Shown here in pieces: positions 1 to 64,000 of a stretch of 64,000 nucleotides of DNA (its first letter is position 1; each line of letters begins with the position of its first letter). The stretch comes from Candidatus Daviesbacteria bacterium RIFCSPHIGHO2_02_FULL_43_12. Lineage in GTDB: Bacteria; Patescibacteriota; Microgenomatia; Daviesbacterales; UBA10151. The notes under the pieces were generated by a model that ran no database searches, was not told where the DNA came from, and was given only the letters and a program-made list of their open reading frames with translations. Location of the stretch: positions 3,684 to 67,683 of the forward strand of contig MFDD01000014.1 in NCBI GenBank assembly GCA_001776775.1. Direction: 5' to 3'. Position numbers and translations under genes: made by a program.

Positions 1-995
1 CGAAGACTCATAAAAATGCCACCGGATATTTGCTCTGGGAGATTTGGGACAAAGAGACTTTCGACCTTTCTAAAGCTTTTGTCGGCTCCCAGGGTACATT
101 GGGAGTGGTCACCGAAGCCACTCTCAAGTTAGTTAAACCCCAAACACATTCCCGAATGCTGGTGATCTTCATGAAGAACTTAGATAATCTCTCGAACATT
201 GTGAACGCTATCCTGCGCTATAAACCCGAAAGCTTTGAATCATACGATGACTACACCATGAAGTTCGCCATGAAGTTTTTACCTGAAATCATCAAAGTCT
301 TTGGGCCAAAAAATCTTTTTTCTCTAGGCTTTCAGTTTTTACCGGAGATGTGGATGACTATGACCGGAGGGCTGCCTAAGCTTGTTTTGCTTGCAGAGTT
401 TACCGGCGAAAGCGATGCGGAGGCACTTGGTAAAGCCGCCGCCGCCAGGCAGGCGGTAGCCGGGTTTAAGCTTAACGACCGTATTACTCAAAACCCCGAA
501 GATGCCCGGAAGTATTGGGTTGTCAGAAGAGAGAGCTTTAATCTCTTAAGAAAACATTCTCCCCATCGCCGAACCGCTCCATTTATTGATGATATAATTG
601 TGCGTCCTGATGTCTTACCAGAGTTCCTGCCAAAACTGAGGGCATTAATGAGTGAGTACGAGTTAATTTATACCATGGCTGGACATATCGGAGACGGTAA
701 TTTTCATATCATCCCGCTAATGGATTTAACCGACCCTAAGTCTCGGGGGATTATTCAAGAACTAGGCAAAAAAGTTTATGATTTAGTCTTTGAATATGGC
801 GGGTCAATGAGCGCAGAGCATAATGACGGGTTAGTCCGGGGGCCGTATTTAGAAACCATGTATGGCAAAGAGGTCTATGGATTATTTAAACAGTTAAAAA
901 ATATTTTTGATCCCACAAATATCTTTAATCCTCACAAAAAAACCGATGCTACTTTTGAGTATTCCTTAGATCACATCGCCAAAGACTCTAGTTAA
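1..995 (+). CDS. FAD-linked oxidase (GlcD / D-lactate dehydrogenase family), C-terminal part; 5' end lies upstream of window
   Basis: ORF 30..995 stays open in frame back to base 3, so the gene is 5'-truncated. GSQGTLGVVTEATLKL is typical of the end of a PCMH-type FAD-binding domain followed by an FAD-oxidase C-terminal domain. Confidence 0.55.
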   Translation, partial: KTHKNATGYLLWEIWDKETFDLSKAFVGSQGTLGVVTEATLKLVKPQTHSRMLVIFMKNLDNLSNIVNAILRYKPESFESYDDYTMKFAMKFLPEIIKVFGPKNLFSLGFQFLPEMWMTMTGGLPKLVLLAEFTGESDAEALGKAAAARQAVAGFKLNDRITQNPEDARKYWVVRRESFNLLRKHSPHRRTAPFIDDIIVRPDVLPEFLPKLRALMSEYELIYTMAGHIGDGNFHIIPLMDLTDPKSRGIIQELGKKVYDLVFEYGGSMSAEHNDGLVRGPYLETMYGKEVYGLFKQLKNIFDPTNIFNPHKKTDATFEYSLDHIAKDSS

Positions 996-1809
996 ATACT
1001 TCACAAATTGTCCTAAATCGATAGGGGAGGGTTTCTTGCAAAAATTTATGCCTAGCCTCTCCCTCTAAGCTCCCAACTTCTTGCCAAACTGCCCTTCCTG
1101 CCAAAAACCCCCTGCAGCCTACACTAGCCGCCTCTCTCAACTGTTCGACAAACGTTTCGAAGGAAGCGCCCTTGGTTAAAATGATCCAGGGAGTATCTCC
1201 TACCATTTGGGTGATTTTGCTACATGCCTCTTTACTACCTGGATATTCCAATTTCCAAACATGGGGCTTAATGCCACTATCTAAAAACATCTTTACTGAA
1301 TCTAAGACTAAGCTAGTGAGGTCTCTCCCCAGCTTATCTCCTGTATCTGGCTTATAAGCTCTAATCTCTAAAAATAATGGGAAATTTTTCTTTTGACATT
1401 CTTGTAAAACCCGCTTGGCAGTATGCAGCTGGATCTTGGCGGTTAGTACATGTGGATTAAAATAGAGTAGTATCTTTGCTCCCTGAGCGCCGTCAGACTT
1501 TAAATCATCGACACTAAATTCTATCTCGGTAATTCGTTCTCCCAACTTCTCGGTATAACCCGACTCCTCTACCGGAAGTAAAAATGGTTTTGTCCTGTTT
1601 ACATAAGCGGGAAGTCCAATTGTTTGGTCAATGAGCAGAGCGCTGAATTGATCTTGGACACTGGCAATAACCTCTCTCTTTAGGGCAACTGCTTGTTGGT
1701 CGCTAACTTGATCCGGATTCTGGGGATTCATTAGTTTCTTAAAACTACCCCTGTGGTCAAAGGCCAGCATTAAGAAATTGCCGTTTTTAGTAAATTGAGC
1801 AAGATCCAT
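988..1809 (-). CDS. class I aldolase-like TIM-barrel protein (LacD/YihT/DUF2090-like)
   Basis: N-terminal FLMLAFDHRGSFKK resembles the LacD/YihT ALAFDQRG motif. 273 aa. Start overlaps the stop of the adjacent PfkB kinase. Confidence 0.45.
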   Translation of the reverse strand: MDLAQFTKNGNFLMLAFDHRGSFKKLMNPQNPDQVSDQQAVALKREVIASVQDQFSALLIDQTIGLPAYVNRTKPFLLPVEESGYTEKLGERITEIEFSVDDLKSDGAQGAKILLYFNPHVLTAKIQLHTAKRVLQECQKKNFPLFLEIRAYKPDTGDKLGRDLTSLVLDSVKMFLDSGIKPHVWKLEYPGSKEACSKITQMVGDTPWIILTKGASFETFVEQLREAASVGCRGFLAGRAVWQEVGSLEGEARHKFLQETLPYRFRTICEVFN

Positions 1810-2804
1810 TATTTTAGCTCCTTCGCGATGATCTCGGGGTTCTGCTTGAGTCTGCCTATCATCTCTTCGTAGGTGAGTAAACCCGTTTGGGCCCCAATCT
1901 GTTCAACCACCGCTGCTCCATTGGCTGCCCCCCAACGCATCGCCTCCGGCAAATCCTCACCATAAAATATCCCGGCCAAGGCACCTGTGGCATAAGCATC
2001 TCCAGCTCCGGTCATCTGTTTTAGTTTGGTGGGAAAAATACCTAGCTTCCAATAATCTTCGCCGTCAAATCCAAAAGAACCCTTATGTCCGTCAGTAATT
2101 ATTACCATTTTCGGTCCTAGGTCGGCGATTCCTTTGAGTAATTTTTTAGGTGCGATATCTTCCATTCGATTAAACCCTAAAATAAGTTTTGCCTCCTCCA
2201 GGTTAACAATAAACAGCGTCGTCGAGTTCAGTATTCGGGGGTATTTTTTTACCCCATGCTTAAGCTGAAAAGTACCCGGATTAAAAACCATTTTTGCACC
2301 TGTTTGATCCAAATACCTAACTAACTGTTCCATTAGAGGTGAGTCAATAAAGCTTGGTGCAAGTGAGGTCAGATAAACCCATTTCGTAGCATCGAGATTG
2401 GGTAAATTAAATTTCCAGGGTTGGTGATGGACCAAAATAGTCCGCTCACCTTTGTAATCTAAGATAATATTATGGTTAGATGGTAGGTCGTCTGTTTCTA
2501 CTACATATCTTAAATCGACTTTTTCTTTTTTTAATTTTAGTTTAATTCTGTCATCATCTTTATCGTCATCCAAGCGGCCGACATTGGTATAAATTGCTGT
2601 TTTTAGCTGCAAGCGGCTGGCACCAACTGCATTATTGGCTGCATTCCCAGCTACCATCGAAACAGATTGTCCGACCGGAACCTTGTCGCCACTACGCAGT
2701 CCCAATAAAGTTTCATGCGATGTTAAAGAAGTGACAATCTCTGCGTCAGTCAAAGGCACAAAAGTATCGATAACACAATCGCCAATAGAAATTAAGTCAA
2801 ACAT
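1809..2804 (-). CDS. PfkB-family carbohydrate kinase (ribokinase-like)
   Basis: C-terminal GAGDAYATG signature (DTxGAGD-type) and ribokinase-like length. Confidence 0.8.
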   Translation of the reverse strand: MFDLISIGDCVIDTFVPLTDAEIVTSLTSHETLLGLRSGDKVPVGQSVSMVAGNAANNAVGASRLQLKTAIYTNVGRLDDDKDDDRIKLKLKKEKVDLRYVVETDDLPSNHNIILDYKGERTILVHHQPWKFNLPNLDATKWVYLTSLAPSFIDSPLMEQLVRYLDQTGAKMVFNPGTFQLKHGVKKYPRILNSTTLFIVNLEEAKLILGFNRMEDIAPKKLLKGIADLGPKMVIITDGHKGSFGFDGEDYWKLGIFPTKLKQMTGAGDAYATGALAGIFYGEDLPEAMRWGAANGAAVVEQIGAQTGLLTYEEMIGRLKQNPEIIAKELK

Positions 2805-4029
2805 GTTTTCCTCGTTTAGGGTCGTGGACGGTAAATACTTTTAACCCCTTCCACCAGATTGAAAATACTGCTCTAACCGGTAAGATGGAAAACAAATAGT
2901 GTATCGTGATCAGCTGCTTTAACCACCAGACCAAAAGACCTGTCATTTCTAAACCAAAGACGTTGGTCAAGGCATACTTTCCACCTACTGCTACAACAAA
3001 AGACGGGTAGGGAGGACTGTATTTTTTTAAGGGCTTGCCTTTGATAGCGAGTTCAATATTCAAAGCTGCCACCTTTCCTTCGCTAATAGCCGACCAGGCC
3101 GCCGGAGGAACGGGAGTATTTTTGGTCTCGTCAATATATTCAGCCATATCCCCAACAACATAAACTTCCGGGTGACCTGCAAGGTTCAAACAAGCTGAGG
3201 TGTGGATCTGTCCTTTTTTGGTAAATTCTACTCCTTTAATCGCCCCATTCAAATTTGCAGCGAGCACCCCGGAGGTCCAAACTAAATAATCATATCCCAG
3301 CGGTTCCTTGTCTTGGCAGTAAATTTGCTTTTCGTCAATTTTGGTAATCATATTCCCTGTCCTTACTTGAACGCCTAGTTTTTCCAGCCGATGTAACGCC
3401 TCTGCCTGTGACCATTCCGGCATGCCGGTCAAGATACTTGGCAAAGCTTCTAAAAGAACTATTTCCGAGTGCGGATGTGGGAGTAAGCTCATCTCTGCAG
3501 CCAACTCTACTCCGCTAAACCCCCCTCCCGCCACCACCACCCGGGTCGGTTTGTCAGTTTGACTAAAAACTTTTTCTAGGTCTGACCGGCAACGCAAAGC
3601 ATCTTCTGTCGTTTTTAAGGGATGGGCATATTCTTTTGTGCCTTCAATTCCGAAAAAATTGGTGGTACTCCCCAAGCTGATAACTAAATAATTATAGCTT
3701 AGGCTTTTAGTTCCTGTCAGAACTGATTTTGTTTCCAGGTCAACCGAGTTAACTGAGTCAACCAGAAATGAAATATTTTTACGGGTGCCAAATATCTGCT
3801 CTAATGGTAAGTTGATAGCCGCTACCAGGGCCTCCTGACTTACCTTAGTGGCATCAAAAGAAGCCGTAGCTACTTCGTAGAGATCGGGGGAGTAGCAGTG
3901 AAAAGGAGATTGATTGATAATAGTGATCAGGGCGAAAGGAAGACGACTAGACAGGTCTAGCGCAGTACGTACCCCCCCAAAACCCGCTCCTAAAATGACA
4001 ATTTCTGGCTTTTCCATTTCTTTTATCAT
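2797..4029 (-). CDS. ndh: type II NADH dehydrogenase (NDH-2) / FAD-dependent pyridine nucleotide-disulfide oxidoreductase
   Basis: Two dinucleotide-binding motifs (IVILGAGFGG and VVVAGGGFSGVELAAE) and a hydrophobic C-terminal tail. Confidence 0.7.
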   Translation of the reverse strand: MIKEMEKPEIVILGAGFGGVRTALDLSSRLPFALITIINQSPFHCYSPDLYEVATASFDATKVSQEALVAAINLPLEQIFGTRKNISFLVDSVNSVDLETKSVLTGTKSLSYNYLVISLGSTTNFFGIEGTKEYAHPLKTTEDALRCRSDLEKVFSQTDKPTRVVVAGGGFSGVELAAEMSLLPHPHSEIVLLEALPSILTGMPEWSQAEALHRLEKLGVQVRTGNMITKIDEKQIYCQDKEPLGYDYLVWTSGVLAANLNGAIKGVEFTKKGQIHTSACLNLAGHPEVYVVGDMAEYIDETKNTPVPPAAWSAISEGKVAALNIELAIKGKPLKKYSPPYPSFVVAVGGKYALTNVFGLEMTGLLVWWLKQLITIHYLFSILPVRAVFSIWWKGLKVFTVHDPKRGKHV

Positions 4030-4047
4030 CGTATCACAATAGGAGGG

Positions 4048-5037
4048 TTAGGTCGGCTTCATGCGCAAAACCGTCGTAATCGCGTGTATAATCTCTTTGG
4101 TCGTTAATCCGAATTTTTCCAGCAGTTCCTCGGACTCTCCTGATTCTCCGAAGCGGTTAGCTATCCCCACAATCTTCATAGGTACTGGAAACTTTTGGCA
4201 GACCAACTCGGCCACCGCTCCGCCTAATCCACCGGTAACCTGGTGTTCCTCAACTGTCACGATTGCTCCACATTCATCTGTCGCTTCCAGAATGGTTTTT
4301 TCGTCTAAAGGCTTTAAGGTGTGGCAATTAATTACTCGAACAGAAATATTGTGCTCTTTCATTTGTTCGGCTGCCTGCAAGGCTTGATAGACCATTTGAC
4401 CACAGGCGATAATGGCTATATCCTTACCCTCAGCTAAAACTTCGGCTTTACCAATTTGAAAAGGAGTTTGTTCGGTGGAAATGACCGGAGTTTTATCTCG
4501 AGAAAGCCTGAGATAGCTAGGTTGTTTAGTGGCGGCAATAGCCATCGTTGCTTTTTTCGCTTCAATTGAATCCATCGGCACTATCACTACCATATTCGGC
4601 AGAGCCCGCATTAAAGCAATATCTTCTAGGGCCTGATGAGTAGCTCCGTCCGGACCAACAGAGATTCCAGCATGAGAACCAATGATTTTAACCGGCTGGT
4701 CGTTATAACAGATAGTCGTCCTAATTTGTTCCCAGTTTCGTCCAGGAGAGAAGGTCGCATACGAAGCACAAAAGGGGATCTTCCCGGCTGCCGCCAACCC
4801 AGAGGCGACTGTTACTAAGTTTTGTTCCGCCACACCTACTTCAATAAAACGCTCTGGGAATTTGTCTCTAAAGCTTTGCATACGGGTAGATTCGGTGAGG
4901 TCGGCACAAAGAGCGACAACATTGGGACTGCTCTCCCCTGCCAAGACTAACCCCTCTCCAAAGCCATCGCGGGTAGGTACCTTTTCGATATCTTGGTCAA
5001 ATAATTTTGGATTTAAATGAGCTTGTTGATTAATCAT
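4048..5037 (-). CDS. tkt: transketolase, C-terminal (pyrimidine-binding) subunit
   Basis: Matches the Pyr-binding and C-terminal domains of split transketolase. Start overlaps the stop of the N-terminal subunit gene. Confidence 0.85.
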   Translation of the reverse strand: MINQQAHLNPKLFDQDIEKVPTRDGFGEGLVLAGESSPNVVALCADLTESTRMQSFRDKFPERFIEVGVAEQNLVTVASGLAAAGKIPFCASYATFSPGRNWEQIRTTICYNDQPVKIIGSHAGISVGPDGATHQALEDIALMRALPNMVVIVPMDSIEAKKATMAIAATKQPSYLRLSRDKTPVISTEQTPFQIGKAEVLAEGKDIAIIACGQMVYQALQAAEQMKEHNISVRVINCHTLKPLDEKTILEATDECGAIVTVEEHQVTGGLGGAVAELVCQKFPVPMKIVGIANRFGESGESEELLEKFGLTTKEIIHAITTVLRMKPT

Positions 5038-5888
5038 TCATGCTCCGATCTGATCTTTCCTGCCAAAGTTCGTAGCTTGTGCAAGGCTATTTTAGCTTCT
5101 TTAGCGTTGGGGGGTTTACCGTGCCATTCAAACTTGTTTTCCATAAAGTCTACTCCCTTACCCGGGATGGTATGAGCAATAATCATGGTTGGTTTCTCAA
5201 AGATAACCTTAGCCCGCTCTACTCCGTCGATAATCTCCTGCATATTATGACCATTGATTTCGATGACGGTCCAGCCAAAGGCCTCGTATTTTGCCCTAAT
5301 GTTTTCTAAAGGCATGATCTCCTCGGTAAATCCATCAATCTGGATATTATTACGATCCATAATCGCAGTCAGATTATGCAGTTTGTACTTTCCCGCCAAC
5401 ATCACGGCTTCCCAGGTATTTCCTTCATCATGCTCACCATCAGACATTAAGCAATAGGTATGCCAGGAGGCCTGATCCATTCGGGCGGCCAGTGCCATAC
5501 CACTTGCCTGAGACAACCCAGAACCAAGCGGTCCGGAAGTAGTTTCAAGCCCTGGCAGCGACTCACGGTGGGGGTGTCCCTGCAACCTGGTACCTAGCTT
5601 GCGTAAGGTACTCAACTCGTCAACCGGAAAAAAACCACGGTGGGCCAAGGTTGCATATAAAACTGGACAGATATGTCCATTGGATAAAACCAATCTATCC
5701 CGATCTGGTTTTTGGGGATTATTGGGATCAATCTTTAGGATATGAAAGTACAAAGCGGTGAAGATATCCGCCATCCCCAAAGGACCAGCCGAGTGACCTG
5801 ATCCAGCTGCCAGCAACATTTTAATAACACTTTGACGGATTTGAGTTGCCTTTAGTTCGAGATCAATAAACTCCTGGGCAGTTAGCAT
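5034..5888 (-). CDS. tkt: transketolase, N-terminal (TPP-binding) subunit
   Basis: Contains a GDGE-type ThDP-binding motif region (MSDGEHDEG) and the HP..HPHRE motif of the transketolase N-terminal domain. Confidence 0.85.
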   Translation of the reverse strand: MLTAQEFIDLELKATQIRQSVIKMLLAAGSGHSAGPLGMADIFTALYFHILKIDPNNPQKPDRDRLVLSNGHICPVLYATLAHRGFFPVDELSTLRKLGTRLQGHPHRESLPGLETTSGPLGSGLSQASGMALAARMDQASWHTYCLMSDGEHDEGNTWEAVMLAGKYKLHNLTAIMDRNNIQIDGFTEEIMPLENIRAKYEAFGWTVIEINGHNMQEIIDGVERAKVIFEKPTMIIAHTIPGKGVDFMENKFEWHGKPPNAKEAKIALHKLRTLAGKIRSEHE

Positions 5889-5900
5889 ATATTAAGTGTA

Positions 5901-6593
5901 TCAAGTTTTGGTATGAATAACCTCTGGTTTAGTAGAATCAGATTCTCTGGTTGGCTCAATATTCGCGCTTTTTCCGGCTGCTAATTCTTGCTTAAACTGT
6001 TCAATAGCCTCAAGAACTTGGTCGGCGGAGCTGACAATTTTAAAGACTTTTAACTCCTCCGGCCGGAGCAGCATATTCTTGCGGAAAGCATCAGTAATTT
6101 CATGCCAGAAATCGCCATATAAAATAAGCGGCTTATGGTGACCAAAATAAAGACGCGCCAACCCCCAGGCCATGCCAAATTCCGAGATCGTGCCCGTCCC
6201 TCCATTGAAAACCACATATACCTGTCCTTGCTCCATAAGAGTCAAGGTTCGTTCGATATAAGTTGTTGTCTTGATCTCTTTGTCAAAAATATTTTTCGGA
6301 TCTCGACCCTCAAAATGGGTCATGTCTCTGGGATGAAGAGTTACCGCAAGCACCTCGCCCCCACCCTGTTTGGCCCCGACGGTAGCAGCTCTCATCACTC
6401 CTGGCCCTCCGCCATCCACCACTACATAACCGGCCTCGGCTAGTCTTTTACTAACCGCAACGACGCTTTCATAAAGCTCACCATCTTCCGGAGCATCAGC
6501 ATAACCAAAGATTGCTACTTGTTTGATAGTTACAGTTTCCGGAAGTTTATTAGGCCGAAAGAGTTCTGCGAATTTTTTTAAAATTTTCATCAA
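5901..6593 (-). CDS. LOG family protein (TIGR00730 Rossmann-fold nucleotide-binding / cytokinin riboside 5'-monophosphate phosphoribohydrolase-like)
   Basis: Contains GGGPGVMRA...GGTGTISEF motifs. Confidence 0.75.
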   Translation of the reverse strand: MMKILKKFAELFRPNKLPETVTIKQVAIFGYADAPEDGELYESVVAVSKRLAEAGYVVVDGGGPGVMRAATVGAKQGGGEVLAVTLHPRDMTHFEGRDPKNIFDKEIKTTTYIERTLTLMEQGQVYVVFNGGTGTISEFGMAWGLARLYFGHHKPLILYGDFWHEITDAFRKNMLLRPEELKVFKIVSSADQVLEAIEQFKQELAAGKSANIEPTRESDSTKPEVIHTKT

Positions 6594-7191
6594 AATCTCC
6601 TTTCAACAATCCTGAACCTATGGCTAAGTAATCCACCCCAGCTTCTTGAAGAGCTTTGCTATTCTTCGAGTTGACCCCTCCGTCATCTCCTACTTGAATA
6701 TTCCACCGTTTTTTGATCTGGCGAATTTTCTCCAAAGCAGCTACTGAAAATTCCCTACCCTGCGCACCTGGCTCAGCAGACATCACTAGCACACTATCTA
6801 TTATGTCCATAAAAGGAGCCAGAGATTCAATAGGTGTTCCTAAGTTCAGAGACAACCCTACTTGTATATGCATGGCCTTGGTTTTTTGAATAAATTGACT
6901 TATCTGTCCCTCTCCAACCTCGACTGGCGCGACAATACGGTGAACCGGAATCTTTGATAGTTTTTCTACCCAGCTGGCCGGGTCTGCTACTAATAATTGA
7001 ATCTCCTTTTTAAAGACGTTAGGATACTTGATTAGTATATCGGGGTCGATACTTTTATTGGAAACGAACTTTCCATCCATCAAATCGATTTGGATCCAAT
7101 CTCCGTCAAAAAGCTTACTTTGTATAACTTTGGTAATCTGTTCTTGGTAAATTTCTTCTGAGGTAGCAAGTATTGCGGGAAGAATTTGCAT
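6550..7191 (-). CDS. rpe: ribulose-phosphate 3-epimerase
   Basis: IQIDLMDGKFV, VLVMSAEPGAQGREF and VGDDGG match the Rpe motifs (HxDVMDGHFVPN, VLVMSVNPGFGGQ, VDGG). Confidence 0.7.
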   Translation of the reverse strand: MQILPAILATSEEIYQEQITKVIQSKLFDGDWIQIDLMDGKFVSNKSIDPDILIKYPNVFKKEIQLLVADPASWVEKLSKIPVHRIVAPVEVGEGQISQFIQKTKAMHIQVGLSLNLGTPIESLAPFMDIIDSVLVMSAEPGAQGREFSVAALEKIRQIKKRWNIQVGDDGGVNSKNSKALQEAGVDYLAIGSGLLKGDFDENFKKIRRTLSA

Positions 7192-7193
7192 AA

Positions 7194-7691
7194 TTAACGC
7201 TTTTCTATATCAGATATTTTTTGAATCCTTCGAACGTGTCTCTCTGCATTATTAAAAGAGGTTGCCAGCCATAGCTTAACAGCTTGCTTGGCCTCTTCGC
7301 TGCTGACGAAACGAGCACCAATGGATAAAATATTGGCATCGTTATGCTCCCGAGATAGTCGGACAATCTCAAGCGGATCACTACTTTCCCTGCCCCCAAT
7401 TTCCGGTGACTCCAGTGGAGCCTTTTCACCATAAAAGACAGCTGCCCTAACATGAGCAAATTTATTAGCCACAATTGCCTCGCCTTGACCCGATCCTCCA
7501 AAAATAATCCCTCTGGCGGATGGATCACGCGAGACTGCCTCAGCGGCTTTACTAATGAAATCGGGAAAGTCATCGTCAGCTTCGAACTGGGTTGCCCCGC
7601 AATCGGTGGTAGCAATTTCCCGTTCCTCCAGCCAGTTTTTTATTTGGTCTTTGAGCGCTAGCCCGGCGTGATCGGAAGCGAGATAAATCAT
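7194..7691 (-). CDS. rpiB: ribose-5-phosphate isomerase B
   Basis: N-terminal MIYLASDHAGLALK is typical of the RpiB/LacAB family. 165 aa. Confidence 0.85.
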   Translation of the reverse strand: MIYLASDHAGLALKDQIKNWLEEREIATTDCGATQFEADDDFPDFISKAAEAVSRDPSARGIIFGGSGQGEAIVANKFAHVRAAVFYGEKAPLESPEIGGRESSDPLEIVRLSREHNDANILSIGARFVSSEEAKQAVKLWLATSFNNAERHVRRIQKISDIEKR

Positions 7692-7759
7692 ATTTGTACT
7701 GTATCATGGATCAGGGGTCAGGAGTCAAGCTTGATACACTTGAATATACTTTTATCCAA

Positions 7760-7875
7760 TTGACGACTAAATCAGTTTACTGATATAAAAGAGAGGCTTA
7801 AATTTCCGTTGGGATAAAGCACTACTTACTGCAAGGTGAGTTTACAAGAAACCCCGATACGTTCGGGGTTTTTTG
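7760..7875 (+). promoter_or_regulatory. tgt leader: sigma70-like promoter plus short transcript ending in an intrinsic terminator 12 nt before the tgt ATG
   Basis: Promoter TTGACG(7760-7765)-17-ATATAA(7783-7788). Hairpin AACCCCGatacgtTCGGGGTT (7850-7870) followed by TTTT. No leader ORF found. Confidence 0.45.
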
Positions 7876-7885
7876 TTTACAAATT

Positions 7886-8944
7886 ATGCTAAAAACCTTA
7901 AAGACCAATCATGGAGATATTTCACTCCCAACTTTTTTTCCGGACGCTACTCGAGGTGTGGTCAAAGGAGGACTGGATACCGTTGACCTGAGCAATACTA
8001 AGGTCGAAGGGATTGTGATTAATACCTTACATCTTCGTGGTGCCATCAGGGAGCAATTTAATTGTCACCTCTTAATGAATTGGACTAAACCGATCATTAC
8101 GGACTCGGGTGGGTTTCAGGTCATGTCCCTTATTCATCATCACCCTAAGTTAGGCAAGCTGACCGATAATGAGGCAATTTTTATTGATGCAAGCGGGCAG
8201 AAAATAATCTTTACTCCGGAAGCTTCCATCCAGCTTCAGCTTAAATTAGGAGCCGATATTCTAATTTGCCTGGATGACTGTACCGACCCTGAATCTCCCT
8301 TAAGTCTGCAAGAAAAATCAGTTGAGCGGACAATTAACTGGGCCAGGCGATGCAAAATAGAGTTCGATAAACTTACTAGTCAAAAAAATGCCCGACCTCT
8401 TCTCTTTGCCGTTGTCCAGGGAGGAAAAGATCGGTCACTTCGGAAAAAATGTGCTCGGGCTTTAGTTGAGCTGAATTTTGATGGATATTGCTTTGGTGGC
8501 AGACCGCTGGATGGAGAAAATAAGTTTCTTAAAAGTATTCTCCAATTCACGGCCTCTTTATTACCAAATGACAAACCAAAATATGCCATGGGAGTTGGTA
8601 CTCCTCAGAATATCGTCGACTGTTTTAAAATGGGCTATAACATGTTTGACTGTGTTATCCCTACTCGGGAAGCCCGGCATAAGAAGCTCTATATCTTTAA
8701 CAAACCGCTAGAGCAAATAGATATCCTAAACCAAGAGTTTTATAGCTCGATCTATCTGCAACAAAGTCGCTTTCGAGATAATCTGCAGCCTATTTCACCC
8801 TTTTGCGACTGTTTAACTTGCCAAAATTATTCACTCGGTTATCTATATCATCTCTTTAAAATTAAGGATATCTTAGCCCTCCGACTCGCGAGTATTCATA
8901 ACCTACGTTTTTATACTATGCTGATGGAGAAACTCACCAGGTAA
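7886..8944 (+). CDS. tgt: queuine tRNA-ribosyltransferase (tRNA-guanine transglycosylase)
   Basis: Contains the LPTFFPDAT and ITDSGGFQVMSL motifs and the zinc site CDCLTCQNYSLGYLYHL. Confidence 0.85.
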   Translation: MLKTLKTNHGDISLPTFFPDATRGVVKGGLDTVDLSNTKVEGIVINTLHLRGAIREQFNCHLLMNWTKPIITDSGGFQVMSLIHHHPKLGKLTDNEAIFIDASGQKIIFTPEASIQLQLKLGADILICLDDCTDPESPLSLQEKSVERTINWARRCKIEFDKLTSQKNARPLLFAVVQGGKDRSLRKKCARALVELNFDGYCFGGRPLDGENKFLKSILQFTASLLPNDKPKYAMGVGTPQNIVDCFKMGYNMFDCVIPTREARHKKLYIFNKPLEQIDILNQEFYSSIYLQQSRFRDNLQPISPFCDCLTCQNYSLGYLYHLFKIKDILALRLASIHNLRFYTMLMEKLTR

Positions 8945-9033
8945 TAGATGAGTAATTTTATGTAAGAATTATGTAAACTTACTTGCAGAAATGTTAGAAC
9001 TAGTGTTATATTGTGTAAGCCAAGCGAAGCAAG

Positions 9034-9705
9034 ATGGTTAATACAATATTAATAGTCGAAGACGACTCGGGTCTGCAAAAATATTTAAAAGAGCTGCTTC
9101 TGGACAATGGGTATTCTACTCAAGTGGCCTCCGATGGTATTCAAGCACTTAACTCTATTGAAAAATTAGCTCCTGATTTAATCTTGCTGGATTTAGGTTT
9201 ACCCAACATGAGCGGTGAGGCTGTTTGTGCAGAACTACGCAAAAAACATTCTGAGCTACCAATTATTATTCTGACAGCCAAAGATACTACCTCAGATATT
9301 GTCCAAGGTCTAAACCTGGGAGCTGATGATTATATGACCAAACCCTTTGTCGCCGATGAGCTTTTAGCGCGCATTAAAGTCCGTTTACGAAGCAAAAATG
9401 GAACTGATCACAAGCTTCAAGTTGATGATTTAGAGTTGGATAATAATACCCTCGAAGTCCATCGTGCCAATAAACATATTCAACTAACCCCTCAGGAATT
9501 CAAACTTTTACAGTACTTAATGAGCAACAAAGGCCGCATCTTGACCCGAGAAATGATCCTCAACCGGGTCTGGCTATATTCTCCTGATATTGAAACTAGG
9601 GTGGTCGATGTCTATATGGGCTATTTACGCAAAAAAATAGATGCCGATCTCGAGAAAAAATTAATCCACTCAGTGCGTGGTTTTGGTTATATGATCAAAG
9701 ACTAG
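9034..9705 (+). CDS. OmpR-family two-component response regulator
   Basis: Receiver domain (IVEDD, LILLDLGLP) followed by a winged-helix trans_reg_C domain (LTPQEFKLLQYL...ILTREMIL). Confidence 0.85.
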   Translation: MVNTILIVEDDSGLQKYLKELLLDNGYSTQVASDGIQALNSIEKLAPDLILLDLGLPNMSGEAVCAELRKKHSELPIIILTAKDTTSDIVQGLNLGADDYMTKPFVADELLARIKVRLRSKNGTDHKLQVDDLELDNNTLEVHRANKHIQLTPQEFKLLQYLMSNKGRILTREMILNRVWLYSPDIETRVVDVYMGYLRKKIDADLEKKLIHSVRGFGYMIKD

Positions 9706-9750
9706 TCTCTTTTACTTGATATTATAGGATACCTCAGGTAAAATCCCTCT

Positions 9751-10608
9751 ATGCCTTTTAGACCCCCCGAAAACTTTAGCCGAGAGGCTTTGGTCACTAC
9801 TGTCGCTTTTGGAGCAATTATTGTTGATCCTGCTGGTGAAAATGTTTTTACTGGACTAGAGAGTATGACCGAACGTTGGCATAGACGCAAACAACTCGGT
9901 TATCCTATCGAAACCTGGCTGACAGCAGCGGGAGCTAACAAGGTTCGAAGAAATATCGAGACTAGGGCTGAGACTGTCTTACGCCGCGCCATAGGTTATG
10001 ATCGCTGGTTTAGAGTCAGTGATGGACATGGAGGACTGAGGACAGTTAAAAGGCATGTCGTAGGAGAAGAAGTAGACGGCATTCCTCTGGATCATCGGGT
10101 GCGCAGCAAATATTTAGTAAGTGTGGTATATGTCCCACCGAGTACGGAAAAGGCTAAAGTACGTGTTTGGATGGAGAACTATCTGTTTCTGGCAAAAAAG
10201 ATGGTTGAACCAAAAACTCCTTCTAAACGAGACCTCACGTCTCCCGCCTGGCGGTCTTTTCGGGATCTATTAGCACCTTTTAGTGACAGTTATCCAGCGG
10301 GCAGAAGCTATTTTGCTTCTGATTTTAGCCAATTGCCACCAGAGTTAGCCGCGGACTTGGCTCTTTATTTAAATTCAAAACAAAGTCAAATAAGCTCTCG
10401 TGAACAAACAATTTATGTCGGCGATGTGATGCGTAGACCTGGTGTACTGCAAGGTTTAAGGCATACAAGAGCGTTGCTGGATAGGTTTGACGAAGAACCT
10501 GATTTTAAAATGGCTTATCTGCGTAACCCAGAGACATCCGGCTATCAACCGCCTGTCGAACCCCTGATGTTTAGTCCACCTGCGGACTTTTTTCAGGTTT
10601 TGCCCTAA
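9751..10608 (+). CDS. hypothetical protein (Arg/Pro-rich, no recognisable domain)
   Basis: Long ORF in a low-GC genome. Its 3' end overlaps the convergent histidine kinase gene by 38 nt. Confidence 0.35.
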   Translation: MPFRPPENFSREALVTTVAFGAIIVDPAGENVFTGLESMTERWHRRKQLGYPIETWLTAAGANKVRRNIETRAETVLRRAIGYDRWFRVSDGHGGLRTVKRHVVGEEVDGIPLDHRVRSKYLVSVVYVPPSTEKAKVRVWMENYLFLAKKMVEPKTPSKRDLTSPAWRSFRDLLAPFSDSYPAGRSYFASDFSQLPPELAADLALYLNSKQSQISSREQTIYVGDVMRRPGVLQGLRHTRALLDRFDEEPDFKMAYLRNPETSGYQPPVEPLMFSPPADFFQVLP

Positions 10609-11770
10609 TACTAGTTTTGGGGAGGATAATTTCTACAGTAGTTCCTTTATTCACTTTGGATTTTATCTTTATTTCCCCATGATGTTGCTCAATAATTTCT
10701 TTAGATATATAAAGGCCCAGCCCCATTCCTTCCTTTTGGTTATTCACTCCACGATAAAAACCTTCAAGTACCTTTTGCAAGTCTTTCTTAGCAATTCCTT
10801 GACCCTGATCCTGAATAGAAACCAGCACCTCATCTTTTTTGGAATATAGCTTGATGATAATCTCCTTATCAGGAGTAGAAAATTTAGCAGCGTTATCCAA
10901 AATATTAGTAAAAACCTGCAGCAGCTTATCAAGATCACCTACTATAACATCTGAAAAATTTTGATCATCTATAAACACTGCGCTACGACTGGGATGCGTA
11001 AAAGCAAAAGCTGCGAGCGAGCGTTTAATAACCTCTCTAAGGCTACTTTCTCGCCAATGGAAGTCAAGCTTACCTGTTTTAATACGATTGACAGCTAAGA
11101 GCTCATTTACCAGTCGCAATAACCGATTTGTTTCGCCGTAAATTTCGCCAGACCATCTTTTTTCCACAGCTTGTTGGTCTGAAAACCTAAGCTTTAGCAT
11201 TTGGGCATATCCACTTATTGTGGTAATTGGAGTCCTAAATTCATGAGCCGCCATGGATAAAAACATATCTCTCGCTTCAAGGGCCTCTCTCGTTTCGTTA
11301 TAAAGTTGAGTTTTGCGAATTGCCAGACTGGCCATAGATCCGAAAAGCTTTAATATTTCCAACTCTTTATTACTGAATTTAGCTTCCTTCTTATGGGACA
11401 TGATTGATAGTACTCCGATACTTTTATTACGGTAGGACAGCGGAATAAAAAGAGATGATCTAATTCCCATCTCGGCGGCTTCCGGATGTGCATTCAAATA
11501 ATCATCTGGATAAATTACAAAAGCCTTTCTTTGGGAATATGAGGCATAGGTAAAACCCCGCCTGCGCAATTTAACAGACAACAAGGCTGCCGGGACTGCC
11601 GCGACAACCTTAAACTCTCCGTCTTCCTCCAGGGCAATCATTCCTTCGTCCCCATCAACAAGCTTTAGAGCCTCTTCAATGATTACCGCGAATGTTAACT
11701 CTGCCGTTAAAGGTTCCAGAAAACGAAGGGCGGCTTTATTTATCTTTTGCAAAATCGTTTCCGAATCCAT
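10571..11770 (-). CDS. sensor histidine kinase with N-terminal GAF-like domain
   Basis: H-box HEFRTP, N-box NILDNAAKFS and G-boxes DQGQGI / GMGLGLYISK. Confidence 0.8.
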   Translation of the reverse strand: MDSETILQKINKAALRFLEPLTAELTFAVIIEEALKLVDGDEGMIALEEDGEFKVVAAVPAALLSVKLRRRGFTYASYSQRKAFVIYPDDYLNAHPEAAEMGIRSSLFIPLSYRNKSIGVLSIMSHKKEAKFSNKELEILKLFGSMASLAIRKTQLYNETREALEARDMFLSMAAHEFRTPITTISGYAQMLKLRFSDQQAVEKRWSGEIYGETNRLLRLVNELLAVNRIKTGKLDFHWRESSLREVIKRSLAAFAFTHPSRSAVFIDDQNFSDVIVGDLDKLLQVFTNILDNAAKFSTPDKEIIIKLYSKKDEVLVSIQDQGQGIAKKDLQKVLEGFYRGVNNQKEGMGLGLYISKEIIEQHHGEIKIKSKVNKGTTVEIILPKTSIRAKPEKSPQVD

Positions 11771-11900
11771 ACTTTGAAGATATTTTAGCTATTCTTACAT
11801 AAAATCATACTATTATTGCACACTATTAGCAAAATAATGGCATTTTCTTACAGAATTATTACAAAGAGATGCTTTAATATATTCTCGTTGCCAAGAACCA

Positions 11901-12605
11901 ATGATAATAAGTACTGAATTAAGAGAGATTGACTACCAAGAGAGCACGCTTACTCCAATCGCCAAAATAGGTACAGATAGTGATGATACTTTGCGCAGGT
12001 GCGAGTCGCTGTTAGTTGCCAAAGCTAGGGCTTGTCTTGGCCGAGACTTAAAATACAAAGATCTCCATCGTGAGCTAAAACATAGCACAGATCCGGAAAT
12101 AAGAGATTTGCTAAGGGCGGTAACAGCTGATCCCACTTTTTTTCATCGACGAGGTTTTTACAAACGGACTGCCGCTGGACTGGCGCTACTTCATGAGTAT
12201 CCTCTTAATCCGGTAGTTATTACCGGACGAAGCAAAAAAATAACTCCTCGTATCGAAAACGAGTTTGACGATTTGATGCGGCTGATCACAGATATTCACC
12301 AAATTCCCCAGGATGTTGATCTCAATGCAGCAAAAGCACAAATTCTAGTTGCAGATGGTATCAGAGACCATATTGACGATAACATCACCATATTAGTTGC
12401 CGCAGCCAAAGCTGCTACAGCACGCGGGTATGTGCTACATGGACATCTGATTCGCAGGCCATGGAATAGAACTATTACTCAAAAAGGGCTCACTAGAGAG
12501 TTTGGTTTAGGAAAAACCATCGAAATCCATCCATCCTTTTATAGAGCAGCTAAATCAATTATTAATTCAGGAAGATACCCTAGGACCCAAAGGCTACTAG
12601 GCTAG
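11901..12605 (+). CDS. hypothetical protein
   Basis: ORF only; Arg-rich. Divergent from the histidine kinase. Confidence 0.35.
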   Translation: MIISTELREIDYQESTLTPIAKIGTDSDDTLRRCESLLVAKARACLGRDLKYKDLHRELKHSTDPEIRDLLRAVTADPTFFHRRGFYKRTAAGLALLHEYPLNPVVITGRSKKITPRIENEFDDLMRLITDIHQIPQDVDLNAAKAQILVADGIRDHIDDNITILVAAAKAATARGYVLHGHLIRRPWNRTITQKGLTREFGLGKTIEIHPSFYRAAKSIINSGRYPRTQRLLG

Positions 12606-12862
12606 GGAAGTTTGTTTGCTACTGAACTTTTGATCATAAACAGCACCAAAACCGAAATTAACATTGACATCACTAGCGAGGTAATATCGATACTATCTAG
12701 CCAACCACCAAAAAATAAGTTGCCTGCGATTCCTCCAGATAAAGCACCCGCAATCCCAAAGATCAGACATCTTGTTAGAGATTCCCATGATTGTTTGTCT
12801 TCCAATAAATAGGCCAAAACACCCATGGTACTTCCGAGCAGTAGCCATAATAAAAAAGACAT
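12602..12862 (-). CDS. GlsB/YeaQ/YmgE-family small membrane protein (transglycosylase-associated)
   Basis: Two or three TM helices with a GIAGALSGGIAGNLFFGG glycine-zipper motif. Confidence 0.55.
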   Translation of the reverse strand: MSFLLWLLLGSTMGVLAYLLEDKQSWESLTRCLIFGIAGALSGGIAGNLFFGGWLDSIDITSLVMSMLISVLVLFMIKSSVANKLP

Positions 12863-12983
12863 AAATAGATCTTAACTTGCTTGTTTGAGAATCTATAAAA
12901 CAAGAGGTAATAAAGGAGCAAGAGTTGCGTATAAGATTTTATTTTGCTATTATCGAAACCCGAAGGAAACCCTTCTCCTTTTT

Positions 12984-14396
12984 ATGACTCTGCCTTCCAA
13001 ACTCGCTTTTGTGGATATTGAAACAACCGGTGGTAGCGTAAACTACGATCGCATTATCGAAATCGGCATAGTCCGGGTCGAAGATGGTCAGATTACCCAA
13101 GCTTACAAAACTTTAATTAACCCTTCCCGTTATCTCCCTCCTGAGATCACCAATTTAACCGGCATCAAGCCCGAAGAGTTAGAAGATGCTCCCTCTTTTT
13201 GGGATGTACATCAGGATATCCTGGAGGCGATAGGAGACTGCATCTTTGTAGCTCATAACGTCCGTTTTGATTTTGGGTTCTTAAAATCCGAATTCAAACG
13301 CCTGAATAAATCTTTTTCTCCTAAACATTTCTGTACTGTAAAACTATCCAGATCCCTTTTCCCTCAATTTCGTCATCATAACTTAGACTCCCTGATCGAA
13401 CGTTTTTCTCTGAAATGCGCAAACCGTCATCGGGCATATGACGATGCTTTTTTACTCTGGGAGTTTTATCAGATAGTCCTTAAGCAATTTAGCCGGGAGG
13501 TTATCATCGCTGCCTTGTCTTCTGCACTTAAAAAACCTAGTCTGCCGATTAACTTAAGTAGCGACATTTTAGATAATCTGCCCGAGAGTCCTGGGATCTA
13601 TATTTTCTATGACGCGAAAGGCTCTCCCTTGTATGTGGGTAAATCGATTAATATCAAGGAACGGGTATTGTCACATTTTTCCAGTGACTACCTCTCTTCA
13701 ACCGAGATGAAAATTGCCCAGCAGATCCAAAGTATCGAAACAGTCGTTACCACGGGGGAACTGGGAGCCCTAATTAAAGAAGCTCAGTTGATTAAAAAGT
13801 TGCAACCCCTATACAACCGACGACTGCGCACACTACATAAATTAACTGTTATTAAACGAATTGAATCGACAGACACATACAAACGCGTGACTATAGAAAC
13901 ATTAAACAGCCTGGACCTAGAAACAATTCCGTTCATTGTCGGGATTTTTCGCTCTCAAAAACGGGCCAAGGAGTTTTTGATCAGGCAAGCCAAAAGGTAT
14001 CAACTTTGCGAGAAGCTTCTGGGAGTAGAGAAAACTAATGGAAGCTGTTTTGGCTACAGACTAGGACTGTGTAAAGGTGCCTGTATAGAAAAAGAGTCTC
14101 CTACTATTTATAACTTACGCCATAGTATGGCTTTTGCTGCTAGTGAATTTCAACCTTGGCCTTTCCCCGGGCCCATTTTAATAGAAGAAAAGTCGGAACT
14201 CAGAGAGCAGAAAGAACTTTTTTTAGTTGATAAATGGTGTTTTCTGGGAAGCCTTGCTTCCGGAGATGCTCCCTTGGAGCCTGTTTTCGATCTGGATACT
14301 TACAAGATACTCCATTCTTTTATGAAAGTATCGGGTAATCTTAAAAAGATCCATCTTGTCGAAAACCAAGATATTAATCTTCTAATCCCAAGCTGA
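12984..14396 (+). CDS. DnaQ-like 3'-5' exonuclease fused to GIY-YIG (UvrC N-terminal-like) nuclease domain
   Basis: Exo I motif FVDIETTG and exo III AHNVRFDFGF. GIY-YIG motif PGIYIFYD...LYVGKS. Start moved to the Met at 12984; the ORF-track start at 12885 adds an unlikely 33 aa. Confidence 0.7.
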   Translation: MTLPSKLAFVDIETTGGSVNYDRIIEIGIVRVEDGQITQAYKTLINPSRYLPPEITNLTGIKPEELEDAPSFWDVHQDILEAIGDCIFVAHNVRFDFGFLKSEFKRLNKSFSPKHFCTVKLSRSLFPQFRHHNLDSLIERFSLKCANRHRAYDDAFLLWEFYQIVLKQFSREVIIAALSSALKKPSLPINLSSDILDNLPESPGIYIFYDAKGSPLYVGKSINIKERVLSHFSSDYLSSTEMKIAQQIQSIETVVTTGELGALIKEAQLIKKLQPLYNRRLRTLHKLTVIKRIESTDTYKRVTIETLNSLDLETIPFIVGIFRSQKRAKEFLIRQAKRYQLCEKLLGVEKTNGSCFGYRLGLCKGACIEKESPTIYNLRHSMAFAASEFQPWPFPGPILIEEKSELREQKELFLVDKWCFLGSLASGDAPLEPVFDLDTYKILHSFMKVSGNLKKIHLVENQDINLLIPS

Positions 14397-15047
14397 TTAC
14401 TCCTTTAAAGCATTCTCTACTTGCTGGATTAAGTCGTTATAGCTTGATAGTTTTACAGCTCTGCCGTTTAAGTAAAAAGTTGGGGTAGCATTTAGTCCAT
14501 AGGAGTTGCCGTCATTAGTATCTTCCTGAATTAGTTGATTATATTTGTTCCCCTCAACGGCTTGTTTAACTTTTGTTCCGTCAATCCCTAAATCTGTTGC
14601 CAATTTGGCGAAATAATCACTTGGGTTAGGAAGGTTCTCCCAGTCGCTTTGTGTTTCAAAAAGCATGTCTGACATTTGCCAGAATTTACCCTGCATTGCA
14701 GCTTCTCGTCCAGCGTTGGCAGCCGCCCGGGAATTAAGGTGCTGGCTTAAAGGATAGTCTCTGTATATATATTGGATGTTTGGATTTTTTTCTGCCAAGA
14801 TACTTTTAACTGTTGGATGAGCAGCTTTACAAGCTGGACATTGAAAATCCGAAAATTCCACTAATTTTACCTTGGCACTATCTGAGCCAATTTTTTGACC
14901 CTTGGTATAATCAATTTGAAAAACAGTACCGGATTTTGTAGAAGTATCCAGCTTTGGAGAAGTTTGGCTTAAGAAAAATACCCCCCCGAAAATAAGCAGC
15001 AGAGTAATCCCAAGAATAATTCCTAATATTTTGGTTTCGGCTTTCAT
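14397..15047 (-). CDS. DsbA-like thioredoxin-fold thiol:disulfide oxidoreductase, membrane anchored
   Basis: N-terminal TM segment and active site FQCPACK (CxxC). Confidence 0.7.
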   Translation of the reverse strand: MKAETKILGIILGITLLLIFGGVFFLSQTSPKLDTSTKSGTVFQIDYTKGQKIGSDSAKVKLVEFSDFQCPACKAAHPTVKSILAEKNPNIQYIYRDYPLSQHLNSRAAANAGREAAMQGKFWQMSDMLFETQSDWENLPNPSDYFAKLATDLGIDGTKVKQAVEGNKYNQLIQEDTNDGNSYGLNATPTFYLNGRAVKLSSYNDLIQQVENALKE

Positions 15048-15064
15048 CTTACTCTTCTATTCTA

Positions 15065-15493
15065 CTACGATTTTTGTCTAGTTTGAATGAGCATAATTGA
15101 AGTGAGTATAAAAATGATTAACGTACAAATTGCTGAAAGTACACACCAAAAACACCAAGCATTAATCACAAAAGCTTCAAGATAACTAAAGTAAAAACTA
15201 ACCAATATTCCTGTTGCTCCACCAAGAAAAAGTAGGTTCTTTAGGGCCTTACTTTCTTTTTCTATCACCGCCAAAGCCAAAGTTAACATCCCGATATAAT
15301 AGCCTATCCCCCACCAGGGGACTGGGATGCCAAATATATTTGAATATATGCTCTGACGAACTGCGTCGCAGCTGGTTCCTCCGAGCGGACAATTAATTGG
15401 TGAGATTAAAGCGTATTCGTAAGCTAAAAATGAACTTATCCCCAACCCAATTAAGGAAACTAAGAAGATACCGACAAGTGTCTTTTTTATCAT
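15065..15493 (-). CDS. vitamin K epoxide reductase (VKOR) family protein
   Basis: Polytopic protein with CPLGGTSCDAV and CFWCVLSAIC cysteine pairs. Adjacent to DsbA. Confidence 0.6.
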   Translation of the reverse strand: MIKKTLVGIFLVSLIGLGISSFLAYEYALISPINCPLGGTSCDAVRQSIYSNIFGIPVPWWGIGYYIGMLTLALAVIEKESKALKNLLFLGGATGILVSFYFSYLEAFVINAWCFWCVLSAICTLIIFILTSIMLIQTRQKS

Positions 15494-15495
15494 TT

Positions 15496-15942
15496 TTACT
15501 CCCAGCCAAATTCAGAATAAAACTTACTTTCATTGATTTTTTTAAAAACAAAGGGGAGTTGAGGTAAGATATTTGAGGGCAAGGAATCTACGCTAAACCA
15601 ATTTAGGTCATCGCATTTTTCTGGCTCTCCATTTATGATTTCACCTTGAAAGGATTCCACCTTGAAGTAGAAGTCGATATAAACTAGACCTGAACCGGCA
15701 GATAAACGATGGCTTACATGGATCAGTTGTAAATCTTCTTTTTTAATATTTATTCCAATCTCCTCTTTGGCCTCACGGACCATTGACTGACTGATCGTTT
15801 CTCCTGTTTCGAGGTGTCCGGAAGGAACTGTATAGTTGCCGTCCTGCCAACCAGTATTTTGGCGCCTTAACATTACAATCCTACCTGCCTTTTCCAAAAT
15901 TAAATAAGTCGCAGCCCGTACAGTATATCTTTCGTCAGTCAT
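15496..15942 (-). CDS. NUDIX hydrolase
   Basis: Nudix box GHLETGETISQSMVREAKEEIGI. Confidence 0.7.
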   Translation of the reverse strand: MTDERYTVRAATYLILEKAGRIVMLRRQNTGWQDGNYTVPSGHLETGETISQSMVREAKEEIGINIKKEDLQLIHVSHRLSAGSGLVYIDFYFKVESFQGEIINGEPEKCDDLNWFSVDSLPSNILPQLPFVFKKINESKFYSEFGWE

Positions 15943-16414
15943 ATAGTTGAGACAATTTATCCTGATATATTAATATATAATTTCGATCATCCTCCAAGAA
16001 CTTCCATTCCGTATTTAGATCCTTACGATAATCCTCGATCAGCTGAGTAAGCTTATTTAAATGTAGCCCCAAAGTCTTTATTAAATCTGCAGCTTGAGAC
16101 TTCATGTTATTTTGTACAACTAAATCGGTTAACTCACCTGCAGTAGTAAAATATCGCTGAGTACTAGGCAAGATTATTCCATATCTTTTATTCTCAGTTA
16201 ATTTAATTACCTCTTCGAAACGTGCTTTTAATAAATTATATTGAAAATTATATTTTTCTTCAGGAGAAGACTTTAGTTTTAAAAAAAGTTTTTCCTGAAG
16301 TCGTCTCATTTGAAAAAGAAGTGGACTATCGGGTGTTGCCGAAGACGAGGCGGGGAGGATTAGGGCAAGGCCCAAAAGAGCAATTATGGTTAGGATTTTA
16401 AGTTGTCTTATCAC
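15935..16414 (-). CDS. hypothetical secreted protein
   Basis: N-terminal signal-peptide-like hydrophobic segment. No recognisable domain. Confidence 0.4.
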   Translation of the reverse strand: MIRQLKILTIIALLGLALILPASSSATPDSPLLFQMRRLQEKLFLKLKSSPEEKYNFQYNLLKARFEEVIKLTENKRYGIILPSTQRYFTTAGELTDLVVQNNMKSQAADLIKTLGLHLNKLTQLIEDYRKDLNTEWKFLEDDRNYILIYQDKLSQLYD

Positions 16415-16446
16415 CGGTTAATACTACCAGATACCAACCCTTACTT

Positions 16447-16887
16447 TCAACCTAAAGAATCATCCAGGTTATACAAAAGTTTAATACAGCTGTCCATATC
16501 TAAAACTAAATTTAAACCAAGTGCTTGTTTGGGTGTAACCCACTGATAATCTTTATGTTCATCTTTTTTTACTAAGATATTCTGTCTCTGGGATAACCTA
16601 GCTTTGTACATGTTAAAAACAAAATCGTATTCAGAATATTTTACATAGACTTTCAAAATGTGCTTGATTTTGGGTACCGTCAGTCCCGTCTCCTCTTTTA
16701 GCTCTCGACAGATGGCAATTTCAGGAGATTCATCCGAATCAACTTTACCTGCGGGAACTCCCCATTTATTGCCCTCTGACTTACCATCTTGTCTGAGTAA
16801 AAACAATATTTCCTCATTAGATTCAACGAAACAACCGACTACTTCAAAGCGAGGTGAAAATTTTGAAGGTTTAGATAGATATAACAT
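16447..16887 (-). CDS. NUDIX hydrolase
   Basis: Nudix box GKVDSDESPEIAICRELKEETGL. Confidence 0.7.
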   Translation of the reverse strand: MLYLSKPSKFSPRFEVVGCFVESNEEILFLLRQDGKSEGNKWGVPAGKVDSDESPEIAICRELKEETGLTVPKIKHILKVYVKYSEYDFVFNMYKARLSQRQNILVKKDEHKDYQWVTPKQALGLNLVLDMDSCIKLLYNLDDSLG

Positions 16888-17073
16888 TAGGTGTTGGAGA
16901 GCTTAAATCCAATATAGATTCTAATTATTCCACCTCTGCCTCACCAGGCGCTTTTTCGGCGAAGCGATGAACCGAAATACGGGGGACGTACTAGTCGCTA
17001 TCGCTCCAGTACATCCCAACGCACACCCTCTTTTGCGAAGCGGTGCATCTGAACGTTAGTGAACGGTGCGCTG

Positions 17074-17144
17074 CTGCGGGACTAGGATTTGAACCTAGAT
17101 AGATAGATCCAGAATCTATCGTCCTACCATTAGACGATCCCGCA
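17074..17144 (-). tRNA. tRNA-Gln (anticodon CUG)
   Basis: Hand-folded cloverleaf with a 7-bp acceptor stem (TGCGGGA/TCCCGCA), D-arm GTCT-AATGGTA-GGAC and anticodon stem ATAGA/TCTAT around loop TTCTGGA. T-arm CTAGG-TTCAAAT-CCTAG. No encoded CCA. Confidence 0.8.
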
Positions 17145-17147
17145 AAA

Positions 17148-17212
17148 TTAGTTATGGTTATTGGTTCATGGTTCAGGTTTAAATTTAGTTATGAGTTATT
17201 GGTTCATAGTTC
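17148..17212. repeat. two copies of a ~27-nt direct repeat (ttagttatgGttattggttcatGgttc), period 37 nt, in the tRNA-Gln upstream region
   Basis: Seen directly in sequence at 17148-17174 and 17185-17212. Confidence 0.5.
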
Positions 17213-17406
17213 TTGGTGGAACAGAAGCCATAAACTCAAGCTTTGTAATTTTAACACTCAATTACTCTATTTGTCATGCAAGATGTTTAGGGTGAGAAGA
17301 AGCCTAAGAAAAGAGTCTACACAAGGCTTAACCGAGATTGACTTTGTTAATTACAAAAACTAACTGATTTTAAAGTTGGGCAGTTTCGATTAAGCCCTGA
17401 AAAATA

Positions 17407-17841
17407 TTAAGCTTTTTTTCGAGAATTCCGAGATACAACTTTCTTTGCTTTTACCTCGGTTTTTTTAAGTTGAGCTTTTCTTTTTTTAGCAGTATTAGCT
17501 GCTTTGACACCTTCCCTGATATCTTCTTTTACTCCCTGAGCTAACTGTCCAACAACCTGCAAAGCAACGTGTGCTCTTTTATCTAATCGTTTACCGACTT
17601 CCTTGTTATATATTGCTGCATTAGCGGTAAAAGCTGCGACTTTTACCAGCACCTTACCTACTCCAATCATTAACTGTTCAGTAATAAATGATCTTGTATT
17701 TTTTATCTTCGGCTGTCTGGACTTTTTTATAGCCTTTTTTGTATGAACACTTTTCTTAGATTTTGCAGTTACATTCTGATTAACTGCTGCTTTTTTTACG
17801 ATGGTTTTTTTTGTTTGTTTTTTCAAACTTTTATTTGACAC
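17407..17841 (-). CDS. lysine-rich basic protein (possible histone H1-like nucleoid-associated protein)
   Basis: 144 aa, about 25% Lys, with KK(A/T)xKK repeats at both termini. Confidence 0.4.
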   Translation of the reverse strand: MSNKSLKKQTKKTIVKKAAVNQNVTAKSKKSVHTKKAIKKSRQPKIKNTRSFITEQLMIGVGKVLVKVAAFTANAAIYNKEVGKRLDKRAHVALQVVGQLAQGVKEDIREGVKAANTAKKRKAQLKKTEVKAKKVVSRNSRKKA

Positions 17842-17931
17842 TTAAATCACCTCCCAGAGAGCAGTTACTTTGAGGTAAATATAGTACTAACCTAATAAAC
17901 TTGCAAGAAGCAAAGTGAAGATATATTTTAA

Positions 17932-19374
17932 CTATTTATCAAAACTATCAAAACGTAATATTAAATCATTAATTCTCTCTAGGGTTTTTATGTTTCCTAA
18001 TATTTCAATACTTTCAAAAAGTGGTGGGGTCACAAGCTTCCCGGAAACCGCTATTCTTATCAACTGAAAACAACTGACGACTGGCAAGCTTAACTCCTCT
18101 GCAAGGTCTCTAAAAGTTTGCTCGAATAATTTTGCACTCCAAGGTTTTGGCAATGACTCCATTTTATTTTTTATTTCTATCAAAACATCCCTAATGTTTT
18201 CAATCTTTAGCTTCTTTAAAATTTCAAAATCATACTCTGGTTTCTCAAAGAAAAAATCTGTTAGGGGAATAAAGTCCGACAGTTTCTTTATCCGTTCTTT
18301 GATTAAAGGAACTATTTGCGCAATTGCTTGCTTGTCTGGATGATCGACCAAATACTCTTGTAATCTCTGTGTTAGCTCGTCATCAGTAAACTTTCGAATA
18401 TACTCGCCGTTTAACCATTCTAATTTCTCCATATTAAAGGCTGCACCCGAAAGTCTCATCTTAGAAAGATCGAAAGTTTCTTCCATCTCTTGCAAGCTTA
18501 TAATCTCTTGATCATCGGGCATTGTCCATCCCAGTAGTGAAAAGTAATTTAAAATCGTTTCTGGCAAAAAACCATCCTTACGGAAATCTTCGATGGATGT
18601 CGCATTAGCTCTTTTGGAAAGTTTGCCAATTCGATCTGGATTTAAAATCATTGGCCAATGAGCAAACTTAGGGATATCAGCATCTAAAGCTTCAAAAATA
18701 AGAATTTGCTTAGGGGTATTGGATATATGGTCGTCCCCCCTTAATACATGCGAAATATTCATATCGATATCATCTACCACAACAGCAAAATTATACAAAG
18801 GAACCCCGCTACCTCTCATAATCACCATATCCCCCAGCAAATTTGAGTCAAACGATATTTCTCCGTGTAATAAATCGTTAAATTTAACTACCCCTCTACC
18901 TTCGGGCACTCTTAACCGCACTACAAATTTAACATTTTCCGCTAATTTTTTGGCCACTTCTTGATTAGTTAGACTTCGACATTTTCCTGAATAAACGATG
19001 GGTCGCTTACCCTCTTGCTGCTTCTTCTTTTCTACTTCCAATTCTGCTGATGTACAAAAGCAATAATAAGCTTTACCGCTCTTAATCAATCTTTCAGATG
19101 CTGATTTGTAAGAGGGGAGGCGATCAATTTGATGAAAGGGACCTTCATCCCAGTTCAACCCTAACCACTTTAGCCCCTCAATAATATTCTTTTCAAATTC
19201 AGGATTTGATCTTGCCTGATCGGTATCTTCAATTCGTAATATAAAACTTCCGCCCATCCGGCGAGCATAGAGATAGTTAAATAGGGTAGTATACGCCGTT
19301 CCCAGATGAAGATTTCCGGTCGGAGAGGGGGCCATCCTAACCCTAACCCCTGCTTGCATCGTAGTTTCTGACAT
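17932..19374 (-). CDS. gltX: glutamyl-tRNA synthetase
   Basis: HIGH-region PSPTGNLHLGTAYT and KMSKS motif KLSKR. Confidence 0.9.
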   Translation of the reverse strand: MSETTMQAGVRVRMAPSPTGNLHLGTAYTTLFNYLYARRMGGSFILRIEDTDQARSNPEFEKNIIEGLKWLGLNWDEGPFHQIDRLPSYKSASERLIKSGKAYYCFCTSAELEVEKKKQQEGKRPIVYSGKCRSLTNQEVAKKLAENVKFVVRLRVPEGRGVVKFNDLLHGEISFDSNLLGDMVIMRGSGVPLYNFAVVVDDIDMNISHVLRGDDHISNTPKQILIFEALDADIPKFAHWPMILNPDRIGKLSKRANATSIEDFRKDGFLPETILNYFSLLGWTMPDDQEIISLQEMEETFDLSKMRLSGAAFNMEKLEWLNGEYIRKFTDDELTQRLQEYLVDHPDKQAIAQIVPLIKERIKKLSDFIPLTDFFFEKPEYDFEILKKLKIENIRDVLIEIKNKMESLPKPWSAKLFEQTFRDLAEELSLPVVSCFQLIRIAVSGKLVTPPLFESIEILGNIKTLERINDLILRFDSFDK

Positions 19375-19434
19375 TGAGAAGTATTATATCTTAAAAAGAT
19401 GCTGAAGGTATACTATACTTAAAGAAGAAACTAG

Positions 19435-20451
19435 ATGACACTCACTGAAACTGCCCGCATAACAAAAATATCTATCTTGGCCTTAGCAATTCTAGTTGTA
19501 ATTGGAATTTCTGGATGGGCAAGTTTTCAGTTCTGGTATCACCGCTACTATCTACCCAGTCGGCCAGTCCAGGTCGAGGTTCCGGAGGTAAAATTTGGTG
19601 TATTACCTAGACCTCTTTTTCCAAAGAGCAATGTATCTTCCTCCAACTTTTCGTATTCTATCGACACAGAGACAGGCGAGCTTCCTACAAAAATTACTCA
19701 ACTAATGAAAGTGTACTTCATTCCCCAACTCGGAACTACCTTGCTTGCCCCTAACAAGGCCCGCATTCTGGCTGAGAGTCTAAACTTTAATACTAATCCC
19801 GAGGTAGTAAATTCTAGTACATACCAGTTTAAAAACGGGGACGGAGGAACTCTGCTGATAGATTTAAATAACAGCAACTTTACTATACGTTATCCGCAAG
19901 CTTCCAGTTCTGCCATCTTACAATCAGTACCACTCCCTGACGAAGACAGTCTGATTGATTATTTTCAGAACTTTCTAAAACAACGCGGACTTTTTAGTAA
20001 CTCTTTACAAAAAGGCACCCCTCTTGTCACCTATGACAAGTTTCCCCAAAAGACAAGCCTTGTTGCTACGGTAAGCATCATACCAGCAGACCTTGATGGA
20101 ACTAGGGTGGTGACTCCTTCTTTTAAAAACGGATTGGTGCAGGCAACCATTACTCAAAACAAAGACTCTCTTAAACTCCTGGACGTGATTTTTACCATCT
20201 GGGAACCAGATAACCAGAATACTTCAACTTATCCTCTGAAGACAATCCAGACAGCTTTCGATGAACTAAAAGCCGGAAAAGGAACAGTCATTGTTGAACC
20301 ACCTAAACCAAGAGTTTCTTTGGCAACGGTTTATCTGGCCTACTTTGAAGCGAATGAATATGCTCAGTATATTCAACCAGTCTATGTCTTTGAAGGTGAA
20401 GAGTTTGTGGCATATGTGCCCGCAATCACTGATCAATACCTAGAAAAATAA
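19435..20451 (+). CDS. hypothetical membrane-anchored exported protein
   Basis: N-terminal TM helix. No recognisable domain. Confidence 0.4.
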   Translation: MTLTETARITKISILALAILVVIGISGWASFQFWYHRYYLPSRPVQVEVPEVKFGVLPRPLFPKSNVSSSNFSYSIDTETGELPTKITQLMKVYFIPQLGTTLLAPNKARILAESLNFNTNPEVVNSSTYQFKNGDGGTLLIDLNNSNFTIRYPQASSSAILQSVPLPDEDSLIDYFQNFLKQRGLFSNSLQKGTPLVTYDKFPQKTSLVATVSIIPADLDGTRVVTPSFKNGLVQATITQNKDSLKLLDVIFTIWEPDNQNTSTYPLKTIQTAFDELKAGKGTVIVEPPKPRVSLATVYLAYFEANEYAQYIQPVYVFEGEEFVAYVPAITDQYLEK

Positions 20452-20463
20452 CGGAAATAAGAT

Positions 20464-21453
20464 CTACTGGTAAATTTTCTCCCATTTATAATTTGCATAA
20501 ACCCAATCCATCAGTCTTTTTGTCTCCCCAAAACGATCTCGGCTATTTAAGACAACTGTAATAACTTTATGCTCAGATCTTTCTACCAGCCCCACAAAAT
20601 TTTCACCAGCCTTTTCGGTGGAACCGGTTTTAATACCGAGTACACCATCAGCTGAAAGCAGTTCATTTAAGTTCTTGAGGCTATGTAGATATGATTTATC
20701 CCAAGCAGAGACAAATGTCTCTTTTGTTGCCACTACCTTAGCCAGCTGGGGATTTTCTACAGCTAGTTTGGCAATTATTGCCAAATCATAAGCGCTACTG
20801 AAGTGATTATCCGAATCAAAACCTGCGGGATTATCAAAATGAGTATCAGCTAGCTTCATTTCCGAAACCTTACTATTCATCGCCGCTACAAAGGCAGGTA
20901 AACCTCCGGGAAAGTTGCTGGCGATCGTAAAAGCTGCATCGTTTCCAGAATTCAGTAACATCCCATAAAGCAAGCTTCTAAAGGATAGCTTCTCACCTAT
21001 TTTCAGACCCATATTAGAGCCACCAACATTATCTATCGGATAAACTGTCAGGACGTCTGCTGGCCTAAAATAATTTGTGGCGATTATTCCGGTCATAATT
21101 TTGGTAGTTGAGGCCGGAGCTAACCTTTCATGAATATTTTCTTCGAAAAGGATCTGTCCTGTCTCTACATCCATCGCCAAAACGGATTGAGATTGAAAAA
21201 CAGGAGCAGGAATTTTCTGATCAGTTATCTGCAGTTTTAACTGTCTGGTCTCTCCTAATATATCTGCTGTCAGCTGAGATTGGTTAGCACCATACGCAGT
21301 AACTGCGATTAGATCCCTCTCGGTTAAACGGATTAATTTAGGAAATGCCACTAGCCCTAAAGTAGTTAATCCAAAAATAGCCAATAGAAAAATAGATAAA
21401 AGAAAAACCCTCATATAAGTTTTGGCTAAGAACAGTTGTATTTTTTTACGCAT
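20464..21453 (-). CDS. dacA: D-alanyl-D-alanine carboxypeptidase (peptidase S11, PBP5 family)
   Basis: SxxK (ASTTK), SxN (LNSGND) and KTG (IKTGST) motifs. N-terminal TM anchor. Confidence 0.8.
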   Translation of the reverse strand: MRKKIQLFLAKTYMRVFLLSIFLLAIFGLTTLGLVAFPKLIRLTERDLIAVTAYGANQSQLTADILGETRQLKLQITDQKIPAPVFQSQSVLAMDVETGQILFEENIHERLAPASTTKIMTGIIATNYFRPADVLTVYPIDNVGGSNMGLKIGEKLSFRSLLYGMLLNSGNDAAFTIASNFPGGLPAFVAAMNSKVSEMKLADTHFDNPAGFDSDNHFSSAYDLAIIAKLAVENPQLAKVVATKETFVSAWDKSYLHSLKNLNELLSADGVLGIKTGSTEKAGENFVGLVERSEHKVITVVLNSRDRFGETKRLMDWVYANYKWEKIYQ

Positions 21454-21496
21454 AAAAGTATTCTCTCAGAAAAGGACGGTTTCGCCAAGCAGAAAC

Positions 21497-22882
21497 TTAA
21501 GATGACTTTTTGGGTTTAAGAGTTAACCCGAGCTCATCAAGCTGCTCAGGCTCAGCCGGAGTTGGAGCATTCATAACCGCTGTCACCCCTGTTGAAGAAG
21601 CTGGGAAGGCAATCACTTCCCGGATAGTTGTTTCATGACATAAGATAGCTACCAGTCTATCCAAGCCCCAAGCGATACCTCCATGTGGAGGAGTTCCAAA
21701 AGAAAAAGCTTTAAGCATATGTCCAAAATTTTTGGAAATATCCTCTTTACTAAATCCCATTATCTCAAAGACCTTTTCGAGATCCTCGGCTTTGTGATTT
21801 CGGATACTACCTCCGCCTATTTCAAATCCATTGAGAACCACATCGTATTGAGTGGTCAGAATTTGATCAATATTTTCGCCCCTTTCTAGCCATTCTTGAT
21901 GTTCTGGTTTGGCAGCAGAGAACGGATTATGAGTAAAGGTCCAACCTCCAGAATCGGCTTTTTCAAAGAAAGGAAAGTCCGTTACCCAGCAAAAAGCTAA
22001 AAGATTTGGGTCCTTCTTATCAGTGCGGATATCCGGCCTATCTGTACCGTACTTTTGCATCGCTTCTTTATAAGATATTCTCGGGAAGGGAATTTCTTGA
22101 ATCTTTTTTTCTGGACAAAGTTTTTCTACCAAACTAATTAATAATTTTTCATTCAAGGCCATCACGTCTTCTTGCTCCACAAAGGATAGCTCCATGTCCA
22201 ACTGAGTAAACTCTAGCTGCCTGTCCTTACGAGTATCTTCGTCTCGGAAACAGCGAGCTATTTGAAAATATCTCTCGAACCCCGCAACCATTAGTAGTTG
22301 TTTGTACTGCTGAGGGCTTTGCGGAAGGGCATAAAAATTACCGCTATGCATTCTGGAAGGGACCAAGAAGTCTCTCGCTCCCTCGGGTGTAGCTTTGGTT
22401 AAAATAGGTGTTTCTATTTCTATAAATTCATCGTCTGTTAGCCAGTTGCGTAGAAAAGAAATTATTTTGTGTCTTTGGCGAATATTACTTGTGAGTCTGT
22501 TTCGGCGAAGATCTAAATAGCGATACTCAAGTCTTGTTTCTTCTCCAATATCATAGCCTTCTCCTTCGAGAGGAAATGGAGATGTTTGAGAAGGGGAGAC
22601 TAGCTCAACTTTTTGGGCAGAAAGTTCTATTTCCCCGGTGGGAATATTTGGATTAATTAATTTTTCCGGACGTTTATTTATTTGTCCGGTGATTTTGACC
22701 ACACTTTCTGGGGTAATCCCTTGTAACATCTCACCGGTTACAAAAATTTGGATGAATCCTGACCTATCTCGCAGATCAATAAAGCCGATCTTGCCGTGAC
22801 TACGAATAGTCTGCACCCAACCCAAAAGAGTTGCTTGCTGACCTACTTTTTGCAGACAATCAAGGGCGAGAGTACGCTCCAT
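21497..22882 (-). CDS. aspS: aspartyl-tRNA synthetase (short form lacking GAD insertion domain)
   Basis: QSPQQYKQLLMV, class II motif 2 FRDEDTRKDRQLEFTQLD and motif 3 GLDRLV. 461 aa. Confidence 0.85.
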   Translation of the reverse strand: MERTLALDCLQKVGQQATLLGWVQTIRSHGKIGFIDLRDRSGFIQIFVTGEMLQGITPESVVKITGQINKRPEKLINPNIPTGEIELSAQKVELVSPSQTSPFPLEGEGYDIGEETRLEYRYLDLRRNRLTSNIRQRHKIISFLRNWLTDDEFIEIETPILTKATPEGARDFLVPSRMHSGNFYALPQSPQQYKQLLMVAGFERYFQIARCFRDEDTRKDRQLEFTQLDMELSFVEQEDVMALNEKLLISLVEKLCPEKKIQEIPFPRISYKEAMQKYGTDRPDIRTDKKDPNLLAFCWVTDFPFFEKADSGGWTFTHNPFSAAKPEHQEWLERGENIDQILTTQYDVVLNGFEIGGGSIRNHKAEDLEKVFEIMGFSKEDISKNFGHMLKAFSFGTPPHGGIAWGLDRLVAILCHETTIREVIAFPASSTGVTAVMNAPTPAEPEQLDELGLTLKPKKSS

Positions 22883-22886
22883 AAAA

Positions 22887-23813
22887 TTATTTTGGATTAA
22901 CTTTCGTTACCCAATCCGAGTATTTTTCCAATTCACCGTGTACCAATTTATAAAATAGATCTTTTAATTTTGTCCCTACTTCTCTACTCTCACCCAAAGG
23001 CCGATGGTCAATCTCGGCAATGGGAGTTACTTCTGCGGCAGTGCCAGTCAAAAAAGCTTCATCAGCACTATATATTTCAGAGCGGTCTATGCTTCTTTCT
23101 ATAGCCTGTAGCCCCAGCTCTTTGGTGCAAAGCTTAATCACCGTATCCCTGGTTATACCGACTAAAGTATCGTCTGAGACGGGAGGTGTAATAACCACGC
23201 CATCTTTAATCATAAAAATATTTGATGAGCTACTTTCCACAACATGTCCTCTGTCGTCTAGTACCAGCGCGTCATCATATCCATTTAGCTGAGCTTCTGT
23301 TTTTGTTAAACAGGTATTAATGTAAGCTCCTGTAATTTTACCTCGAGGTGGTATAGCATTATCCGATACTCTTCTCCATGAGCTAATACCCAATCTTACC
23401 CCTTTTTCAGAGTCCAAATACTTACCCATCGGGACATTATACATAATGATACTATCTTGCAGAGTTGGTAGTTTAAAGTTGCCAACAGCCGGGTCGGATT
23501 TGAAAGCTAGGGGTCGAACATACATATCTGTTTCGGTGAAATTTCTTTGCAATAGTTCAACTACAAAACCGCACATCTCATCTACTGTATAGGGAATATC
23601 AATAAAAACAATTTTGGCTGATTGTTTCATTCTTTTAAAATGATCTTCCAGCCGAAAGGCGAAAAAGCACTTATCTTTCTCGCTATAATAAGCTCTAATC
23701 CCTTCAAAAACGCCCGTTCCATAATGCAGGGCATGCGCAGTTACCGGAATAACCGCTTTGGCTTCTGGTACAAATTTTCCATTTACAAAAAAGGTCCTAG
23801 TCATGTTTTGCAC
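22887..23813 (-). CDS. ilvE: class IV (branched-chain / D-amino acid) PLP aminotransferase
   Basis: Length and N-terminal FVNGKFVPEAKAVIP...GTGVFEGIRAY are typical of the BCAT/DAAT fold IV. Confidence 0.7.
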   Translation of the reverse strand: MQNMTRTFFVNGKFVPEAKAVIPVTAHALHYGTGVFEGIRAYYSEKDKCFFAFRLEDHFKRMKQSAKIVFIDIPYTVDEMCGFVVELLQRNFTETDMYVRPLAFKSDPAVGNFKLPTLQDSIIMYNVPMGKYLDSEKGVRLGISSWRRVSDNAIPPRGKITGAYINTCLTKTEAQLNGYDDALVLDDRGHVVESSSSNIFMIKDGVVITPPVSDDTLVGITRDTVIKLCTKELGLQAIERSIDRSEIYSADEAFLTGTAAEVTPIAEIDHRPLGESREVGTKLKDLFYKLVHGELEKYSDWVTKVNPK

Positions 23814-24078
23814 CCTCCTGTTCCTCTATTGTATAAGCAATACTAAAAAAAGTCATCCAGATCTTTGCAATAATCTCTTTGGTTAAGCCAAGGGCTTTTC
23901 CTTGGACAGCCAAGCTATCTATTCTTTCCTGCTCGCGAGCTGGATCTTTAATCGGTTTACCTACCAACTTTTTATATTCCCCAACTTTTTTCACCACTTC
24001 AATCCTTTGACTAATTAAGTCTAATAATTTGGCGTCTATTTGATCAATCGCTTTTCTCAGTTGATTTAAGTCTTCCAT
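23797..24078 (-). CDS. chorismate mutase (AroQ class)
   Basis: 93 aa with LRKAIDQIDAKLLDLISQRIEVVKKVGEYK, an AroQ-type helix-bundle signature. Confidence 0.7.
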   Translation of the reverse strand: MEDLNQLRKAIDQIDAKLLDLISQRIEVVKKVGEYKKLVGKPIKDPAREQERIDSLAVQGKALGLTKEIIAKIWMTFFSIAYTIEEQEGAKHD

Positions 24079-24833
24079 TAAATCCCTCTTAGTGCAGTTA
24101 CTAAACCTGCATCTGGATTTGTAGTATATCTTGCTTGAAAGTTTAGAGCAAGATAATCCTGCTCAGAAGGCGGGAGCTGCACTCCTACAGCTCGGAATCT
24201 TTCTATACCTCTACCAAAGTTTGGATTAAGCATCACTCCCCTCCTTGTGAGCTCAGTCACACCCCTCCATGAGTCATTTAAAAAGCTTAACCCTGATCGC
24301 AGAATCTGACCATAAGCTACTACCTTGTATGCGCCTTGTTCAGTCTGTTGTGCCAAAAAAATATCCACTCCGGTGATTTTAGTCAGCCCATCAGAAAGAG
24401 GCTTATTCGTTGGAACATATAAGGCCTCCAATGCTCTAAGTAGTCCTCTAGTTGGTTCGGTTGTTGCAGTCAGGGCCTGTCTAACTTTTGAATGCCTTAA
24501 AGTATGTTCTCCTAGTTGGCTTAGATGAGCTATGGCATCACTTTGCCCTTCCAAAGCTCGGGTCACTAAACTATCTAAGAATCCTGTTAGGATTAACTGA
24601 TTTTCCGGAGAGCACTGAAACCCAACACAGGCTGCTGGTTGACCTTTTCCATGAACGGTACATATAGCTCCCTCCCTTTCCATTTTCAACAAAGGACATG
24701 CTACATTTGCTGATTTATCTATCTCGTAGATCGTTAATAATTTGCAACAAAGTCCACAGTCGCAATCTCCCCCATGAATTGTTTGGCTTGATCTTTCTTG
24801 TGCAGCGCTATTTAACATTTTATACTCCTCCAA
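24078..24833 (-). CDS. hypothetical protein with N-terminal CxCxxCC metal-binding (YkgJ/UPF0153-like) domain
   Basis: GGDCDCGLCCK...CPLL...CTVHG...CVGFQC cysteine pattern; the rest is unrecognised. Confidence 0.4.
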   Translation of the reverse strand: MEEYKMLNSAAQERSSQTIHGGDCDCGLCCKLLTIYEIDKSANVACPLLKMEREGAICTVHGKGQPAACVGFQCSPENQLILTGFLDSLVTRALEGQSDAIAHLSQLGEHTLRHSKVRQALTATTEPTRGLLRALEALYVPTNKPLSDGLTKITGVDIFLAQQTEQGAYKVVAYGQILRSGLSFLNDSWRGVTELTRRGVMLNPNFGRGIERFRAVGVQLPPSEQDYLALNFQARYTTNPDAGLVTALRGI

Positions 24834-26451
24834 TCACTTTGATTACTGGACAATATTGTTTAAGAATATTTAGTGCTTGATCCATCCGTTCATCGTTAGT
24901 AGAAACTTCTACTTCAATGAAGAAGTGGTAATCCCAAACTTTTTCTCTGCTCGGCCGGGATTCAATTTTAGATAAATTAATATTGCTGCTGGCAAAAACA
25001 TTGAGAATATCTCGTAAAATACCTACCCTATTAAATACTGTTAAAAAAAGCAGTGTCCGGGAAGTGGGGATAGATAATTTATTAATATCCTTGGAGATAA
25101 CATAAAACTTTGTAACGTTACTTTTATTATCCTCAATACCTTTTCGCAAAACAGGAATATTATTTAACTTGGCAGCAAGTAGTGGACTTATAAAGGCTAC
25201 GCCTAGCTCATTTCTGTGCTCTTTGATACTAGAAACAGTACTAGAGGCAGTCTCCATGTTGACATTTGGTAAATGTTCCCTGAGCCAGTTTCTACATTGA
25301 GCCAAAGCCTGGGGATGAGAATATACTTTAGTAATATTTTTTAGAGATTTTTCTTCGGAAAGTAAGTTTTGTTGAATCGGTAAGTTCAGCGAACCATTTG
25401 TTCTCATATCAAAATCTATCAAAAAGTCCAGCGTTTCTCTGACGGTTCCTTCGGTGGAATTCTCTGCCGGAACTATTCCAAAATCGGCTTGTAAACTTTT
25501 GACTGCTTCAAAGATTTTTAAGAAATTCTCACAAGGGAGAAGCTGGCTCTCTTTGGCAACAGTTAAGGAAATCTGATGAGAGAATGTTCCCTGGGGACCA
25601 AGGTAAGCTATTTTTCCTTTGAGTTTCTGGGGTAGGTCTTTTTGTTTTATGCTTGTCGCTTGTTGCTTGTTGCTTGTTCCTTTAGGAGTCGAGTCGATAC
25701 TCCTATGAATTTTTTCAATTAATTTATGAAGTTTTTCTCTATCACCATTTTTTAGTTCCTGAAGAAACTCTTGCTGAGTTTTGATGAAATCATTTAGTAC
25801 AGATAGCCCTTCACTATTTCCCAATTGAATTTCTGTCAATAGCTCTGGTGGTTGCGAAATTACTCGACTAAGGGTAGCCATTTGCGCGAGGAAAGGTGGG
25901 GTAGAAACTTTTCCCCCCAAGTCTATTTTATTTTTCAGTAAAACCTTGGCTAAGTTTAGATTTACAAAATGAGTTAGATTTTGCAGGTGAGCCATATATA
26001 GATCATGACTTTTTGACGACATTTCAATAATTTCGGCTCCAGCATTTTTAAGCACCACTTTAAGTTTGTCCAGTAGAGTGCTTTTTTTAATAACACTTAA
26101 AACAACTTTTTGGTTTTGGATGGACGATACTGTTGGACCAAAAAGTAAATGTAAACCTGCTGCGGGTTGGGGTATTTGCGATAGGGTTTTTGCGACTGCC
26201 TGTTGAACAGAAGAAAGATCAACAATTAAAGTATTTCTTTTAGCTCTTTTAGAAATATCCAAAATTACATCTTTGGCTTTGGAAATAGGGACCGAGACAA
26301 AAATAATCTCACTAGATTTTAGAGTACTATCTTCAACACCTTTAGAACCACTGACACTAACCAAAACCCTTTGGCTTTCTAAAAAGTTTCTTAGCCAATT
26401 CCCCATCTGTCCAGTCCCTCCAATAATATGTACTTTTAGATTTCTATTCAT
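24820..26451 (-). CDS. fusion protein: prephenate dehydrogenase (TyrA) N-terminal + prephenate dehydratase (PheA PDT domain) + ACT domain
   Basis: N-terminal Rossmann motif IIGGTGQMG and SHDLYMAHLQNLTHF (TyrA). C-terminal YLGPQGTFSHQ...ENSTEG...ESRPSR (PDT with ESRP motif) plus ACT. Confidence 0.7.
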   Translation of the reverse strand: MNRNLKVHIIGGTGQMGNWLRNFLESQRVLVSVSGSKGVEDSTLKSSEIIFVSVPISKAKDVILDISKRAKRNTLIVDLSSVQQAVAKTLSQIPQPAAGLHLLFGPTVSSIQNQKVVLSVIKKSTLLDKLKVVLKNAGAEIIEMSSKSHDLYMAHLQNLTHFVNLNLAKVLLKNKIDLGGKVSTPPFLAQMATLSRVISQPPELLTEIQLGNSEGLSVLNDFIKTQQEFLQELKNGDREKLHKLIEKIHRSIDSTPKGTSNKQQATSIKQKDLPQKLKGKIAYLGPQGTFSHQISLTVAKESQLLPCENFLKIFEAVKSLQADFGIVPAENSTEGTVRETLDFLIDFDMRTNGSLNLPIQQNLLSEEKSLKNITKVYSHPQALAQCRNWLREHLPNVNMETASSTVSSIKEHRNELGVAFISPLLAAKLNNIPVLRKGIEDNKSNVTKFYVISKDINKLSIPTSRTLLFLTVFNRVGILRDILNVFASSNINLSKIESRPSREKVWDYHFFIEVEVSTNDERMDQALNILKQYCPVIKVIGGV

Positions 26452-26939
26452 TTTATTCTTTCTCGGCTAGCTCCTATTCCTCTTGAAAACCTGCTACATC
26501 TAACTTCTAAAAGATTGCTTTTATTTATCCTAAAGGATCCTCTTCTGGCACTGGGATCTATCGGTACCAAATAATCATGTCCATGCGGAGTATTCCCTTC
26601 TTCTTGTCCGAAGAGTGTTAACGCTTCTTGAACAGCTCTCTTTGCATCGCTGATCTGTTTTGCTAATGGGACATCTGCTGTATTCTGTATTAAAGGTGCT
26701 AATGGATCCATTTGAACAAGAGCAAAATATTGTCCATCTATTTTCATGATCCTTACACCTATCACTAAATCAGACGGAAGTCTCATTAGTCTTCCTGACC
26801 CATGGTAGCCTATCGGATCTCCAACTCGAAGACATTGCGCCGGAGCAAGATCTTTAAGAAATTGAAAGACAGATAATTTTTCACCCGTCCTTTTAGATGC
26901 TTTTCCTTCTCTGACTGTTCTATGAATTAAAATTTCCAT
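26448..26939 (-). CDS. hypothetical protein (first gene of the Phe/Tyr operon)
   Basis: ORF only. ATGA overlap with the downstream TyrA-PheA gene. Confidence 0.4.
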   Translation of the reverse strand: MEILIHRTVREGKASKRTGEKLSVFQFLKDLAPAQCLRVGDPIGYHGSGRLMRLPSDLVIGVRIMKIDGQYFALVQMDPLAPLIQNTADVPLAKQISDAKRAVQEALTLFGQEEGNTPHGHDYLVPIDPSARRGSFRINKSNLLEVRCSRFSRGIGASRERIK

Positions 26940-26950
26940 ATTTTTCCAAT

Positions 26951-26972
26951 AAAAAACCCCGCATCTGCGGGG
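26951..26972 (-). terminator. intrinsic terminator of the aromatic leader (attenuator), 9 nt upstream of the operon ATG
   Basis: Minus strand reads CCCCGCagatGCGGGG followed by TTTTTT. Confidence 0.65.
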
Positions 26973-27001
26973 CCTCTTTGAGTCTTGGTCTTTTTAAAAG
27001 A

Positions 27002-27073
27002 CTACGACAGATGCCCCTCCTTTCGGAAGTTAAAGTTAAAGTAAAACCAAAAATTATTTACAATCTGTTTCAT
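27002..27073 (-). CDS. leader peptide MKQIVNNFWFYFNFNFRKEGHLS (aromatic-codon-rich attenuator peptide)
   Basis: 23-aa ORF between a canonical promoter and an intrinsic terminator. Seven of nine consecutive codons are Phe/Trp/Tyr. Confidence 0.55.
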   Translation of the reverse strand: MKQIVNNFWFYFNFNFRKEGHLS

Positions 27074-27101
27074 AACTAAAGTGTAGCTTAGCAAATAAAG
27101 G

Positions 27102-27129
27102 ATTATATGTCAAATAATACAGCATTCAA
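27102..27129 (-). promoter_or_regulatory. sigma70-like promoter TTGAAT-16-TATAAT driving the aromatic leader
   Basis: Reverse complement of 27124-27129 is TTGAAT and of 27102-27107 is TATAAT. Spacer is 16 nt. Confidence 0.55.
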
Positions 27130-27160
27130 ATAACTTGGCTTGCGTTGTATAATCAGTATA

Positions 27161-27532
27161 ATGAAATTCATTAATAGCTCGAAAGCTCCAGCAGTTGTAG
27201 GACCATATTCCCATGCTATAGTTAGCAATGGAATGGTTTACCTTTCTGGGTCGATAGGAGTAGATCCACAAACTGGAGATTTGGCAGAAGGAATAGAGAA
27301 TCAAACGAAACAGGTATTAGCCAATTTAAAAGCAGTCTTGAAAGATGCAGGGAGTTCTGTAGATAAAATTGTTTCAGCAAATTGCTATTTGCAAAGCATG
27401 GAAGATTATGCAAAGTTTAACCATGTATATGGTGAATTTTTCGGAAATCACAAACCCGCTCGAACAACGATTGAAGTAGCAGCATTACCAAGAAAAGCGC
27501 TTGTCGAAATATCTTTTATCGCCGAGATTTAA
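27161..27532 (+). CDS. ridA: RidA/YjgF/TdcF family reactive-intermediate (enamine/imine) deaminase
   Basis: PAVVGPYSHAIVSNGMVYLSGSIG...ARTTIEVAALP are RidA motifs. Start set at ATG 27161. A TATAAT at 27148-27153 suggests a leaderless mRNA. Confidence 0.8.
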   Translation: MKFINSSKAPAVVGPYSHAIVSNGMVYLSGSIGVDPQTGDLAEGIENQTKQVLANLKAVLKDAGSSVDKIVSANCYLQSMEDYAKFNHVYGEFFGNHKPARTTIEVAALPRKALVEISFIAEI

Positions 27533-27539
27533 CTAATAT

Positions 27540-27568
27540 TTGACAAATTTAATCGCTTTGCTTAAAAT
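27540..27568 (+). promoter_or_regulatory. sigma70-like promoter TTGACA-17-TAAAAT immediately after ridA
   Basis: TTGACA at 27540-27545 and TAAAAT at 27563-27568. Confidence 0.55.
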
Positions 27569-27575
27569 ACATTTT

Positions 27576-27650
27576 ATGTTTAGAAAGATTTTAAATCTTA
27601 ACCTCATTATAGAGCTCCTTAGCAGGAGCAAATCAGGGAGGTTTGTTTAA
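27576..27650 (+). CDS. leader peptide MFRKILNLNLIIELLSRSKSGRFV (Leu/Ile-codon-rich attenuator peptide)
   Basis: 24-aa ORF whose stop codon lies inside the antiterminator 5' strand. Codons run ILNLNLIIELL. Confidence 0.45.
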   Translation: MFRKILNLNLIIELLSRSKSGRFV

Positions 27651-27681
27651 GTATTTTTAAAAATACTTAAGAAAGGAATAA

Positions 27682-27704
27682 CCTCCCACTCGGGAGGTTT
27701 TTTT
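27682..27704 (+). terminator. intrinsic terminator of the Leu/Ile-type leader, 8 nt upstream of the downstream ATG
   Basis: CCTCCCactcGGGAGG followed by TTTTTTT. The 5' strand is shared with the alternative pairing GGGAGGTT(27636-27643)/AACCTCCC(27680-27687). Confidence 0.65.
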
Positions 27705-27712
27705 ATACCAAA

Positions 27713-29296
27713 ATGACAGCAATTATAAACGAGCGACAGGGTGCAAGACCCAGCACTCCCCAACAAAGAGCTGCAACGGTTTTTCTGAGGGATAGATTCA
27801 ATGCCTTTGATGAGAGATGGCTTGTTGGACACAAAGGGGACCATGCTTCTAACCTGCATGACCTGGGAATCATTGGTCAGAGAGTTCATGTTGCCCATGT
27901 ACATAGTACTCTTGGTGTTGATGCAGATCGGACTTACAAACCGCCAGAAGAAACCTCTGATTCCTATGAGGGACTCCTGACAGGAGCTAATCCCGGATTG
28001 TCCGGAGAGGTAAGCAGAGTAAGAGCTGCACAAATGAGGGTTGTAGTTCTAATGCCTTTTCCCAACTCCGACTTTGAGGGTATGATTGCAAGAGCAAAGG
28101 CAGGAAGATATTTCGTTTCAACAGCGCCGATAGAAAGTTTCGAAACTTTTGAACCAATCGAGAACAAGATATCCTTTGCCAGAATACTTCAGGCAGCTTT
28201 ACAAGGAACTCCTCATACGAGAAATCTAATTCCCTGGACCATACATCAACCTCATTGGGGATTAGATGACGTTAGGCGGAATATGGGAGTAGACCCAGGG
28301 AGTGCAATTTTCTTTCAAAAAGCTATCTCAGGTGGAGGAGATGGGACAGCAAGGGTGAATGATCGATCCAACTTTAATGAACTTTTAAGTAACCCCTCTT
28401 GGATGCAGGCAGCTCGACGAGGGAAACTAAAGGCCTCAATGGCAGTAGAAGGTGCTTATCCAGCAAATGGAACCGGATGTATCGTACCTACCCCGGATGG
28501 CGGTTGCAAAGTTTTGGTTGATCCATTATCTCATAAGCCTGTTGGGTTAGAGAGTGTTGGAGCAAAACCAGGTAGCGGAGCCGGTAATGACTGGGGTACG
28601 CCTTTCCCTAGAGCTGTTACCGATCAATATATTGCAATGGTTTCTCGTCTAGGAAAGTATTTTTATACTACTTTTGGCTACACTGGTATTTTTGGTCCAG
28701 ATGGATTAGTTGGAGCAGATTCAACCTATCGTATGACGGAAAGTAACTCCAGATGGCAAGGTACTACTCCATATCAAACTCAAAATGCTTTGATGAATGG
28801 ACGTTTGCCGATCGAGCTGATACATTACATGGTTAAACTTTCAGTAAATGACTCTCACTTACTTGGACAAGTCAATGATATCGTTGGAGATGCAGACTCT
28901 TATAATCAAAGAGCCTTCACAGAAAGAGGAGGGTTTTATATTAAAGTTGGAGGGCCTAAAACCAAGAAGGAAGTTAGGGAGGACTTAAATGGACCATGGC
29001 GGTGGGATGGAGATCGGTTACATAGACTAAAAAGAGATGGATATTTAACACCTATGCGAATTTATACGAGAGATTACGCAGGAGCTCAAGACCTAACTAA
29101 AGATGATAAAACCGTCTGGATTAAGGCACCTAAGGTAGGCGAGGTTGTAGGAGGAGGATTAGTGGCTGTCGGATACATAACAGGTAGCGATATAAATGTC
29201 TTTGATGCAAATAAGCCAGAGGTTACTTCGGACGGGCATAAGTTATATACTCAAATGAACCAGTTGATGTATAGCCAACGGAGTTCATGGAAATAA
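27713..29296 (+). CDS. hypothetical 527-aa protein, no recognisable family
   Basis: Long ORF whose GC content and codon usage look somewhat higher than neighbouring genes. No signal peptide. Overlaps the downstream AstE/AspA-like gene by 10 nt. Confidence 0.5.
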   Translation: MTAIINERQGARPSTPQQRAATVFLRDRFNAFDERWLVGHKGDHASNLHDLGIIGQRVHVAHVHSTLGVDADRTYKPPEETSDSYEGLLTGANPGLSGEVSRVRAAQMRVVVLMPFPNSDFEGMIARAKAGRYFVSTAPIESFETFEPIENKISFARILQAALQGTPHTRNLIPWTIHQPHWGLDDVRRNMGVDPGSAIFFQKAISGGGDGTARVNDRSNFNELLSNPSWMQAARRGKLKASMAVEGAYPANGTGCIVPTPDGGCKVLVDPLSHKPVGLESVGAKPGSGAGNDWGTPFPRAVTDQYIAMVSRLGKYFYTTFGYTGIFGPDGLVGADSTYRMTESNSRWQGTTPYQTQNALMNGRLPIELIHYMVKLSVNDSHLLGQVNDIVGDADSYNQRAFTERGGFYIKVGGPKTKKEVREDLNGPWRWDGDRLHRLKRDGYLTPMRIYTRDYAGAQDLTKDDKTVWIKAPKVGEVVGGGLVAVGYITGSDINVFDANKPEVTSDGHKLYTQMNQLMYSQRSSWK

Positions 29297-30237
29297 CAGA
29301 GATAAAAACCAACATTGGAAATACAGCCTCAGGGACACCTCTGCTAATCAACGGCTACCATCTTAAGGGTTCTCATCCCGGGAAAAAGATATATATACAA
29401 GGAGGTATTCATGGAGGTGAAGTTACTATTTGGATTTTTCAAGAATTATTTAAATACTTTTCTGAACATGAGATCCAGGGTGAGGTTTTTTTAATCCCCG
29501 TAGCTAACCCTGTTGCTTGGAATCAGCGTATTTACTTTAGTACTTTAGGTAAATTTGATTTCTATATGGGTAAAGACTGGAATCGAAACTTTCCAGGAAA
29601 TGAAGATGGCACTCTTGGAGAAAGGATTGCTAAAAAACTTTTTGATATTGCTTCAAGAGCAGATTTTATTATCGATCTTCATACATCGAGAGATAGTTTC
29701 CCATTTGCAATATTATCTTCTAAAAATGATCTCGCATACGCGCAGAAGATTGGACTTGAATATAACCTTCTATTAGATCTCGACGATCCTAAGTTTAGTA
29801 GCTATAGAAGTACACTAACAGGTCAGGGAAGCTTATCAAATGCTCCTAGTATTGCCATAGAGTGCGGGAGGCATGACTCCTATAATGAAGAATACTGCAA
29901 AGAAGTTACCAACGGTTTACTTCGCTTAATGAGCCACCTCGGCATTATCAATGACAAAAAGATTCCTCCTACAACTAAAAAGGTAAAATATTATTCAAGG
30001 TTAAAAACCTATAGATCCCCCAATGGTGGGTTCATAAAATTCAATAAGCATGCGGGAGATGAATACAAGAAAGGGGAAATTTTATTTGAGCTTATTAACC
30101 CGTCTGATCTAGGTTCTGCAACTGTAGTGTTCGCCGAAGAAGATGGAATTCTGCAAAAGAAGTCCCCAACTTTTATCTATATGCCAGGTGATGACGTCCT
30201 TGAAGTATTACCGCTTACTAATATAAAGTTCATATAA
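29287..30237 (+). CDS. succinylglutamate desuccinylase/aspartoacylase (AstE/AspA) family zinc hydrolase (M14-like)
   Basis: N-terminal zinc-site GGIHGGE (H-x-x-E), second His in IDLHTS, and ECGRHDS; about 316 aa. Confidence 0.6.
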   Translation: MEITEIKTNIGNTASGTPLLINGYHLKGSHPGKKIYIQGGIHGGEVTIWIFQELFKYFSEHEIQGEVFLIPVANPVAWNQRIYFSTLGKFDFYMGKDWNRNFPGNEDGTLGERIAKKLFDIASRADFIIDLHTSRDSFPFAILSSKNDLAYAQKIGLEYNLLLDLDDPKFSSYRSTLTGQGSLSNAPSIAIECGRHDSYNEEYCKEVTNGLLRLMSHLGIINDKKIPPTTKKVKYYSRLKTYRSPNGGFIKFNKHAGDEYKKGEILFELINPSDLGSATVVFAEEDGILQKKSPTFIYMPGDDVLEVLPLTNIKFI

Positions 30238-30282
30238 CGACCGCATCTTAACAAACTTATCTGATTTTGAAACAATTGAGTG

Positions 30283-31899
30283 TTAGATAGTAGCCTTTAT
30301 ATCTTTCAACTTTAACTGCAGAGACTCTCGACCATTAAAAGAATTAATCTCCATATAATAGGCTACATCAACAACTTGGCCTTCTTGAAGATCTTTAATC
30401 TGTTCTCCCATTCCAAAACCGATCGCATCTATGCCATCTAATTTTAATTTCAAGTGTTTACCCTCTCCGACAGTGCGAATATCCGAGGCTTGAAGATTCA
30501 TTGTCGCCAAGACGGGTCGATTATTGCCATTGCCAAATGGTTCAAAGGCTTGAAGCATGAAAACTGTTTCTTTGGTCAGCTCTTTTTTATCGACTTTGGC
30601 TTCGATAGTTAGAGATGGCCCCAAATCGGCGATCTGCAAGGTCAGGAAATGGTCTTGTAGGCTTTTTTTAAATTTCGCAATTTTTTCTGTTTCAATTGTA
30701 AACCCAGCTGCTCCGGCATGACCTCCAAAAGCGATCAACAGACTAGAAAACTGTCTTATACTCTCGGTAATATTGATTCCATCAATCGAGCGAGCAGATC
30801 CTTTAGAAAATTCTTCACCCATGGAGATTGCAATTGTGGGTTTTCGGGAATCTTCACAGACTTTAGCGGCAACTAAACCAATAATTCCCGGCTGCCAAGA
30901 TTTACTCGATAAGACATGAATTTTATCGGCCATGGTTATCTGCAACCTAGCCTCTTCATAAGCTGTCGCAGTTAGCCTTTGTCGAAGAGAATTAATATCA
31001 CACAGCAAATGAGCCAGCTGAGTGGCTTTTAGCAAGCTTGTGGTACATAGTAAACGCAAAGCGTCAATGGCATGCTCCAACCGACCAATGGCATTCAACC
31101 GAGGAGCCAGTACAAAACCTATCTCAAAGGCTCCCAGGGTTCCCCGAGTTAGTCCTGATTCCTGAATCAGAGCCCGAAGCCCAACATTGGTAGTCGTATT
31201 TAGTTCATCGAGCCCTTCCACAACTAGCGCTCTACCTAAACCGGTTAGCGGAATCATATCCGCAATTGTGCCCAAGGCTACAAACTGCAACAATTGATGA
31301 GATAGCTTATCATCAATCAAATCTTTGACCAGCGACCAGGCAACTGCTGCTCCACACATAGCGATAGAGTGGACTATGGCAACTGCTTCTGGGCGATCCT
31401 TATCCAGCGGAGTGTGATGGTCTGTAATAATCAGGTCAAGTCCAAGCTCCTTGGCGTATAAGGCTTGTTCCAAGGCGACGATACCATGATCGACGGTGAT
31501 TATTAACTGTCCACCCTGCCTTTTTATTTCATCTAAACCAATTTTAGATAATCCATATCCTTCTTTTTCCCGGTGAGGAATATAAGGCAAGATCAAGGCC
31601 CCCAAAGATTTTAGCCCGTGATAAACTACTGCCGAAGCAGTTACCCCGTCAACATCATAGTCTCCATAAACAAAAATTGTCTCTTTTTTTTCTAAAGCTT
31701 GGACAATTCTTTTTTTAGCTTGGGATTGCCCGGGTATTTTCAGAAGATTTTCGTAGTCTGAGATTTTGGGGTGAAAAAATCGTTGCTTATCTGCAGAGGT
31801 TTTGATCCCTCGGCTAAAAAGCAGCTGACTTTTAAGAATCTTAGAGTGTTCGGGCAGAAAATTCCAAAGCTTTGGCATGCGTGTCCAAAATTGTAACAC
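30283..31899 (-). CDS. recJ: single-stranded-DNA-specific exonuclease RecJ
   Basis: DHH motifs VYGDYDVDGVTASA and ITDHH, plus a DHHA1 region. Confidence 0.85.
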   Translation of the reverse strand: MLQFWTRMPKLWNFLPEHSKILKSQLLFSRGIKTSADKQRFFHPKISDYENLLKIPGQSQAKKRIVQALEKKETIFVYGDYDVDGVTASAVVYHGLKSLGALILPYIPHREKEGYGLSKIGLDEIKRQGGQLIITVDHGIVALEQALYAKELGLDLIITDHHTPLDKDRPEAVAIVHSIAMCGAAVAWSLVKDLIDDKLSHQLLQFVALGTIADMIPLTGLGRALVVEGLDELNTTTNVGLRALIQESGLTRGTLGAFEIGFVLAPRLNAIGRLEHAIDALRLLCTTSLLKATQLAHLLCDINSLRQRLTATAYEEARLQITMADKIHVLSSKSWQPGIIGLVAAKVCEDSRKPTIAISMGEEFSKGSARSIDGINITESIRQFSSLLIAFGGHAGAAGFTIETEKIAKFKKSLQDHFLTLQIADLGPSLTIEAKVDKKELTKETVFMLQAFEPFGNGNNRPVLATMNLQASDIRTVGEGKHLKLKLDGIDAIGFGMGEQIKDLQEGQVVDVAYYMEINSFNGRESLQLKLKDIKATI

Positions 31900-31925
31900 A
31901 ACCCCTAATGTGAGAAAATCACTAT

Positions 31926-33290
31926 ATGGAAATTTCTATCCCCAGCGAGCTTAAACCGCTGATAGGCAAATTTAAAGATTGCTCTTTCCAACTCTTTCTA
32001 GTAGGAGGAGCAGTTCGTGATCTGATTTTAGAAACAGTAGTCAAAGACTACGATTTTACAACTGACGCTAAACCCGAAGAAATCCTCAAGCTTTTTCCGG
32101 ATGGATTTTATAATAATACCTTTGGAACCGTCGGGGTAAATACTCCACTGGGAGTAGTGGAGATCACCACTATGCGTAAGGAATCCGGTTACGGTGACTC
32201 CCGACATCCCCAGGAGGTTGTCTGGACCAACAAAATCGAAGAGGATCTAAAGCGCCGAGATTTTACGATTAATGCCATGGCATTAAGTAGTGAGTCGTGG
32301 GTAGTGAGTTGTGGGTCGAAGGAAAAACTACAGTTGGTTGATCCTTTTGGAGGGCAGGGAGATTTGAAACAAAAACTTATTCGGGCAGTGGGAGATCCAA
32401 GTATCCGTTTTCAGGAAGATGCTCTGCGTTTAATGAGGGCAGTTCGTTTTGCAACCCAGCTTGGGTTTGCTATCGAAGAGCAGACTGCTATGGCTATTCA
32501 AAAACATAGCCAGAAACTAAGAAACATTTCCTGGGAAAGAATCCGAGATGAGTTACTAAAAATTCTCTCCAATGATAACCCTTACGAAGGAATGGTGATG
32601 TTAAGAAGTAGTACGCTATTGCAAATTATTTTACCGGAGGTTGAGGCCTGTTTTGGAATTATCCAGGAAGGACCCAAACACGACCGAGTTTATGATATCG
32701 GAGAACACTCTTTTCTCTCGCTAAAGTTTTGCAGTTCAACCGATCCCTTTGTGCGTTTTGCTTGTCTGATACATGACACGGGTAAAGTACCGACTCATAA
32801 AATCGACGCCGAGGGGAATGTTACCTTTTATGGACATGACGTGGTGGGTGGAAAAGTCGCTGAGGTGATCTGCCAAAGATTAAAGTTTTCTAAAAAACAA
32901 ACTGAGCTAGTAGTCCGATTAGTGAAATATCATCTATTTACTGTTGATGAACATCAAACAGATTCTGCCTTAAGACGATTTATTCGAAATGTTGGCGAAG
33001 ATAATTTAGAGAATATGTTTATCTTAAGAGAAGCCGATAGGTTAGGTGGATCCTCCAATCCTACTTCTTGGCGAACAGAAAGTTTTAAGAAGAGAACTAA
33101 GGAACTTTTAATCAAGCCGTTTTCCATAACCGATTTAAAAGTAACCGGCAAAGATGTGATGGAGGTCTTAAATATTCCTCCAAGTCGCAAAGTAGGAGAG
33201 ATATTAGATAAGCTTTTTGCCGAGGTTGAAGAAGATAAAACTAAAAATGATCGAGACTATTTATTGGATAGAATAAAGCAGATAGCTTAA
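31926..33290 (+). CDS. cca: CCA-adding tRNA nucleotidyltransferase with HD domain
   Basis: LFLVGGAVRDLIL and DFT (Pol-beta NTase head), then an HD domain (HD..K). Confidence 0.8.
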   Translation: MEISIPSELKPLIGKFKDCSFQLFLVGGAVRDLILETVVKDYDFTTDAKPEEILKLFPDGFYNNTFGTVGVNTPLGVVEITTMRKESGYGDSRHPQEVVWTNKIEEDLKRRDFTINAMALSSESWVVSCGSKEKLQLVDPFGGQGDLKQKLIRAVGDPSIRFQEDALRLMRAVRFATQLGFAIEEQTAMAIQKHSQKLRNISWERIRDELLKILSNDNPYEGMVMLRSSTLLQIILPEVEACFGIIQEGPKHDRVYDIGEHSFLSLKFCSSTDPFVRFACLIHDTGKVPTHKIDAEGNVTFYGHDVVGGKVAEVICQRLKFSKKQTELVVRLVKYHLFTVDEHQTDSALRRFIRNVGEDNLENMFILREADRLGGSSNPTSWRTESFKKRTKELLIKPFSITDLKVTGKDVMEVLNIPPSRKVGEILDKLFAEVEEDKTKNDRDYLLDRIKQIA

Positions 33291-33297
33291 TAATAAA

Positions 33298-34161
33298 TTA
33301 GTGGCCTAGCTTTTCTTCCCACCAGCAGAGCAGAGCTGTCGCGTTAAAGATAGATGAATAGGTTCCGGAAATAATACCTATTAGTAAGGCGACTACAAAC
33401 CAACGAATACTCTCTCCTCCAAAAAGCACCAAGGCTAGCAGCACAATAACTACTGTCAGCGATGTATTCAAAGACCGAGCTAATGTTTGTACTATTGAAA
33501 TATCTGCTATATCCGAAAACTTTACATTCAAATGTTTGGGCATATTTTCCCGAATACGATCAAAAACCACAATGGTATCATGAACCGAAAACCCAATTAC
33601 CGTTAAGAGGGCTGTCACAAATAATGTGTCTATCTCGACATGTAGAAACTTTCCAAAAATCGCAAAAACCCCTACCAGCACCAGTACATCGTGTATCAAA
33701 GCTACTACTGCTGCAATTCCAAAACGAAAAGAACTGGCCGGTTTGGGAACTTTCCGGAAAGAATATGTAATATATAAAATAATCATCAGACAAGCAACCA
33801 TTGTCCCAACCACAGCTTTTTGCTTGAGTTCGGCTCCGATAATAGGTCCGACATTTTCTTCTCTACTCGCTTCGAACTTACCATATTTATCCGACAGCTC
33901 CTTTTTTAAAGTATTCAGTTGGTTATGATCCTGAGGTTTTGTGCGAATAATAAAAGCGTTGTCCCCAGTTTTCGTAACTGTTCCATATTGTTGTAGTTCC
34001 TCTTTGGTTATAGTCTTTTCAAACTTATACTCAAGCAAAGACCCTCCTGTAAAATCAATCCCAAATTTTAGCCCTCCAGTCAGGAGGAAAAAAAGTCCCG
34101 GTAAAATTACCAGACTAGAGAGTATAAAAAATAATAATTTTCGACGCATTAAATGCAACAT
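33298..34161 (-). CDS. secF: protein-export membrane protein SecF
   Basis: Six TM helices and a SecD/SecF C-terminal domain pattern. 287 aa. Confidence 0.8.
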   Translation of the reverse strand: MLHLMRRKLLFFILSSLVILPGLFFLLTGGLKFGIDFTGGSLLEYKFEKTITKEELQQYGTVTKTGDNAFIIRTKPQDHNQLNTLKKELSDKYGKFEASREENVGPIIGAELKQKAVVGTMVACLMIILYITYSFRKVPKPASSFRFGIAAVVALIHDVLVLVGVFAIFGKFLHVEIDTLFVTALLTVIGFSVHDTIVVFDRIRENMPKHLNVKFSDIADISIVQTLARSLNTSLTVVIVLLALVLFGGESIRWFVVALLIGIISGTYSSIFNATALLCWWEEKLGH

Positions 34162-34165
34162 AAAC

Positions 34166-34498
34166 TCAGACCTTTTTTAAGCCTTTCGCTTCCTTGATAT
34201 CTTTATGCAGTTCTTTGGTAAGCTGTGCTGCTGCGCTTTTAATTTTATCTTCGATATTATCAACTTTTTTATTTAAAAACTCCCAAAACTTTTTGCTGTC
34301 ATTTTCGGCATGTAGCTTGACAAAGATCGTCTTATCTTCTTCGTTTAGTTCCCTTAAAATGGCATCCAAGATCGTATGATGGAAAGTTGAATCTAACAAG
34401 TTGGCAAGATGAAGTTTTTCCTTGTCGGACAGATCCATTTGATCAAGTTCGATGATCAAAGACTGAACAGTTACAATATGGGAATAAAACTTAATCAT
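34166..34498 (-). CDS. hypothetical charged alpha-helical protein (110 aa)
   Basis: ORF only. 4-nt overlap with the upstream gene. Confidence 0.4.
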   Translation of the reverse strand: MIKFYSHIVTVQSLIIELDQMDLSDKEKLHLANLLDSTFHHTILDAILRELNEEDKTIFVKLHAENDSKKFWEFLNKKVDNIEDKIKSAAAQLTKELHKDIKEAKGLKKV

Positions 34499-35379
34499 AT
34501 CTTTTGAGCTAGCTCCTCGTTGATGTGCACAGGACCTAAGGGAATATCTTTGCTTGAATCATCTAAAAAGTAGTACAGCACTGCCCCTTTTCGTGGTCCG
34601 GTAGCCAACCCTAATTCCTGCATCACTTCTGGAGACCCACCTAAGTGTTTACCCGTATATTCCGAAGGACCGGCATCTGCGATATCGGCAACAACCGCTT
34701 GCCCCGTCTTAGGATTAACTACTAACATCTTACGATATTTATAAAAATCCCGATACTCGGCTACTCTTTCCGAAAATCCTGGTGATAAAAAGGTTTGGAC
34801 CGCGATATAATAACGCTCCCTCTGTTCGACCTCTGGGGTAAAAGCCCCTTTACTACTTGCAAAATATCCCCAGGCACCCAGTCCTGGGGCAATCCCCGCT
34901 CCTCCATACATCGCCCAGTCTGAGGCGTCTTTGGCGTGTTCGAAAACCGCATCCCCAGGATAGCGATAGAGATGCTGCTCACCTCCGATTAGTCCGAAAG
35001 TCCGGTTAAGTCGTTTATTATCTATTTCAGATTTAACCTTAATCCCTAAATCTTTCGCAATGAGCTGAATGATCTTGGTATCTTCTGCTTCCGTCAGCTT
35101 GCGTGTATCAGTTGGCATTTTATCTACCAGCTCTGCGGCAAGCAGGGCATTTTTAGACATAGCCATTTCGATATTTGTTTGGTTGCCAGCATTGGTAATT
35201 TGTATGGGTTGATGATGATTTAATCCTGGTGTCCCAAAGAGCACTAACCCTCCTAACCCCCCCAGCGCCACATGTCGCAAGTGTTTGTCCAAGACTCCCT
35301 CGACTACGCCGTTACGGCGCGCTGTCCACTTCTTGTGTAAAAATTCGAAGTGAGGCTTTTTCTTTTTGAATTGTTTCAT
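34495..35379 (-). CDS. hypothetical membrane-anchored protein with RlpA/3D-like double-psi beta-barrel-type C-terminal motif
   Basis: N-terminal TM segment. C-terminal VVNPKTGQAVVADIADAGP...VMQELGL resembles the DPBB signature of RlpA/expansin-like proteins (recollection only). Confidence 0.35.
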   Translation of the reverse strand: MKQFKKKKPHFEFLHKKWTARRNGVVEGVLDKHLRHVALGGLGGLVLFGTPGLNHHQPIQITNAGNQTNIEMAMSKNALLAAELVDKMPTDTRKLTEAEDTKIIQLIAKDLGIKVKSEIDNKRLNRTFGLIGGEQHLYRYPGDAVFEHAKDASDWAMYGGAGIAPGLGAWGYFASSKGAFTPEVEQRERYYIAVQTFLSPGFSERVAEYRDFYKYRKMLVVNPKTGQAVVADIADAGPSEYTGKHLGGSPEVMQELGLATGPRKGAVLYYFLDDSSKDIPLGPVHINEELAQKI

Positions 35380-35381
35380 AG

Positions 35382-36695
35382 CTACTTTCTAATCATCAAT
35401 CTAAGCAGTGTTCTAGTAATAGTGATCGCCGTAAACATGGAAACTAATACTCCGATTGCCAGTGTCAGAGCAAAGCCACGGATTAGACCAGTTCCAAAAA
35501 AATAGAGTATGGCGGCAGTCATTAGTGATGAGATATTTGAATCCCGAATCGAAGACCAGGCTCTTTTAAACCCCAGCTCCAAGGATGTTCGTGGGCTATT
35601 ACCAGCTCTTCTTTCTTCCTTCATCCGTTCAAAGATCAAAATATTTGCATCCACCGCCATACCGATCGATAAAATAAATCCGGCAATTCCCGCCAGGGTC
35701 AAAGTAATTGGAGGCAGCAAAAAGAGACCGGTTTTAAAAATCGCCAAAACAAAAAGTGAGTAGATAATCAGTGCCGCATCAGCGATTAGTCCATAGAAAC
35801 CATAATAAGCGGCCATATAAATTATCACTAGCGACAGGCCAATAATTCCAGCAAAGATACTCCGATTAATGGACTCGTTCCCCAAACTAGCTCCGATCAA
35901 ACGCTGTTCAATCACAGAAACTGGTACAGGTAGGGCTCCGGCATTTAGTTGAATACTTAAAGATTTCGCTTCTTCTACAGTATAATTACCCGTGATAACC
36001 GCACTACCTCCCAGAATCTCAGTTTGCACTACCGGAGCCTGAATCGGCTGGTCATCTAAAAAGATGGGCAGTGGCTTACCAATATTTCGTTTGGTCAGAT
36101 CAGCAAACTTTTTTGCTCCGTCTGCAGTAAACTCCAGACTTACTTGTGGACCAGACTGATTACCTTTAGCCCCGCTGAAGGTAACTTCAGCTTTTTTAAG
36201 GTCTGCCCCAGTTAACCCGGTAGGTTGTGCAAAAAAGATAGCTGGTAGCCCAGATGCACTTGCTTCTGCGGAAAGAGTAGCTGGCATCTCCCTAAATTCC
36301 AACTGGGCAGTTTTTCCGACAAGTTCACCAGCTTTTGAAGCATCACTTACTCCCGGCAGCTCGACTAGAATTCGTCTCTGTTCGCCTAATTTTGAACTTT
36401 GGACCACTGACTCGGACACTCCATAAAGATTAACTCGTTTTTCAATTACTTGCCTGGCTGCCTCTAAGGCGCTGTCTTTTTGGGAATTATCAATTTTGGA
36501 TACATCGGCGAGCAGCACTAACTCCGTCCCACCTTGTAAATCTAAGCCTAGTTTTAAGGGAAATTTGTTAAAAAGTTCGGAAAGTTTAATCTTGGTCAGT
36601 GGGACTGTCTGCTCCAGTGGTAATTTTGGCAGATCAATCCACAAGGAAACCATGATCGCCAGAATAATGACCCATAAAAATTTTCTTGATTTCAT
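35382..36695 (-). CDS. secD: protein-export membrane protein SecD
   Basis: N-terminal TM helix, a large periplasmic domain and six C-terminal TM helices. Confidence 0.85.
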   Translation of the reverse strand: MKSRKFLWVIILAIMVSLWIDLPKLPLEQTVPLTKIKLSELFNKFPLKLGLDLQGGTELVLLADVSKIDNSQKDSALEAARQVIEKRVNLYGVSESVVQSSKLGEQRRILVELPGVSDASKAGELVGKTAQLEFREMPATLSAEASASGLPAIFFAQPTGLTGADLKKAEVTFSGAKGNQSGPQVSLEFTADGAKKFADLTKRNIGKPLPIFLDDQPIQAPVVQTEILGGSAVITGNYTVEEAKSLSIQLNAGALPVPVSVIEQRLIGASLGNESINRSIFAGIIGLSLVIIYMAAYYGFYGLIADAALIIYSLFVLAIFKTGLFLLPPITLTLAGIAGFILSIGMAVDANILIFERMKEERRAGNSPRTSLELGFKRAWSSIRDSNISSLMTAAILYFFGTGLIRGFALTLAIGVLVSMFTAITITRTLLRLMIRK

Positions 36696-36705
36696 GACAG
36701 AGGTG

Positions 36706-37284
36706 CTAGAACTGGGACATTAAATCTGCTTCATCTCCGATTAACATAATCTTTGGCTGAGTTAGAACCCCGAGTATAAAAGGATCTCTTCTGCGGATCC
36801 GAAAATTGAACTCAGCTTCATCCATGAAGGAGTAGTTAATCTCATGCTCTCTCTTGGTTTGTTCATCTGAAACTAGCGCTTGTAATTCGGGTAGAACAAT
36901 CTGTCCGATTATCAAAAGATCAACGTCCTCGGGTCCGGAAAGTTCATGTCTGGCAAAACGCAAAGCCATCATCGCATACTTAATCCGTCCGATTTTGGCT
37001 TTATTTCTAACAATCGCCCCACCCAGGTGAGTTGATTTCACTACTAACCCCAAAAGTTCATGATAGTATTTATAATCCCTGCGAAAACGGTAGAGCCTTC
37101 GGTTGGCTCTCCATTCAGAAGTCACCATATTGAATTTTTCCATCCGGGCCAGTTCACGCCGGACAGCGTTAATCTCTTCATCAACTCGGCGGACAATTTC
37201 CCGAACATGGAACATCGACTCTTCTGAGGATAAAAAGAGCTGCAATATTTTAACCCGAACTTTTGAAACAAAGAGTTCTTCCAA
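36706..37284 (-). CDS. hypothetical winged-helix domain protein (possible transcriptional regulator)
   Basis: N-terminal wHTH-like segment VRVKILQLFL...FHVREIVRRV. Confidence 0.35.
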   Translation of the reverse strand: MEELFVSKVRVKILQLFLSSEESMFHVREIVRRVDEEINAVRRELARMEKFNMVTSEWRANRRLYRFRRDYKYYHELLGLVVKSTHLGGAIVRNKAKIGRIKYAMMALRFARHELSGPEDVDLLIIGQIVLPELQALVSDEQTKREHEINYSFMDEAEFNFRIRRRDPFILGVLTQPKIMLIGDEADLMSQF

Positions 37285-37344
37285 TGTACTGTAAATGTAC
37301 TCTAAACAGACAATTTGGTCAATGGGGGTAGTAGACTAAATTAA

Positions 37345-38511
37345 CTAGTAAGTGACAGTGCTACCTTCAGGAACTGTTTGAATCCAAATCACCCCTCTGT
37401 CCAAGGCAATTTCTTTGCCCTTGGCATCCAGGAAAACTTCCCGAGACTGTCGGGTCTTTTTATTCCAGGTTCCGGTAATGACACTTCCATCCATAAAGAT
37501 TAGGGCCTTGCCTTGTCCCTTGTTTCCATAAAGCAGATGGGCATTATTTTCATAGCCATCATTAGCATGAGATTCCTTCATAAACTGAACGATAATATTT
37601 TTGGCAGAGAGCTGCTCGTTTGTATTTAAATCAACTTGAGTTTGTCCACCATTGGTACGTTTATAACAGTTACAAGAGGCTTCATATTTCCAATCGACAG
37701 CATAATCTTTATACCCATCCCAAAAATTGACATTGATGGCAGTGGTGGTACCACTAGGCTGATCATCTTTAAAAGTCCACGGCACAAAACTTTTATCCCA
37801 CCTTAATCCCGCCGAATCGCTAGCAGTCCAACCACGCTTTTCTCCGGCTGTCCAGAGCTTGTCGATGGTTGAATACATGGTATGTTCGGTGGCTACAGCA
37901 CGACCCAGACGTTGATAATCTCGCCAATAAGTTGGAAAACCGATACCAAACTGATTTAAGTCTTTAATTTTGTAGTCAATGATCTGGCCCAAAGCATTGG
38001 CCGGACCTGGGCTGTTAGCACCTCCAACATGGGCGTAGAGAGCATCATACTCAGACAGCCAATCAAGAAAGTAGGTTCTGGCTGATCGCACAGGACCAAC
38101 CTGAACATCACTTAAATGACAAAGAAAAACGGCCATAAACCGAGTAATTCCACCCTCGGCGACGACCTCATAAACTACATCTGCAGATGATAAACCAGAT
38201 TGAGGTCGGGCTTCAGTATGGTTTTCGATCATTACCGCCAAAGGTCGTCTAAGCTTCCAGGCATCAAGAGCTTTTTGGGTATGCATTGACCCGTTTAAAG
38301 GGCACTCTTCGGTCTTTGGCTCTGAAGGATCTTCTCCATCTTTATTAGCAACTCCAGGAAGGGTGCTGGCTAGCTGAGAGGTGTCAGTTTTGATCGCTCG
38401 AGTCGAAAAGAGAGAGTAGCTAATACTGGTTGAAGCTGCATAAAGCAGGATCGACAAGATCGCCACAACTAGACTTTTTTGAAAGTTACTTAAATTTGCG
38501 AAAAGGTTCAT
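37345..38511 (-). CDS. DUF3048 (YerB-like) secreted protein
   Basis: Signal peptide or anchor; PLAVMIENH...GLSSADVVYE motif recalled from the DUF3048 N-terminal domain. Confidence 0.45.
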   Translation of the reverse strand: MNLFANLSNFQKSLVVAILSILLYAASTSISYSLFSTRAIKTDTSQLASTLPGVANKDGEDPSEPKTEECPLNGSMHTQKALDAWKLRRPLAVMIENHTEARPQSGLSSADVVYEVVAEGGITRFMAVFLCHLSDVQVGPVRSARTYFLDWLSEYDALYAHVGGANSPGPANALGQIIDYKIKDLNQFGIGFPTYWRDYQRLGRAVATEHTMYSTIDKLWTAGEKRGWTASDSAGLRWDKSFVPWTFKDDQPSGTTTAINVNFWDGYKDYAVDWKYEASCNCYKRTNGGQTQVDLNTNEQLSAKNIIVQFMKESHANDGYENNAHLLYGNKGQGKALIFMDGSVITGTWNKKTRQSREVFLDAKGKEIALDRGVIWIQTVPEGSTVTY

Positions 38512-38576
38512 TTTAAAGCGACTTTCTCTATTATTCTACATGCAGAGCGAAGAAATCAATTACCTATTTTAAAAAG

Positions 38577-39059
38577 CTAGGAAAGCATACTCTCTAAAAG
38601 TTGTTGCTCTTCTCCTGAAAGCTCTATTTGGGCAATGCCTTCACGAATCTCTTTGGCATAAACCCTGGTACCGGAACGGGTATGTAAACTCGTAAGAAGT
38701 ATCCCCGTTTGTTTTCCATCTAACCAGATCGCAGAGAAACTTTGTTCTCCTCCTGTATCTCCATAAGGATTATAGCGCAGGAGCGAGACATTCTGAGTGC
38801 TGTTAAGTCCGGTTAGGGCAGCATCTCGAATATTTTTTTGGAGAACCTGTTCTCTTCTGGATACTTCTTGCAAAGCTTTTAAAACCTCATTGAACTTATT
38901 AACCAAGCCTTTTTTATTATCCTCACCATCCAGTTCCGGCAAGAGTGCCTTCATATACTGAATGTGCCGAAGCAGCAGAAAGGTCAACCCACCTAACCAA
39001 ATAACCAGCAAACTTAATCCGACAATAAAAAAAGATTCCATAAAATATCCTTCGAGCAT
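38577..39059 (-). CDS. DUF4446-family membrane protein
   Basis: N-terminal TM helix and RYNPYGDTGGEQSF motif. Confidence 0.45.
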   Translation of the reverse strand: MLEGYFMESFFIVGLSLLVIWLGGLTFLLLRHIQYMKALLPELDGEDNKKGLVNKFNEVLKALQEVSRREQVLQKNIRDAALTGLNSTQNVSLLRYNPYGDTGGEQSFSAIWLDGKQTGILLTSLHTRSGTRVYAKEIREGIAQIELSGEEQQLLESMLS

Positions 39060-39195
39060 GATTATACTTCAAGATGGTTATTCTCGAATAGGGTGACTCG
39101 CTAAAAGATTAAAGTTTATCTGGCACATGCTTGACAGGCATAGTAATAAGTGCTAGGCTCAATTAGGCTCAAAATCTTAAGTTTAGCTTAGTCCA

Positions 39196-39462
39196 ATGGC
39201 TCAACAAAAATCCACCGCAAAAAGACTTAGTAACATCCGTAGACAGCTTTCCGGTCGAGAATTTAGTTTGCAGGCAAAGCCAGAGGCTTTAAATTATAGC
39301 CTGTCTACTAACTTGACTCTTAAACAATCAGAAAACAACTCTGAGCTATCCTATCTTAAGACAGACCTTTTGAAAATAGCGCTTTTAATGAGTTTTGCCA
39401 TTGGTTTTCAGCTGGTTCTTTTTGTCTTAAAAAATCATGGTCTAAAAGTTATGGGTTTTTAG
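39196..39462 (+). CDS. hypothetical small protein with C-terminal TM helix
   Basis: ORF only; weak promoter-like TTGACA at 39131. Confidence 0.25.
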   Translation: MAQQKSTAKRLSNIRRQLSGREFSLQAKPEALNYSLSTNLTLKQSENNSELSYLKTDLLKIALLMSFAIGFQLVLFVLKNHGLKVMGF

Positions 39463-39549
39463 TACTGAGTTCTGAGTAAAAAATATTTTTCTTACTCACG
39501 ACACTATGCTCATAACTCAAAACTAATTTGGAAGGAGGTGAATTTATAA

Positions 39550-39693
39550 ATGCAAATGTATTGTGTAAAATGTCGCGCCAAAAGAGACGCTAATAATGTT
39601 CAAGAAGTTACTATGAAAAATGGTAAAAAAGCTGCTAAAGGTGTTTGTTCAGTTTGCGGTACCGGAATGTACAAAATAGGTGCAGTGGTATAA
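39550..39693 (+). CDS. 47-aa zinc-ribbon protein (DUF5679-like), MQMYCVKCRAKRDANNVQEVTMKNGKKAAKGVCSVCGTGMYKIGAVV
   Basis: Not in the ORF track (<60 aa). Strong SD GGAGGTG 7 nt upstream, two CxxC pairs, and an intrinsic terminator directly downstream. Confidence 0.6.
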   Translation: MQMYCVKCRAKRDANNVQEVTMKNGKKAAKGVCSVCGTGMYKIGAVV

Positions 39694-39728
39694 AGAAAAG
39701 TTGAAATGATGGATTCACCATCTTGAGA

Positions 39729-39763
39729 AAAACCCCGTTTTTTTTAAAATTACGGGGTTTTTC
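39729..39763. terminator. bidirectional intrinsic terminator
   Basis: AACCCCG-T8-aaaat-CGGGGTTTTT has a hairpin with U-runs on both strands. It terminates the + strand zinc-ribbon gene and the - strand ABC operon. Confidence 0.6.
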
Positions 39764-39775
39764 TATGGACAAATT

Positions 39776-39955
39776 TTACCCATCGTCACGAATTCGATAC
39801 TGCAAGGACTCAGTCACACGTTTTTCTTCGATAGCCCGATCGGCTAACCCCACAATGGTAAAAGAGGGCAGTCCTAAAGAGGCAATATCCGCTTCGATGA
39901 CAACAACTGTACCCTCTAGCCCATTTAACGCTCCAGACAACACTTTCGCCAGCAT
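39776..39955 (-). pseudogene. 59-aa remnant of comM/yifB (Mg-chelatase-like ATPase) N-terminal domain
   Basis: Translation MLAKVLSGALNGLEGTVVVIEADIASLGLPSFTIVGLADRAIEEKRVTESLQYRIRDDG matches the ComM/YifB N-terminal ChlI-like domain, then a stop. Full-length proteins are about 500 aa. Confidence 0.55.
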
Positions 39956-39959
39956 AGTT

Positions 39960-40694
39960 TTATCTGATTAAGTCTTTGATTTTAGTAACTGCTACTACAA
40001 AACCGACTTGACTTACCTGTCTTGGTCGAGAAAAAATAATCGGAATAGATTTTTTGATAGTATTTTCGGTCATCACAATCACTCTGTCCGATAAAGATAT
40101 TGCTTCTTCAATTGAGTGTGAAACCATGATCACGGTCGGCTTAAACTGGCTCCAAATCTCTAGCAGATCGGCGTGCAGGTCATCAACGGTAATAGTATCC
40201 AGCGAAGCAAAGGGTTCGTCTAGTAGCAGCACATCCGGCTTCACAGACAAGGCTCTGGCAATCCCGACTCTTTGCCGTTGCCCTCCGGAAAGCTCCCTGG
40301 GTAATTTTTGTAAGAATTTTTGCAATCCAACCAGGTGTAAATAAAAATCTGCTTGTTTTCTGGCCTCTTTAGCAGAAAGTCCTTTCATCTTCAGCGGTAA
40401 ACTAACATTTTCTTCAACCGTCAGCCATGGCAGCAGTCCGGCTGATTGAAAAACCATGGCAATGTTTTCCGGCCTTTGAATCTCTCCACTGGTGGGCTTT
40501 TCTAAGCCGGCGATGATCTTTAGTAATGTAGATTTCCCACAGCCCGAAGGACCAACAATACAGACAAACTCACCGGACGAGACTTTTAAATCAATATCCT
40601 GCAAAGCCCAGATTTGGGAAAACTTCCGGCGGCGAAATAACCTACTCCCGGAATCATAGCTTTTAGTAATACTTTCAAGGATGATATCAGTCAA
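39960..40694 (-). CDS. ABC transporter ATP-binding protein (NitT/TauT-like)
   Basis: Walker A GPSGCGKST, signature LSGGQRQRVGIARAL and Walker B LLLDEP. Confidence 0.85.
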   Translation of the reverse strand: MTDIILESITKSYDSGSRLFRRRKFSQIWALQDIDLKVSSGEFVCIVGPSGCGKSTLLKIIAGLEKPTSGEIQRPENIAMVFQSAGLLPWLTVEENVSLPLKMKGLSAKEARKQADFYLHLVGLQKFLQKLPRELSGGQRQRVGIARALSVKPDVLLLDEPFASLDTITVDDLHADLLEIWSQFKPTVIMVSHSIEEAISLSDRVIVMTENTIKKSIPIIFSRPRQVSQVGFVVAVTKIKDLIR

Positions 40695-41496
40695 ATTTGT
40701 ACCTCTGGACTAAGTGTAATAACCTTTGCCAAATAAGTACGTTCATCAAGCTGATGATGATTATCATAACCAGGAGGGTAGCCAAAAATAGCAGGTTATT
40801 ATTATAAAACGCTGAGTTAACTAGTAAACTTCCCAGTCCAAAAAGATCCTGTGATATGGTGCCACCTGGAATATAGGTATGTAGCACCTCTGCAACGATG
40901 ACGATACTCCAACTCGCCCCCCAAGCGAGCAGGGCACCGGTAACAATCTGCGGAAAAATTGCCGGAAGAAGAATATACCAAATCTCATTTAAGCCGGTAA
41001 TTTTATAGATCGATGCGACATTTTTGATATCGTCTGGGATAGTTTTTAAGCCTCCGATCATACTAAAGACTAATATCCAAACCATCTCCATAAATAAAAT
41101 AAAGATCGCTGCACTCTCCAGCAGATTAAATTTAATGAAAAAAAGCACCAGAACCGGGAAAAAAGCCAGTGGAGGTATTGACTGTAAAATATCAAAAACA
41201 GGCAGCAGTATCTTTTCTACTTTTGGGTGACTGGTGGAGATAATCACCAGGGGCACTGCTACAATAATGGACAGGACAAAGGCCATTATCATCCGAAAAA
41301 GAGTCAAGGTTGTGGCAAGCAATATGTCGTAAATGGAAACATTCTTATAGTCTGACAGGTTCACCGGATGTAAAAAGTTAAAGATTACTAGCAGCCCAAA
41401 GGAGAGTAGCACTAAGGTAAAAATAAGAGCGCTTAAATGATGCAAGATAGAAGTTCGATAGCTAAAGTGATACCGTGAGTGGTAAGTTTTCAACAT
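40687..41496 (-). CDS. ABC transporter permease (NitT/TauT family-like)
   Basis: Six TM helices and an EAA-like loop region. Translationally coupled to the ATPase. Confidence 0.7.
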   Translation of the reverse strand: MLKTYHSRYHFSYRTSILHHLSALIFTLVLLSFGLLVIFNFLHPVNLSDYKNVSIYDILLATTLTLFRMIMAFVLSIIVAVPLVIISTSHPKVEKILLPVFDILQSIPPLAFFPVLVLFFIKFNLLESAAIFILFMEMVWILVFSMIGGLKTIPDDIKNVASIYKITGLNEIWYILLPAIFPQIVTGALLAWGASWSIVIVAEVLHTYIPGGTISQDLFGLGSLLVNSAFYNNNLLFLATLLVMIIIISLMNVLIWQRLLHLVQRYKFD

Positions 41497-41539
41497 AATA
41501 TTATTATACCCAAAACCTAAGTCCGAAAACTTGAGGGAT

Positions 41540-41568
41540 TTGAGGCTAAGTGCAAATTGCGGTATAAT
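41540..41568 (+). promoter_or_regulatory. sigma70-like promoter TTGAGG-17-TATAAT for rnpB
   Basis: TTGAGG at 41540-41545 and TATAAT at 41563-41568. Confidence 0.55.
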
Positions 41569-41577
41569 ACAGGGGCG

Positions 41578-41934
41578 TTTAGGAAGATGGACAGTTACCC
41601 CGCCTTTGGCGGGGAGGAAAGTCCAGACAGCGCAAAGCAGGGTGGTCGTCGTAAGGCGATACGGGTACCCTTCGGCTGGCTCAGGGTAGCCTGAGTGAAA
41701 TCGAAGACCAACCGCTAGTATAGAGCAACAGAAACGATCCTATTAAGTTAGGCTGAAACGCCCTCCTACACCAAAAGGCTTCAGAGGGTCGTTCGGAGCT
41801 CGCAAGAGCGAAGGACGAGGCAATCCTCCCCGCTGCAATCCAAGAACGAGTCGAGCTGCTTGCTCTTTGACTCAAATATGGAGCATAGATAAATTACTGT
41901 CTTAAAACAGAATCTGGCTTACAAGCTTCCTAAG
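41578..41934 (+). ncRNA. rnpB: RNase P RNA (bacterial type)
   Basis: P1 AGGAAG(41581-86)/CUUCCU(41926-31). P2 GGACAGU/ACUGUC. P3 hairpin CCCCGCCuuuGGCGGGG. P4 5' strand GGAGGAAAGUCCAGAC and 3' strand ACAGAAucuGGCUUA, matching the E. coli M1 GGAGGAAAGUCCGGGC / ACAGAAcccGGCUUA elements. Confidence 0.7.
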
Positions 41935-41940
41935 CGCAAA

Positions 41941-42933
41941 TTATTTTTTATCTGAATAGGTATCCAAGTCAATATTCAAGAAATCTTCTAATATAATTTG
42001 GATAACCACAGTAATGGGTACTGCCAAAAGACCTCCGGCGATCCCTAAAAGTTTACCCCCAATAGCAATTGCCAGGATAACGATTAAAGGATTTAATCCA
42101 ACTGCTCGTTTCATCACCTGCGGGACAATAAAATGATTTTCCAATTGCTGGATAGCAAAGAATCCCAGTCCTACAAAAAGAGCTAGTGCGGGAGACTCAA
42201 CATAGGCAATTAAAATAGCCGGAATTGCGGAAACGATCGGACCGATTACCGGCACTACCTCCATCAGTCCGGCTAGGATAGAGAGGGGCAATGCGTACTG
42301 TATGTGAAGCAAAAAAAGTAAGGTGTAAGACATCGTGCCGATTACTAAACTCAAGATAACCTGTCCCCGTAGCCAAGCTCCAAGCTTATTTTCAATCTTT
42401 AGTACCAGTTTTTCGGTCCTTTCTTTTTGGTTCGGAGATAAAGAGATAATTAATTTATAAAGTCTGTCTCTATCTATTATTAAGTAAAATGTCAAAACGG
42501 CAATAGAGATTAAAGTTAAGAAGTTAGAAAAAACAGCCAAAGTCAAAGACAGTACATGCTGAGAAGCATTACTCAATTCCTGCTGGATAACTGCTTTATC
42601 TACCCCCAAAGTAGGTGCCAGCTTTTGAATAGTTTGCGGTAGGCTAAAAAGTAGATTCGAAGTCTCGGCGGTTAGGGGAGTGATTATTAAGGTTAAAAGT
42701 CCTACGATAATACCGATCAGTACCACATAAGCTAAGGCAATAGCCATTCCTTTTGGAACGCTTCTTTTTGTTAAACTCTCGACAATAGGATTCAGTGCAG
42801 ACATAAAAATTATCGCCACAAATAATATCAGGATAACCTCTTTTATTTGGAAAAGGAGCCACAAAATTCCTAAGAAAGTGGCAATAAAAAATATGGTTTT
42901 ATGGGATATATCGATACTTGTTTGTGTTTTCAT
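41941..42933 (-). CDS. AI-2E family transporter (PerM/YdiK-like, UPF0118)
   Basis: About 330 aa with eight TM helices in the arrangement typical of this family. Confidence 0.55.
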   Translation of the reverse strand: MKTQTSIDISHKTIFFIATFLGILWLLFQIKEVILILFVAIIFMSALNPIVESLTKRSVPKGMAIALAYVVLIGIIVGLLTLIITPLTAETSNLLFSLPQTIQKLAPTLGVDKAVIQQELSNASQHVLSLTLAVFSNFLTLISIAVLTFYLIIDRDRLYKLIISLSPNQKERTEKLVLKIENKLGAWLRGQVILSLVIGTMSYTLLFLLHIQYALPLSILAGLMEVVPVIGPIVSAIPAILIAYVESPALALFVGLGFFAIQQLENHFIVPQVMKRAVGLNPLIVILAIAIGGKLLGIAGGLLAVPITVVIQIILEDFLNIDLDTYSDKK

Positions 42934-43881
42934 TTAAGCTTTAGTATCGTACCATTTACCAACTAGTTTTTCTACCCGATCAAGATAACCTTTGCTAATA
43001 TCCACCCATAAGCCTTCTTTTTCCTTTTTAAACCAAGTCTGCTGCCGTTTTACAAAATGCCTAATCTTGAGTTTCAAGATACCTTCTAGTTGGGTCGGGG
43101 TGGTAATTACCCCACTCAAATAGTCTGCCATTATCCCATATTCTAACCCCAGCTGCTTCATGCGAGGGAGGCTTAAGATCTTTTCATTTAACTCTCTTGC
43201 CTCAGCAAGCATCCCCTGTTCCATCCTGCTGGCAACTCGCTTGTCCACTCTTTCATAAAGATATGCTAAGGGTGCTGTAAGAATTATTTTAAAAACATCG
43301 TAATCTTTCTCGATACCTAAAATCTTCGTTTGAGTGTTTCCATCCAAGGCTTTTTCGATCGCACGAGCCAGCCTCCGAGGATTCTTGGAATCAGATTCAT
43401 TCATTAAAACCAACGCTTCTTTATTTAGAGTTTTGAGCTTCTCTTGGAGTTGCTCTATATTTAAAGTAGCGAGATCCTGGCGAAGCTTAAGGTCTGGTGG
43501 ACTACTATCTTCTATCCCGCTAAGTAAGGCTTTTAGATAAAGACCTGTTCCTCCCACTATAATAGGTAATTTATTTTTATCCGTAATATTGCGTAAAACT
43601 TTTTTAACAAAGGCTACATAACGCACAACATTATAACTTGAAGTTGGATTAATTAAGTCGTACCCATGGATAGAAACTCCATCAACTATCCATTGGCCCG
43701 GAAGTTTCTGTAGAGACTCAAATCTTTCCGGATACTTGCCAGTACCTAAGTCAAGTCCCAGGTAAACTTGTCGCGAATCGCAGGCGATCAACTCACCGTT
43801 AAATCTTTTAGCCAGCTTAATTCCTAGGTCTGTCTTACCGGTTGCCGTTGGTCCGGTGATTATTAGCAATTTAGGAGTCAT
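42934..43881 (-). CDS. miaA: tRNA dimethylallyltransferase
   Basis: P-loop ITGPTATGKT and CDSRQVYLGLDLGTGK. Confidence 0.85.
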   Translation of the reverse strand: MTPKLLIITGPTATGKTDLGIKLAKRFNGELIACDSRQVYLGLDLGTGKYPERFESLQKLPGQWIVDGVSIHGYDLINPTSSYNVVRYVAFVKKVLRNITDKNKLPIIVGGTGLYLKALLSGIEDSSPPDLKLRQDLATLNIEQLQEKLKTLNKEALVLMNESDSKNPRRLARAIEKALDGNTQTKILGIEKDYDVFKIILTAPLAYLYERVDKRVASRMEQGMLAEARELNEKILSLPRMKQLGLEYGIMADYLSGVITTPTQLEGILKLKIRHFVKRQQTWFKKEKEGLWVDISKGYLDRVEKLVGKWYDTKA

Positions 43882-45797
43882 ATATTTGTTTGATAAATTT
43901 CATACTCCTTGCTTTCAAAAATGAGAGGAAATGTTTGTCTTATATAATTTCGGTTTATTGAGCCGTCGGTATCATACTTGGACAATAAAATGTAACGGAT
44001 ATTATATTCCCGAAAAAGTGGATCAGTTTCTTGTCCAGCTAACATTTTAATTAGATCAGCCTGTTGTCTTTGGTAATCTAATCCATAGCTCCATAACCAA
44101 CCGTTAAAACCAACGACTACTTTTCTTCCGGCAATTGAAACAGCTGGGTTATTAAAGACGTCCTTAGATAGAAAGGTTCCGTCATTTGGTAGGGTTTTAA
44201 TAAAGTTACCTGTCTTTAGTGCGTCCAATGAATATAGTTGATAACTTATTCCAGGAGTATTAAAAACCGGTTGGGTAATCAGACGCCAGTTGTCAATGAA
44301 ACCAGTTATTGTGCAAAGAATTAATATTCCTCCTGCCAATATTTTTATAGAGTCCCTGGGAACTCGAAGCATTTTTACTAAAGAGGCTACAACTAAAGGC
44401 AGGGTGAAGATATACCAGTAAATAAAGATTTTTATATTATCGAAATCCCAGGGTTGAAAAATAAATAGACTCCCTACAAAAAACCAAAATAATCCAACTA
44501 ACGCGAGTAGATATACATTGTCTCGTCTTTTTATATTCCATAAACAAAAAATTACAGTCAAAATCGGCAGAATATTAAAATTCTTCAGGTAAAAAAAGAT
44601 TGGATTTTCTCCGTGAGCCATCCACCATGGTTGAAACTTAATTAGAGAAAACATGTTGTCTGTTTGGGCTAAAAAGGATTTGGAAAGAAAGACAATTAAC
44701 AGACTCCCTATTAATCCAATGGGCGCCAGGAGGACTATCTTTTTAGGACTTTTAACTAGTAGCATTAATCCGATAAATAAAATAAACGGCGCCAGAATCA
44801 TTAAAGTATGAGTATGTACAAGCGGTAGCAGAGAAATCAGTAAGCTGCCGAAGATAAATTTAGGTAACAAGAATTTAGATTTTAATTCTAAAAAAACTCC
44901 GATAATGACCAGAGCAAAAGGAAGCCCTAGCAAAAAACTTCGCTGAGGTAGAAGCATCGATATCACTACGTTAATCCACCAAAACCCGATGTCTTTGAGG
45001 GCAGTATAGTCGTGAGGGATATGCTGGATAAATTGCCAGAAATGTTCGCCGGAGGAATAATAGTCTCGGAAAAAATGTACAAACCCAAACCCCCCATTAA
45101 AGAAAAAGAGGCTCAGTCCCAAGATACTGGCTAATTTACTTTTTGTTAAGCGATATAGAAAAAAGGTCAGGATTAAAATTAAACAGATCATAAAAATAGA
45201 TCCTGTCACTCCCACTGCCAAATCCACCCGTAATCCCAGGGGGTTAACAAACTGCGCCGTGATAAAATCTACCAAAAAGGGGTAGGATATCAGGGCTTTA
45301 GCCAAGTTGGGGTTTTCGACCGGAAAGTTATGACCCTCGGCAAAAGAATTAATAATCCCTAAATGTAAAAACATATCCCCATAAGCATGTAACAAGGCAA
45401 TATATAAGCCGTCCTTTGCATAGGTTAAGAGTCGCCAGGCTAAACCAGAATAAAGAAGTAAGAATAAGCAGTTAAGGCCGGCGAAAAGTTGCCATGATCT
45501 TTGTCGATACCTGGCTACAAAGTCCTGCAGATCCTCTTGAAGCACCCTACGGGTAGACTTTAAAAATAAAGCAAGTAGTAGCACTTCCAAGATGAGTAAA
45601 GAAATTAAAAAACTCCCCCAATTTAGTCCGAAAAGGTATGCAAATCCTAGGTTGATATATCCTAAAAAAATAAGCGAAATGAGCAGTCCGACAGCGCATT
45701 TTTCTTCTAGGAAAAACTTTAACCTAAAAAGTGTAGTCAAGGACACCCCAATTAAGATAAGATTAATCAACAGACTTGCGACAATAACTGCAGTCAT
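43878..45797 (-). CDS. large polytopic membrane protein (possible GT-C-type glycosyltransferase), hypothetical
   Basis: 639 aa with more than 12 TM helices and a C-terminal soluble domain. Confidence 0.5.
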   Translation of the reverse strand: MTAVIVASLLINLILIGVSLTTLFRLKFFLEEKCAVGLLISLIFLGYINLGFAYLFGLNWGSFLISLLILEVLLLALFLKSTRRVLQEDLQDFVARYRQRSWQLFAGLNCLFLLLYSGLAWRLLTYAKDGLYIALLHAYGDMFLHLGIINSFAEGHNFPVENPNLAKALISYPFLVDFITAQFVNPLGLRVDLAVGVTGSIFMICLILILTFFLYRLTKSKLASILGLSLFFFNGGFGFVHFFRDYYSSGEHFWQFIQHIPHDYTALKDIGFWWINVVISMLLPQRSFLLGLPFALVIIGVFLELKSKFLLPKFIFGSLLISLLPLVHTHTLMILAPFILFIGLMLLVKSPKKIVLLAPIGLIGSLLIVFLSKSFLAQTDNMFSLIKFQPWWMAHGENPIFFYLKNFNILPILTVIFCLWNIKRRDNVYLLALVGLFWFFVGSLFIFQPWDFDNIKIFIYWYIFTLPLVVASLVKMLRVPRDSIKILAGGILILCTITGFIDNWRLITQPVFNTPGISYQLYSLDALKTGNFIKTLPNDGTFLSKDVFNNPAVSIAGRKVVVGFNGWLWSYGLDYQRQQADLIKMLAGQETDPLFREYNIRYILLSKYDTDGSINRNYIRQTFPLIFESKEYEIYQTNI

Positions 45798-45822
45798 AAT
45801 TTATAAGTGTATCAGATTCAAT

Positions 45823-47277
45823 ATGAACAAAGAGACAAATATATTTTTGTTTGGGTTTTCTATCAGACAGGCGCTTATTATATTATTGATAGTTACATTC
45901 TTTCTGAGATTTTTCCGAATCTCTTATCCGACAACCTTTGTTTTTGACGAAGTCTATCACGGGTTCACTGCGGTGCAATATTCTCTGGGATCTAAAGAAG
46001 CTTGGGAATGGTGGACTACCCCACCCAAAGGAGTGGCCTTTGAATGGACCCATCCTCCTCTGGCCAAAGAGATCATGGCCTCTTCCTTAGTTTTATTCCG
46101 GACGGAGGAGCCGTGGGGATGGCGAATCCCAGGGGCTTTACTTGGCACAATTTGTGTTTACCTAGTTTTTCTTCTTGGGAAAATGATCTTTAAAAACGAG
46201 TCAGTTGGACTGTTCTCTAGCTTTGCGTTTGCCTTTGACGGTTTAAATTTTGTACAGTCCAGGACAGGGATGAATGACATCTATCTCGTAACCTTTATAC
46301 TGGCTAGTCTAGTACTCTTTTTGAGAAAAAAGTTTGTATTATCGGCGATCCTGTTTGGATTTGCCCTAGCATCCAAGTGGGCAGCAATTTATCTTCTCGG
46401 AGTATATGGCGTATTACTGATACTAGATTTAAAAAACTTCTGGAAGATTATATATTTTCTTATCTTTCCCATAAGTGTCTATCTTTTTTCCTATTTACCC
46501 TTCTTTTGGCTGGGACATACCTTTGATCAATTTTTAGAATTACAAAGACAGATGTGGTATTACCATACCCATCTTAAGGCTAGTCACGATTACGCCTCTC
46601 CCTGGTGGTCTTGGCCCTTTAACCTTGCTCCAGTTTGGTTTCATGTTGACTATTATAAAGATGCGATGGCCAATATCTTTACCTCGGGAAACCCGCTGCT
46701 TTTCTGGTCGGGATTTGTAAGCATGATTTTTTTGATTAAAGGTTTTATACTTTCAAAAAAAGGACAGATTATATATCTAGTCTTAACCGCCTTAACTTTT
46801 ACAATTTTTGCCGGTATTCTAGTAACCCATCCCCAGATAATATATTATCTAAATTTAAATGACCCAAAAGAATCGGTGCAGGTAGTATCCAGTAAAAAAC
46901 TCTCATCTTTACTCACTTACTTACTTCTAGCTTGGGGGGTGATTAGCGGCCTGTTAGCTCTTTTTTTTACTTTAAAACAAGGTGCTCATCATCAATTTTT
47001 AATTATTGCCGGGTACTTTGCTTTTTTACTTCCCTGGTCTGTATCTCCCCGGATTATGTTTCTTTATCATTATAGCGCCTGCGTACCATTTATGGCGATT
47101 GCCCTAGGCTATTTTCTTGCTCATTGGTATAAAAAGCAAAAGGATATGGTGATAGTTTTTTGTTTGATGATCTTGGTCAGTTTTTTCTGGGTCTATCCGT
47201 TCCTAACAGGTCTTCCTTTACCCAAAAACTTAATTTCGCTCTTCTTTGGAACCAATCTCACCAAAAACCCATTTTAG
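45823..47277 (+). CDS. GT39/PMT-like (ArnT-like) dolichyl/undecaprenyl-phosphate-sugar dependent glycosyltransferase
   Basis: FVFDEVYHGFTA...WTHPPLAKEIMA matches the N-terminal DE-loop of the PMT/GT39 family. Start moved to Met 45823 because the ORF-track start overlaps the divergent gene by 206 nt. Confidence 0.6.
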   Translation: MNKETNIFLFGFSIRQALIILLIVTFFLRFFRISYPTTFVFDEVYHGFTAVQYSLGSKEAWEWWTTPPKGVAFEWTHPPLAKEIMASSLVLFRTEEPWGWRIPGALLGTICVYLVFLLGKMIFKNESVGLFSSFAFAFDGLNFVQSRTGMNDIYLVTFILASLVLFLRKKFVLSAILFGFALASKWAAIYLLGVYGVLLILDLKNFWKIIYFLIFPISVYLFSYLPFFWLGHTFDQFLELQRQMWYYHTHLKASHDYASPWWSWPFNLAPVWFHVDYYKDAMANIFTSGNPLLFWSGFVSMIFLIKGFILSKKGQIIYLVLTALTFTIFAGILVTHPQIIYYLNLNDPKESVQVVSSKKLSSLLTYLLLAWGVISGLLALFFTLKQGAHHQFLIIAGYFAFLLPWSVSPRIMFLYHYSACVPFMAIALGYFLAHWYKKQKDMVIVFCLMILVSFFWVYPFLTGLPLPKNLISLFFGTNLTKNPF

Positions 47278-47529
47278 AGATGTCTTCTGGATAGGCTCGG
47301 TAAAAAACTTTTTTAAGGCTGAATTTTTAGCGATCTGTTTGATAGTTCTCATTACTGTATCTGTACCTACTCCAAGCTCCAAAGCGATTGATCGGACAGA
47401 CATTCCATGCTGTCGTAATTTACCGATCATCACCCGACGTTGCATCATCTTAATTTCAGACTCAGAAAGTAGTTCTTTAATCAGCGAAAGAGGGATATCC
47501 ACAGAAAGCTTCTGTCGGGGTTTGGACAT
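47230..47529 (-). CDS. small HTH DNA-binding protein (TrpR/YerC-like)
   Basis: HTH segment MSVRSIALELGVGTDTVMRT. 99 aa. Confidence 0.4.
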   Translation of the reverse strand: MSKPRQKLSVDIPLSLIKELLSESEIKMMQRRVMIGKLRQHGMSVRSIALELGVGTDTVMRTIKQIAKNSALKKFFTEPIQKTSLKWVFGEIGSKEERN

Positions 47530-47532
47530 AAC

Positions 47533-47805
47533 CTATCTAACCAAACGTTTAATGGTCTTGCCTGCTGCAAAACTGGGTAGTTTTTTACCAGGAATCTGAA
47601 TAGTTGCTCCGGTTTGGGGATTCCGTCCTCTCCGGGCTGCTCGGGAACGCACTAAAAAAGTGCCAAATCCGGTGATGATAGTTTTTTCTCCACGAGTTAA
47701 GTTGTCTCTGATAGTATCAAAAACTGCATTGACAGCATCAGCAGAGGCTCTTTTGGTCAGATTAGATTTTTTGGCAACCTTTTCGATTAATTGATTCTTT
47801 GTCAT
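47533..47805 (-). CDS. hup: DNA-binding protein HU
   Basis: FGTFLVRSRAARRGRNPQTGATIQIPGKKLPSFAAGK is the HU arm signature. Confidence 0.85.
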   Translation of the reverse strand: MTKNQLIEKVAKKSNLTKRASADAVNAVFDTIRDNLTRGEKTIITGFGTFLVRSRAARRGRNPQTGATIQIPGKKLPSFAAGKTIKRLVR

Positions 47806-47848
47806 ACGTCTTGTTATAGCAGACCCAATCGAGCTTGTAAAGAGACCT

Positions 47849-49204
47849 TTAAGATCCCGAGGTGAGAAACGAATCCGAATACCGACTTTCGCGGATGGCG
47901 GTAATTTTGACTGCTCCAGGAACCATCACTTCCCGCTGGATCTGTTCACCTATATCGTGAACTAATTTTGGTAGATCATCATCGGAGATTTTATCGGGGG
48001 TAACGATTACGCGTACCTCTCGACCAGCTTGGACGGCAAAAGCTTTTTCGACGGCATCAAAGGAAGTCGCGATTCGCTCGATGTCTTTGAGTCTTTTGAT
48101 ATAATCCTGGACGTTTTCGTGGCGGGCTCCGGGCCTAGCCCCAGAGATACCGTCAGCGATATAACAGATGATCGACTCCACACAAGAAAATGGCTCATCT
48201 TCATGGTGTTGGGCGATACAATCCACAACTTTTTGAGGAAAACCAAACTTTTTGGCAAATTGTACACCTCTCTCGACATGGGTACCTTCATCCCAGTCGG
48301 TTAATATTTTGCCGATATCATGCAGTAAGCAACCTAGACGAACAATATTGACATCAGCCCCCAGCTCTCTAGCTAACTCAACTCCAATTCTGGTTTCTTC
48401 CAAGGTATGTTGAATCATATTTTGCCCATAGGAATAGCGGTACTTAAACCGACCCAGCGTACACATTGCTTCTCGAGGCATATTAAAAACTTCGACATCA
48501 TGACAGAGCTTTTCTCCAGCCTGACACATCAGTTTTTCAACATCTTCCTGGGATTTTTGGACGATCTCTTCAATTCTTTGGGGCTGAATACGACCATCAG
48601 CAATTAGTCTTTCCAAAGAGATCTTGGCAATCTCGCGGCGGACAGGATCGAAAGAAGAAAGAGTCAGGGTATTTGGACTTTCTTCGTCCATGACTACATC
48701 TACTCCTGTTGCTTGCTCGAATGATTTAACATTGCGGCCTTCTCTCCCGATAATGCGGCCCTTCATCTCTTCATCGGGAAGTTGAATCCGAGAGGTAGTG
48801 AATTCACTAATATAATCGGTAACTCCATGAAGCATGGCATCGGCTAGTATCTCTTTTGCTTTTTCGTCAGCGATTAACTTTATTTCGTCTTCAGATTCCC
48901 GAATTTTTTTAGAGATTTCACTGGCTAACTCATGTTCCAGATTTTCTAACAAGACTTTTTTCGCTTCTTCCCTAGACATTTCAGCAGAATTTTCTAGTTT
49001 ACTGACTAAATCCTTACGCAATTTTTCTAACTGGTCAATTTTTTCGCTAGACAACTGCAGCTTTTCGGCGAGTAAACGTTCCCGTTCTTCGAGAATACCT
49101 TCTCTTTTAGCCAGCTCTGATTCTTTAGACACCACATTAATTGTTGGCTCTGAGGCCACAGGAGCAGAGGCGTTTGAGTTTATGGATCCAAAACTTTTTT
49201 TCAT
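47849..49204 (-). CDS. rny: ribonuclease Y
   Basis: Coiled-coil N-terminus, KH domain GRIIGREGRNVKSFEQATGV and HD domain LLHDIGK. Confidence 0.8.
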   Translation of the reverse strand: MKKSFGSINSNASAPVASEPTINVVSKESELAKREGILEERERLLAEKLQLSSEKIDQLEKLRKDLVSKLENSAEMSREEAKKVLLENLEHELASEISKKIRESEDEIKLIADEKAKEILADAMLHGVTDYISEFTTSRIQLPDEEMKGRIIGREGRNVKSFEQATGVDVVMDEESPNTLTLSSFDPVRREIAKISLERLIADGRIQPQRIEEIVQKSQEDVEKLMCQAGEKLCHDVEVFNMPREAMCTLGRFKYRYSYGQNMIQHTLEETRIGVELARELGADVNIVRLGCLLHDIGKILTDWDEGTHVERGVQFAKKFGFPQKVVDCIAQHHEDEPFSCVESIICYIADGISGARPGARHENVQDYIKRLKDIERIATSFDAVEKAFAVQAGREVRVIVTPDKISDDDLPKLVHDIGEQIQREVMVPGAVKITAIRESRYSDSFLTSGS

Positions 49205-49307
49205 CTTAAGTTATAAAGGAATTAGGAATAGAACATTTTAGATGTTCTTGAAGAGGGGACGCGCTGATACAACTAATTTAATCCTCATTCTTATCCTTTG
49301 GCTTATC

Positions 49308-49961
49308 TTACTCTTTTTTTAGGAGATTTTCAATAACAGTCTTAGCAATATCATAACTAAAACCTCGACGCAGTAAAAACTCGATCGCCTTTTTCTTTCT
49401 TTCTATAGGAGGTAAATTATTAAACCTCGGCCATTTTTTTTCGAGTAAGGATTGGGCGATCTTGGTTTGGTCTGTCACGCCTTCTTCGCTTAAGACCTGT
49501 TCAATGATCTCTCTGCTGACGCCCTTTTTAATCAGCTCTCCTCTGACGACCATTAAACTTTTTTTACTCCCTCGAGAGAGAACCCAAGCCTTAGTAAACT
49601 CCAGGTCGTTTAAGAGTCCCTTGGTTTTCAGCCTAGCGATTAAAGCATCCTGGACTATCTCACTTAGCTGCTCCTGATCTTTAATCTTCTTTTTGAAATT
49701 AAGTCTTTTTAAATAGCCCCTGATCTCTTTTTCCGTCCTAGCCCGAAACGAGAGGAGGTTATACATCCGATCCATTAGTTTGCCAACAGCGGTTTCAAAA
49801 ATGACTTTTTCTAAATCCTCTGCCGGAATCTCTTTTCCGGAAATTAATCGGAAACGGACGACGGTGTCTTCGTCCGCTCCAAAGCCAAACTGACCATCGA
49901 GAAAAACATTGAATCGCCTTTTGGACGACTTCTGGGGCTCAACCGAAGTTATTTTGGGCAT
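49308..49961 (-). CDS. recX: regulatory protein RecX
   Basis: Gene sits immediately downstream of recA. RecX-like repeated helical modules (ARTEKEIRGYLKR...). Confidence 0.65.
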   Translation of the reverse strand: MPKITSVEPQKSSKRRFNVFLDGQFGFGADEDTVVRFRLISGKEIPAEDLEKVIFETAVGKLMDRMYNLLSFRARTEKEIRGYLKRLNFKKKIKDQEQLSEIVQDALIARLKTKGLLNDLEFTKAWVLSRGSKKSLMVVRGELIKKGVSREIIEQVLSEEGVTDQTKIAQSLLEKKWPRFNNLPPIERKKKAIEFLLRRGFSYDIAKTVIENLLKKE

Positions 49962-51058
49962 CAGCTTAGCTGCTCTTCTATCACCGCAATGTCACCGTCT
50001 GGTTCCTCTTCTTTACCAATCTCCAAATCTTTTCCGGACTTACGTTTTTCCCATAGATCCCGAATCTCTTTTTCTAAACTGGCTGCTTCTTTTTTATTTT
50101 CTTTTAAGTAAATTATTGCCGCTTGTCTACCCTGACCAAGCATTTTTTCTCCCCAGCGCAGGAAAGCTCCCGCTTTATTAATAACTTCCAACTCTATTCC
50201 TACATCAAGCAACTCACCTTCGTGAACAATCCCATCCGAATTCATATCAAATTCTGCTGTTCTAAAAGGTGGTGCTACTTTGTTTTTGACTACCTTGACC
50301 CGATGTCTTGAACCAATCACCACATCCCCTTGTTTAATGTTTTCTATTTTACGAACATCCAAACGGACAGAGGCATAGAATTTTAGGGCTAAGCCTCCGG
50401 TAGTGGTTTCAGGATTTCCAAACATGACCCCAATTTTTTGGCGGAGTTGGTTGGTAAAGATAACAATGGTGTTGGTGCTGGAAATCGCCCCGGTCAGTTT
50501 ACGCAAGGCCTGTGACATTAAACGAGCCTGTACTCCTATCGAAGACTCCCCCATTTCTCCCTCTAGCTCCGACTTGGGGACGAGGGCAGCCACGGAGTCT
50601 ATCACAATAACATCAATACCCCCTGAACGGATTAAGGCATCGGCAATCTCCAGAGCCTGCTCGCCAGTATCCGGCTGAGAGATAAGTAGTTCATCAAGAT
50701 TGACTCCAATATTTTGCGCTCTTTGGGGGTCCAGCGCATGCTCGGCATCGATAAAAGCTGCTACTCCTCCCAATTTTTGAGCTTCGGCAATAACATGCAG
50801 ACAAACTGTGGTTTTACCGGACGCTTCCGGACCATAGATTTCGATAATTCGACCCTTGGGTAAACCCCCTACGCCAAGTGCTAAGTCAGTAGCCAAAGAA
50901 CCTGTCGAGACTATTTCTATGGCATATTTCTCTGTTCTTTCACCGAGTTTCATAATCGAACCAGTCCCGTATTGTTTTTGAATCTGGGCCATGGCCATGG
51001 CGACTGCGGCTTTTTTAGCGTCAGTTGCATTATTTGAAGAGTCTGAGGGTTTTGCCAT
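49961..51058 (-). CDS. recA: recombinase RecA
   Basis: [10 protein letters not shown]-loop and the canonical RecA core throughout. Confidence 0.95.
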
Positions 51059-51154
51059 TATATAGATTTATTATACAGTTCCCCTTCACTTTTGCAAGTC
51101 AGAAAAATATGTATTTACGTATGGATACATGACTACAGATAATCTTTTTTACAT

Positions 51155-51406
51155 TCATATCTGATTCGTCCTAGCTGCCTTCTTGGGGTGGGTTAAAGTA
51201 GGTTTCACGAAGTCTTCGATCATTACTTGATAGTGACTATCCTTATATAGATCTTTGGGATAAATTTCAAGCAGAGGCAGCTTATACTTCTTGACTAGAT
51301 TGAGCTTAATTTCTCGCAGTTCGTCATATCGAGTGTGCTCGCCTGCTAGCCCGAAGAATTCAATTAGTTTATCACCTATTCTAAAATCAGCAGAATATTG
51401 TTTCAT
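51155..51406 (-). CDS. hypothetical protein (83 aa)
   Basis: ORF only. Confidence 0.3.
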   Translation of the reverse strand: MKQYSADFRIGDKLIEFFGLAGEHTRYDELREIKLNLVKKYKLPLLEIYPKDLYKDSHYQVMIEDFVKPTLTHPKKAARTNQI

Positions 51407-51500
51407 TGGATATTGGATAAGGAACGTTTCTTAGATGCTCAATCCCTCTTTCGCTGAGGAAGTCATCGATTACTTTTTCTGCCATTGAATCACAAATATG

Positions 51501-52112
51501 TCAGTCTTTAGCTATTTGATGATTCGAGAACAAAACTGGATTAGGTATAAAACCTGCTTCCTGAATGGCACTATTCCACGTACCATAAAACTTTCTCGCT
51601 GGTTTATAATATCTATTCAATTCCTTTTTTACAGGCACTCGTTGATTGTTTTTAACAAAAAGTTTAATAGCAGATATAACTCCCTCTGCTGTATGAATCG
51701 TTTGGTGCTTTTCTAAATAATCTTTACGTGAATCTTCACGGCAGTGCATCGAACAAAACTTACTTTTTCTATTGAGTATCGCCTTACTACACCAAGCACA
51801 TAGTTTCGATTCTTTTCTGTTAATCCTACCTCGATTAGTTATGCTGGCTGCACAATGATGAGAGCAGAAGTTACGAGAGGACAAGTGTGAAAGTATTCTA
51901 TTAAATCCTTTACCGCAATTTTCGCATTTGGTTTGAATCTGCTTACTTTTAGCTATTCTTTGACAGCTTAATGAACAATAGAATTTGTGTCCAAGTTTTA
52001 TATTCTCATTAATATGGCGACTATCCTTACAGAATTTTTCTGAACAGATAAAGCAAGCAACAAAGGAGGAGGGCATTGCCAAGATAATACCCGAATAAAA
52101 CCCTAATGTCAA
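51501..52112 (-). CDS. zinc-ribbon repeat protein with C-terminal homing-endonuclease-associated-repeat-like motif
   Basis: At least four CxxC...C(S)xxC units. C-terminal YKPARKFYGTWNSAIQEAGF resembles the FGSWnnAlreAGL motif recalled from HNH/GIY-YIG homing-endonuclease accessory repeats. Confidence 0.4.
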   Translation of the reverse strand: MTLGFYSGIILAMPSSFVACFICSEKFCKDSRHINENIKLGHKFYCSLSCQRIAKSKQIQTKCENCGKGFNRILSHLSSRNFCSHHCAASITNRGRINRKESKLCAWCSKAILNRKSKFCSMHCREDSRKDYLEKHQTIHTAEGVISAIKLFVKNNQRVPVKKELNRYYKPARKFYGTWNSAIQEAGFIPNPVLFSNHQIAKD

Positions 52113-52134
52113 GAAATTTAGATATATCCTATAG

Positions 52135-52208
52135 TCGGGGTGACTGGGCTTGAACCAGCGAAACCTCTCGACCCCCAGCCGAGCGCTCTACCACTGAGCT
52201 ACACCCCG
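52135..52208 (-). tRNA. tRNA-Pro (anticodon GGG)
   Basis: Hand-folded with acceptor stem CGGGGTG/CACCCCG and D-arm GCTC-AGTGGTA-GAGC. Anticodon stem CTCGG/TCGAG with loop CTGGGGG; G37 fits Pro. T-arm GCTGG-TTCAAGC-CCAGT. Variable region appears to be 7 nt. Confidence 0.7.
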
Positions 52209-52263
52209 AGAACTGTTGTATTTTATCATGGTAGAATAGGTATTACCAACTAAAAAGTTGAGT

Positions 52264-52869
52264 TTACTTAATCTCTAAACTTTTCCAGAGAATTCGGCAG
52301 GCGTAGGTTTTAAAAGGACTCCATTTCGAAACAATCTTTTCAATCTCTTCTTTGGTTGGACTGTCTAGTTGGTATATCTTTTTAATCGCATTTTTAAGCC
52401 CTAAATCTCCATGGGAAAAAATATCTTCTCTGCCCAGAGTAAACATCAGAAACATTTCAGCAGTCCAAGGTCCAATTCCTTTGACTTTAGTTAGTTGTTC
52501 TACTACCTGGGAATTTTCCAAAGCGATGATATTCACTAAATCTAATTCCCCACTTAATACCTTCTCACTTAAATCTTTGATAAATCTGGCCTTGGCATTG
52601 GACATGCCGGTCGATCTCAGTTGTTCATGAGATAGTTTCAAGACCAGGTATGGGGTAATGACTTCCCCTTTAAACAGATTTTTAAAACGTTCGAAAATTA
52701 CTGTTGCAACTTTTCCAGAAAGCTGTTGAGAAATTATTTCATCACATAAAGAAACAAAAAATTGGCTGGATTCTCGACTAAGTAAGTCTTCTATTTCACT
52801 AACTTGATCAATCAGCTTACTCAAGACTGGGTCAGCCTGAGAAAAATGCTCGCGTATTTGTTGCCGCAT
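52264..52869 (-). CDS. HhH-GPD family DNA glycosylase (AlkA / 3-methyladenine glycosylase II-like)
   Basis: HhH motif LTKVKGIGPWTAEMF plus a downstream Asp. Confidence 0.65.
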   Translation of the reverse strand: MRQQIREHFSQADPVLSKLIDQVSEIEDLLSRESSQFFVSLCDEIISQQLSGKVATVIFERFKNLFKGEVITPYLVLKLSHEQLRSTGMSNAKARFIKDLSEKVLSGELDLVNIIALENSQVVEQLTKVKGIGPWTAEMFLMFTLGREDIFSHGDLGLKNAIKKIYQLDSPTKEEIEKIVSKWSPFKTYACRILWKSLEIK

Positions 52870-52878
52870 TCAAACAAA

Positions 52879-53373
52879 CTAGAATGATAGCTCGCCGCAA
52901 GAAACATAGGTTGCCGGCTCTGAGGTGGACTTATGAATATTAATAGCCAAAGGAAGGGCAGCTTTTAGGGAAGCTAATGTGGTCTCGATCGTAGTCTCTG
53001 ACTTTCCAGCGGAAACACTTGTTAAAGGATACTTAACCTCACCAACTCCGGGACATATACCGACATGAATATGGGCCGGCTGAGTCACTGCCGCCGGAGC
53101 ACCTGTCAACATGACAGATACTTGGACCTTACCATTTACTTCTGTCAAAGTTGCAATGCCAGATTCTGACGACTCGTTTTCAGCCTGTAAGGCTACCGTC
53201 ACTGGCTTTGTCATCGCAGCACCAGTGGTACTTTCCTCCGTAGCAGATACGGCAGGTGACTGTGTTGGATAACTAGTGGGTGAGGGGGTATTGGCACTCT
53301 TACCCGCCAACATAAAGTAAGCCAGAAGAGCTATAACCACTACTGCACCAATAACTAACCATTGTTTTGACAC
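52879..53373 (-). CDS. membrane-anchored CHRD-domain protein
   Basis: PAHIHVGICPGVGEV resembles the CHRD motif aHIHxGxxGxxGpv. N-terminal TM helix. Confidence 0.4.
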   Translation of the reverse strand: MSKQWLVIGAVVVIALLAYFMLAGKSANTPSPTSYPTQSPAVSATEESTTGAAMTKPVTVALQAENESSESGIATLTEVNGKVQVSVMLTGAPAAVTQPAHIHVGICPGVGEVKYPLTSVSAGKSETTIETTLASLKAALPLAINIHKSTSEPATYVSCGELSF

Positions 53374-53441
53374 TGTATAATTATTTTCTGCTGGGGCTAG
53401 CTGTTTGTCAAGATTCCAATATTTTTCTGTTAAAATAAGGT

Positions 53442-53930
53442 GTGAGAAAGGCTACTCTAGTTTTTTTAATACGAGGCAAAGAGCTACTTTTAGCGATGAA
53501 AAAGACAGGCTTTGGTAAGGGTAAATGGAATGGTGTCGGAGGTAAAGTAGAACCGGGTGAATCCGTTGAGCAAGCAGCCAAGAGAGAAGCCCTCGAGGAG
53601 ATTGGGGTTACGATTACAATCTCCGATCTTCTAAAAGTTGCCGATATTCAGTTTTTGTTTCCTCAAGGTTTAGATAAAAACAACAATCAACAGGTCAGTG
53701 TCTTTTTGGTTAATAATTGGCAGGGAGAACCAACAGAGTCTAGCGAAATGAAACCCAAATGGTTTAAGACCAGTGAGATCCCTTACCAACAAATGTGGTC
53801 CGATGATAAGTTATGGTTACCTGAAGTGTTAAGAGGTCGTAAGATCTCTGCGGAGTTTACTTTTGATAAAAAAGAAGAGATAAGTAAATTTCTAATTACA
53901 GATTTAGCGCTGAAGCCAGTTACTGCTTAA
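53442..53930 (+). CDS. NUDIX hydrolase (MutT-like)
   Basis: Nudix box GGKVEPGESVEQAAKREALEEIGV. Confidence 0.75.
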   Translation: MRKATLVFLIRGKELLLAMKKTGFGKGKWNGVGGKVEPGESVEQAAKREALEEIGVTITISDLLKVADIQFLFPQGLDKNNNQQVSVFLVNNWQGEPTESSEMKPKWFKTSEIPYQQMWSDDKLWLPEVLRGRKISAEFTFDKKEEISKFLITDLALKPVTA

Positions 53931-55038
53931 CCACTTTTTCCCAGGAGAATTCATCGCGACCGAAATGTCCGTAAGAAGAGGTTGCAAGATAGACCGGTTT
54001 ACGCAAATCTAGTCCACTTAAAATTCCTTCAACTGAAGTATCCAGAATTTTGGACATAAAGTCTTGAATCGCTTCCGACGAAACTTTGGCCGTTCCGAAG
54101 GTCTCAACCTCTTGCATTAAAGGTTTTTTAGCTCCGATAAAAAAAGCTAAGCGAACTTCGGCTTTGCTGGCTAAGCCATTGGCGACAATATTTTTAGCTA
54201 AAAACCTGGCCGCATATGCCCCGGACCGATCGACTTTGGTTGGGTCTTTACCGGAAAAACATCCACCACCAACCCGAGCATACCCGCCATACCCATCAAC
54301 GACAATCTTCCTACCAGTTAGTCCTGTATCGGCCGAGGGACCACCGTTATGCCAAACTCCGGTGCCATTAACGATCAAATCCTCCATCGACACCTCAAAG
54401 CCGTATTTTTTTAGAACCTCGGTCACGATCTTTTCATAAACGTCATTTTTGACTTGCTCAAGGGTAATTTCTTCTTTATGTGGAACAGCGATCACTACTT
54501 TGGAAACGCTGACTGGCTTACCATCTTGGTAGTCAACAGTTACCTGAGTTTTACCGTCCGGACGTAAATAATCTAGGATACTTTTTTCTCTAACCTCGTC
54601 AATTCGGCGGGCTAACTGGTGGGCGATCATAATTGGCATGGGCATAAGCTCGGGGGTCTCATTACAAGCAAAACCAAACATCATCCCCTGATCTCCTGCT
54701 CCCCGCTCTTCCATCACCCCAACGGCGATCTCCGGAGACTGAGCGTGGACATAGACATCGATGGGGGACTGGTCGGTAAATTCAAATTTAGGGTCGGTAT
54801 AGCCCAAGCGGACAACCTGCTCCTGGGCAGTTTTTAGAATATCTATTTTAGCAGTACTGGTAGTTTCCCCAGCAATCACCAAACGTCCATAAGTGGCAAG
54901 TGATTCGATAGCTACTCGACCCCGGGGATCTTGGGTTAAAATAGCGTCAACGACAGCGTCAGAGATGGCATCGCAGACTTTATCGGGATGACCGGCACAA
55001 ACTGATTCGGATGTAAAGGTAGTGTTATTATTTGGCAT
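53920..55038 (-). CDS. metK: S-adenosylmethionine synthetase
   Basis: FTSESV...GHPDKVCDAISDAVVDAIL and the rest of the MAT core. Start moved to Met 55038; the 14-aa ORF-track extension is the riboswitch terminator read in frame. Confidence 0.9.
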   Translation of the reverse strand: MPNNNTTFTSESVCAGHPDKVCDAISDAVVDAILTQDPRGRVAIESLATYGRLVIAGETTSTAKIDILKTAQEQVVRLGYTDPKFEFTDQSPIDVYVHAQSPEIAVGVMEERGAGDQGMMFGFACNETPELMPMPIMIAHQLARRIDEVREKSILDYLRPDGKTQVTVDYQDGKPVSVSKVVIAVPHKEEITLEQVKNDVYEKIVTEVLKKYGFEVSMEDLIVNGTGVWHNGGPSADTGLTGRKIVVDGYGGYARVGGGCFSGKDPTKVDRSGAYAARFLAKNIVANGLASKAEVRLAFFIGAKKPLMQEVETFGTAKVSSEAIQDFMSKILDTSVEGILSGLDLRKPVYLATSSYGHFGRDEFSWEKVVKQ

Positions 55039-55040
55039 TA

Positions 55041-55192
55041 AAAAACCTCTGATCAAGAGGCTAAAGATTTCCCGTACCATGCGATACAGGACACATCTTC
55101 CCCGCCTGGGCGAGGATCTGGCACCTTACTTAATATATTAAGAAGGTTGCCGCCATGTATCAATCAATACATGATCTCTTGATGACTTAGAT
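55041..55192 (-). promoter_or_regulatory. SAM-I-like riboswitch with terminator expression platform (metK leader)
   Basis: On the minus strand: P1 UCAUC...GAUG; J1/2 AAGAGA; a P2 hairpin; P3 GGCAACC...GGUGCC; AUCC; GAAGAUG closing. Then terminator CCUCUugaucAGAGG+U6 ending 2 nt before the metK ATG. The B. subtilis yitJ SAM-I riboswitch has P3 GGCAACCagaaauGGUGCC. Confidence 0.6.
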
Positions 55193-55270
55193 ATTCAAAC
55201 ACAATTTTACCCTGTTTGCAATAGCAAATCTCAGTTCAATTTTGATTGAAGCATTCTTTTTTGATACTAT

Positions 55271-56113
55271 ATGGCTAAACTTATGGAAGGACCTGAAACA
55301 TCAGCTAATTTAGTAGAATCACTCCAGAATGGTTACATAAATATTGTCGATAGATCTCCTCAAACTCCAAAAACCCCGGTACCTGTATTTATATCTCCTG
55401 GGTGGAGCGAAACCCCGCAGGTGTTCGAAGATACAATCCAAGAATTTTTAGATGCTGGTCGCCGAGTAATAGCACTTAGCTATTCTGGCACACGCAAAAG
55501 CGACAATGAGACTAATTATCCAAACTTAGAAGTCGCTAAAGGAGAGGCAATTTTAGAGGTAATAAGACTTAAGGGCATTAAACAAGCTGACGTAGTCGGT
55601 CACTCAGAAGGAGCAATTGGAGCAGTGATCGCAGCGTCCCTGGAGCCTGGCAGCATTAGAAATCTTATTTTGGTATCGCCGGCCGGTTTTATCGGAAAAG
55701 ATAGCTTTCCTAAGCTGCTAGGAAGATTCTCCAGAAAAGTTATACAAGATCATTACCGACTGCTGACAGATAGACAATCAAGAAAACCGATGTCTCGCTT
55801 CCTGAAGCAAGGTCTTCGATTTGCAGTTTCACACCCGATCCAAGGGTTAAAAGAGGCGGTAGCTATTTCTCAGGTACAGTTGGGAGAGACCTTAAAAGAG
55901 TTACACGATTTAGGGGTAGGGACAGCAATTATTGCTGGTACTAATGACCCATTGTTTCATATGGCGAAATTGCAACGAACCGTAAAGTCAAGCATGATTG
56001 ATGGTTTTATATCAACTAAAGCTGGGCATGACGAGCTTCATCTCCAGCACAGCTACGCCAGAGCTATGGAACGAGTGCTAACAAGTTTAGAAAATAAAGC
56101 ATCAAGGCATTAA
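55271..56113 (+). CDS. alpha/beta-fold hydrolase
   Basis: Nucleophile elbow VVGHSEGA (GHSxG) and a plausible catalytic triad. Confidence 0.7.
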   Translation: MAKLMEGPETSANLVESLQNGYINIVDRSPQTPKTPVPVFISPGWSETPQVFEDTIQEFLDAGRRVIALSYSGTRKSDNETNYPNLEVAKGEAILEVIRLKGIKQADVVGHSEGAIGAVIAASLEPGSIRNLILVSPAGFIGKDSFPKLLGRFSRKVIQDHYRLLTDRQSRKPMSRFLKQGLRFAVSHPIQGLKEAVAISQVQLGETLKELHDLGVGTAIIAGTNDPLFHMAKLQRTVKSSMIDGFISTKAGHDELHLQHSYARAMERVLTSLENKASRH

Positions 56114-56529
56114 CCCCACTTAACTAGAATAATCGCCATGACTATCACGGATACAACTTGATAACCGTTATTAATAAAGTAAAGCGCCTTGGAGCGCTTC
56201 AAAAAAAGATAATCTCCCAGGCTACCCATCATCATAAACCCAACCCCAATCCATAAAGCCGTCAGAGTAGCATCAGTTAAAGTTTTGACTTGAAAAGCTA
56301 CTAAAACGCGTTCTAAAACATAGGCCATTAGCAGAGATGCTCCGGCTTCGAGCAGATACATTTTCTTTGCGCTTTCTTGATTGATCTCGGACTGGCTCTT
56401 ATTGATCAAAGCCATCCATTTTTTCCCAAAAAGGAGGCGAGAGTACCACAACATTCCAATGCCTATTCGAGCTATCACTGCAATAAATAAAGCTAAACTA
56501 ATTTCTATTCCGTTTTCCAAATGACACAC
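56110..56529 (-). CDS. DUF1761-like membrane protein
   Basis: Four TM helices. The WYSRLLFGKKWMAL motif is recalled for DUF1761. Confidence 0.4.
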   Translation of the reverse strand: MCHLENGIEISLALFIAVIARIGIGMLWYSRLLFGKKWMALINKSQSEINQESAKKMYLLEAGASLLMAYVLERVLVAFQVKTLTDATLTALWIGVGFMMMGSLGDYLFLKRSKALYFINNGYQVVSVIVMAIILVKWG

Positions 56530-56589
56530 CTCCTTGATCTACATAGACTGTAATATATTCTATCTCTCAGCACAAGCCTTATTCCTATT

Positions 56590-58091
56590 TTGCTTGACTC
56601 AATATATATTTATCCTATAATGTTTGTTATGTTCGAGCTTTTCGGTAAATTTTATCCTAATCAAAAGTTGGCAGAGTTGCATGCGCATTCGAGTTTATCC
56701 AAAGATACGGTTAATGGTCTCAGTCCGGAACGGTTGGTAAGGATTGCTGTGGAAGTTGCAAAAATAGATGCTTTGGCTATTACTGATCACGACTCGATAG
56801 TTGGTTCACGAAGAGCTCGTAACTATGCCCGAAGGAGACAGTTACCCATAGAAATCATCCTGCTTCAGAGATTTCAACATCAGGTGGCCATGTGGTGGCT
56901 TTATATATTAAGCAAGATATCGAACCGGATCTGACTTCGGCAGAAACAGTAAAAAGAATCCATCGCCAAAGGGGTCTAGCTATTGCTCCTCATCCACTGT
57001 TTCAAAGAATACATGATTCCTTAGGGGAAGAAGGCGTATTGTCTGTTGCTAAGAGTATTGATCCCGAGGTGTACTGGGATGGTTTTGACATATTTAACGC
57101 TGGTGCAGCAGCTGTAACAAGAGGATTCCCCAACGAAAAAGCCTTAGCCTTTTATCTCCAACATCAAGATGAACTAGGAGCTCCAATTGGCAGCACTGAC
57201 TCCCATGGTGGATTAATTGGTCAAGCAGTAACTTCTTATGTAGATAATTTACCAGACGCTATTAAGAGCAAGGATACCGGAATATTACTGCTTGATCCGG
57301 AAGAGTTTACTGCTCGTTTGGCTACCCTTTTAGAAACACTCTGCCCAAAAAGACTTCGTCCTGGAATTATTGCTCGAGGAGAACGGATACAAAGACTACA
57401 TCGCAGTAGGATTAAACAACCACTGGGGGTGGCTGTTGTCCAAGGAGGGAGACACGAAGAAGCAGATTTATCCTTTTTGAGCCTAAGAGAATTAGGTAGA
57501 TATAATTTACTAACAGAAGGTCAAAAAACCGGCTGGCTAGCATCCCGGCTTGCCTTGAAGTTAGCCTATGGTAATGTTACAGGTTTACCAGCTGATTTGT
57601 TTCCAATGATCTCTGTTGATAATAAAATACAACCTGGCTCTTACAGTGGACCTCCGTTTATTAGCGCTAACCCTAATCTTCATTACTCCTTATCTCACTC
57701 AGAAACTGTAGGGATGGGCGGTGTCTCTAGTCATCCAGTGGGCGTGGATATTGAAAAGGTTATCGCCAGAAGTCATCGATTGTTAGATTATATTGCTACA
57801 CCTGGGGAGCAAGCCCAAGAAGAAGGTGGATTAGATAGACATCAACTGGTTACACGAATCTGGACCTTAAAAGAGGCTATCGCCAAGGGTACACAAATTG
57901 GTATTTCTATGCGGGATTTAGTTGTTCAACTATCGCGACAAAGAGGAGACACTTACGCTGCCAAAGTTTACTATAGAGGAAAGCACCTTTCTGATTGGAG
58001 AGCTGAAGTTTTTCACCGAGGAGATTACTACCTTAGTATAGCCCATCAGCTAGAAGATACTCCTCAGGATTTTGCAATCCATTGGCAATAA
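56590..58091 (+). pseudogene. PHP-domain phosphoesterase fused to Sfp-type 4'-phosphopantetheinyl transferase, interrupted by a -1 frameshift at ~56859
   Basis: Frame 1 (56590..56934) carries PHP motif 1 ELHAHSSLSKD...ITDHD. Frame 2 (open from 56823) continues PASEISTSGGHVVAL, IHRQRGLAIAPHP and STDSHGG, then PPTase motifs SLSHS...GVDIE and WTLKEAIAKGTQIG. Joining IEII|PASEIS needs one extra C at the CC run 56859-60. The likely true start is Met 56629, not 56590. Confidence 0.55.
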
Positions 58092-58092
58092 A

Positions 58093-58500
58093 TTACCTCT
58101 TTGGAGATTGTTTCTTGGCCCGAGCTTTACCGGCTTGACCAAATTTTCGGCGTTCTTTAGCCCGAGGATCACGAGTCAGTAGTCCGGCACTTTTTAGAGA
58201 CGGTCGGTATTTTTCTTTGTCTACCTGCTCCAAAGCTCTAGCAAGACCGTGAACAATTGCCCCAACTTGGGCAGCAAACCCACCACCTTCAACTTTAATA
58301 GTTCCGGTGTATTGACCGAGGGTTGCAGTAACCTCAAAAGGTCTTTGATAAAGCTTTTGCAGAAGAGGTCCGCGGAAGTATTCGGAGATAGGCTTACCAT
58401 TCACTGTTAACTGCCCGTTACCTTTCAGAATACGGACTCTGGCAACGGCTTCTTTTCGTCTACCGACTGCATGAGAGAAATTTGTAACAGGAGTAGGCAT
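58093..58500 (-). CDS. rpsI: 30S ribosomal protein S9
   Basis: Typical S9 sequence, including the conserved basic C-terminus ...RRKFGQAGKARAKKQSPKR. Confidence 0.9.
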   Translation of the reverse strand: MPTPVTNFSHAVGRRKEAVARVRILKGNGQLTVNGKPISEYFRGPLLQKLYQRPFEVTATLGQYTGTIKVEGGGFAAQVGAIVHGLARALEQVDKEKYRPSLKSAGLLTRDPRAKERRKFGQAGKARAKKQSPKR

Positions 58501-58922
58501 TAGACTTTGGCTCCTAGCTGTTTTTCAAAAGGATGTTTCTCGCCTGAATAGATATGTAGCTTTTTAACCATCTCTTTGCCTAGCTTGGATTTCGGCAACA
58601 TTCCGGACACAGCGTATTTGATTATATCGTTGGGACGGCGAAGATTTAATTTTTCAAAAGATTCTTGCTTGTCGCCTCCGGGAAATCCGGAGTGGCGGAA
58701 ATATACTTTTTGCTTAGCTTTGCGACCGGTTACTTTGACAAGAGCGGAGTTCGTGACGATGACAAAATCTCCGTTGTCGAGAAATGGCACAAAGCTAGGC
58801 TTATTTTTACCCATGAGTTTAGTGGCAATATCGGTAGCTATTCGGCCAAGGATCTGACCCTTAGCGTCAACATGATGCCAATTTCTTTTAATATCTTTCG
58901 CGGACATGGAATTAGTAGACAT
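58500..58922 (-). CDS. rplM: 50S ribosomal protein L13
   Basis: WHVVDAKGQILGRIAT is the L13 N-terminal signature. Confidence 0.9.
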   Translation of the reverse strand: MSTNSMSAKDIKRNWHHVDAKGQILGRIATDIATKLMGKNKPSFVPFLDNGDFVIVTNSALVKVTGRKAKQKVYFRHSGFPGGDKQESFEKLNLRRPNDIIKYAVSGMLPKSKLGKEMVKKLHIYSGEKHPFEKQLGAKV

Positions 58923-58983
58923 GAATAAAATTTAAAAGTCAAAATTTAAAATTCAAAAATACAATTCAAAAGTAAAAAAGTAT

Positions 58984-59478
58984 TTAAACTTTTGCCTTTT
59001 TACTTGCACTTTTAACTTTTGCCTTTTGAGTTTTAACCTCCTTTTGTTTTGGTAATTCTTGTGCAGCTTCCAACTTTTCTGTCTTGGTATCTTGTTTTGA
59101 TTTGCTTGTCTCTTGTCCCTTGTCACTTGAGCCCAGCAGCAGGCTCATCTGCACCATCAGAGCCCCATCGCCTTGTCTGTAACCTAGCTTAACAACAGAG
59201 GTATACCCCGAGTTACGATCTTTCATTCTGGGTGTTAAGTCGTTGATTAATTTCTCGTAAACTTCTTTTCTAGTTAGAAACTGAGCAACTAAACGCTTGG
59301 TGGTGGGAGATTTTGCCTGAGTGATTAACCGATCAACGAGTCCTTTAATAGCTGCAGCTTTAGCCTGAGTTGTTTGGATTTTTTCGGAAAGAATCAAAGA
59401 CGAGACTAACGCTTTGAAGAGCGCAGTTCTTTGGTTGGTGTCTCTTGAGAGTTTTTTACCATAAATACTATGCCTCAC
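58984..59478 (-). CDS. rplQ: 50S ribosomal protein L17 with Lys-rich C-terminal extension
   Basis: L17 core (RHSIYGKKLSRDTNQRTALFKAL...) plus a 40-aa K/A/Q tail. Confidence 0.85.
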   Translation of the reverse strand: MRHSIYGKKLSRDTNQRTALFKALVSSLILSEKIQTTQAKAAAIKGLVDRLITQAKSPTTKRLVAQFLTRKEVYEKLINDLTPRMKDRNSGYTSVVKLGYRQGDGALMVQMSLLLGSSDKGQETSKSKQDTKTEKLEAAQELPKQKEVKTQKAKVKSASKKAKV

Positions 59479-60385
59479 CTAAAGACAGCCCCCTCTCTGT
59501 TAACTTCTCTGAGATAAGTCCTAAGGATTTTGTACCGAGGTTTTTCGCCTTCATTAGTTGGATCTTTGGAACTGATACTAATTTGCCGATGGTATCGATT
59601 TCGATAGCTTTTAAGGCATTGGTGATACGGACAGGAAGATCTAGCTCTTCAACTGATGATTTAAGCAGGTCCTCGGAAATGGTTGAAGAGGGTTTGACTA
59701 CTTCCGTTTCTTCAGCGGCCATCGGTTCGTATACTTGTTTAAAATACCCTGTTAATACTTCGGCAGCTTTATTGACAGCGTCAAGGGGAGCAATAGTTCC
59801 ATCAGTGGTGATCTCCAGTAGTAATTTGTCAAAATTGGTATTTCGACCAACCCGAGTTTGATCAACGGTGTAATTTACGGATATCACTGGACTATATAAA
59901 GCATCGACTGCCAGAGTTCCAATTTCGTTAATTTTTTTCTCTTCTGAGGGAACATAGCCAACACCGGTTTCGGCAGTCAACTCAACGACAAATTTTACTT
60001 TACTATCGGTGAGTGTTGCTATATGGACATCGGGAGTAACGATCTCTGCCACACCCTGAGTATCAATATCTGAAGCCTTAACCTCTCCAGCACCGCTTTT
60101 ATTGATAGTCAAACGAACAGCCTTATCTCCGTAAATTCTGACTCTAACCTTTTTTAAATTAAGGATAATTTGAATAGCATCTTCAACGACACCTTTCAAG
60201 GTAGAAAATTGATGTGATACTCCGTTAATTTTGACGGAAGTAATAGCACTTCCGGGGATAGAGCTAAGTAAGCATCGCCTTAGACTATTGCCTAAAGTGT
60301 GACCATAGCCTTGTTCCAAAGGTTCGATAGCCACAATGCTGGTGTTGCCATTCTCTTTTTCAAGTGTTACTGTAAATCTTTGCAT
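59468..60385 (-). CDS. rpoA: DNA-directed RNA polymerase subunit alpha
   Basis: N-terminal dimerisation domain and C-terminal alphaCTD (ELDLPVRITNALK). Confidence 0.9.
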   Translation of the reverse strand: MQRFTVTLEKENGNTSIVAIEPLEQGYGHTLGNSLRRCLLSSIPGSAITSVKINGVSHQFSTLKGVVEDAIQIILNLKKVRVRIYGDKAVRLTINKSGAGEVKASDIDTQGVAEIVTPDVHIATLTDSKVKFVVELTAETGVGYVPSEEKKINEIGTLAVDALYSPVISVNYTVDQTRVGRNTNFDKLLLEITTDGTIAPLDAVNKAAEVLTGYFKQVYEPMAAEETEVVKPSSTISEDLLKSSVEELDLPVRITNALKAIEIDTIGKLVSVPKIQLMKAKNLGTKSLGLISEKLTERGLSLGEA

Positions 60386-60395
60386 TTTTATATTT

Positions 60396-60998
60396 CTATC
60401 TTGAATAGTACTCTACAATCAGCTGTTCATTAACAATCTTTTCCATCTCGTCGCGGCGTGGAATCCGGATCACTTTACCAACCGCTCCTTTTCTCTCTAA
60501 CCACTCCGGAAGATCCGTGTGCGTAGCTAAATTCTTTTTAACTTGTGTATTATCTACGAATTTGGCTGAAATTGCAATCACCATTTCCGGTTTAACCCAA
60601 AATGACGGGATGGTCACTTTTTTGCCGTCGACTGTCACATGTCCATGGGAAACGACCTGGCGAGCCTCAGCCCTTGAAGAAGTTAACCCTAAACGATAAA
60701 CCACATTATCCAAGCGAGTTTCCAGAATTTCCAGCATAGTTTGTCCAGTTGAACCTTTCGCTTTTGAAGCCCGCTGATAAATGCCGTTAAACTGTTTTTC
60801 AAGTAACCCAAAGAGTCGTTTGGCCTTTTGTTTCTCCCGAAGTTGAACACCATATTCAGAGCTGCGTCTTCTCATCTTAGTCCCCCTCATCCCTGGTGGA
60901 ATAGCCCCTTTGCGTTCAATAGACTTAAGATCCTTGGTGGACAGGGCAACTCCTTCTCGACGGCTTAATCTTCGTTTCGGACCAGTGTATCTACTCAT
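60396..60998 (-). CDS. rpsD: 30S ribosomal protein S4
   Basis: MSRYTGPKRRLSRREG N-terminus and an S4 domain. Confidence 0.9.
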   Translation of the reverse strand: MSRYTGPKRRLSRREGVALSTKDLKSIERKGAIPPGMRGTKMRRRSSEYGVQLREKQKAKRLFGLLEKQFNGIYQRASKAKGSTGQTMLEILETRLDNVVYRLGLTSSRAEARQVVSHGHVTVDGKKVTIPSFWVKPEMVIAISAKFVDNTQVKKNLATHTDLPEWLERKGAVGKVIRIPRRDEMEKIVNEQLIVEYYSR

Positions 60999-61078
60999 AA
61001 GTTTATAGTTCGCTGCGCTTATAGTTTATAGTTTATAGTTTTAATCCCATAAACCATTTACCATAAACTATCTACCAG

Positions 61079-61477
61079 CTATACTCTTCTCCTTTTCTTT
61101 GCTCTCGGACCATTATGGGGCACTGGAGTAATATCAGCGATCAAATTTATATTCAAACCGGCATTTTTGAGAGCTCTAATCGCGGAATCCCTACCAGGAC
61201 CAGGACCTTTGATAAATAGCTCACAAGCGGTCATACCCATTAATTTAGCTTTATTAGCCACCGTTTCAACAGCACTAATCGCAGCAAAAGGAGTAGCTTT
61301 ACGAGCCCCTTTAAAACCAGATGCTCCTGATGAACTCCAGGCCAGAGTATCTCCTTTGGGATTAGTCAGGGTCACTAAAGTATTGTTAAAGGTCGCAGTT
61401 ACATAAACCTTTCCACTCGGAATATGTCTCTGAGAGTCGACTTTTTTCTTTGATTTAATCTCTGTTTTCTTAGCCAT
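61079..61477 (-). CDS. rpsK: 30S ribosomal protein S11
   Basis: GKVYVTATFNNTLVTLT and the S11 core. Confidence 0.9.
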   Translation of the reverse strand: MAKKTEIKSKKKVDSQRHIPSGKVYVTATFNNTLVTLTNPKGDTLAWSSSGASGFKGARKATPFAAISAVETVANKAKLMGMTACELFIKGPGPGRDSAIRALKNAGLNINLIADITPVPHNGPRAKKRRRV

Positions 61478-61494
61478 AATTAGTTGCTAGTGAA

Positions 61495-61890
61495 CTACTT
61501 TGGTGGTGCGGTTTTAGCCACAACATCCTTACGTACAGTACCGACAGTTTTTCTTTTACCTTTTTTAGTCCGAGCATTAGAGCGGGTTCTCTGTCCTCTA
61601 GCAGGCAAACCTTTTTTATGTCTGCTGCCCCGGTAAGACCCGATCTCTTCCAGTCTCTTAATATTTTGACCTACTTCACGACGCAAGTCTCCCTCGACCA
61701 TAAACTTATCGACTGCTTTCTGCAGGCGAGTCAACTCGTCCTCGGACAACTCCTGAAGACGCTTGGATGGATCTACTTTAGACTCTGCTAAAACTTTCAG
61801 TACATTCGATCGTCCGATACCATAAATATAGGTCAGTCCGATATCTGTTCTTTTATGTTCCGGTAAATCAACTCCTGCTATGCGTGCCAT
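61495..61890 (-). CDS. rpsM: 30S ribosomal protein S13
   Basis: [10 protein letters not shown] and IYGIGRS motifs. Confidence 0.9.
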
Positions 61891-61974
61891 ATCTAATTTA
61901 AGTATCCAAGTAACAAGTTCTAAGTATGCAAATTAAGTTTGTATCTTGTTTCTTGTATCTTGGTTATTGACCTC

Positions 61975-62091
61975 CTATCCCTGTCTCTGCTTGTGTTTAG
62001 GATCTCGTGAGCAGATCACAAATAACACACCCTCGCGTTTAACGAACGTGCAAAATTTACATCTAGGTTTAATACTTGCTTGTACTTTCAT
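61975..62091 (-). CDS. rpmJ: 50S ribosomal protein L36 ([38 protein letters not shown])
   Basis: 38-aa ORF absent from the ORF track. C-x2-C-x12-C-x4-H zinc ribbon identical in pattern to L36. Confidence 0.85.
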
Positions 62092-62175
62092 TTTTTTATA
62101 GTTACTAGTCTCAAGAGTCCAGAGTCAAGTAAAACTTGGCTTTATGATTCCTTGACTCTTGCCACTTGTCTCTCG

Positions 62176-62463
62176 TTACCTGATCCTGTAGGTGATCCTA
62201 CCCTTATCTAAATCATACTTCGGGCTCATCTCTATCTTCACTTTATCTCCCGTAAATAACTTAATATAGTTACGGCGCATTTTACCAGATATATGACACA
62301 AAATAACCCGTCCGAGCAACTCTGGTACCTCTATACATCTGGTTATCTCGACCCGAAACAAGGTATTAGGTAAAACTTCGGTTATTTTACCTTCTACTTC
62401 AATTTGATCCTGCATAAGCTTTCGCGCTTTAGGTATTCTACCAGAGTCAGCTTCATTTGACAA
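62176..62463 (-). CDS. infA: translation initiation factor IF-1
   Basis: [17 protein letters not shown]...[20 protein letters not shown] matches the IF-1 S1-like fold. The true start may be Met at 62415. Confidence 0.85.
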
Positions 62464-62478
62464 CCTATAATTTAGAAA

Positions 62479-63279
62479 CTAGACGGTTCTCCAATCGGTC
62501 AAGACTTCGGCAGACTCTTTACCTACGATCAGCGTCATCTCGAATAATCCCCCCATTGACCCATCAGCGGTAACTAATGTCCATTTATCCGGAGCCAAGA
62601 CTACTTCGGCAGATTTCTCGGCGAAAATAACCTCAATAGCTATAGTCATTCCAGCTTTTAAGACTAGTCCCGTCCCTTGCGTACCAAATCCAGGTACTTC
62701 TGGAGCCTCGTGAAGTTTACGTCCAATTCCATGCCCAATTAGGGTCCGGGAAACGGAATATCCGGACTGATTCTCTACTATTTCCTGGATAACACCGCCG
62801 ATATCTCCGATCCTTCCCCCTTCTATGGCCAAGTCAACAGCCGCCCATAAAGCTCTTTCCCCAACCTCTAAAAAAGAACTTTTAGCTCCACCCACAATCA
62901 CACTCCAGGCAGTATCGGTATTCCATCCCTTAAAACAAGCCCCCAGGTCAATACTGACCTTGTCTCCTTGTTTTAAAATAATGTTGCGCGGAATCCCATG
63001 GACTAGCTCGTCGTTAACCGTTAAGCAGCAGGTGTAGCTATACCCAGGAACCTTTTTAAAGGCTGCTTCGGCCCCGTGTCTTAAGATTTCAGCCTCAGCA
63101 ATCCGTTCTAAATCCCAAAGACTAACCCCAACTGCTACAGCCTCAATCGTTTTTTTAAGCGCCTGAGCAGAGATCCAGCCGCTTTTACGCATTAGCTGTA
63201 ACTCTTCTTCTGTCCGAATATTAACGGCTGCCATGTCTCCTCCTAAGCTCTGCTTTGATATCCTTAAAATGTTCTTCAA
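62479..63279 (-). CDS. map: methionine aminopeptidase type I
   Basis: Pita-bread fold with metal ligands D..D..H..E..E. The probable start is Met at 63234, which avoids overlap with adk. Confidence 0.9.
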   Translation of the reverse strand: MKNILRISKQSLGGDMAAVNIRTEEELQLMRKSGWISAQALKKTIEAVAVGVSLWDLERIAEAEILRHGAEAAFKKVPGYSYTCCLTVNDELVHGIPRNIILKQGDKVSIDLGACFKGWNTDTAWSVIVGGAKSSFLEVGERALWAAVDLAIEGGRIGDIGGVIQEIVENQSGYSVSRTLIGHGIGRKLHEAPEVPGFGTQGTGLVLKAGMTIAIEVIFAEKSAEVVLAPDKWTLVTADGSMGGLFEMTLIVGKESAEVLTDWRTV

Positions 63280-63793
63280 TATTTTTGGTCACTTCTTCAA
63301 CTGTTCCGGAAGCATCAATGACAGTTAATTTACCTTGATCCCGGTAATAAGTAATTACAGGTTCGGTTAATTCATGATAAACTTTTAAACGCTGCTCAAT
63401 GATTTCCGGGGTGTCATCACTCCTCTCGCGACCGAGCAGACGTTCTTTCACTATTCTTTGAGGTACTTCTAAAAAAACCACCATATCATACTGAGGATCG
63501 AACTTTTCCAACTGGGAGATCCGCCTAATATACCCATCAAAAATAAATCCTTTGGCCCCGTGTTCGACTTCTGCCTGGATCTTCTTCTTGACCATAGGTA
63601 TCACTATCTCATCTGGGACTAGTTGACCGGAATTGGACATCTCAAGGCAGATTCTTCCTTCTTCTGAATCTTCCAAAGCTTTTTCCCTAACCAGGTCTCC
63701 AGAGCGAATTAAACGAAGTCCCAAACTATCTGCTAAAATTTGAGCCTGAGTAGACTTACCTGAACCGATAGAGCCAAGTAGGAGAATTTTCAT
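63221..63793 (-). CDS. adk: adenylate kinase
   Basis: P-loop GSIGSGKSTQ. Short form with lid. Confidence 0.9.
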   Translation of the reverse strand: MKILLLGSIGSGKSTQAQILADSLGLRLIRSGDLVREKALEDSEEGRICLEMSNSGQLVPDEIVIPMVKKKIQAEVEHGAKGFIFDGYIRRISQLEKFDPQYDMVVFLEVPQRIVKERLLGRERSDDTPEIIEQRLKVYHELTEPVITYYRDQGKLTVIDASGTVEEVTKNIEEHFKDIKAELRRRHGSR

Positions 63794-64000
63794 CGGTGCA
63801 AAAAGCCTTCGTAGTTACGCTCAATAAGTTTACTTTCAAACTGCTTAGCCGTATCCAAAATAACGGAAACTACAATCAAAATACTTGTTCCGCCAAGTAC
63901 CAAAGTCGAGATGCCGGTCATCTGAGAAATAACCGATGGTAAAACCGCCATACTACCAAGAAACAAGGCTCCCGCTAAAGTAATTCTGAGCATAATGTAG
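63790..64000 (-). CDS. secY: preprotein translocase SecY, C-terminal part (gene continues beyond window end)
   Basis: LGGTSILIVVSVILDTAKQFESKLIERNYEGF matches the SecY C-terminus. The ORF is open to the window edge. Confidence 0.85.
   Translation of the reverse strand, partial: YIMLRITLAGALFLGSMAVLPSVISQMTGISTLVLGGTSILIVVSVILDTAKQFESKLIERNYEGFLHR

What the first reader, a model, noticed from the sequence alone, without database searches (positions are those of the whole stretch)
27713..30237. Unrecognisable 527-aa protein co-transcribed with an AstE/AspA-family zinc hydrolase under amino-acid-type attenuation control
The 527-aa ORF matches no family I can recognise by motif. It has noticeably higher GC and different codon usage than its flanks, has no signal peptide, and overlaps by 10 nt the gene for an M14-like AstE/AspA deacylase/carboxypeptidase (HGGE...DLHT zinc site). 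The control by a Leu/Ile-rich leader peptide is itself an inference. It suggests a starvation-induced function, for example release of amino acids from N-acyl or peptide substrates. The pair is a candidate novel two-gene system. I considered distant AstB (succinylarginine dihydrolase) similarity and found it unconvincing.
Basis: inference. Interest (0 to 1): 0.7.

Follow-up and report, generated by a model that had tools for sequence, protein, structure and literature searches.

The report
Isoleucine-attenuated ATP-grasp ligase / zinc-hydrolase operon
The "unrecognisable" protein is a very divergent ATP-grasp ligase that is always paired with an AstE/AspA-type zinc hydrolase, and in this candidate-phyla-radiation bacterium the pair is switched on by a classical leader-peptide attenuator rich in isoleucine and leucine codons, which points to an uncharacterised enzyme pair tied to hydrophobic amino-acid supply.

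Summary
The window comes from Candidatus Daviesbacteria. It carries a 527-aa ORF (27713-29296) that overlaps a 316-aa AstE/AspA-family gene (29287-30237) by 10 nt.

The AstE partner is adjacent in 11 distinct loci. A distant alphaproteobacterial sister module has two ATP-grasp paralogues flanking one AstE.

Seven loci (eight leaders, one locus with two in tandem) share a promoter, a 15-29-codon ORF enriched in Ile (16.7% against 7.7%) and Leu, and a stop codon next to an antiterminator arm. That arm co-varies with the terminator, which lies just before the ATP-grasp start.

The same window holds a Phe-rich leader of identical design upstream of tyrA/pheA. This serves as an internal positive control.

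The substrate is unknown. The composition anomaly does not stand up. I rate this a new variant of known kinds, of moderate to high interest.

The parts
27540..27568 (+). sigma-70-type promoter, TTGACA-17 nt-TAAAAT (11 of 12 matches). It lies downstream of the ridA stop (27532) and upstream of the leader.
   Evidence: Equivalent promoters sit upstream of the leaders in L001, L002, L036 and L037.
27576..27650 (+). leader ORF MFRKILNLNLIIELLSRSKSGRFV*. The ATG is 7 nt after the -10 box, so the transcript is probably leaderless or nearly so.
   Evidence: Homologous leader ORFs are found in 6 other loci. Ile is enriched with P 4e-5.
27600..27605 (+). region 1 (AACCUC), inside the leader ORF. It pairs with region 2 when no ribosome is present.
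   Evidence: MFE structures.
27606..27611 (+). tandem Ile codons AUU AUA, the proposed stalling site
   Evidence: The ATTAT motif is in frame 0 in every leader that has it.
27636..27643 (+). region 2 (GGGAGGUU), the antiterminator 5' arm. It is identical to region 4 and ends 6 nt before the end of the leader stop codon.
27680..27704 (+). intrinsic terminator: region 3 AACCUCCC, loop ACUC, region 4 GGGAGGUU, then U7. It ends 9 nt before the ATP-grasp ATG. The GGAGG of region 4 is also the only Shine-Dalgarno-like sequence for that ATG.
27713..29296 (+). 527-aa divergent ATP-grasp ligase. It has a pre-ATP-grasp domain (about residues 30-150), a central domain with the Gly-rich loop SGGGDGT, and a C domain with D330/E343/N345/R347.
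29280..29283 (+). GGAG Shine-Dalgarno for the AstE-like gene, inside the 3' end of the ATP-grasp gene (translational coupling)
29287..30237 (+). 316-aa AstE/AspA-family zinc amidohydrolase. Zn ligands are H42, E45 and H132. The catalytic residue is E192. N99-R100 form the carboxylate clamp.

Best explanation
Positions 27540-30237 form one regulated operon. It runs promoter, leader ORF, attenuator, ATP-grasp ligase, AstE/AspA-type zinc amidohydrolase.

Regulation (sequence-shown plus comparative inference):
- Transcription starts at or just before the leader ATG.
- With ample Ile/Leu-tRNA, the ribosome runs to the leader stop codon and covers region 2. Regions 3:4 then fold into the terminator and transcription stops 9 nt before the ATP-grasp gene.
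- With scarce charged tRNA-Ile (or tRNA-Leu), the ribosome stalls at the tandem Ile codons, about 25 nt upstream of region 2, and masks region 1. Region 2 then pairs with region 3 (8 bp), the terminator cannot form, and both enzymes are made.
- The second enzyme is made by translational coupling.

Enzymology (fold and motifs shown; chemistry inferred from the families):
- The ATP-grasp enzyme activates a carboxylate as an acyl-phosphate and joins it to an amine.
- The AstE-like enzyme hydrolyses an N-acyl or peptidyl bond next to a free alpha-carboxylate.

Proposed role (inference, least certain):
- The pair makes and cleaves an amide conjugate of a hydrophobic, branched-chain amino acid.
- It serves supply or mobilisation of Ile/Leu in an organism with little biosynthetic capacity.
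- The ligase and the hydrolase probably act on different bonds or substrates, as in VanA/VanX or LysX/LysK, rather than in a futile cycle.

Sub-confidences:
- ATP-grasp fold: 0.97.
- Active zinc hydrolase of the AstE family: 0.9.
- Functional pairing: 0.9.
- Ribosome-mediated attenuator: 0.85.
- Ile/Leu as the sensed amino acids: 0.7.
- Role in BCAA supply: 0.35.
For: ATP-grasp identity:
- The AF2 model has pLDDT 90.5 and pTM 0.90.
- Foldseek gives E 3e-14 over about 488 columns to biotin carboxylase.
- Family members weakly hit PF02222, PF02655, PF15632 and PF14398.
- Invariant residues are K152, the S206-GG-D-G-T loop, K275, D330, E343, N345 and R347.

Pairing:
- AstE lies immediately downstream in the window and in L001, L002, L006, L022, L023, L036, L037, L038 and L039. 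It is convergent in L005.
- A 45%-identical AstE in Alphaproteobacteria-labelled MAGs is flanked by two paralogues that hhalign to the family at 98% probability.
- The longest-contig lengths recorded for members of that alphaproteobacterial sister family match those recorded for AstE homologues.

Attenuator:
- Eight leaders in seven loci share the same order of parts.
- The 2:3 duplex is -9.5 to -16.6 kcal/mol in every leader. Only 0-11 of 500 shuffles do as well (15 of 500 for the Phe leader).
- Region 2 always ends -8 to +14 nt from the leader stop.
- Three sequence classes of region 3 (CCUCCC, CCUCUC, CCCGC) each come with matching changes in both region 2 and region 4.
- Constrained folds of the window leader switch as the model requires.
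- L001 and L037 leaders differ by indels in multiples of three, and the ATTAT motif is always in frame.
- L038 carries two complete attenuators in tandem.
- An automated scan of all loci and the window returns only these leaders and the Phe leader.
- The Phe/Trp/Tyr-rich leader of identical design upstream of tyrA/pheA shows that the organism uses cognate-codon attenuation.
- Ile is 16.7% against 7.7% background (P 4e-5). Leu is 17.2% against 11.1% (P 0.008). Tandem II occurs in 6 of 8 leaders against 10.8% of small ORFs.
Against: - There is no experimental evidence of any kind, and no substrate is identified.
- Ligase and hydrolase in one operon could be a futile cycle if they act on the same bond.
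- The attenuator is confined to the closest clade (at least 43% identity). AstE-paired loci L006, L022/L023 and L005 have plain promoters. The regulation is therefore lineage-specific and may not reveal the ancestral function.
- Part of the Leu (CUN) enrichment may be imposed by the pyrimidine-rich region 1 rather than by sensing. Val is not enriched.
- More distant members of the ATP-grasp family sit next to a GT4 glycosyltransferase, a sugar-phosphate nucleotidyltransferase and a NUDIX enzyme instead of AstE. This fits a glycoconjugate role better than amino-acid salvage.
- The leader ORFs have no Shine-Dalgarno. Their translation rests on presumed leaderless initiation.
- Rfam has no match above threshold. 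The 35-bit Phe_leader hit is below the 55-bit cut-off.
Confidence: 0.55

Rival explanations
1. Cell-envelope or glycoconjugate amidoligase. The ATP-grasp enzyme attaches an amino acid or amine to a sugar acid, or to a sugar-linked carboxylate, of a glycan or small glycoside. The AstE-like enzyme trims or deacylates the same molecule. The Ile/Leu attenuator is then just a lineage-specific general starvation input.
For: - In the Saccharibacteria, Taylorbacteria and related clades, the orthologous ATP-grasp gene overlaps or abuts a GT4 glycosyltransferase. An NTP_transferase and a NUDIX enzyme follow.
- L010 adds a PurD-like ATP-grasp and an arginase-fold hydrolase.
- One distant relative is fused to an inositol monophosphatase.
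- One member weakly hits the sugar-transfer-associated ATP-grasp family PF14397.
- There is precedent for ATP-grasp aminoacyl ligases in glycan clusters (PMC4000134).
Against: - The AstE-paired clade has no glycosyltransferase nearby in any of the 11 loci.
- The GT4-paired and AstE-paired groups are only 27-37% identical, so they may have different substrates.
- AstE/AspA enzymes characteristically need a free alpha-carboxylate of an amino acid.
Confidence: 0.15
2. Protein C-terminal tagging cycle. This would resemble RimK on ribosomal protein S6, or the tubulin tyrosine ligase and carboxypeptidase cycle. The ATP-grasp enzyme adds residues to the C-terminus of a protein and the M14-like AstE enzyme removes them. 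This would remodel translation or another process during amino-acid starvation.
For: - ATP-grasp plus an M14-clan hydrolase is the composition of the TTL(L)/CCP cycle. RimK operons also carry peptidase partners (own knowledge).
- The large number of invariant surface-type residues is compatible with a macromolecular substrate.
Against: - No member hits the RimK Pfam model.
- No conserved candidate target gene is nearby.
Confidence: 0.1
3. The short ORFs are not sensors but substrates or products. They would be RiPP-like precursor peptides or small membrane peptides, and the terminator would only set the ratio of peptide to enzyme.
For: - A short ORF followed by an ATP-grasp enzyme and a peptidase is the layout of graspetide clusters.
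- Hydrophobic 34-37-aa ORFs also precede the ATP-grasp genes in the distant alphaproteobacterial module.
Against: - The peptides have almost no Asp or Glu (0.5% each) and little Thr (3.2%), Lys (5.4%) or Ser (7.0%) for cross-links.
- They have no conserved termini.
- The antiterminator arm next to the stop codon co-varies with the terminator. A simple stoichiometry terminator does not need this.
- The design is identical to the Phe leader upstream of pheA.
Confidence: 0.07
4. The attenuator senses general ribosome stalling, for example by antibiotics, as with ErmCL or ARE-ABCF leaders. It would not sense Ile/Leu supply, and the operon would be a stress or resistance function.
For: - Hydrophobic leaders such as FIIVLL resemble the IFVI stalling motif of ErmCL (own knowledge).
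- Any stall upstream of region 2 would give read-through.
Against: - The leader sequences are not conserved as a defined arrest motif. Only the Ile/Leu richness and the tandem Ile are shared.
- The neighbouring Phe leader shows the cognate amino-acid logic.
- ATP-grasp/AstE is not a known resistance pair, and there is no PADLOC hit.
Confidence: 0.08

Closest known systems
Classical leader-peptide transcription attenuators of amino-acid operons (E. coli ilvGMEDA, leu, thr and pheA leaders)
   Same: - A promoter and a short ORF with clustered codons for the sensed amino acid.
- Mutually exclusive 1:2, 2:3 and 3:4 pairings.
- A Rho-independent terminator just before the first structural gene.
- A stop codon placed so that a terminating ribosome occludes region 2.
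   Different: - It is found in a CPR (Daviesbacteria) lineage.
- No Rfam model matches.
- The leader ORF appears leaderless (ATG 7-9 nt after the -10 box) and has no Shine-Dalgarno.
- It controls an uncharacterised ligase/hydrolase pair, not a biosynthetic pathway or a tRNA synthetase.
- The leaders are very short, 15-29 codons.
ATP-grasp carboxylate-amine ligases of the PurK / PurT / biotin carboxylase / L-amino-acid ligase (BacD-YwfE, BL00235, RizA) / PylC group
   Same: - A Gly-rich loop, the Mg ligands D/E...ExN, and the catalytic Arg.
   Different: - Only 10-16% identity.
- No Pfam or NCBIfam model reaches threshold.
- The family has its own signature motifs: YPANGTGC, DPPSHKP, GNDW and NPRWQGTTPYQT.
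- The family is almost confined to CPR bacteria.
- The sister family in uncultured Alphaproteobacteria weakly hits ATPgrasp_YheCD.
AstE/AspA family (succinylglutamate desuccinylase, aspartoacylase, DoeB N-acetyl-DABA deacetylase; nearest solved structures 3FMC and 3LWU, Shewanella structural-genomics proteins of unknown substrate)
   Same: - PF24827 is matched over its full length.
- It has the HxxE...H zinc site, the catalytic Glu and the NR carboxylate clamp.
   Different: - It scores far below the equivalog cut-offs of DoeB, AspA and AstE: 38, 24 and 15 bits against 403, 180 and 306. It is therefore none of the characterised enzymes.
- It forms a distinct subfamily that travels with the ATP-grasp gene.
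Ligase-plus-hydrolase operons (VanA/VanX, cyanophycin synthetase/cyanophycinase, LysX/LysK, glutathionylspermidine synthetase/amidase; mammalian NAAG synthetase RIMKLA/B with aspartoacylase). This entry is from own knowledge.
   Same: An ATP-grasp amide-forming enzyme is encoded with, or works alongside, a hydrolase acting on the same class of amide compounds.
   Different: No sequence membership in any of these. The substrates here are unknown. The analogy is only one of design.

Membership tests
ATP-grasp superfamily | Three-domain ATP-grasp fold | tested here: met
   [not shown]
ATP-grasp superfamily | Mg/ATP and catalytic residues: acidic residue, ExN, Arg, Gly-rich loop, phosphate-binding Lys | tested here: met
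   D330, E343, N345, R347, K152, K275 and the S206-G-G-D-G-T loop are invariant in 18 sequences. Their assignment to catalytic roles is by motif analogy, not by superposition.
ATP-grasp superfamily | Significant match to a curated ATP-grasp sequence model | tested here: inconclusive
   The window protein has no hit. Of 18 family members, 4 hit PF02222 (best E 2.2e-5), 3 hit PF15632 and 2 hit PF02655. All are at or below the gathering scores.
RimK family | Match to the RimK ATP-grasp model; poly-alpha-glutamate ligase architecture of about 300 aa | tested here: not met
   [not shown]
Graspetide (RiPP) ATP-grasp ligases | Adjacent precursor peptide with a conserved core containing Asp/Glu plus Thr/Ser/Lys; MdnB/C-like ligase | tested here: not met
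   [not shown]
AstE/AspA family (316-aa protein) | PF24827 catalytic domain above the gathering score | tested here: met
   83.5 bits against a cut-off of 25, covering profile positions 1-192 of 192.
AstE/AspA family (316-aa protein) | Zinc ligands HxxE...H and catalytic Glu | tested here: met
   H42, E45, H132 and E192 are invariant in 24 homologues. N99 is invariant and R100 is at least 90% conserved.
AstE, AspA or DoeB proper (equivalogs) | Score above the NCBIfam equivalog cut-off | tested here: not met
   38.5 against 402.7 for DoeB, 23.7 against 180 for aspartoacylase, and 14.7 against 305.65 for AstE.
Ribosome-mediated (leader-peptide) transcription attenuator | Promoter, then a short ORF, then a Rho-independent terminator upstream of the regulated gene | tested here: met
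   for the window. The same order of parts is found in L001, L002, L036, L037, L038 (twice) and L039.
Ribosome-mediated (leader-peptide) transcription attenuator | Alternative antiterminator (2:3) that competes with the terminator (3:4), positioned relative to the leader stop codon | tested here: met
   The duplexes are -9.5 to -16.6 kcal/mol. Only 0-15 of 500 shuffles do as well. Region 2 ends -8 to +14 nt from the stop. Regions 2, 3 and 4 co-vary in three sequence classes. Constrained folds behave as required.
Ribosome-mediated (leader-peptide) transcription attenuator | Clustered codons of the sensed amino acid in the leader ORF | tested here: met
   Ile is 16.7% against 7.7% (P 4e-5). Leu is 17.2% against 11.1% (P 0.008). 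Tandem Ile-Ile occurs in 6 of 8 leaders. ATTAT is always in frame.
Ribosome-mediated (leader-peptide) transcription attenuator | Read-through increases on starvation for the cognate amino acid | not testable with these tools
   This needs reporter or transcript-end experiments.
AstB (succinylarginine dihydrolase) | Sequence or fold similarity to AstB | tested here: not met
   No AstB model or structure appears among the hits.

The most novel reading that the evidence does not exclude
The ATP-grasp/AstE pair is a previously unknown pathway for acquiring or mobilising hydrophobic amino acids in metabolically reduced bacteria, namely CPR lineages and uncultured, mostly host-associated Alphaproteobacteria.

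Each ATP-grasp paralogue would be specific for the amino-acid class written in its own upstream leader ORF. In Daviesbacteria this is Ile/Leu. In the alphaproteobacterial module, Leu/Ile-rich leaders precede paralogue 1 and a Tyr/Phe-rich leader precedes paralogue 2.

The leader composition would then be a readable code for the substrate specificity of an orphan enzyme family.
Probability: 0.2. Interest if true: 0.8.

Novelty: new variant of a known kind. Interest (0 to 1): 0.58.

Why it matters
1. It gives a fold and a chemistry (ATP-dependent amide ligation) to a protein family that no library recognises. The family has a sister group of more than 140 clusters in uncultured Alphaproteobacteria.
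2. It defines a conserved ligase/hydrolase module whose regulation gives a rare functional clue in CPR bacteria, where most genes are unannotated and no genetics exists. The operon is wired to the charging level of tRNA-Ile and tRNA-Leu.
3. It documents classical leader-peptide attenuation in a CPR genome: an Ile/Leu type and a Phe type 600 nt apart, both apparently on leaderless or near-leaderless transcripts. I found no report of this in the searchable literature.
4. The prediction is directly testable with two recombinant proteins and a reporter fusion.

Tried and rejected
- Pfam, NCBIfam, PADLOC and PDB-sequence searches of the 527-aa protein found nothing.
- A profile search of PDB sequences gave only noise, apart from a weak PurT hit at E 1.5.
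- Rfam on the leader gave a sub-threshold Phe_leader hit (35 against 55 bits) that mainly reflects the terminator. No family reaches the gathering score anywhere in the window except two tRNAs.
- Horizontal transfer or a composition anomaly is rejected.
- The terminator as the ridA terminator is rejected. A strong promoter lies between ridA and the terminator, and the attenuator recurs in loci without ridA.
- Over-long N-terminus: I suspected the first 107 residues were spurious. The alignment and the model show they are the conserved pre-ATP-grasp domain.
- Iyer et al. 2009 on amidoligases could not be retrieved. Literature searches for ATP-grasp plus desuccinylase or aspartoacylase operons gave nothing specific.
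- The N-terminal 470 aa of the 1004-aa fusion P0131 gave no Pfam hit, even with W masked.
- The attenuator is absent from L005, L006, L022 and L023 and from all GT4-type loci.
Full report
1. What is there

The window matches Candidatus Daviesbacteria (CPR/Patescibacteria). The 527-aa product is 100% identical to a hypothetical protein of a RIFCSPHIGHO2_01_FULL_44 bin.

The two ORFs are as described: 27713-29296 and 29287-30237 on the + strand, overlapping by 10 nt. A GGAG sits 3 nt before the second ATG, so translational coupling is likely.

The flanking genes are:
- ridA upstream on the same strand, with its own promoter;
- recJ convergent downstream, followed by the gene for the CCA-adding enzyme.

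The compositional claim does not hold. GC is 0.439 and GC3 is 0.322, against 0.418 +/- 0.032 and 0.376 +/- 0.049 for 56 ORFs of the window.

2. The 527-aa protein is an ATP-grasp enzyme of an undescribed family

Sequence libraries are silent for this protein. Homologues are few. A word-indexed search of 5.8 billion clusters found 18. An exhaustive profile search of 1.84 billion representatives found 39 at E<1e-30. Genome and metagenome scans found them almost only in CPR bins: Saccharibacteria, Taylorbacteria and Moranbacteria.

The alignment is conserved from residue 25 or so to the end. I had suspected the N-terminal 107 residues of being a gene-calling artefact, but they are real.

The family's own motifs are ENK, SxGGDGT, YPANGTGC, DPPSHKP, GNDW, GYTGIFGPD and TE(I/V)NPRWQGTTPYQT. 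The last contains the ExNxR signature of ATP-grasp enzymes. D330, E343, N345, R347, K152 and K275 are invariant. Several members weakly hit ATP-grasp Pfam models.

An AlphaFold2 model built on the alignment is confident, with pLDDT 90.5 and pTM 0.90.
- Foldseek aligns about 488 of 527 columns to biotin carboxylase domains, at E 3e-14 and TM about 0.5.

The whole protein is therefore a pre-ATP-grasp, central and C-domain enzyme with no extra domain. By established knowledge of the superfamily, it should form an acyl-phosphate from a carboxylate and ATP and pass the acyl group to an amine or similar nucleophile.

3. The partner and the pairing

The 316-aa protein is a full-length AstE_AspA_cat member. 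Its zinc site and catalytic Glu are intact and invariant. It falls far below the equivalog thresholds for AstE, AspA and DoeB. Its nearest solved relatives are two Shewanella structural-genomics proteins of unknown substrate.

The pair is conserved. AstE lies directly downstream of the ATP-grasp gene in the window and in L001, L002, L006, L022, L023, L036, L037, L038 and L039. It is convergent and adjacent in the Moranbacteria locus L005.

The AstE subfamily has 98 cluster hits. I followed one labelled Alphaproteobacteria. It sits between two paralogous proteins of 605 and 584 aa that have no Pfam hit. Both match the CPR family profile at 98% hhalign probability (E 4.5e-15 and 2.8e-13) and keep GVGND and EINDRQQGPT.

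That sister family has more than 140 clusters, all from uncultured Alphaproteobacteria-type MAGs, and some weakly hit ATPgrasp_YheCD. Its members share longest-contig lengths with AstE homologues (311621, 55619, 43967, 4170, 3958 and 2816 nt), which is indirect evidence of widespread linkage.

More distant CPR members (27-37% identity) lack AstE. They are followed instead by a GT4 glycosyltransferase, a sugar-phosphate nucleotidyltransferase and a NUDIX enzyme. In L010 they are also followed by a PurD-like ATP-grasp and an arginase-fold hydrolase. One member, P0016, stands alone.

4. The attenuator is real

In the window, a near-consensus promoter (27540-27568) lies after the ridA stop. It is followed by:
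- a 24-codon ORF (27576-27650);
- region 1, AACCUC (27600-27605);
- tandem Ile codons (27606-27611);
- region 2, GGGAGGUU (27636-27643);
- the leader stop (27648-27650);
- region 3, AACCUCCC, and region 4, GGGAGGUU, with a U7 run (27680-27704).

The gene's ATG is at 27713. The leader folds far better than shuffles, with a z-score of -5.0. Constrained folds behave as the classical model requires. Without a ribosome, 1:2 forms together with the 3:4 terminator. With the 5' part masked, as by a ribosome stalled at the Ile codons, the 8-bp 2:3 helix forms before region 4 exists. With region 2 masked, as by a ribosome at the stop codon, only the terminator forms.

The comparative evidence is decisive. 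The six other loci whose ATP-grasp is at least 43% identical all carry the same arrangement, and L038 carries it twice in tandem. The leader peptides are:
- window: MFRKILNLNLIIELLSRSKSGRFV
- L001: MLQSNSFIIVLLITH
- L002: MNNLNKLTIITLILVFN
- L036: MNQAFLLIALFVLFIGDRAHAGGLTN
- L037: MSNRNSAFIIVLLSHA
- L038, first copy: ...SFIIIVIFIL
- L038, second copy: MNHISIFLRSLPLPQSFIIFIGFILLL
- L039: ...LVLVNLLAIVLIMVATG

Regions 2, 3 and 4 change together between loci:
- GGGAGG / CCUCCC / GGGAGG
- GAGAGG / CCUCUC / GAGAGG
- GGCGGGG / CCCCGCC / GGCGGGG

The 2:3 duplex is -9.5 to -16.6 kcal/mol in each leader, against -3.7 to -8.5 for shuffles, and 0-11 of 500 shuffles do as well (15 of 500 for the Phe leader). 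Region 2 always ends within -8 to +14 nt of the leader stop, which is inside the footprint of a terminating ribosome.

Several features argue that the ORF is translated. The L001 and L037 leaders differ by indels in multiples of three. The ATTAT motif is in frame 0 in every leader that has it. Ile is 16.7% against 7.7% in the window's proteins (P 4e-5), and Leu is 17.2% against 11.1% (P 0.008). Val and Phe are not significantly enriched. Ile-Ile occurs in 6 of 8 leaders, against 10.8% of 389 comparable small ORFs.

A blind scan of about 330 kb of loci plus the window looked for a terminator, an antiterminator, a stop-adjacent small ORF and a downstream gene. It returned only these leaders and one other element.

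That other element is a positive control. On the minus strand of the same window there is a promoter, then a leader ORF (27073..27002) MKQIVNNFWFYFNFNFRKEGHLS with five Phe plus Trp and Tyr, and region 2 (GGGGC) at the end of the ORF. A terminator GGCCCCGC-AGAU-GCGGGGUU-U6 (26974..26955) sits directly before a 163-aa ORF. That ORF overlaps a TyrA-PheA fusion carrying PDH, PDT and ACT domains. The organism therefore uses cognate-codon attenuation. This makes Ile/Leu sensing the natural reading of the other leader.

The leader ATGs lie 7-9 nt after the -10 hexamer in the window, L001, L036 and L037 and have no Shine-Dalgarno. I infer leaderless initiation. This is not shown.

The attenuator is lineage-specific. 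L006, L005, L022/L023 and all GT4-type loci have plain promoters. In the alphaproteobacterial module there are three homologous leader units. Each has a 34-37-codon hydrophobic ORF whose stop codon lies inside the 5' arm of a -21 kcal/mol hairpin, with no U-run. Two of these units precede paralogue 1 and one precedes paralogue 2. The leaders before paralogue 1 are Leu/Ile-rich and the one before paralogue 2 is Tyr/Phe-rich. I did not analyse this further.

5. How it most likely works, and what remains open

Shown or well supported:
- a promoter-proximal attenuator that should terminate when the leader is translated to its end and read through when a ribosome stalls at the Ile (or Leu) codons;
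- an intact ATP-grasp ligase;
- an intact zinc amidohydrolase;
- tight and ancient gene linkage.

Inferred: the two enzymes handle an amide conjugate involving a hydrophobic amino acid, and expression under Ile/Leu shortage serves supply or mobilisation of these amino acids.

I cannot name the substrate. A ligase and a hydrolase in one operon need not be futile. Known designs include destruction of a competing product (VanA/VanX), attachment to and release from a carrier (LysX/LysK), and synthesis and mobilisation of a reserve (cyanophycin). These comparisons rest on my own knowledge.

The GT4/NUDIX context of distant relatives keeps a glycoconjugate role alive. Protein C-terminal tagging and RiPP-like readings are less likely, for the reasons given under the rival explanations.

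6. Novelty

The parts belong to known kinds: an ATP-grasp ligase, an AstE-type hydrolase and a leader-peptide attenuator.

Several things appear new. The ATP-grasp family has no curated model. The module is conserved across CPR and uncultured Alphaproteobacteria. The module is placed under Ile/Leu attenuation. Classical attenuators are present in a CPR genome, and a full-text search found no paper combining these terms.

I rate it a new variant of a known kind, with interest 0.58.

Noticed in passing
window 26949-27129, minus strand: This is a second, Phe-type leader-peptide attenuator. The promoter is TTGAAT-16-TATAAT at 27129..27102. The leader ORF at 27073..27002 encodes MKQIVNNFWFYFNFNFRKEGHLS*. 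The terminator GGCCCCGCAGATGCGGGGTT plus a T-run lies at 26974..26949. It sits directly upstream of a 163-aa ORF and the overlapping TyrA-PheA fusion.
   Followed up: partly
window 26448-26939 (-) and 24078-24833 (-): Two ORFs (163 aa and 251 aa) without any Pfam hit are co-oriented with, and overlap, the PDH+PDT+ACT fusion in the Phe-attenuated operon. The fusion lacks a chorismate mutase domain, so one of them could supply a missing aromatic-pathway step. A class IV (IlvE-like) aminotransferase follows at 22887-23813.
   Followed up: no
window 7750-7885, plus strand: A promoter-like TTGACG, a leader of about 70 nt and a strong terminator (AAACCCCGATACGTTCGGGGTTT plus T-run, 7849-7871) lie immediately upstream of tgt (queuine tRNA-ribosyltransferase, 7886-8944). 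There is no Rfam match, so this is a possible unknown riboswitch or attenuator.
   Followed up: partly
L040 3794-4182 and 6996-7200 (identical in L041 and L042): In the alphaproteobacterial ATP-grasp/AstE/ATP-grasp module there are three homologous leader units. Each has a 34-37-codon hydrophobic ORF whose stop codon lies in the 5' arm of a -21 kcal/mol hairpin, followed by a conserved AUAUUUUAUAAA. The two units before paralogue 1 are Leu/Ile-rich. The one before paralogue 2 is Tyr/Phe-rich.
   Followed up: partly
L007, L010, L011, L015 and related loci: In Saccharibacteria, Taylorbacteria and allied bins, the ATP-grasp orthologue is followed by a GT4 glycosyltransferase (often overlapping), an NTP_transferase and a NUDIX hydrolase. 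L010 adds a PurD-like ATP-grasp and an arginase-family enzyme. This is a distinct conserved cluster of unknown product.
   Followed up: partly
L001 4897-4968 (protein P0002): The database gene model of P0002 starts at a GTG inside the antiterminator and reads through the terminator hairpin. The real start is most likely the ATG at about 4969 (MENRRQ...). This is a gene-calling artefact that hides the attenuator.
   Followed up: yes
protein P0131 (1004 aa): This is a family member fused to an unknown 470-aa N-terminal region. It is abnormally Trp-rich, with W at positions that are Gly in the family (SAGWDGT against SAGGDGT). It probably comes from a code-25 (UGA = Gly) lineage translated with the wrong table. 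The N-terminal region gave no Pfam hit.
   Followed up: partly
L039 2800-3627 and L002 4075-4785: Other amidohydrolase-type genes neighbour the pair in single loci. An FGase-like (N-formylglutamate amidohydrolase family) gene lies right after AstE in L039. A class-I GATase / peptidase C26-like gene lies right before the attenuator in L002.
   Followed up: no

What the first reader, a model, noticed from the sequence alone, without database searches (positions are those of the whole stretch)
56590..58091. PHP-domain phosphoesterase fused to an Sfp-type phosphopantetheinyl transferase, with a homopolymer frameshift
PHP motifs (HAHSS..D, ITDHD, EISTSGGHVVAL, GLAIAPHP, STDSHGG) continue into a C-terminal PPTase domain (SLSHS, GVDIE, WTLKEAIAKG). 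This combination is not one I know. A -1 frameshift at the CC run 56859-60 splits it into two ORFs (IEII | PASEIS), and restoring one C gives a single 480-aa protein or longer. It could be a sequencing error, a recent pseudogenisation or slippage-prone. It is also odd for an organism that appears to lack fatty-acid and polyketide carrier-protein genes in this window.
Basis: seen in the sequence. Interest (0 to 1): 0.6.

Follow-up and report, generated by a model that had tools for sequence, protein, structure and literature searches.

The report
Frameshifted PHP phosphoesterase–PPTase fusion gene
A Candidatus Daviesbacteria (CPR) genome carries a very rare gene that fuses a metal-dependent PHP phosphoesterase to an Sfp-type phosphopantetheinyl transferase, and here a real one-base deletion splits the PHP half, so the full-length enzyme is probably no longer made.

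Summary
ORF1 (56590/56629..56934) and ORF2 (56892..58091) are two frames of one gene. One extra base after ATC-ATC (56857-59) restores a protein collinear, without gaps, with intact 476-532 aa homologues.

The N-half is a compact PHP barrel with all nine metal ligands. The C-half is an Sfp-type PPTase with the Sfp H90/D107/E109/E151/K155 equivalents. An AlphaFold model of an intact homologue and a Foldseek search of the PDB confirm both folds.

The frameshift is not an assembly error. Eight loci read, out of 22 contigs from independent read sets and assemblers of Rifle Daviesbacteria, carry identical DNA. They are 100% identical over up to 7.2 kb, so this is one clonal population and one mutational event. 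I found no slippery site, no stimulatory RNA structure and no other lesion. The best reading is a recent pseudogene, or a truncated product that keeps only the PPTase.

The fusion is very rare: 7 intact clusters plus this one among 1.84 billion representative proteins. I found no paper describing it. My inferred function is PPTase plus hydrolysis of its by-product 3',5'-ADP. The main rival is removal of the phosphopantetheine arm. Neither has been tested, and the PHP domain lacks the nucleotide-binding insertion of known pAp phosphatases.

The parts
56594..56621 (+). Sigma-70-like promoter TTGACT-16 nt-TATAAT. It places the transcript start next to ATG 56629, so ORF1 may be leaderless.
   Evidence: 11 of 12 matches; consensus match only, not evidence of function.
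56629..56861 (+). Frame-1 part of the gene: N-terminal third of the PHP domain, carrying metal ligands H21, H23, D29 and H57 (numbering of the 490-aa repaired protein that starts at ATG 56620). Read as ORF1, it continues out of homology to the stop at 56932-34.
   Evidence: Gene callers in public assemblies also start this ORF at ATG 56629, giving a 101-aa product.
56857..56862 (+). Frame-break site ATC|CT|G. One base is missing relative to intact homologues (probably CCT Pro reduced to CT). Reading on requires a -1 shift.
   Evidence: Identical in 8 independent loci.
56862..57296 (+). Frame-0 remainder of the PHP barrel, with ligands E84, H91, H125, D194 and H196. E84 and H91 lie upstream of ORF2's first start codon (GTG 56892).
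56892..58091 (+). ORF2 as called (398-399 aa, GTG start, with SD-like AGGTGG at 56882-87). This is the only product that could retain PPTase activity without recoding.
57297..57464 (+). Two-helix linker between the PHP barrel and the PPTase. It is also partly present at the C-terminus of stand-alone PHP relatives.
   Evidence: helices 226-243 and 248-262 in the P0003 model.
57465..58088 (+). Sfp-type (two-lobe, about 210 aa) 4'-phosphopantetheinyl transferase domain. Key residues: H360 (SLSHS), D377/E379 (GVDIE, 57747-55), W415, K418, E419, K423 (WTLKEAIAKG).

Best explanation
This is one gene of a small family of bifunctional proteins. The N-half is a compact PHP barrel with the nine ligands of a trinuclear metal site. 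A two-helix linker joins it to a complete Sfp-type phosphopantetheinyl transferase. In intact members, the PPTase most likely moves the 4'-phosphopantetheine arm from CoA onto a carrier protein, which is not yet identified. The attached PHP domain most likely hydrolyses the co-product 3',5'-ADP (pAp) to AMP and phosphate, removing the co-product. That second step is inferred, not shown. In this Daviesbacteria population a genuine one-base deletion breaks the frame inside the PHP barrel. Without recoding, the cell makes at most two products. One is a 101-aa N-terminal fragment. The other is a 398-aa protein that lacks six of the nine metal ligands but keeps the whole PPTase. The PHP activity is therefore lost, and the locus is a recent pseudogene or a truncated PPTase-only gene.
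For: Fusion and domains: Pfam and NCBIfam hits. Alignment to intact 476-532 aa homologues P0002, P0003, P0012, P0013, P0014, P0016 and P0020 shows no gap at the junction. The AlphaFold model of P0003 has pLDDT 90.3 and pTM 0.89. Foldseek top hits are AASDHPPT, Sfp and PptT for the C-half, and the RNase AM PHP domain 7ug9, TM0559 and Cv1693 for the N-half.
Catalytic residues: the PHP ligands and the Sfp H90/D107/E109/E151/K155 equivalents are present.
Real lesion: the same 101 aa + 398 aa split is reported on 22 contigs. In the 8 loci read, DNA across the site is identical. They come from GenBank, ENA and Logan assemblies of different runs and are 100% identical over up to 7.2 kb.
No recoding signals: no slippery heptamer in the sequence; downstream fold z +1.05; no Rfam hit at the site.
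Recent event: no other stop or indel, and conserved family positions are retained.
pAp idea: the best-scoring PHP-type NCBIfam models include RNase RNM (the TrpH / RNase AM type) and 3',5'-nucleoside bisphosphate phosphatase. PHP enzyme Cv1693 hydrolyses pAp, and pAp is a by-product of CoA metabolism (PMC8268124). That the PPTase reaction releases 3',5'-ADP is established biochemistry. Other relatives of this PHP are fused to glycosyltransferases. That fits a reusable phosphatase module, though this is my inference.
Against: The PHP domain lacks the insertion domain. In RNase AM and Cv1693 that insertion forms the Arg-rich pocket for the 5'-phosphate and the stacking Phe for adenine (PMC9410882). 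Here H91 to H125 spans 34 residues, against H83 to H198 in RNase AM. The NCBIfam scores are far below the equivalog cut-offs (45 vs 375 bits; 34 vs 400 bits). No carrier protein was found in the window or beside intact homologues, so the PPTase substrate is unknown. Two fusion members have substitutions at PHP ligand positions (P0016 TDYN, P0020 GD). Read-level data were not available, so a minor intact allele cannot be excluded. All contigs represent one clonal population, so the persistence of the lesion through evolutionary time is unknown.
Confidence: 0.55

Rival explanations
1. The PHP domain is a phosphodiesterase that removes the phosphopantetheine arm from holo-carrier proteins. It would be functionally like AcpH or PptH, so the fusion pairs opposing 'on' and 'off' activities or recycles phosphopantetheine.
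For: Two unrelated metal-dependent phosphoesterase folds already do this job: HD-type AcpH and metallophosphoesterase-type PptH, which counteracts PptT (PMC8557913). From my own knowledge, PptH is encoded next to PptT in M. tuberculosis. PHP enzymes include diesterases and nucleases such as RNase AM. The high pTM of 0.89 suggests a fixed two-domain unit that could share a carrier-protein docking surface (my inference).
Against: Related stand-alone compact PHP proteins, about 28-39% identical, occur in genomes labelled Halobacteria, methanogens and other archaea. By general knowledge these mostly lack carrier proteins and PPTases, so the ancestral substrate is unlikely to be a holo-carrier protein. 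There is no sequence or fold similarity to AcpH or PptH.
Confidence: 0.15
2. The frame break is decoded: programmed -1 ribosomal frameshifting or transcriptional slippage yields the full-length protein, possibly in a regulated way.
For: A -1 shift after ATC (56857-59) would give exactly the homologous sequence IEII-PASEIS. Apart from the break, the gene shows no decay. The lesion is fixed in the sampled population.
Against: There is no X_XXY_YYZ slippery heptamer and no long homopolymer at or near the site. The downstream RNA is no more structured than shuffles (z +1.05). The SD-like AAGGAGA at 56832-38 lies about 19 nt upstream, too far by comparison with dnaX (my knowledge). All seven intact homologue clusters encode the protein in one frame, so the break is not a conserved feature.
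Confidence: 0.04
3. Sequencing or assembly artefact: the true genome has CCC and an intact gene.
For: Single-base indels are a common error class in some technologies.
Against: The sequence across the site is identical in all 8 loci read, out of 22 contigs reported with the same 398-aa product. These come from different SRA/ENA runs and three assembly pipelines (GenBank MAG GCA_001776985.1, ENA k141 assemblies, Logan contigs). Four GenBank protein accessions carry the same truncated ORF. Four other overlapping same-strand ORF pairs tested in the window are distinct genes, not split genes.
Confidence: 0.03
4. The two domains are functionally unrelated, and the fusion is a neutral accident of gene adjacency in small genomes.
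For: Genomic contexts of the fusions share no conserved partner genes.
Against: The fusion is kept across lineages only 30-45% identical to the window protein. Most members conserve the catalytic residues of both halves and the linker. The predicted packing is confident (pTM 0.89).
Confidence: 0.15

Closest known systems
Sfp-type (group II) 4'-phosphopantetheinyl transferases: B. subtilis Sfp, human AASDHPPT, M. tuberculosis PptT
   Same: Two-lobe fold of about 210-230 aa. Foldseek E 6e-12 to 1e-8 with TM 0.6-0.7 normalised to the target. The motifs GxP..(F/Y)SLSHS, GVDIE and WxxKEAxxK align to Sfp H90, D107, E109, E151 and K155.
   Different: Only 14-18% identity. Scores are below every NCBIfam equivalog cut-off. 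The domain is fused behind a PHP domain. The carrier-protein partner is unknown.
COG0613-type PHP phosphoesterases: E. coli RNase AM (YciV/TrpH, 7ug9), C. violaceum Cv1693 pAp phosphatase (2yb1)
   Same: PHP barrel with the same nine ligands for three metals (His/His, Asp, His, Glu, His, His, Asp/His), matching the RNase AM ligand list in PMC9410882. These are among the best sequence and fold matches for the N-half.
   Different: It lacks the roughly 70-aa insertion domain that binds the 5'-phosphate and base. TM normalised to the target is only about 0.49 against full-length Cv1693, versus 0.67 against the insertion-less RNase AM crystal model.
TM0559 (2anu) and other compact stand-alone PHP proteins of about 220-280 aa
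   Same: Same compact architecture. Stand-alone relatives such as P0015 are 51% identical to the window's PHP half and share the C-terminal helix.
   Different: As far as the PDB entry title shows, TM0559 has no assigned function. None of these proteins carries a PPTase.
M. tuberculosis PptT / PptH pair
   Same: A PPTase genetically coupled to a metal-dependent phosphoesterase acting in the same pathway (PMC8557913; gene adjacency from my own knowledge).
   Different: PptH is a calcineurin-like metallophosphoesterase, not a PHP enzyme, and it is a separate polypeptide. This is an analogy only.

Membership tests
Sfp-type PPTase (Pfam PF01648 ACPS superfamily, group II) | Significant match to the ACPS profile above the curated cut-off | tested here: met
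   PF01648 E 4.9e-13, 49.5 bits against a cut-off of 25.
Sfp-type PPTase (Pfam PF01648 ACPS superfamily, group II) | Catalytic and Mg-binding residues equivalent to Sfp D107, E109 and E151, plus K155 and H90 | tested here: met
   D377, E379, E419, K423 and H360 align to them. D, E(KEA), K and H are invariant in the family alignment A6. The E109 equivalent varies in some relatives (Q, L or S).
Sfp-type PPTase (Pfam PF01648 ACPS superfamily, group II) | Monomeric two-lobe pseudo-dimer fold of about 220 aa, not the 120-aa AcpS trimer type | tested here: met
   In the model of intact homologue P0003, Foldseek aligns 240-264 columns to AASDHPPT, Sfp and PptT.
Sfp-type PPTase (Pfam PF01648 ACPS superfamily, group II) | Transfers phosphopantetheine from CoA to a carrier protein | not testable with these tools
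   Needs an enzyme assay. No carrier protein was found in the window or in the fusion loci.
PHP domain superfamily (PF02811) | Profile match above the Pfam gathering score | tested here: not met
   18.1 bits against 26.4, E 0.0035, N-terminal 70 residues only. The precomputed annotation does list PF02811 for relatives P0004 and P0012.
PHP domain superfamily (PF02811) | Nine conserved metal ligands (HxH, D, H, E, H, H, DxH) on a PHP barrel | tested here: met
   H21, H23, D29, H57, E84, H91, H125, D194 and H196 are conserved. The fold matches 7ug9, 2anu and 2yb1.
3',5'-nucleoside bisphosphate (pAp) phosphatase, Cv1693 type (NF041577) / RNase AM (NF047791) | Score at or above the NCBIfam equivalog cut-off | tested here: not met
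   33.8 vs 400 bits and 45.1 vs 375 bits; N-terminal part only.
3',5'-nucleoside bisphosphate (pAp) phosphatase, Cv1693 type (NF041577) / RNase AM (NF047791) | Insertion domain with the Arg cluster (RNase AM R107, R110, R141) and stacking Phe that bind the 5'-phosphate and the base | tested here: not met
   Only 34 residues separate the H91 and H125 ligands, against 115 in RNase AM. TM to full-length Cv1693 and V. cholerae RNase AM is about 0.48-0.49.
Programmed -1 ribosomal frameshift site | Slippery X_XXY_YYZ heptamer, a downstream stimulatory structure, and conservation in homologues | tested here: not met
   No heptamer. Fold z +1.05. Homologues are encoded in a single frame.

The most novel reading that the evidence does not exclude
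The intact family is a self-contained carrier-protein switch or salvage enzyme. The PHP domain would be a third, convergently evolved class of phosphopantetheinyl hydrolase, after HD-type AcpH and MPE-type PptH, and it would be covalently tied to the PPTase that installs the arm. Bacteria with minimal genomes could then recycle scarce phosphopantetheine and CoA. The Daviesbacteria lineage would have just lost the 'off' half.
Probability: 0.12. Interest if true: 0.7.

Novelty: new variant of a known kind. Interest (0 to 1): 0.4.

Why it matters
Both domains belong to well-known enzyme superfamilies. Their fusion was not found in the literature searched and is extremely rare. It links a PPTase to a phosphoesterase that plausibly acts on the PPTase's own by-product (pAp) or on its product (the phosphopantetheine arm). 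If the link is confirmed, it would assign a first function to a subgroup of compact PHP proteins, whose stand-alone relatives occur in CPR bacteria and archaea. It would also show how reduced-genome bacteria handle CoA-derived nucleotides. For this genome the practical message is smaller. The gene is really broken, so public annotations of a 398-aa 'PPTase domain protein' plus a 101-aa hypothetical protein describe the two halves of one disrupted gene.

Tried and rejected
- GTDB species genomes (185,579) scanned with the full-length alignment. The kept 80 of 286 relatives are PHP-only hits; there is no fusion and no record of the window's own genome.
- Metagenome contigs scanned with PPTase-domain alignments. 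A7 returned only distant stand-alone PPTases. tblastn of both domains against all 172 fetched loci found both domains only in the already known fusion loci.
- Neighbour analysis of the intact homologues L001, L002, L091 and L092. Neighbours have no Pfam families and no conserved partner. The one exception is a weak alpha/beta-hydrolase match (24% identity, E 1e-16) between L001 1451-2302 and window 55271-56113. I judged this too weak and too common a fold to count.
Nothing below E about 0.6.
- Other split genes in the window: four overlapping same-strand ORF pairs proved to be separate genes.
- Look-ups of P0010 and P0011 found no contig on record.
- Literature searches for PHP together with PPTase returned nothing relevant.

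Full report
**Observation**

The region holds two overlapping forward ORFs: 56590..56934 (frame 1) and 56892..58091 (frame 0). Translating the three frames shows frame 1 reading ...RRRQLPIEII and then running into unrelated sequence. Frame 0 reads ...PASEISTSGGHVVALYIKQDI... from 56859 onward.

Joining the frames with one added base after ATC-ATC (56854-59) gives a protein of 487 aa from ATG 56629, or 490 aa from ATG 56620. That protein aligns without any gap at the junction to intact homologues. The closest stand-alone PHP relative, P0015, reads LEVIPASEISTQDGHVIALYIK, against IEIIPASEISTSGGHVVALYIK here. The lost base was therefore most likely a C of a CCT proline codon. CTN (Leu, as in P0002) cannot be excluded.

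The 'homopolymer' is only a CC dinucleotide. The most probable start is ATG 56629. It matches the homologues' N-termini (consensus M-x-E-x-x-G). It also lies just downstream of an 11/12 sigma-70-like promoter, TTGACT-16-TATAAT, at 56594-56621. Gene callers in public assemblies chose the same start.

**What the two halves are**

Pfam finds ACPS (PF01648) at residues 373-475 with E 4.9e-13, and a sub-threshold PHP match at the N-terminus. NCBIfam finds PHP-type families for residues 17-140: RNase RNM, CehA/McbA and 3',5'-nucleoside bisphosphate phosphatase. For residues 342-440 it finds Sfp-type PPTases (AcpT, HetI, AusB, EntD). All of these are far below the equivalog cut-offs.

PDB sequence search hits the RNase AM PHP domain (7ug9) and Sfp (1qr0). 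The Sfp alignment places H360, D377, E379, E419 and K423 on Sfp H90, D107, E109, E151 and K155.

An AlphaFold2 model of the intact homologue P0003, built on a 53-sequence alignment, is confident: pLDDT 90.3, pTM 0.89. In Foldseek against the PDB, human AASDHPPT, Sfp and PptT are the top matches for the C-half. The RNase AM PHP domain, TM0559, BAD_1165 and Cv1693 match the N-half.

All nine PHP metal ligands (H21, H23, D29, H57, E84, H91, H125, D194, H196) are conserved. They correspond to the RNase AM ligand set listed in PMC9410882.

The PHP domain is of the compact kind. Only 34 residues separate the H91 and H125 ligands, where RNase AM has 115 residues containing its insertion domain. That insertion carries the arginines and the phenylalanine that hold the 5'-phosphate and the adenine.

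**How common the fusion is**

- A word-indexed search of 5.8 billion protein clusters found ORF2 itself, two intact fusions (P0002, 476 aa; P0003, 497 aa; 43-45% identity) and PHP-only proteins.
- An exhaustive profile search of 1.84 billion representatives added five more full-length fusions: P0012, P0013, P0014, P0016 and P0020.
- Below those, the same search listed dozens of stand-alone compact PHP proteins of about 250-280 aa and one close stand-alone PPTase (P0108).
- No fusion appeared among the best 80 PHP loci from 185,579 GTDB species genomes.
- None appeared among 80 PPTase loci from JGI metagenomes.
- tblastn with both domains against all fetched loci confirmed this.
- Three targeted literature searches found nothing describing the combination.
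- The four intact fusions whose contigs I looked up (P0002, P0003, P0012, P0020) come from Logan assemblies of one run series (SRR223879xx to SRR223880xx). Their contigs have 40-42% GC, like the window.

**The organism and the frame break**

Exact-sequence look-up shows ORF2 is deposited as OGE30859.1, OGE39929.1, OGE40513.1 and OGE70390.1 from Candidatus Daviesbacteria MAGs, and as UniRef A0A1F5KGE2. The look-up reported the 398-aa product on 22 contigs, always preceded by a 101-aa ORF. Sources include GenBank (GCA_001776985.1), ENA assemblies and Logan assemblies of SRR2090153, SRR2090155, SRR2090157 and SRR3989338.

I read eight of these loci. They are base-for-base identical to the window across the frame break and over their full 2.6-7.2 kb. 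Two conclusions follow. The missing base is not an assembly or sequencing artefact. And all data sample one near-clonal population, so this is a single mutational event of unknown age.

No relative between 45% and 100% identity exists in the databases searched, so the event cannot be dated by comparison. Apart from the frame break the gene looks healthy. It has no further stops or indels, and the conserved positions of both domains are retained. Four other overlapping same-strand ORF pairs in the window are separate genes, so the window is not littered with frameshifts.

**Could the break be decoded?**

Going from frame 1 to frame 0 needs a -1 shift. A shift right after ATC 56857-59 would reproduce the homologous sequence. 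Nothing else supports recoding:

- There is no X_XXY_YYZ heptamer and no long homopolymer.
- The 99 nt downstream fold no better than shuffles (z +1.05).
- Rfam has no hit at the site.
- All intact homologues are encoded in one frame.

I rate recoding at about 4%.

Without recoding, ORF1 yields a 101-aa fragment carrying four ligands. ORF2 starts at GTG 56892 or 56895, which is preceded by AGGTGG. Its product lacks H21, H23, D29, H57, E84 and H91 but contains the complete PPTase. The PHP activity must be lost. The PPTase may survive.

**Mechanism**

*Shown:* the domain identities, the catalytic residues, the fixed two-domain architecture in the model, and the conservation of the fusion across lineages 30-45% identical to the window protein.

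*Inferred:* the functional coupling. The PPTase reaction converts CoA plus an apo-carrier protein into the holo-carrier protein plus 3',5'-ADP (established biochemistry). pAp is a recognised by-product of CoA metabolism, and a PHP enzyme, Cv1693, hydrolyses it (PMC8268124). The PHP families that best match this domain include that enzyme's family and RNase AM. A fused pAp 3'-phosphatase that clears the co-product is therefore the simplest rationale. I give it about 0.4.

Against this, the domain lacks the insertion that binds the nucleotide in those enzymes. Specificity would then have to come from elsewhere, perhaps from the PPTase lobe itself.

The main rival, at about 0.15, is phosphodiesterase removal of the phosphopantetheine arm, by analogy with AcpH and with PptH, which opposes PptT (PMC8557913). 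Related stand-alone PHP proteins in genomes labelled Halobacteria and methanogens argue against a carrier-protein substrate as the ancestral one.

No carrier protein was found in the 64-kb window or next to the intact homologues. Neighbouring genes are uninformative.

**Comparison and novelty**

- The C-half meets the tested defining features of Sfp-type PPTases.
- The N-half meets the structural and ligand criteria of the PHP superfamily.
- The N-half fails both tested criteria for membership in the Cv1693 / RNase AM equivalogs: score, and presence of the insertion domain.
- The combination is a new domain architecture built from known enzyme kinds, hence 'new variant of a known kind'.

In this particular genome the gene is disrupted, which lowers its immediate interest. 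The family behind it is a modestly interesting and directly testable Rosetta-stone link. Interest: 0.4.

**Confidence**

The overall confidence of 0.55 for the best explanation combines three parts:

- about 0.95 for the fusion identity;
- about 0.9 for a genuine, undecoded lesion;
- about 0.4 for the specific pAp-hydrolysis role of the PHP half.

Noticed in passing
window 55054-55190 (-): SAM-I/IV riboswitch-like match (RF01725, 36.6 bits, below the gathering score of 41.1, E 0.002) in the leader of the metK gene (53920-55080, -). This would be plausible SAM feedback control of SAM synthetase in a CPR genome.
   Followed up: no
window 24820-26451 (-): A 543-aa ORF combining prephenate dehydrogenase (PDH_N + PDH_C), prephenate dehydratase (PDT) and an ACT domain in one polypeptide. 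This is an unusual TyrA-PheA type fusion.
   Followed up: no
window 55271-56113 (+) and L001 1451-2302 (+): An alpha/beta-hydrolase lies just upstream of the fusion gene. It has a weak homologue (24% identity, E 1e-16) about 5.8 kb upstream of the intact fusion in L001. This could be loose linkage or chance. No thioesterase family hit was found.
   Followed up: partly
window 56110-56529 (-): A DUF1761 membrane protein is encoded divergently, directly upstream of the fusion gene. Its function is unknown.
   Followed up: no
proteins P0005-P0007, P0080, P0067 (relatives, not in the window): The same compact PHP domain occurs fused to GT4 or GT2 glycosyltransferases, and also as a tandem PHP-PHP protein. 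This suggests it is reused as a phosphatase module attached to different transferases.
   Followed up: no
window 45592-47277 (+): A PMT-family (dolichyl-phosphate-mannose protein mannosyltransferase-like) membrane protein.
   Followed up: no
L002 1468-1521: The homology of P0002 to the PHP domain starts 54 nt upstream of its called start codon. The deposited 476-aa protein is therefore probably N-terminally truncated by the gene call and misses the first His of the HxH motif.
   Followed up: partly
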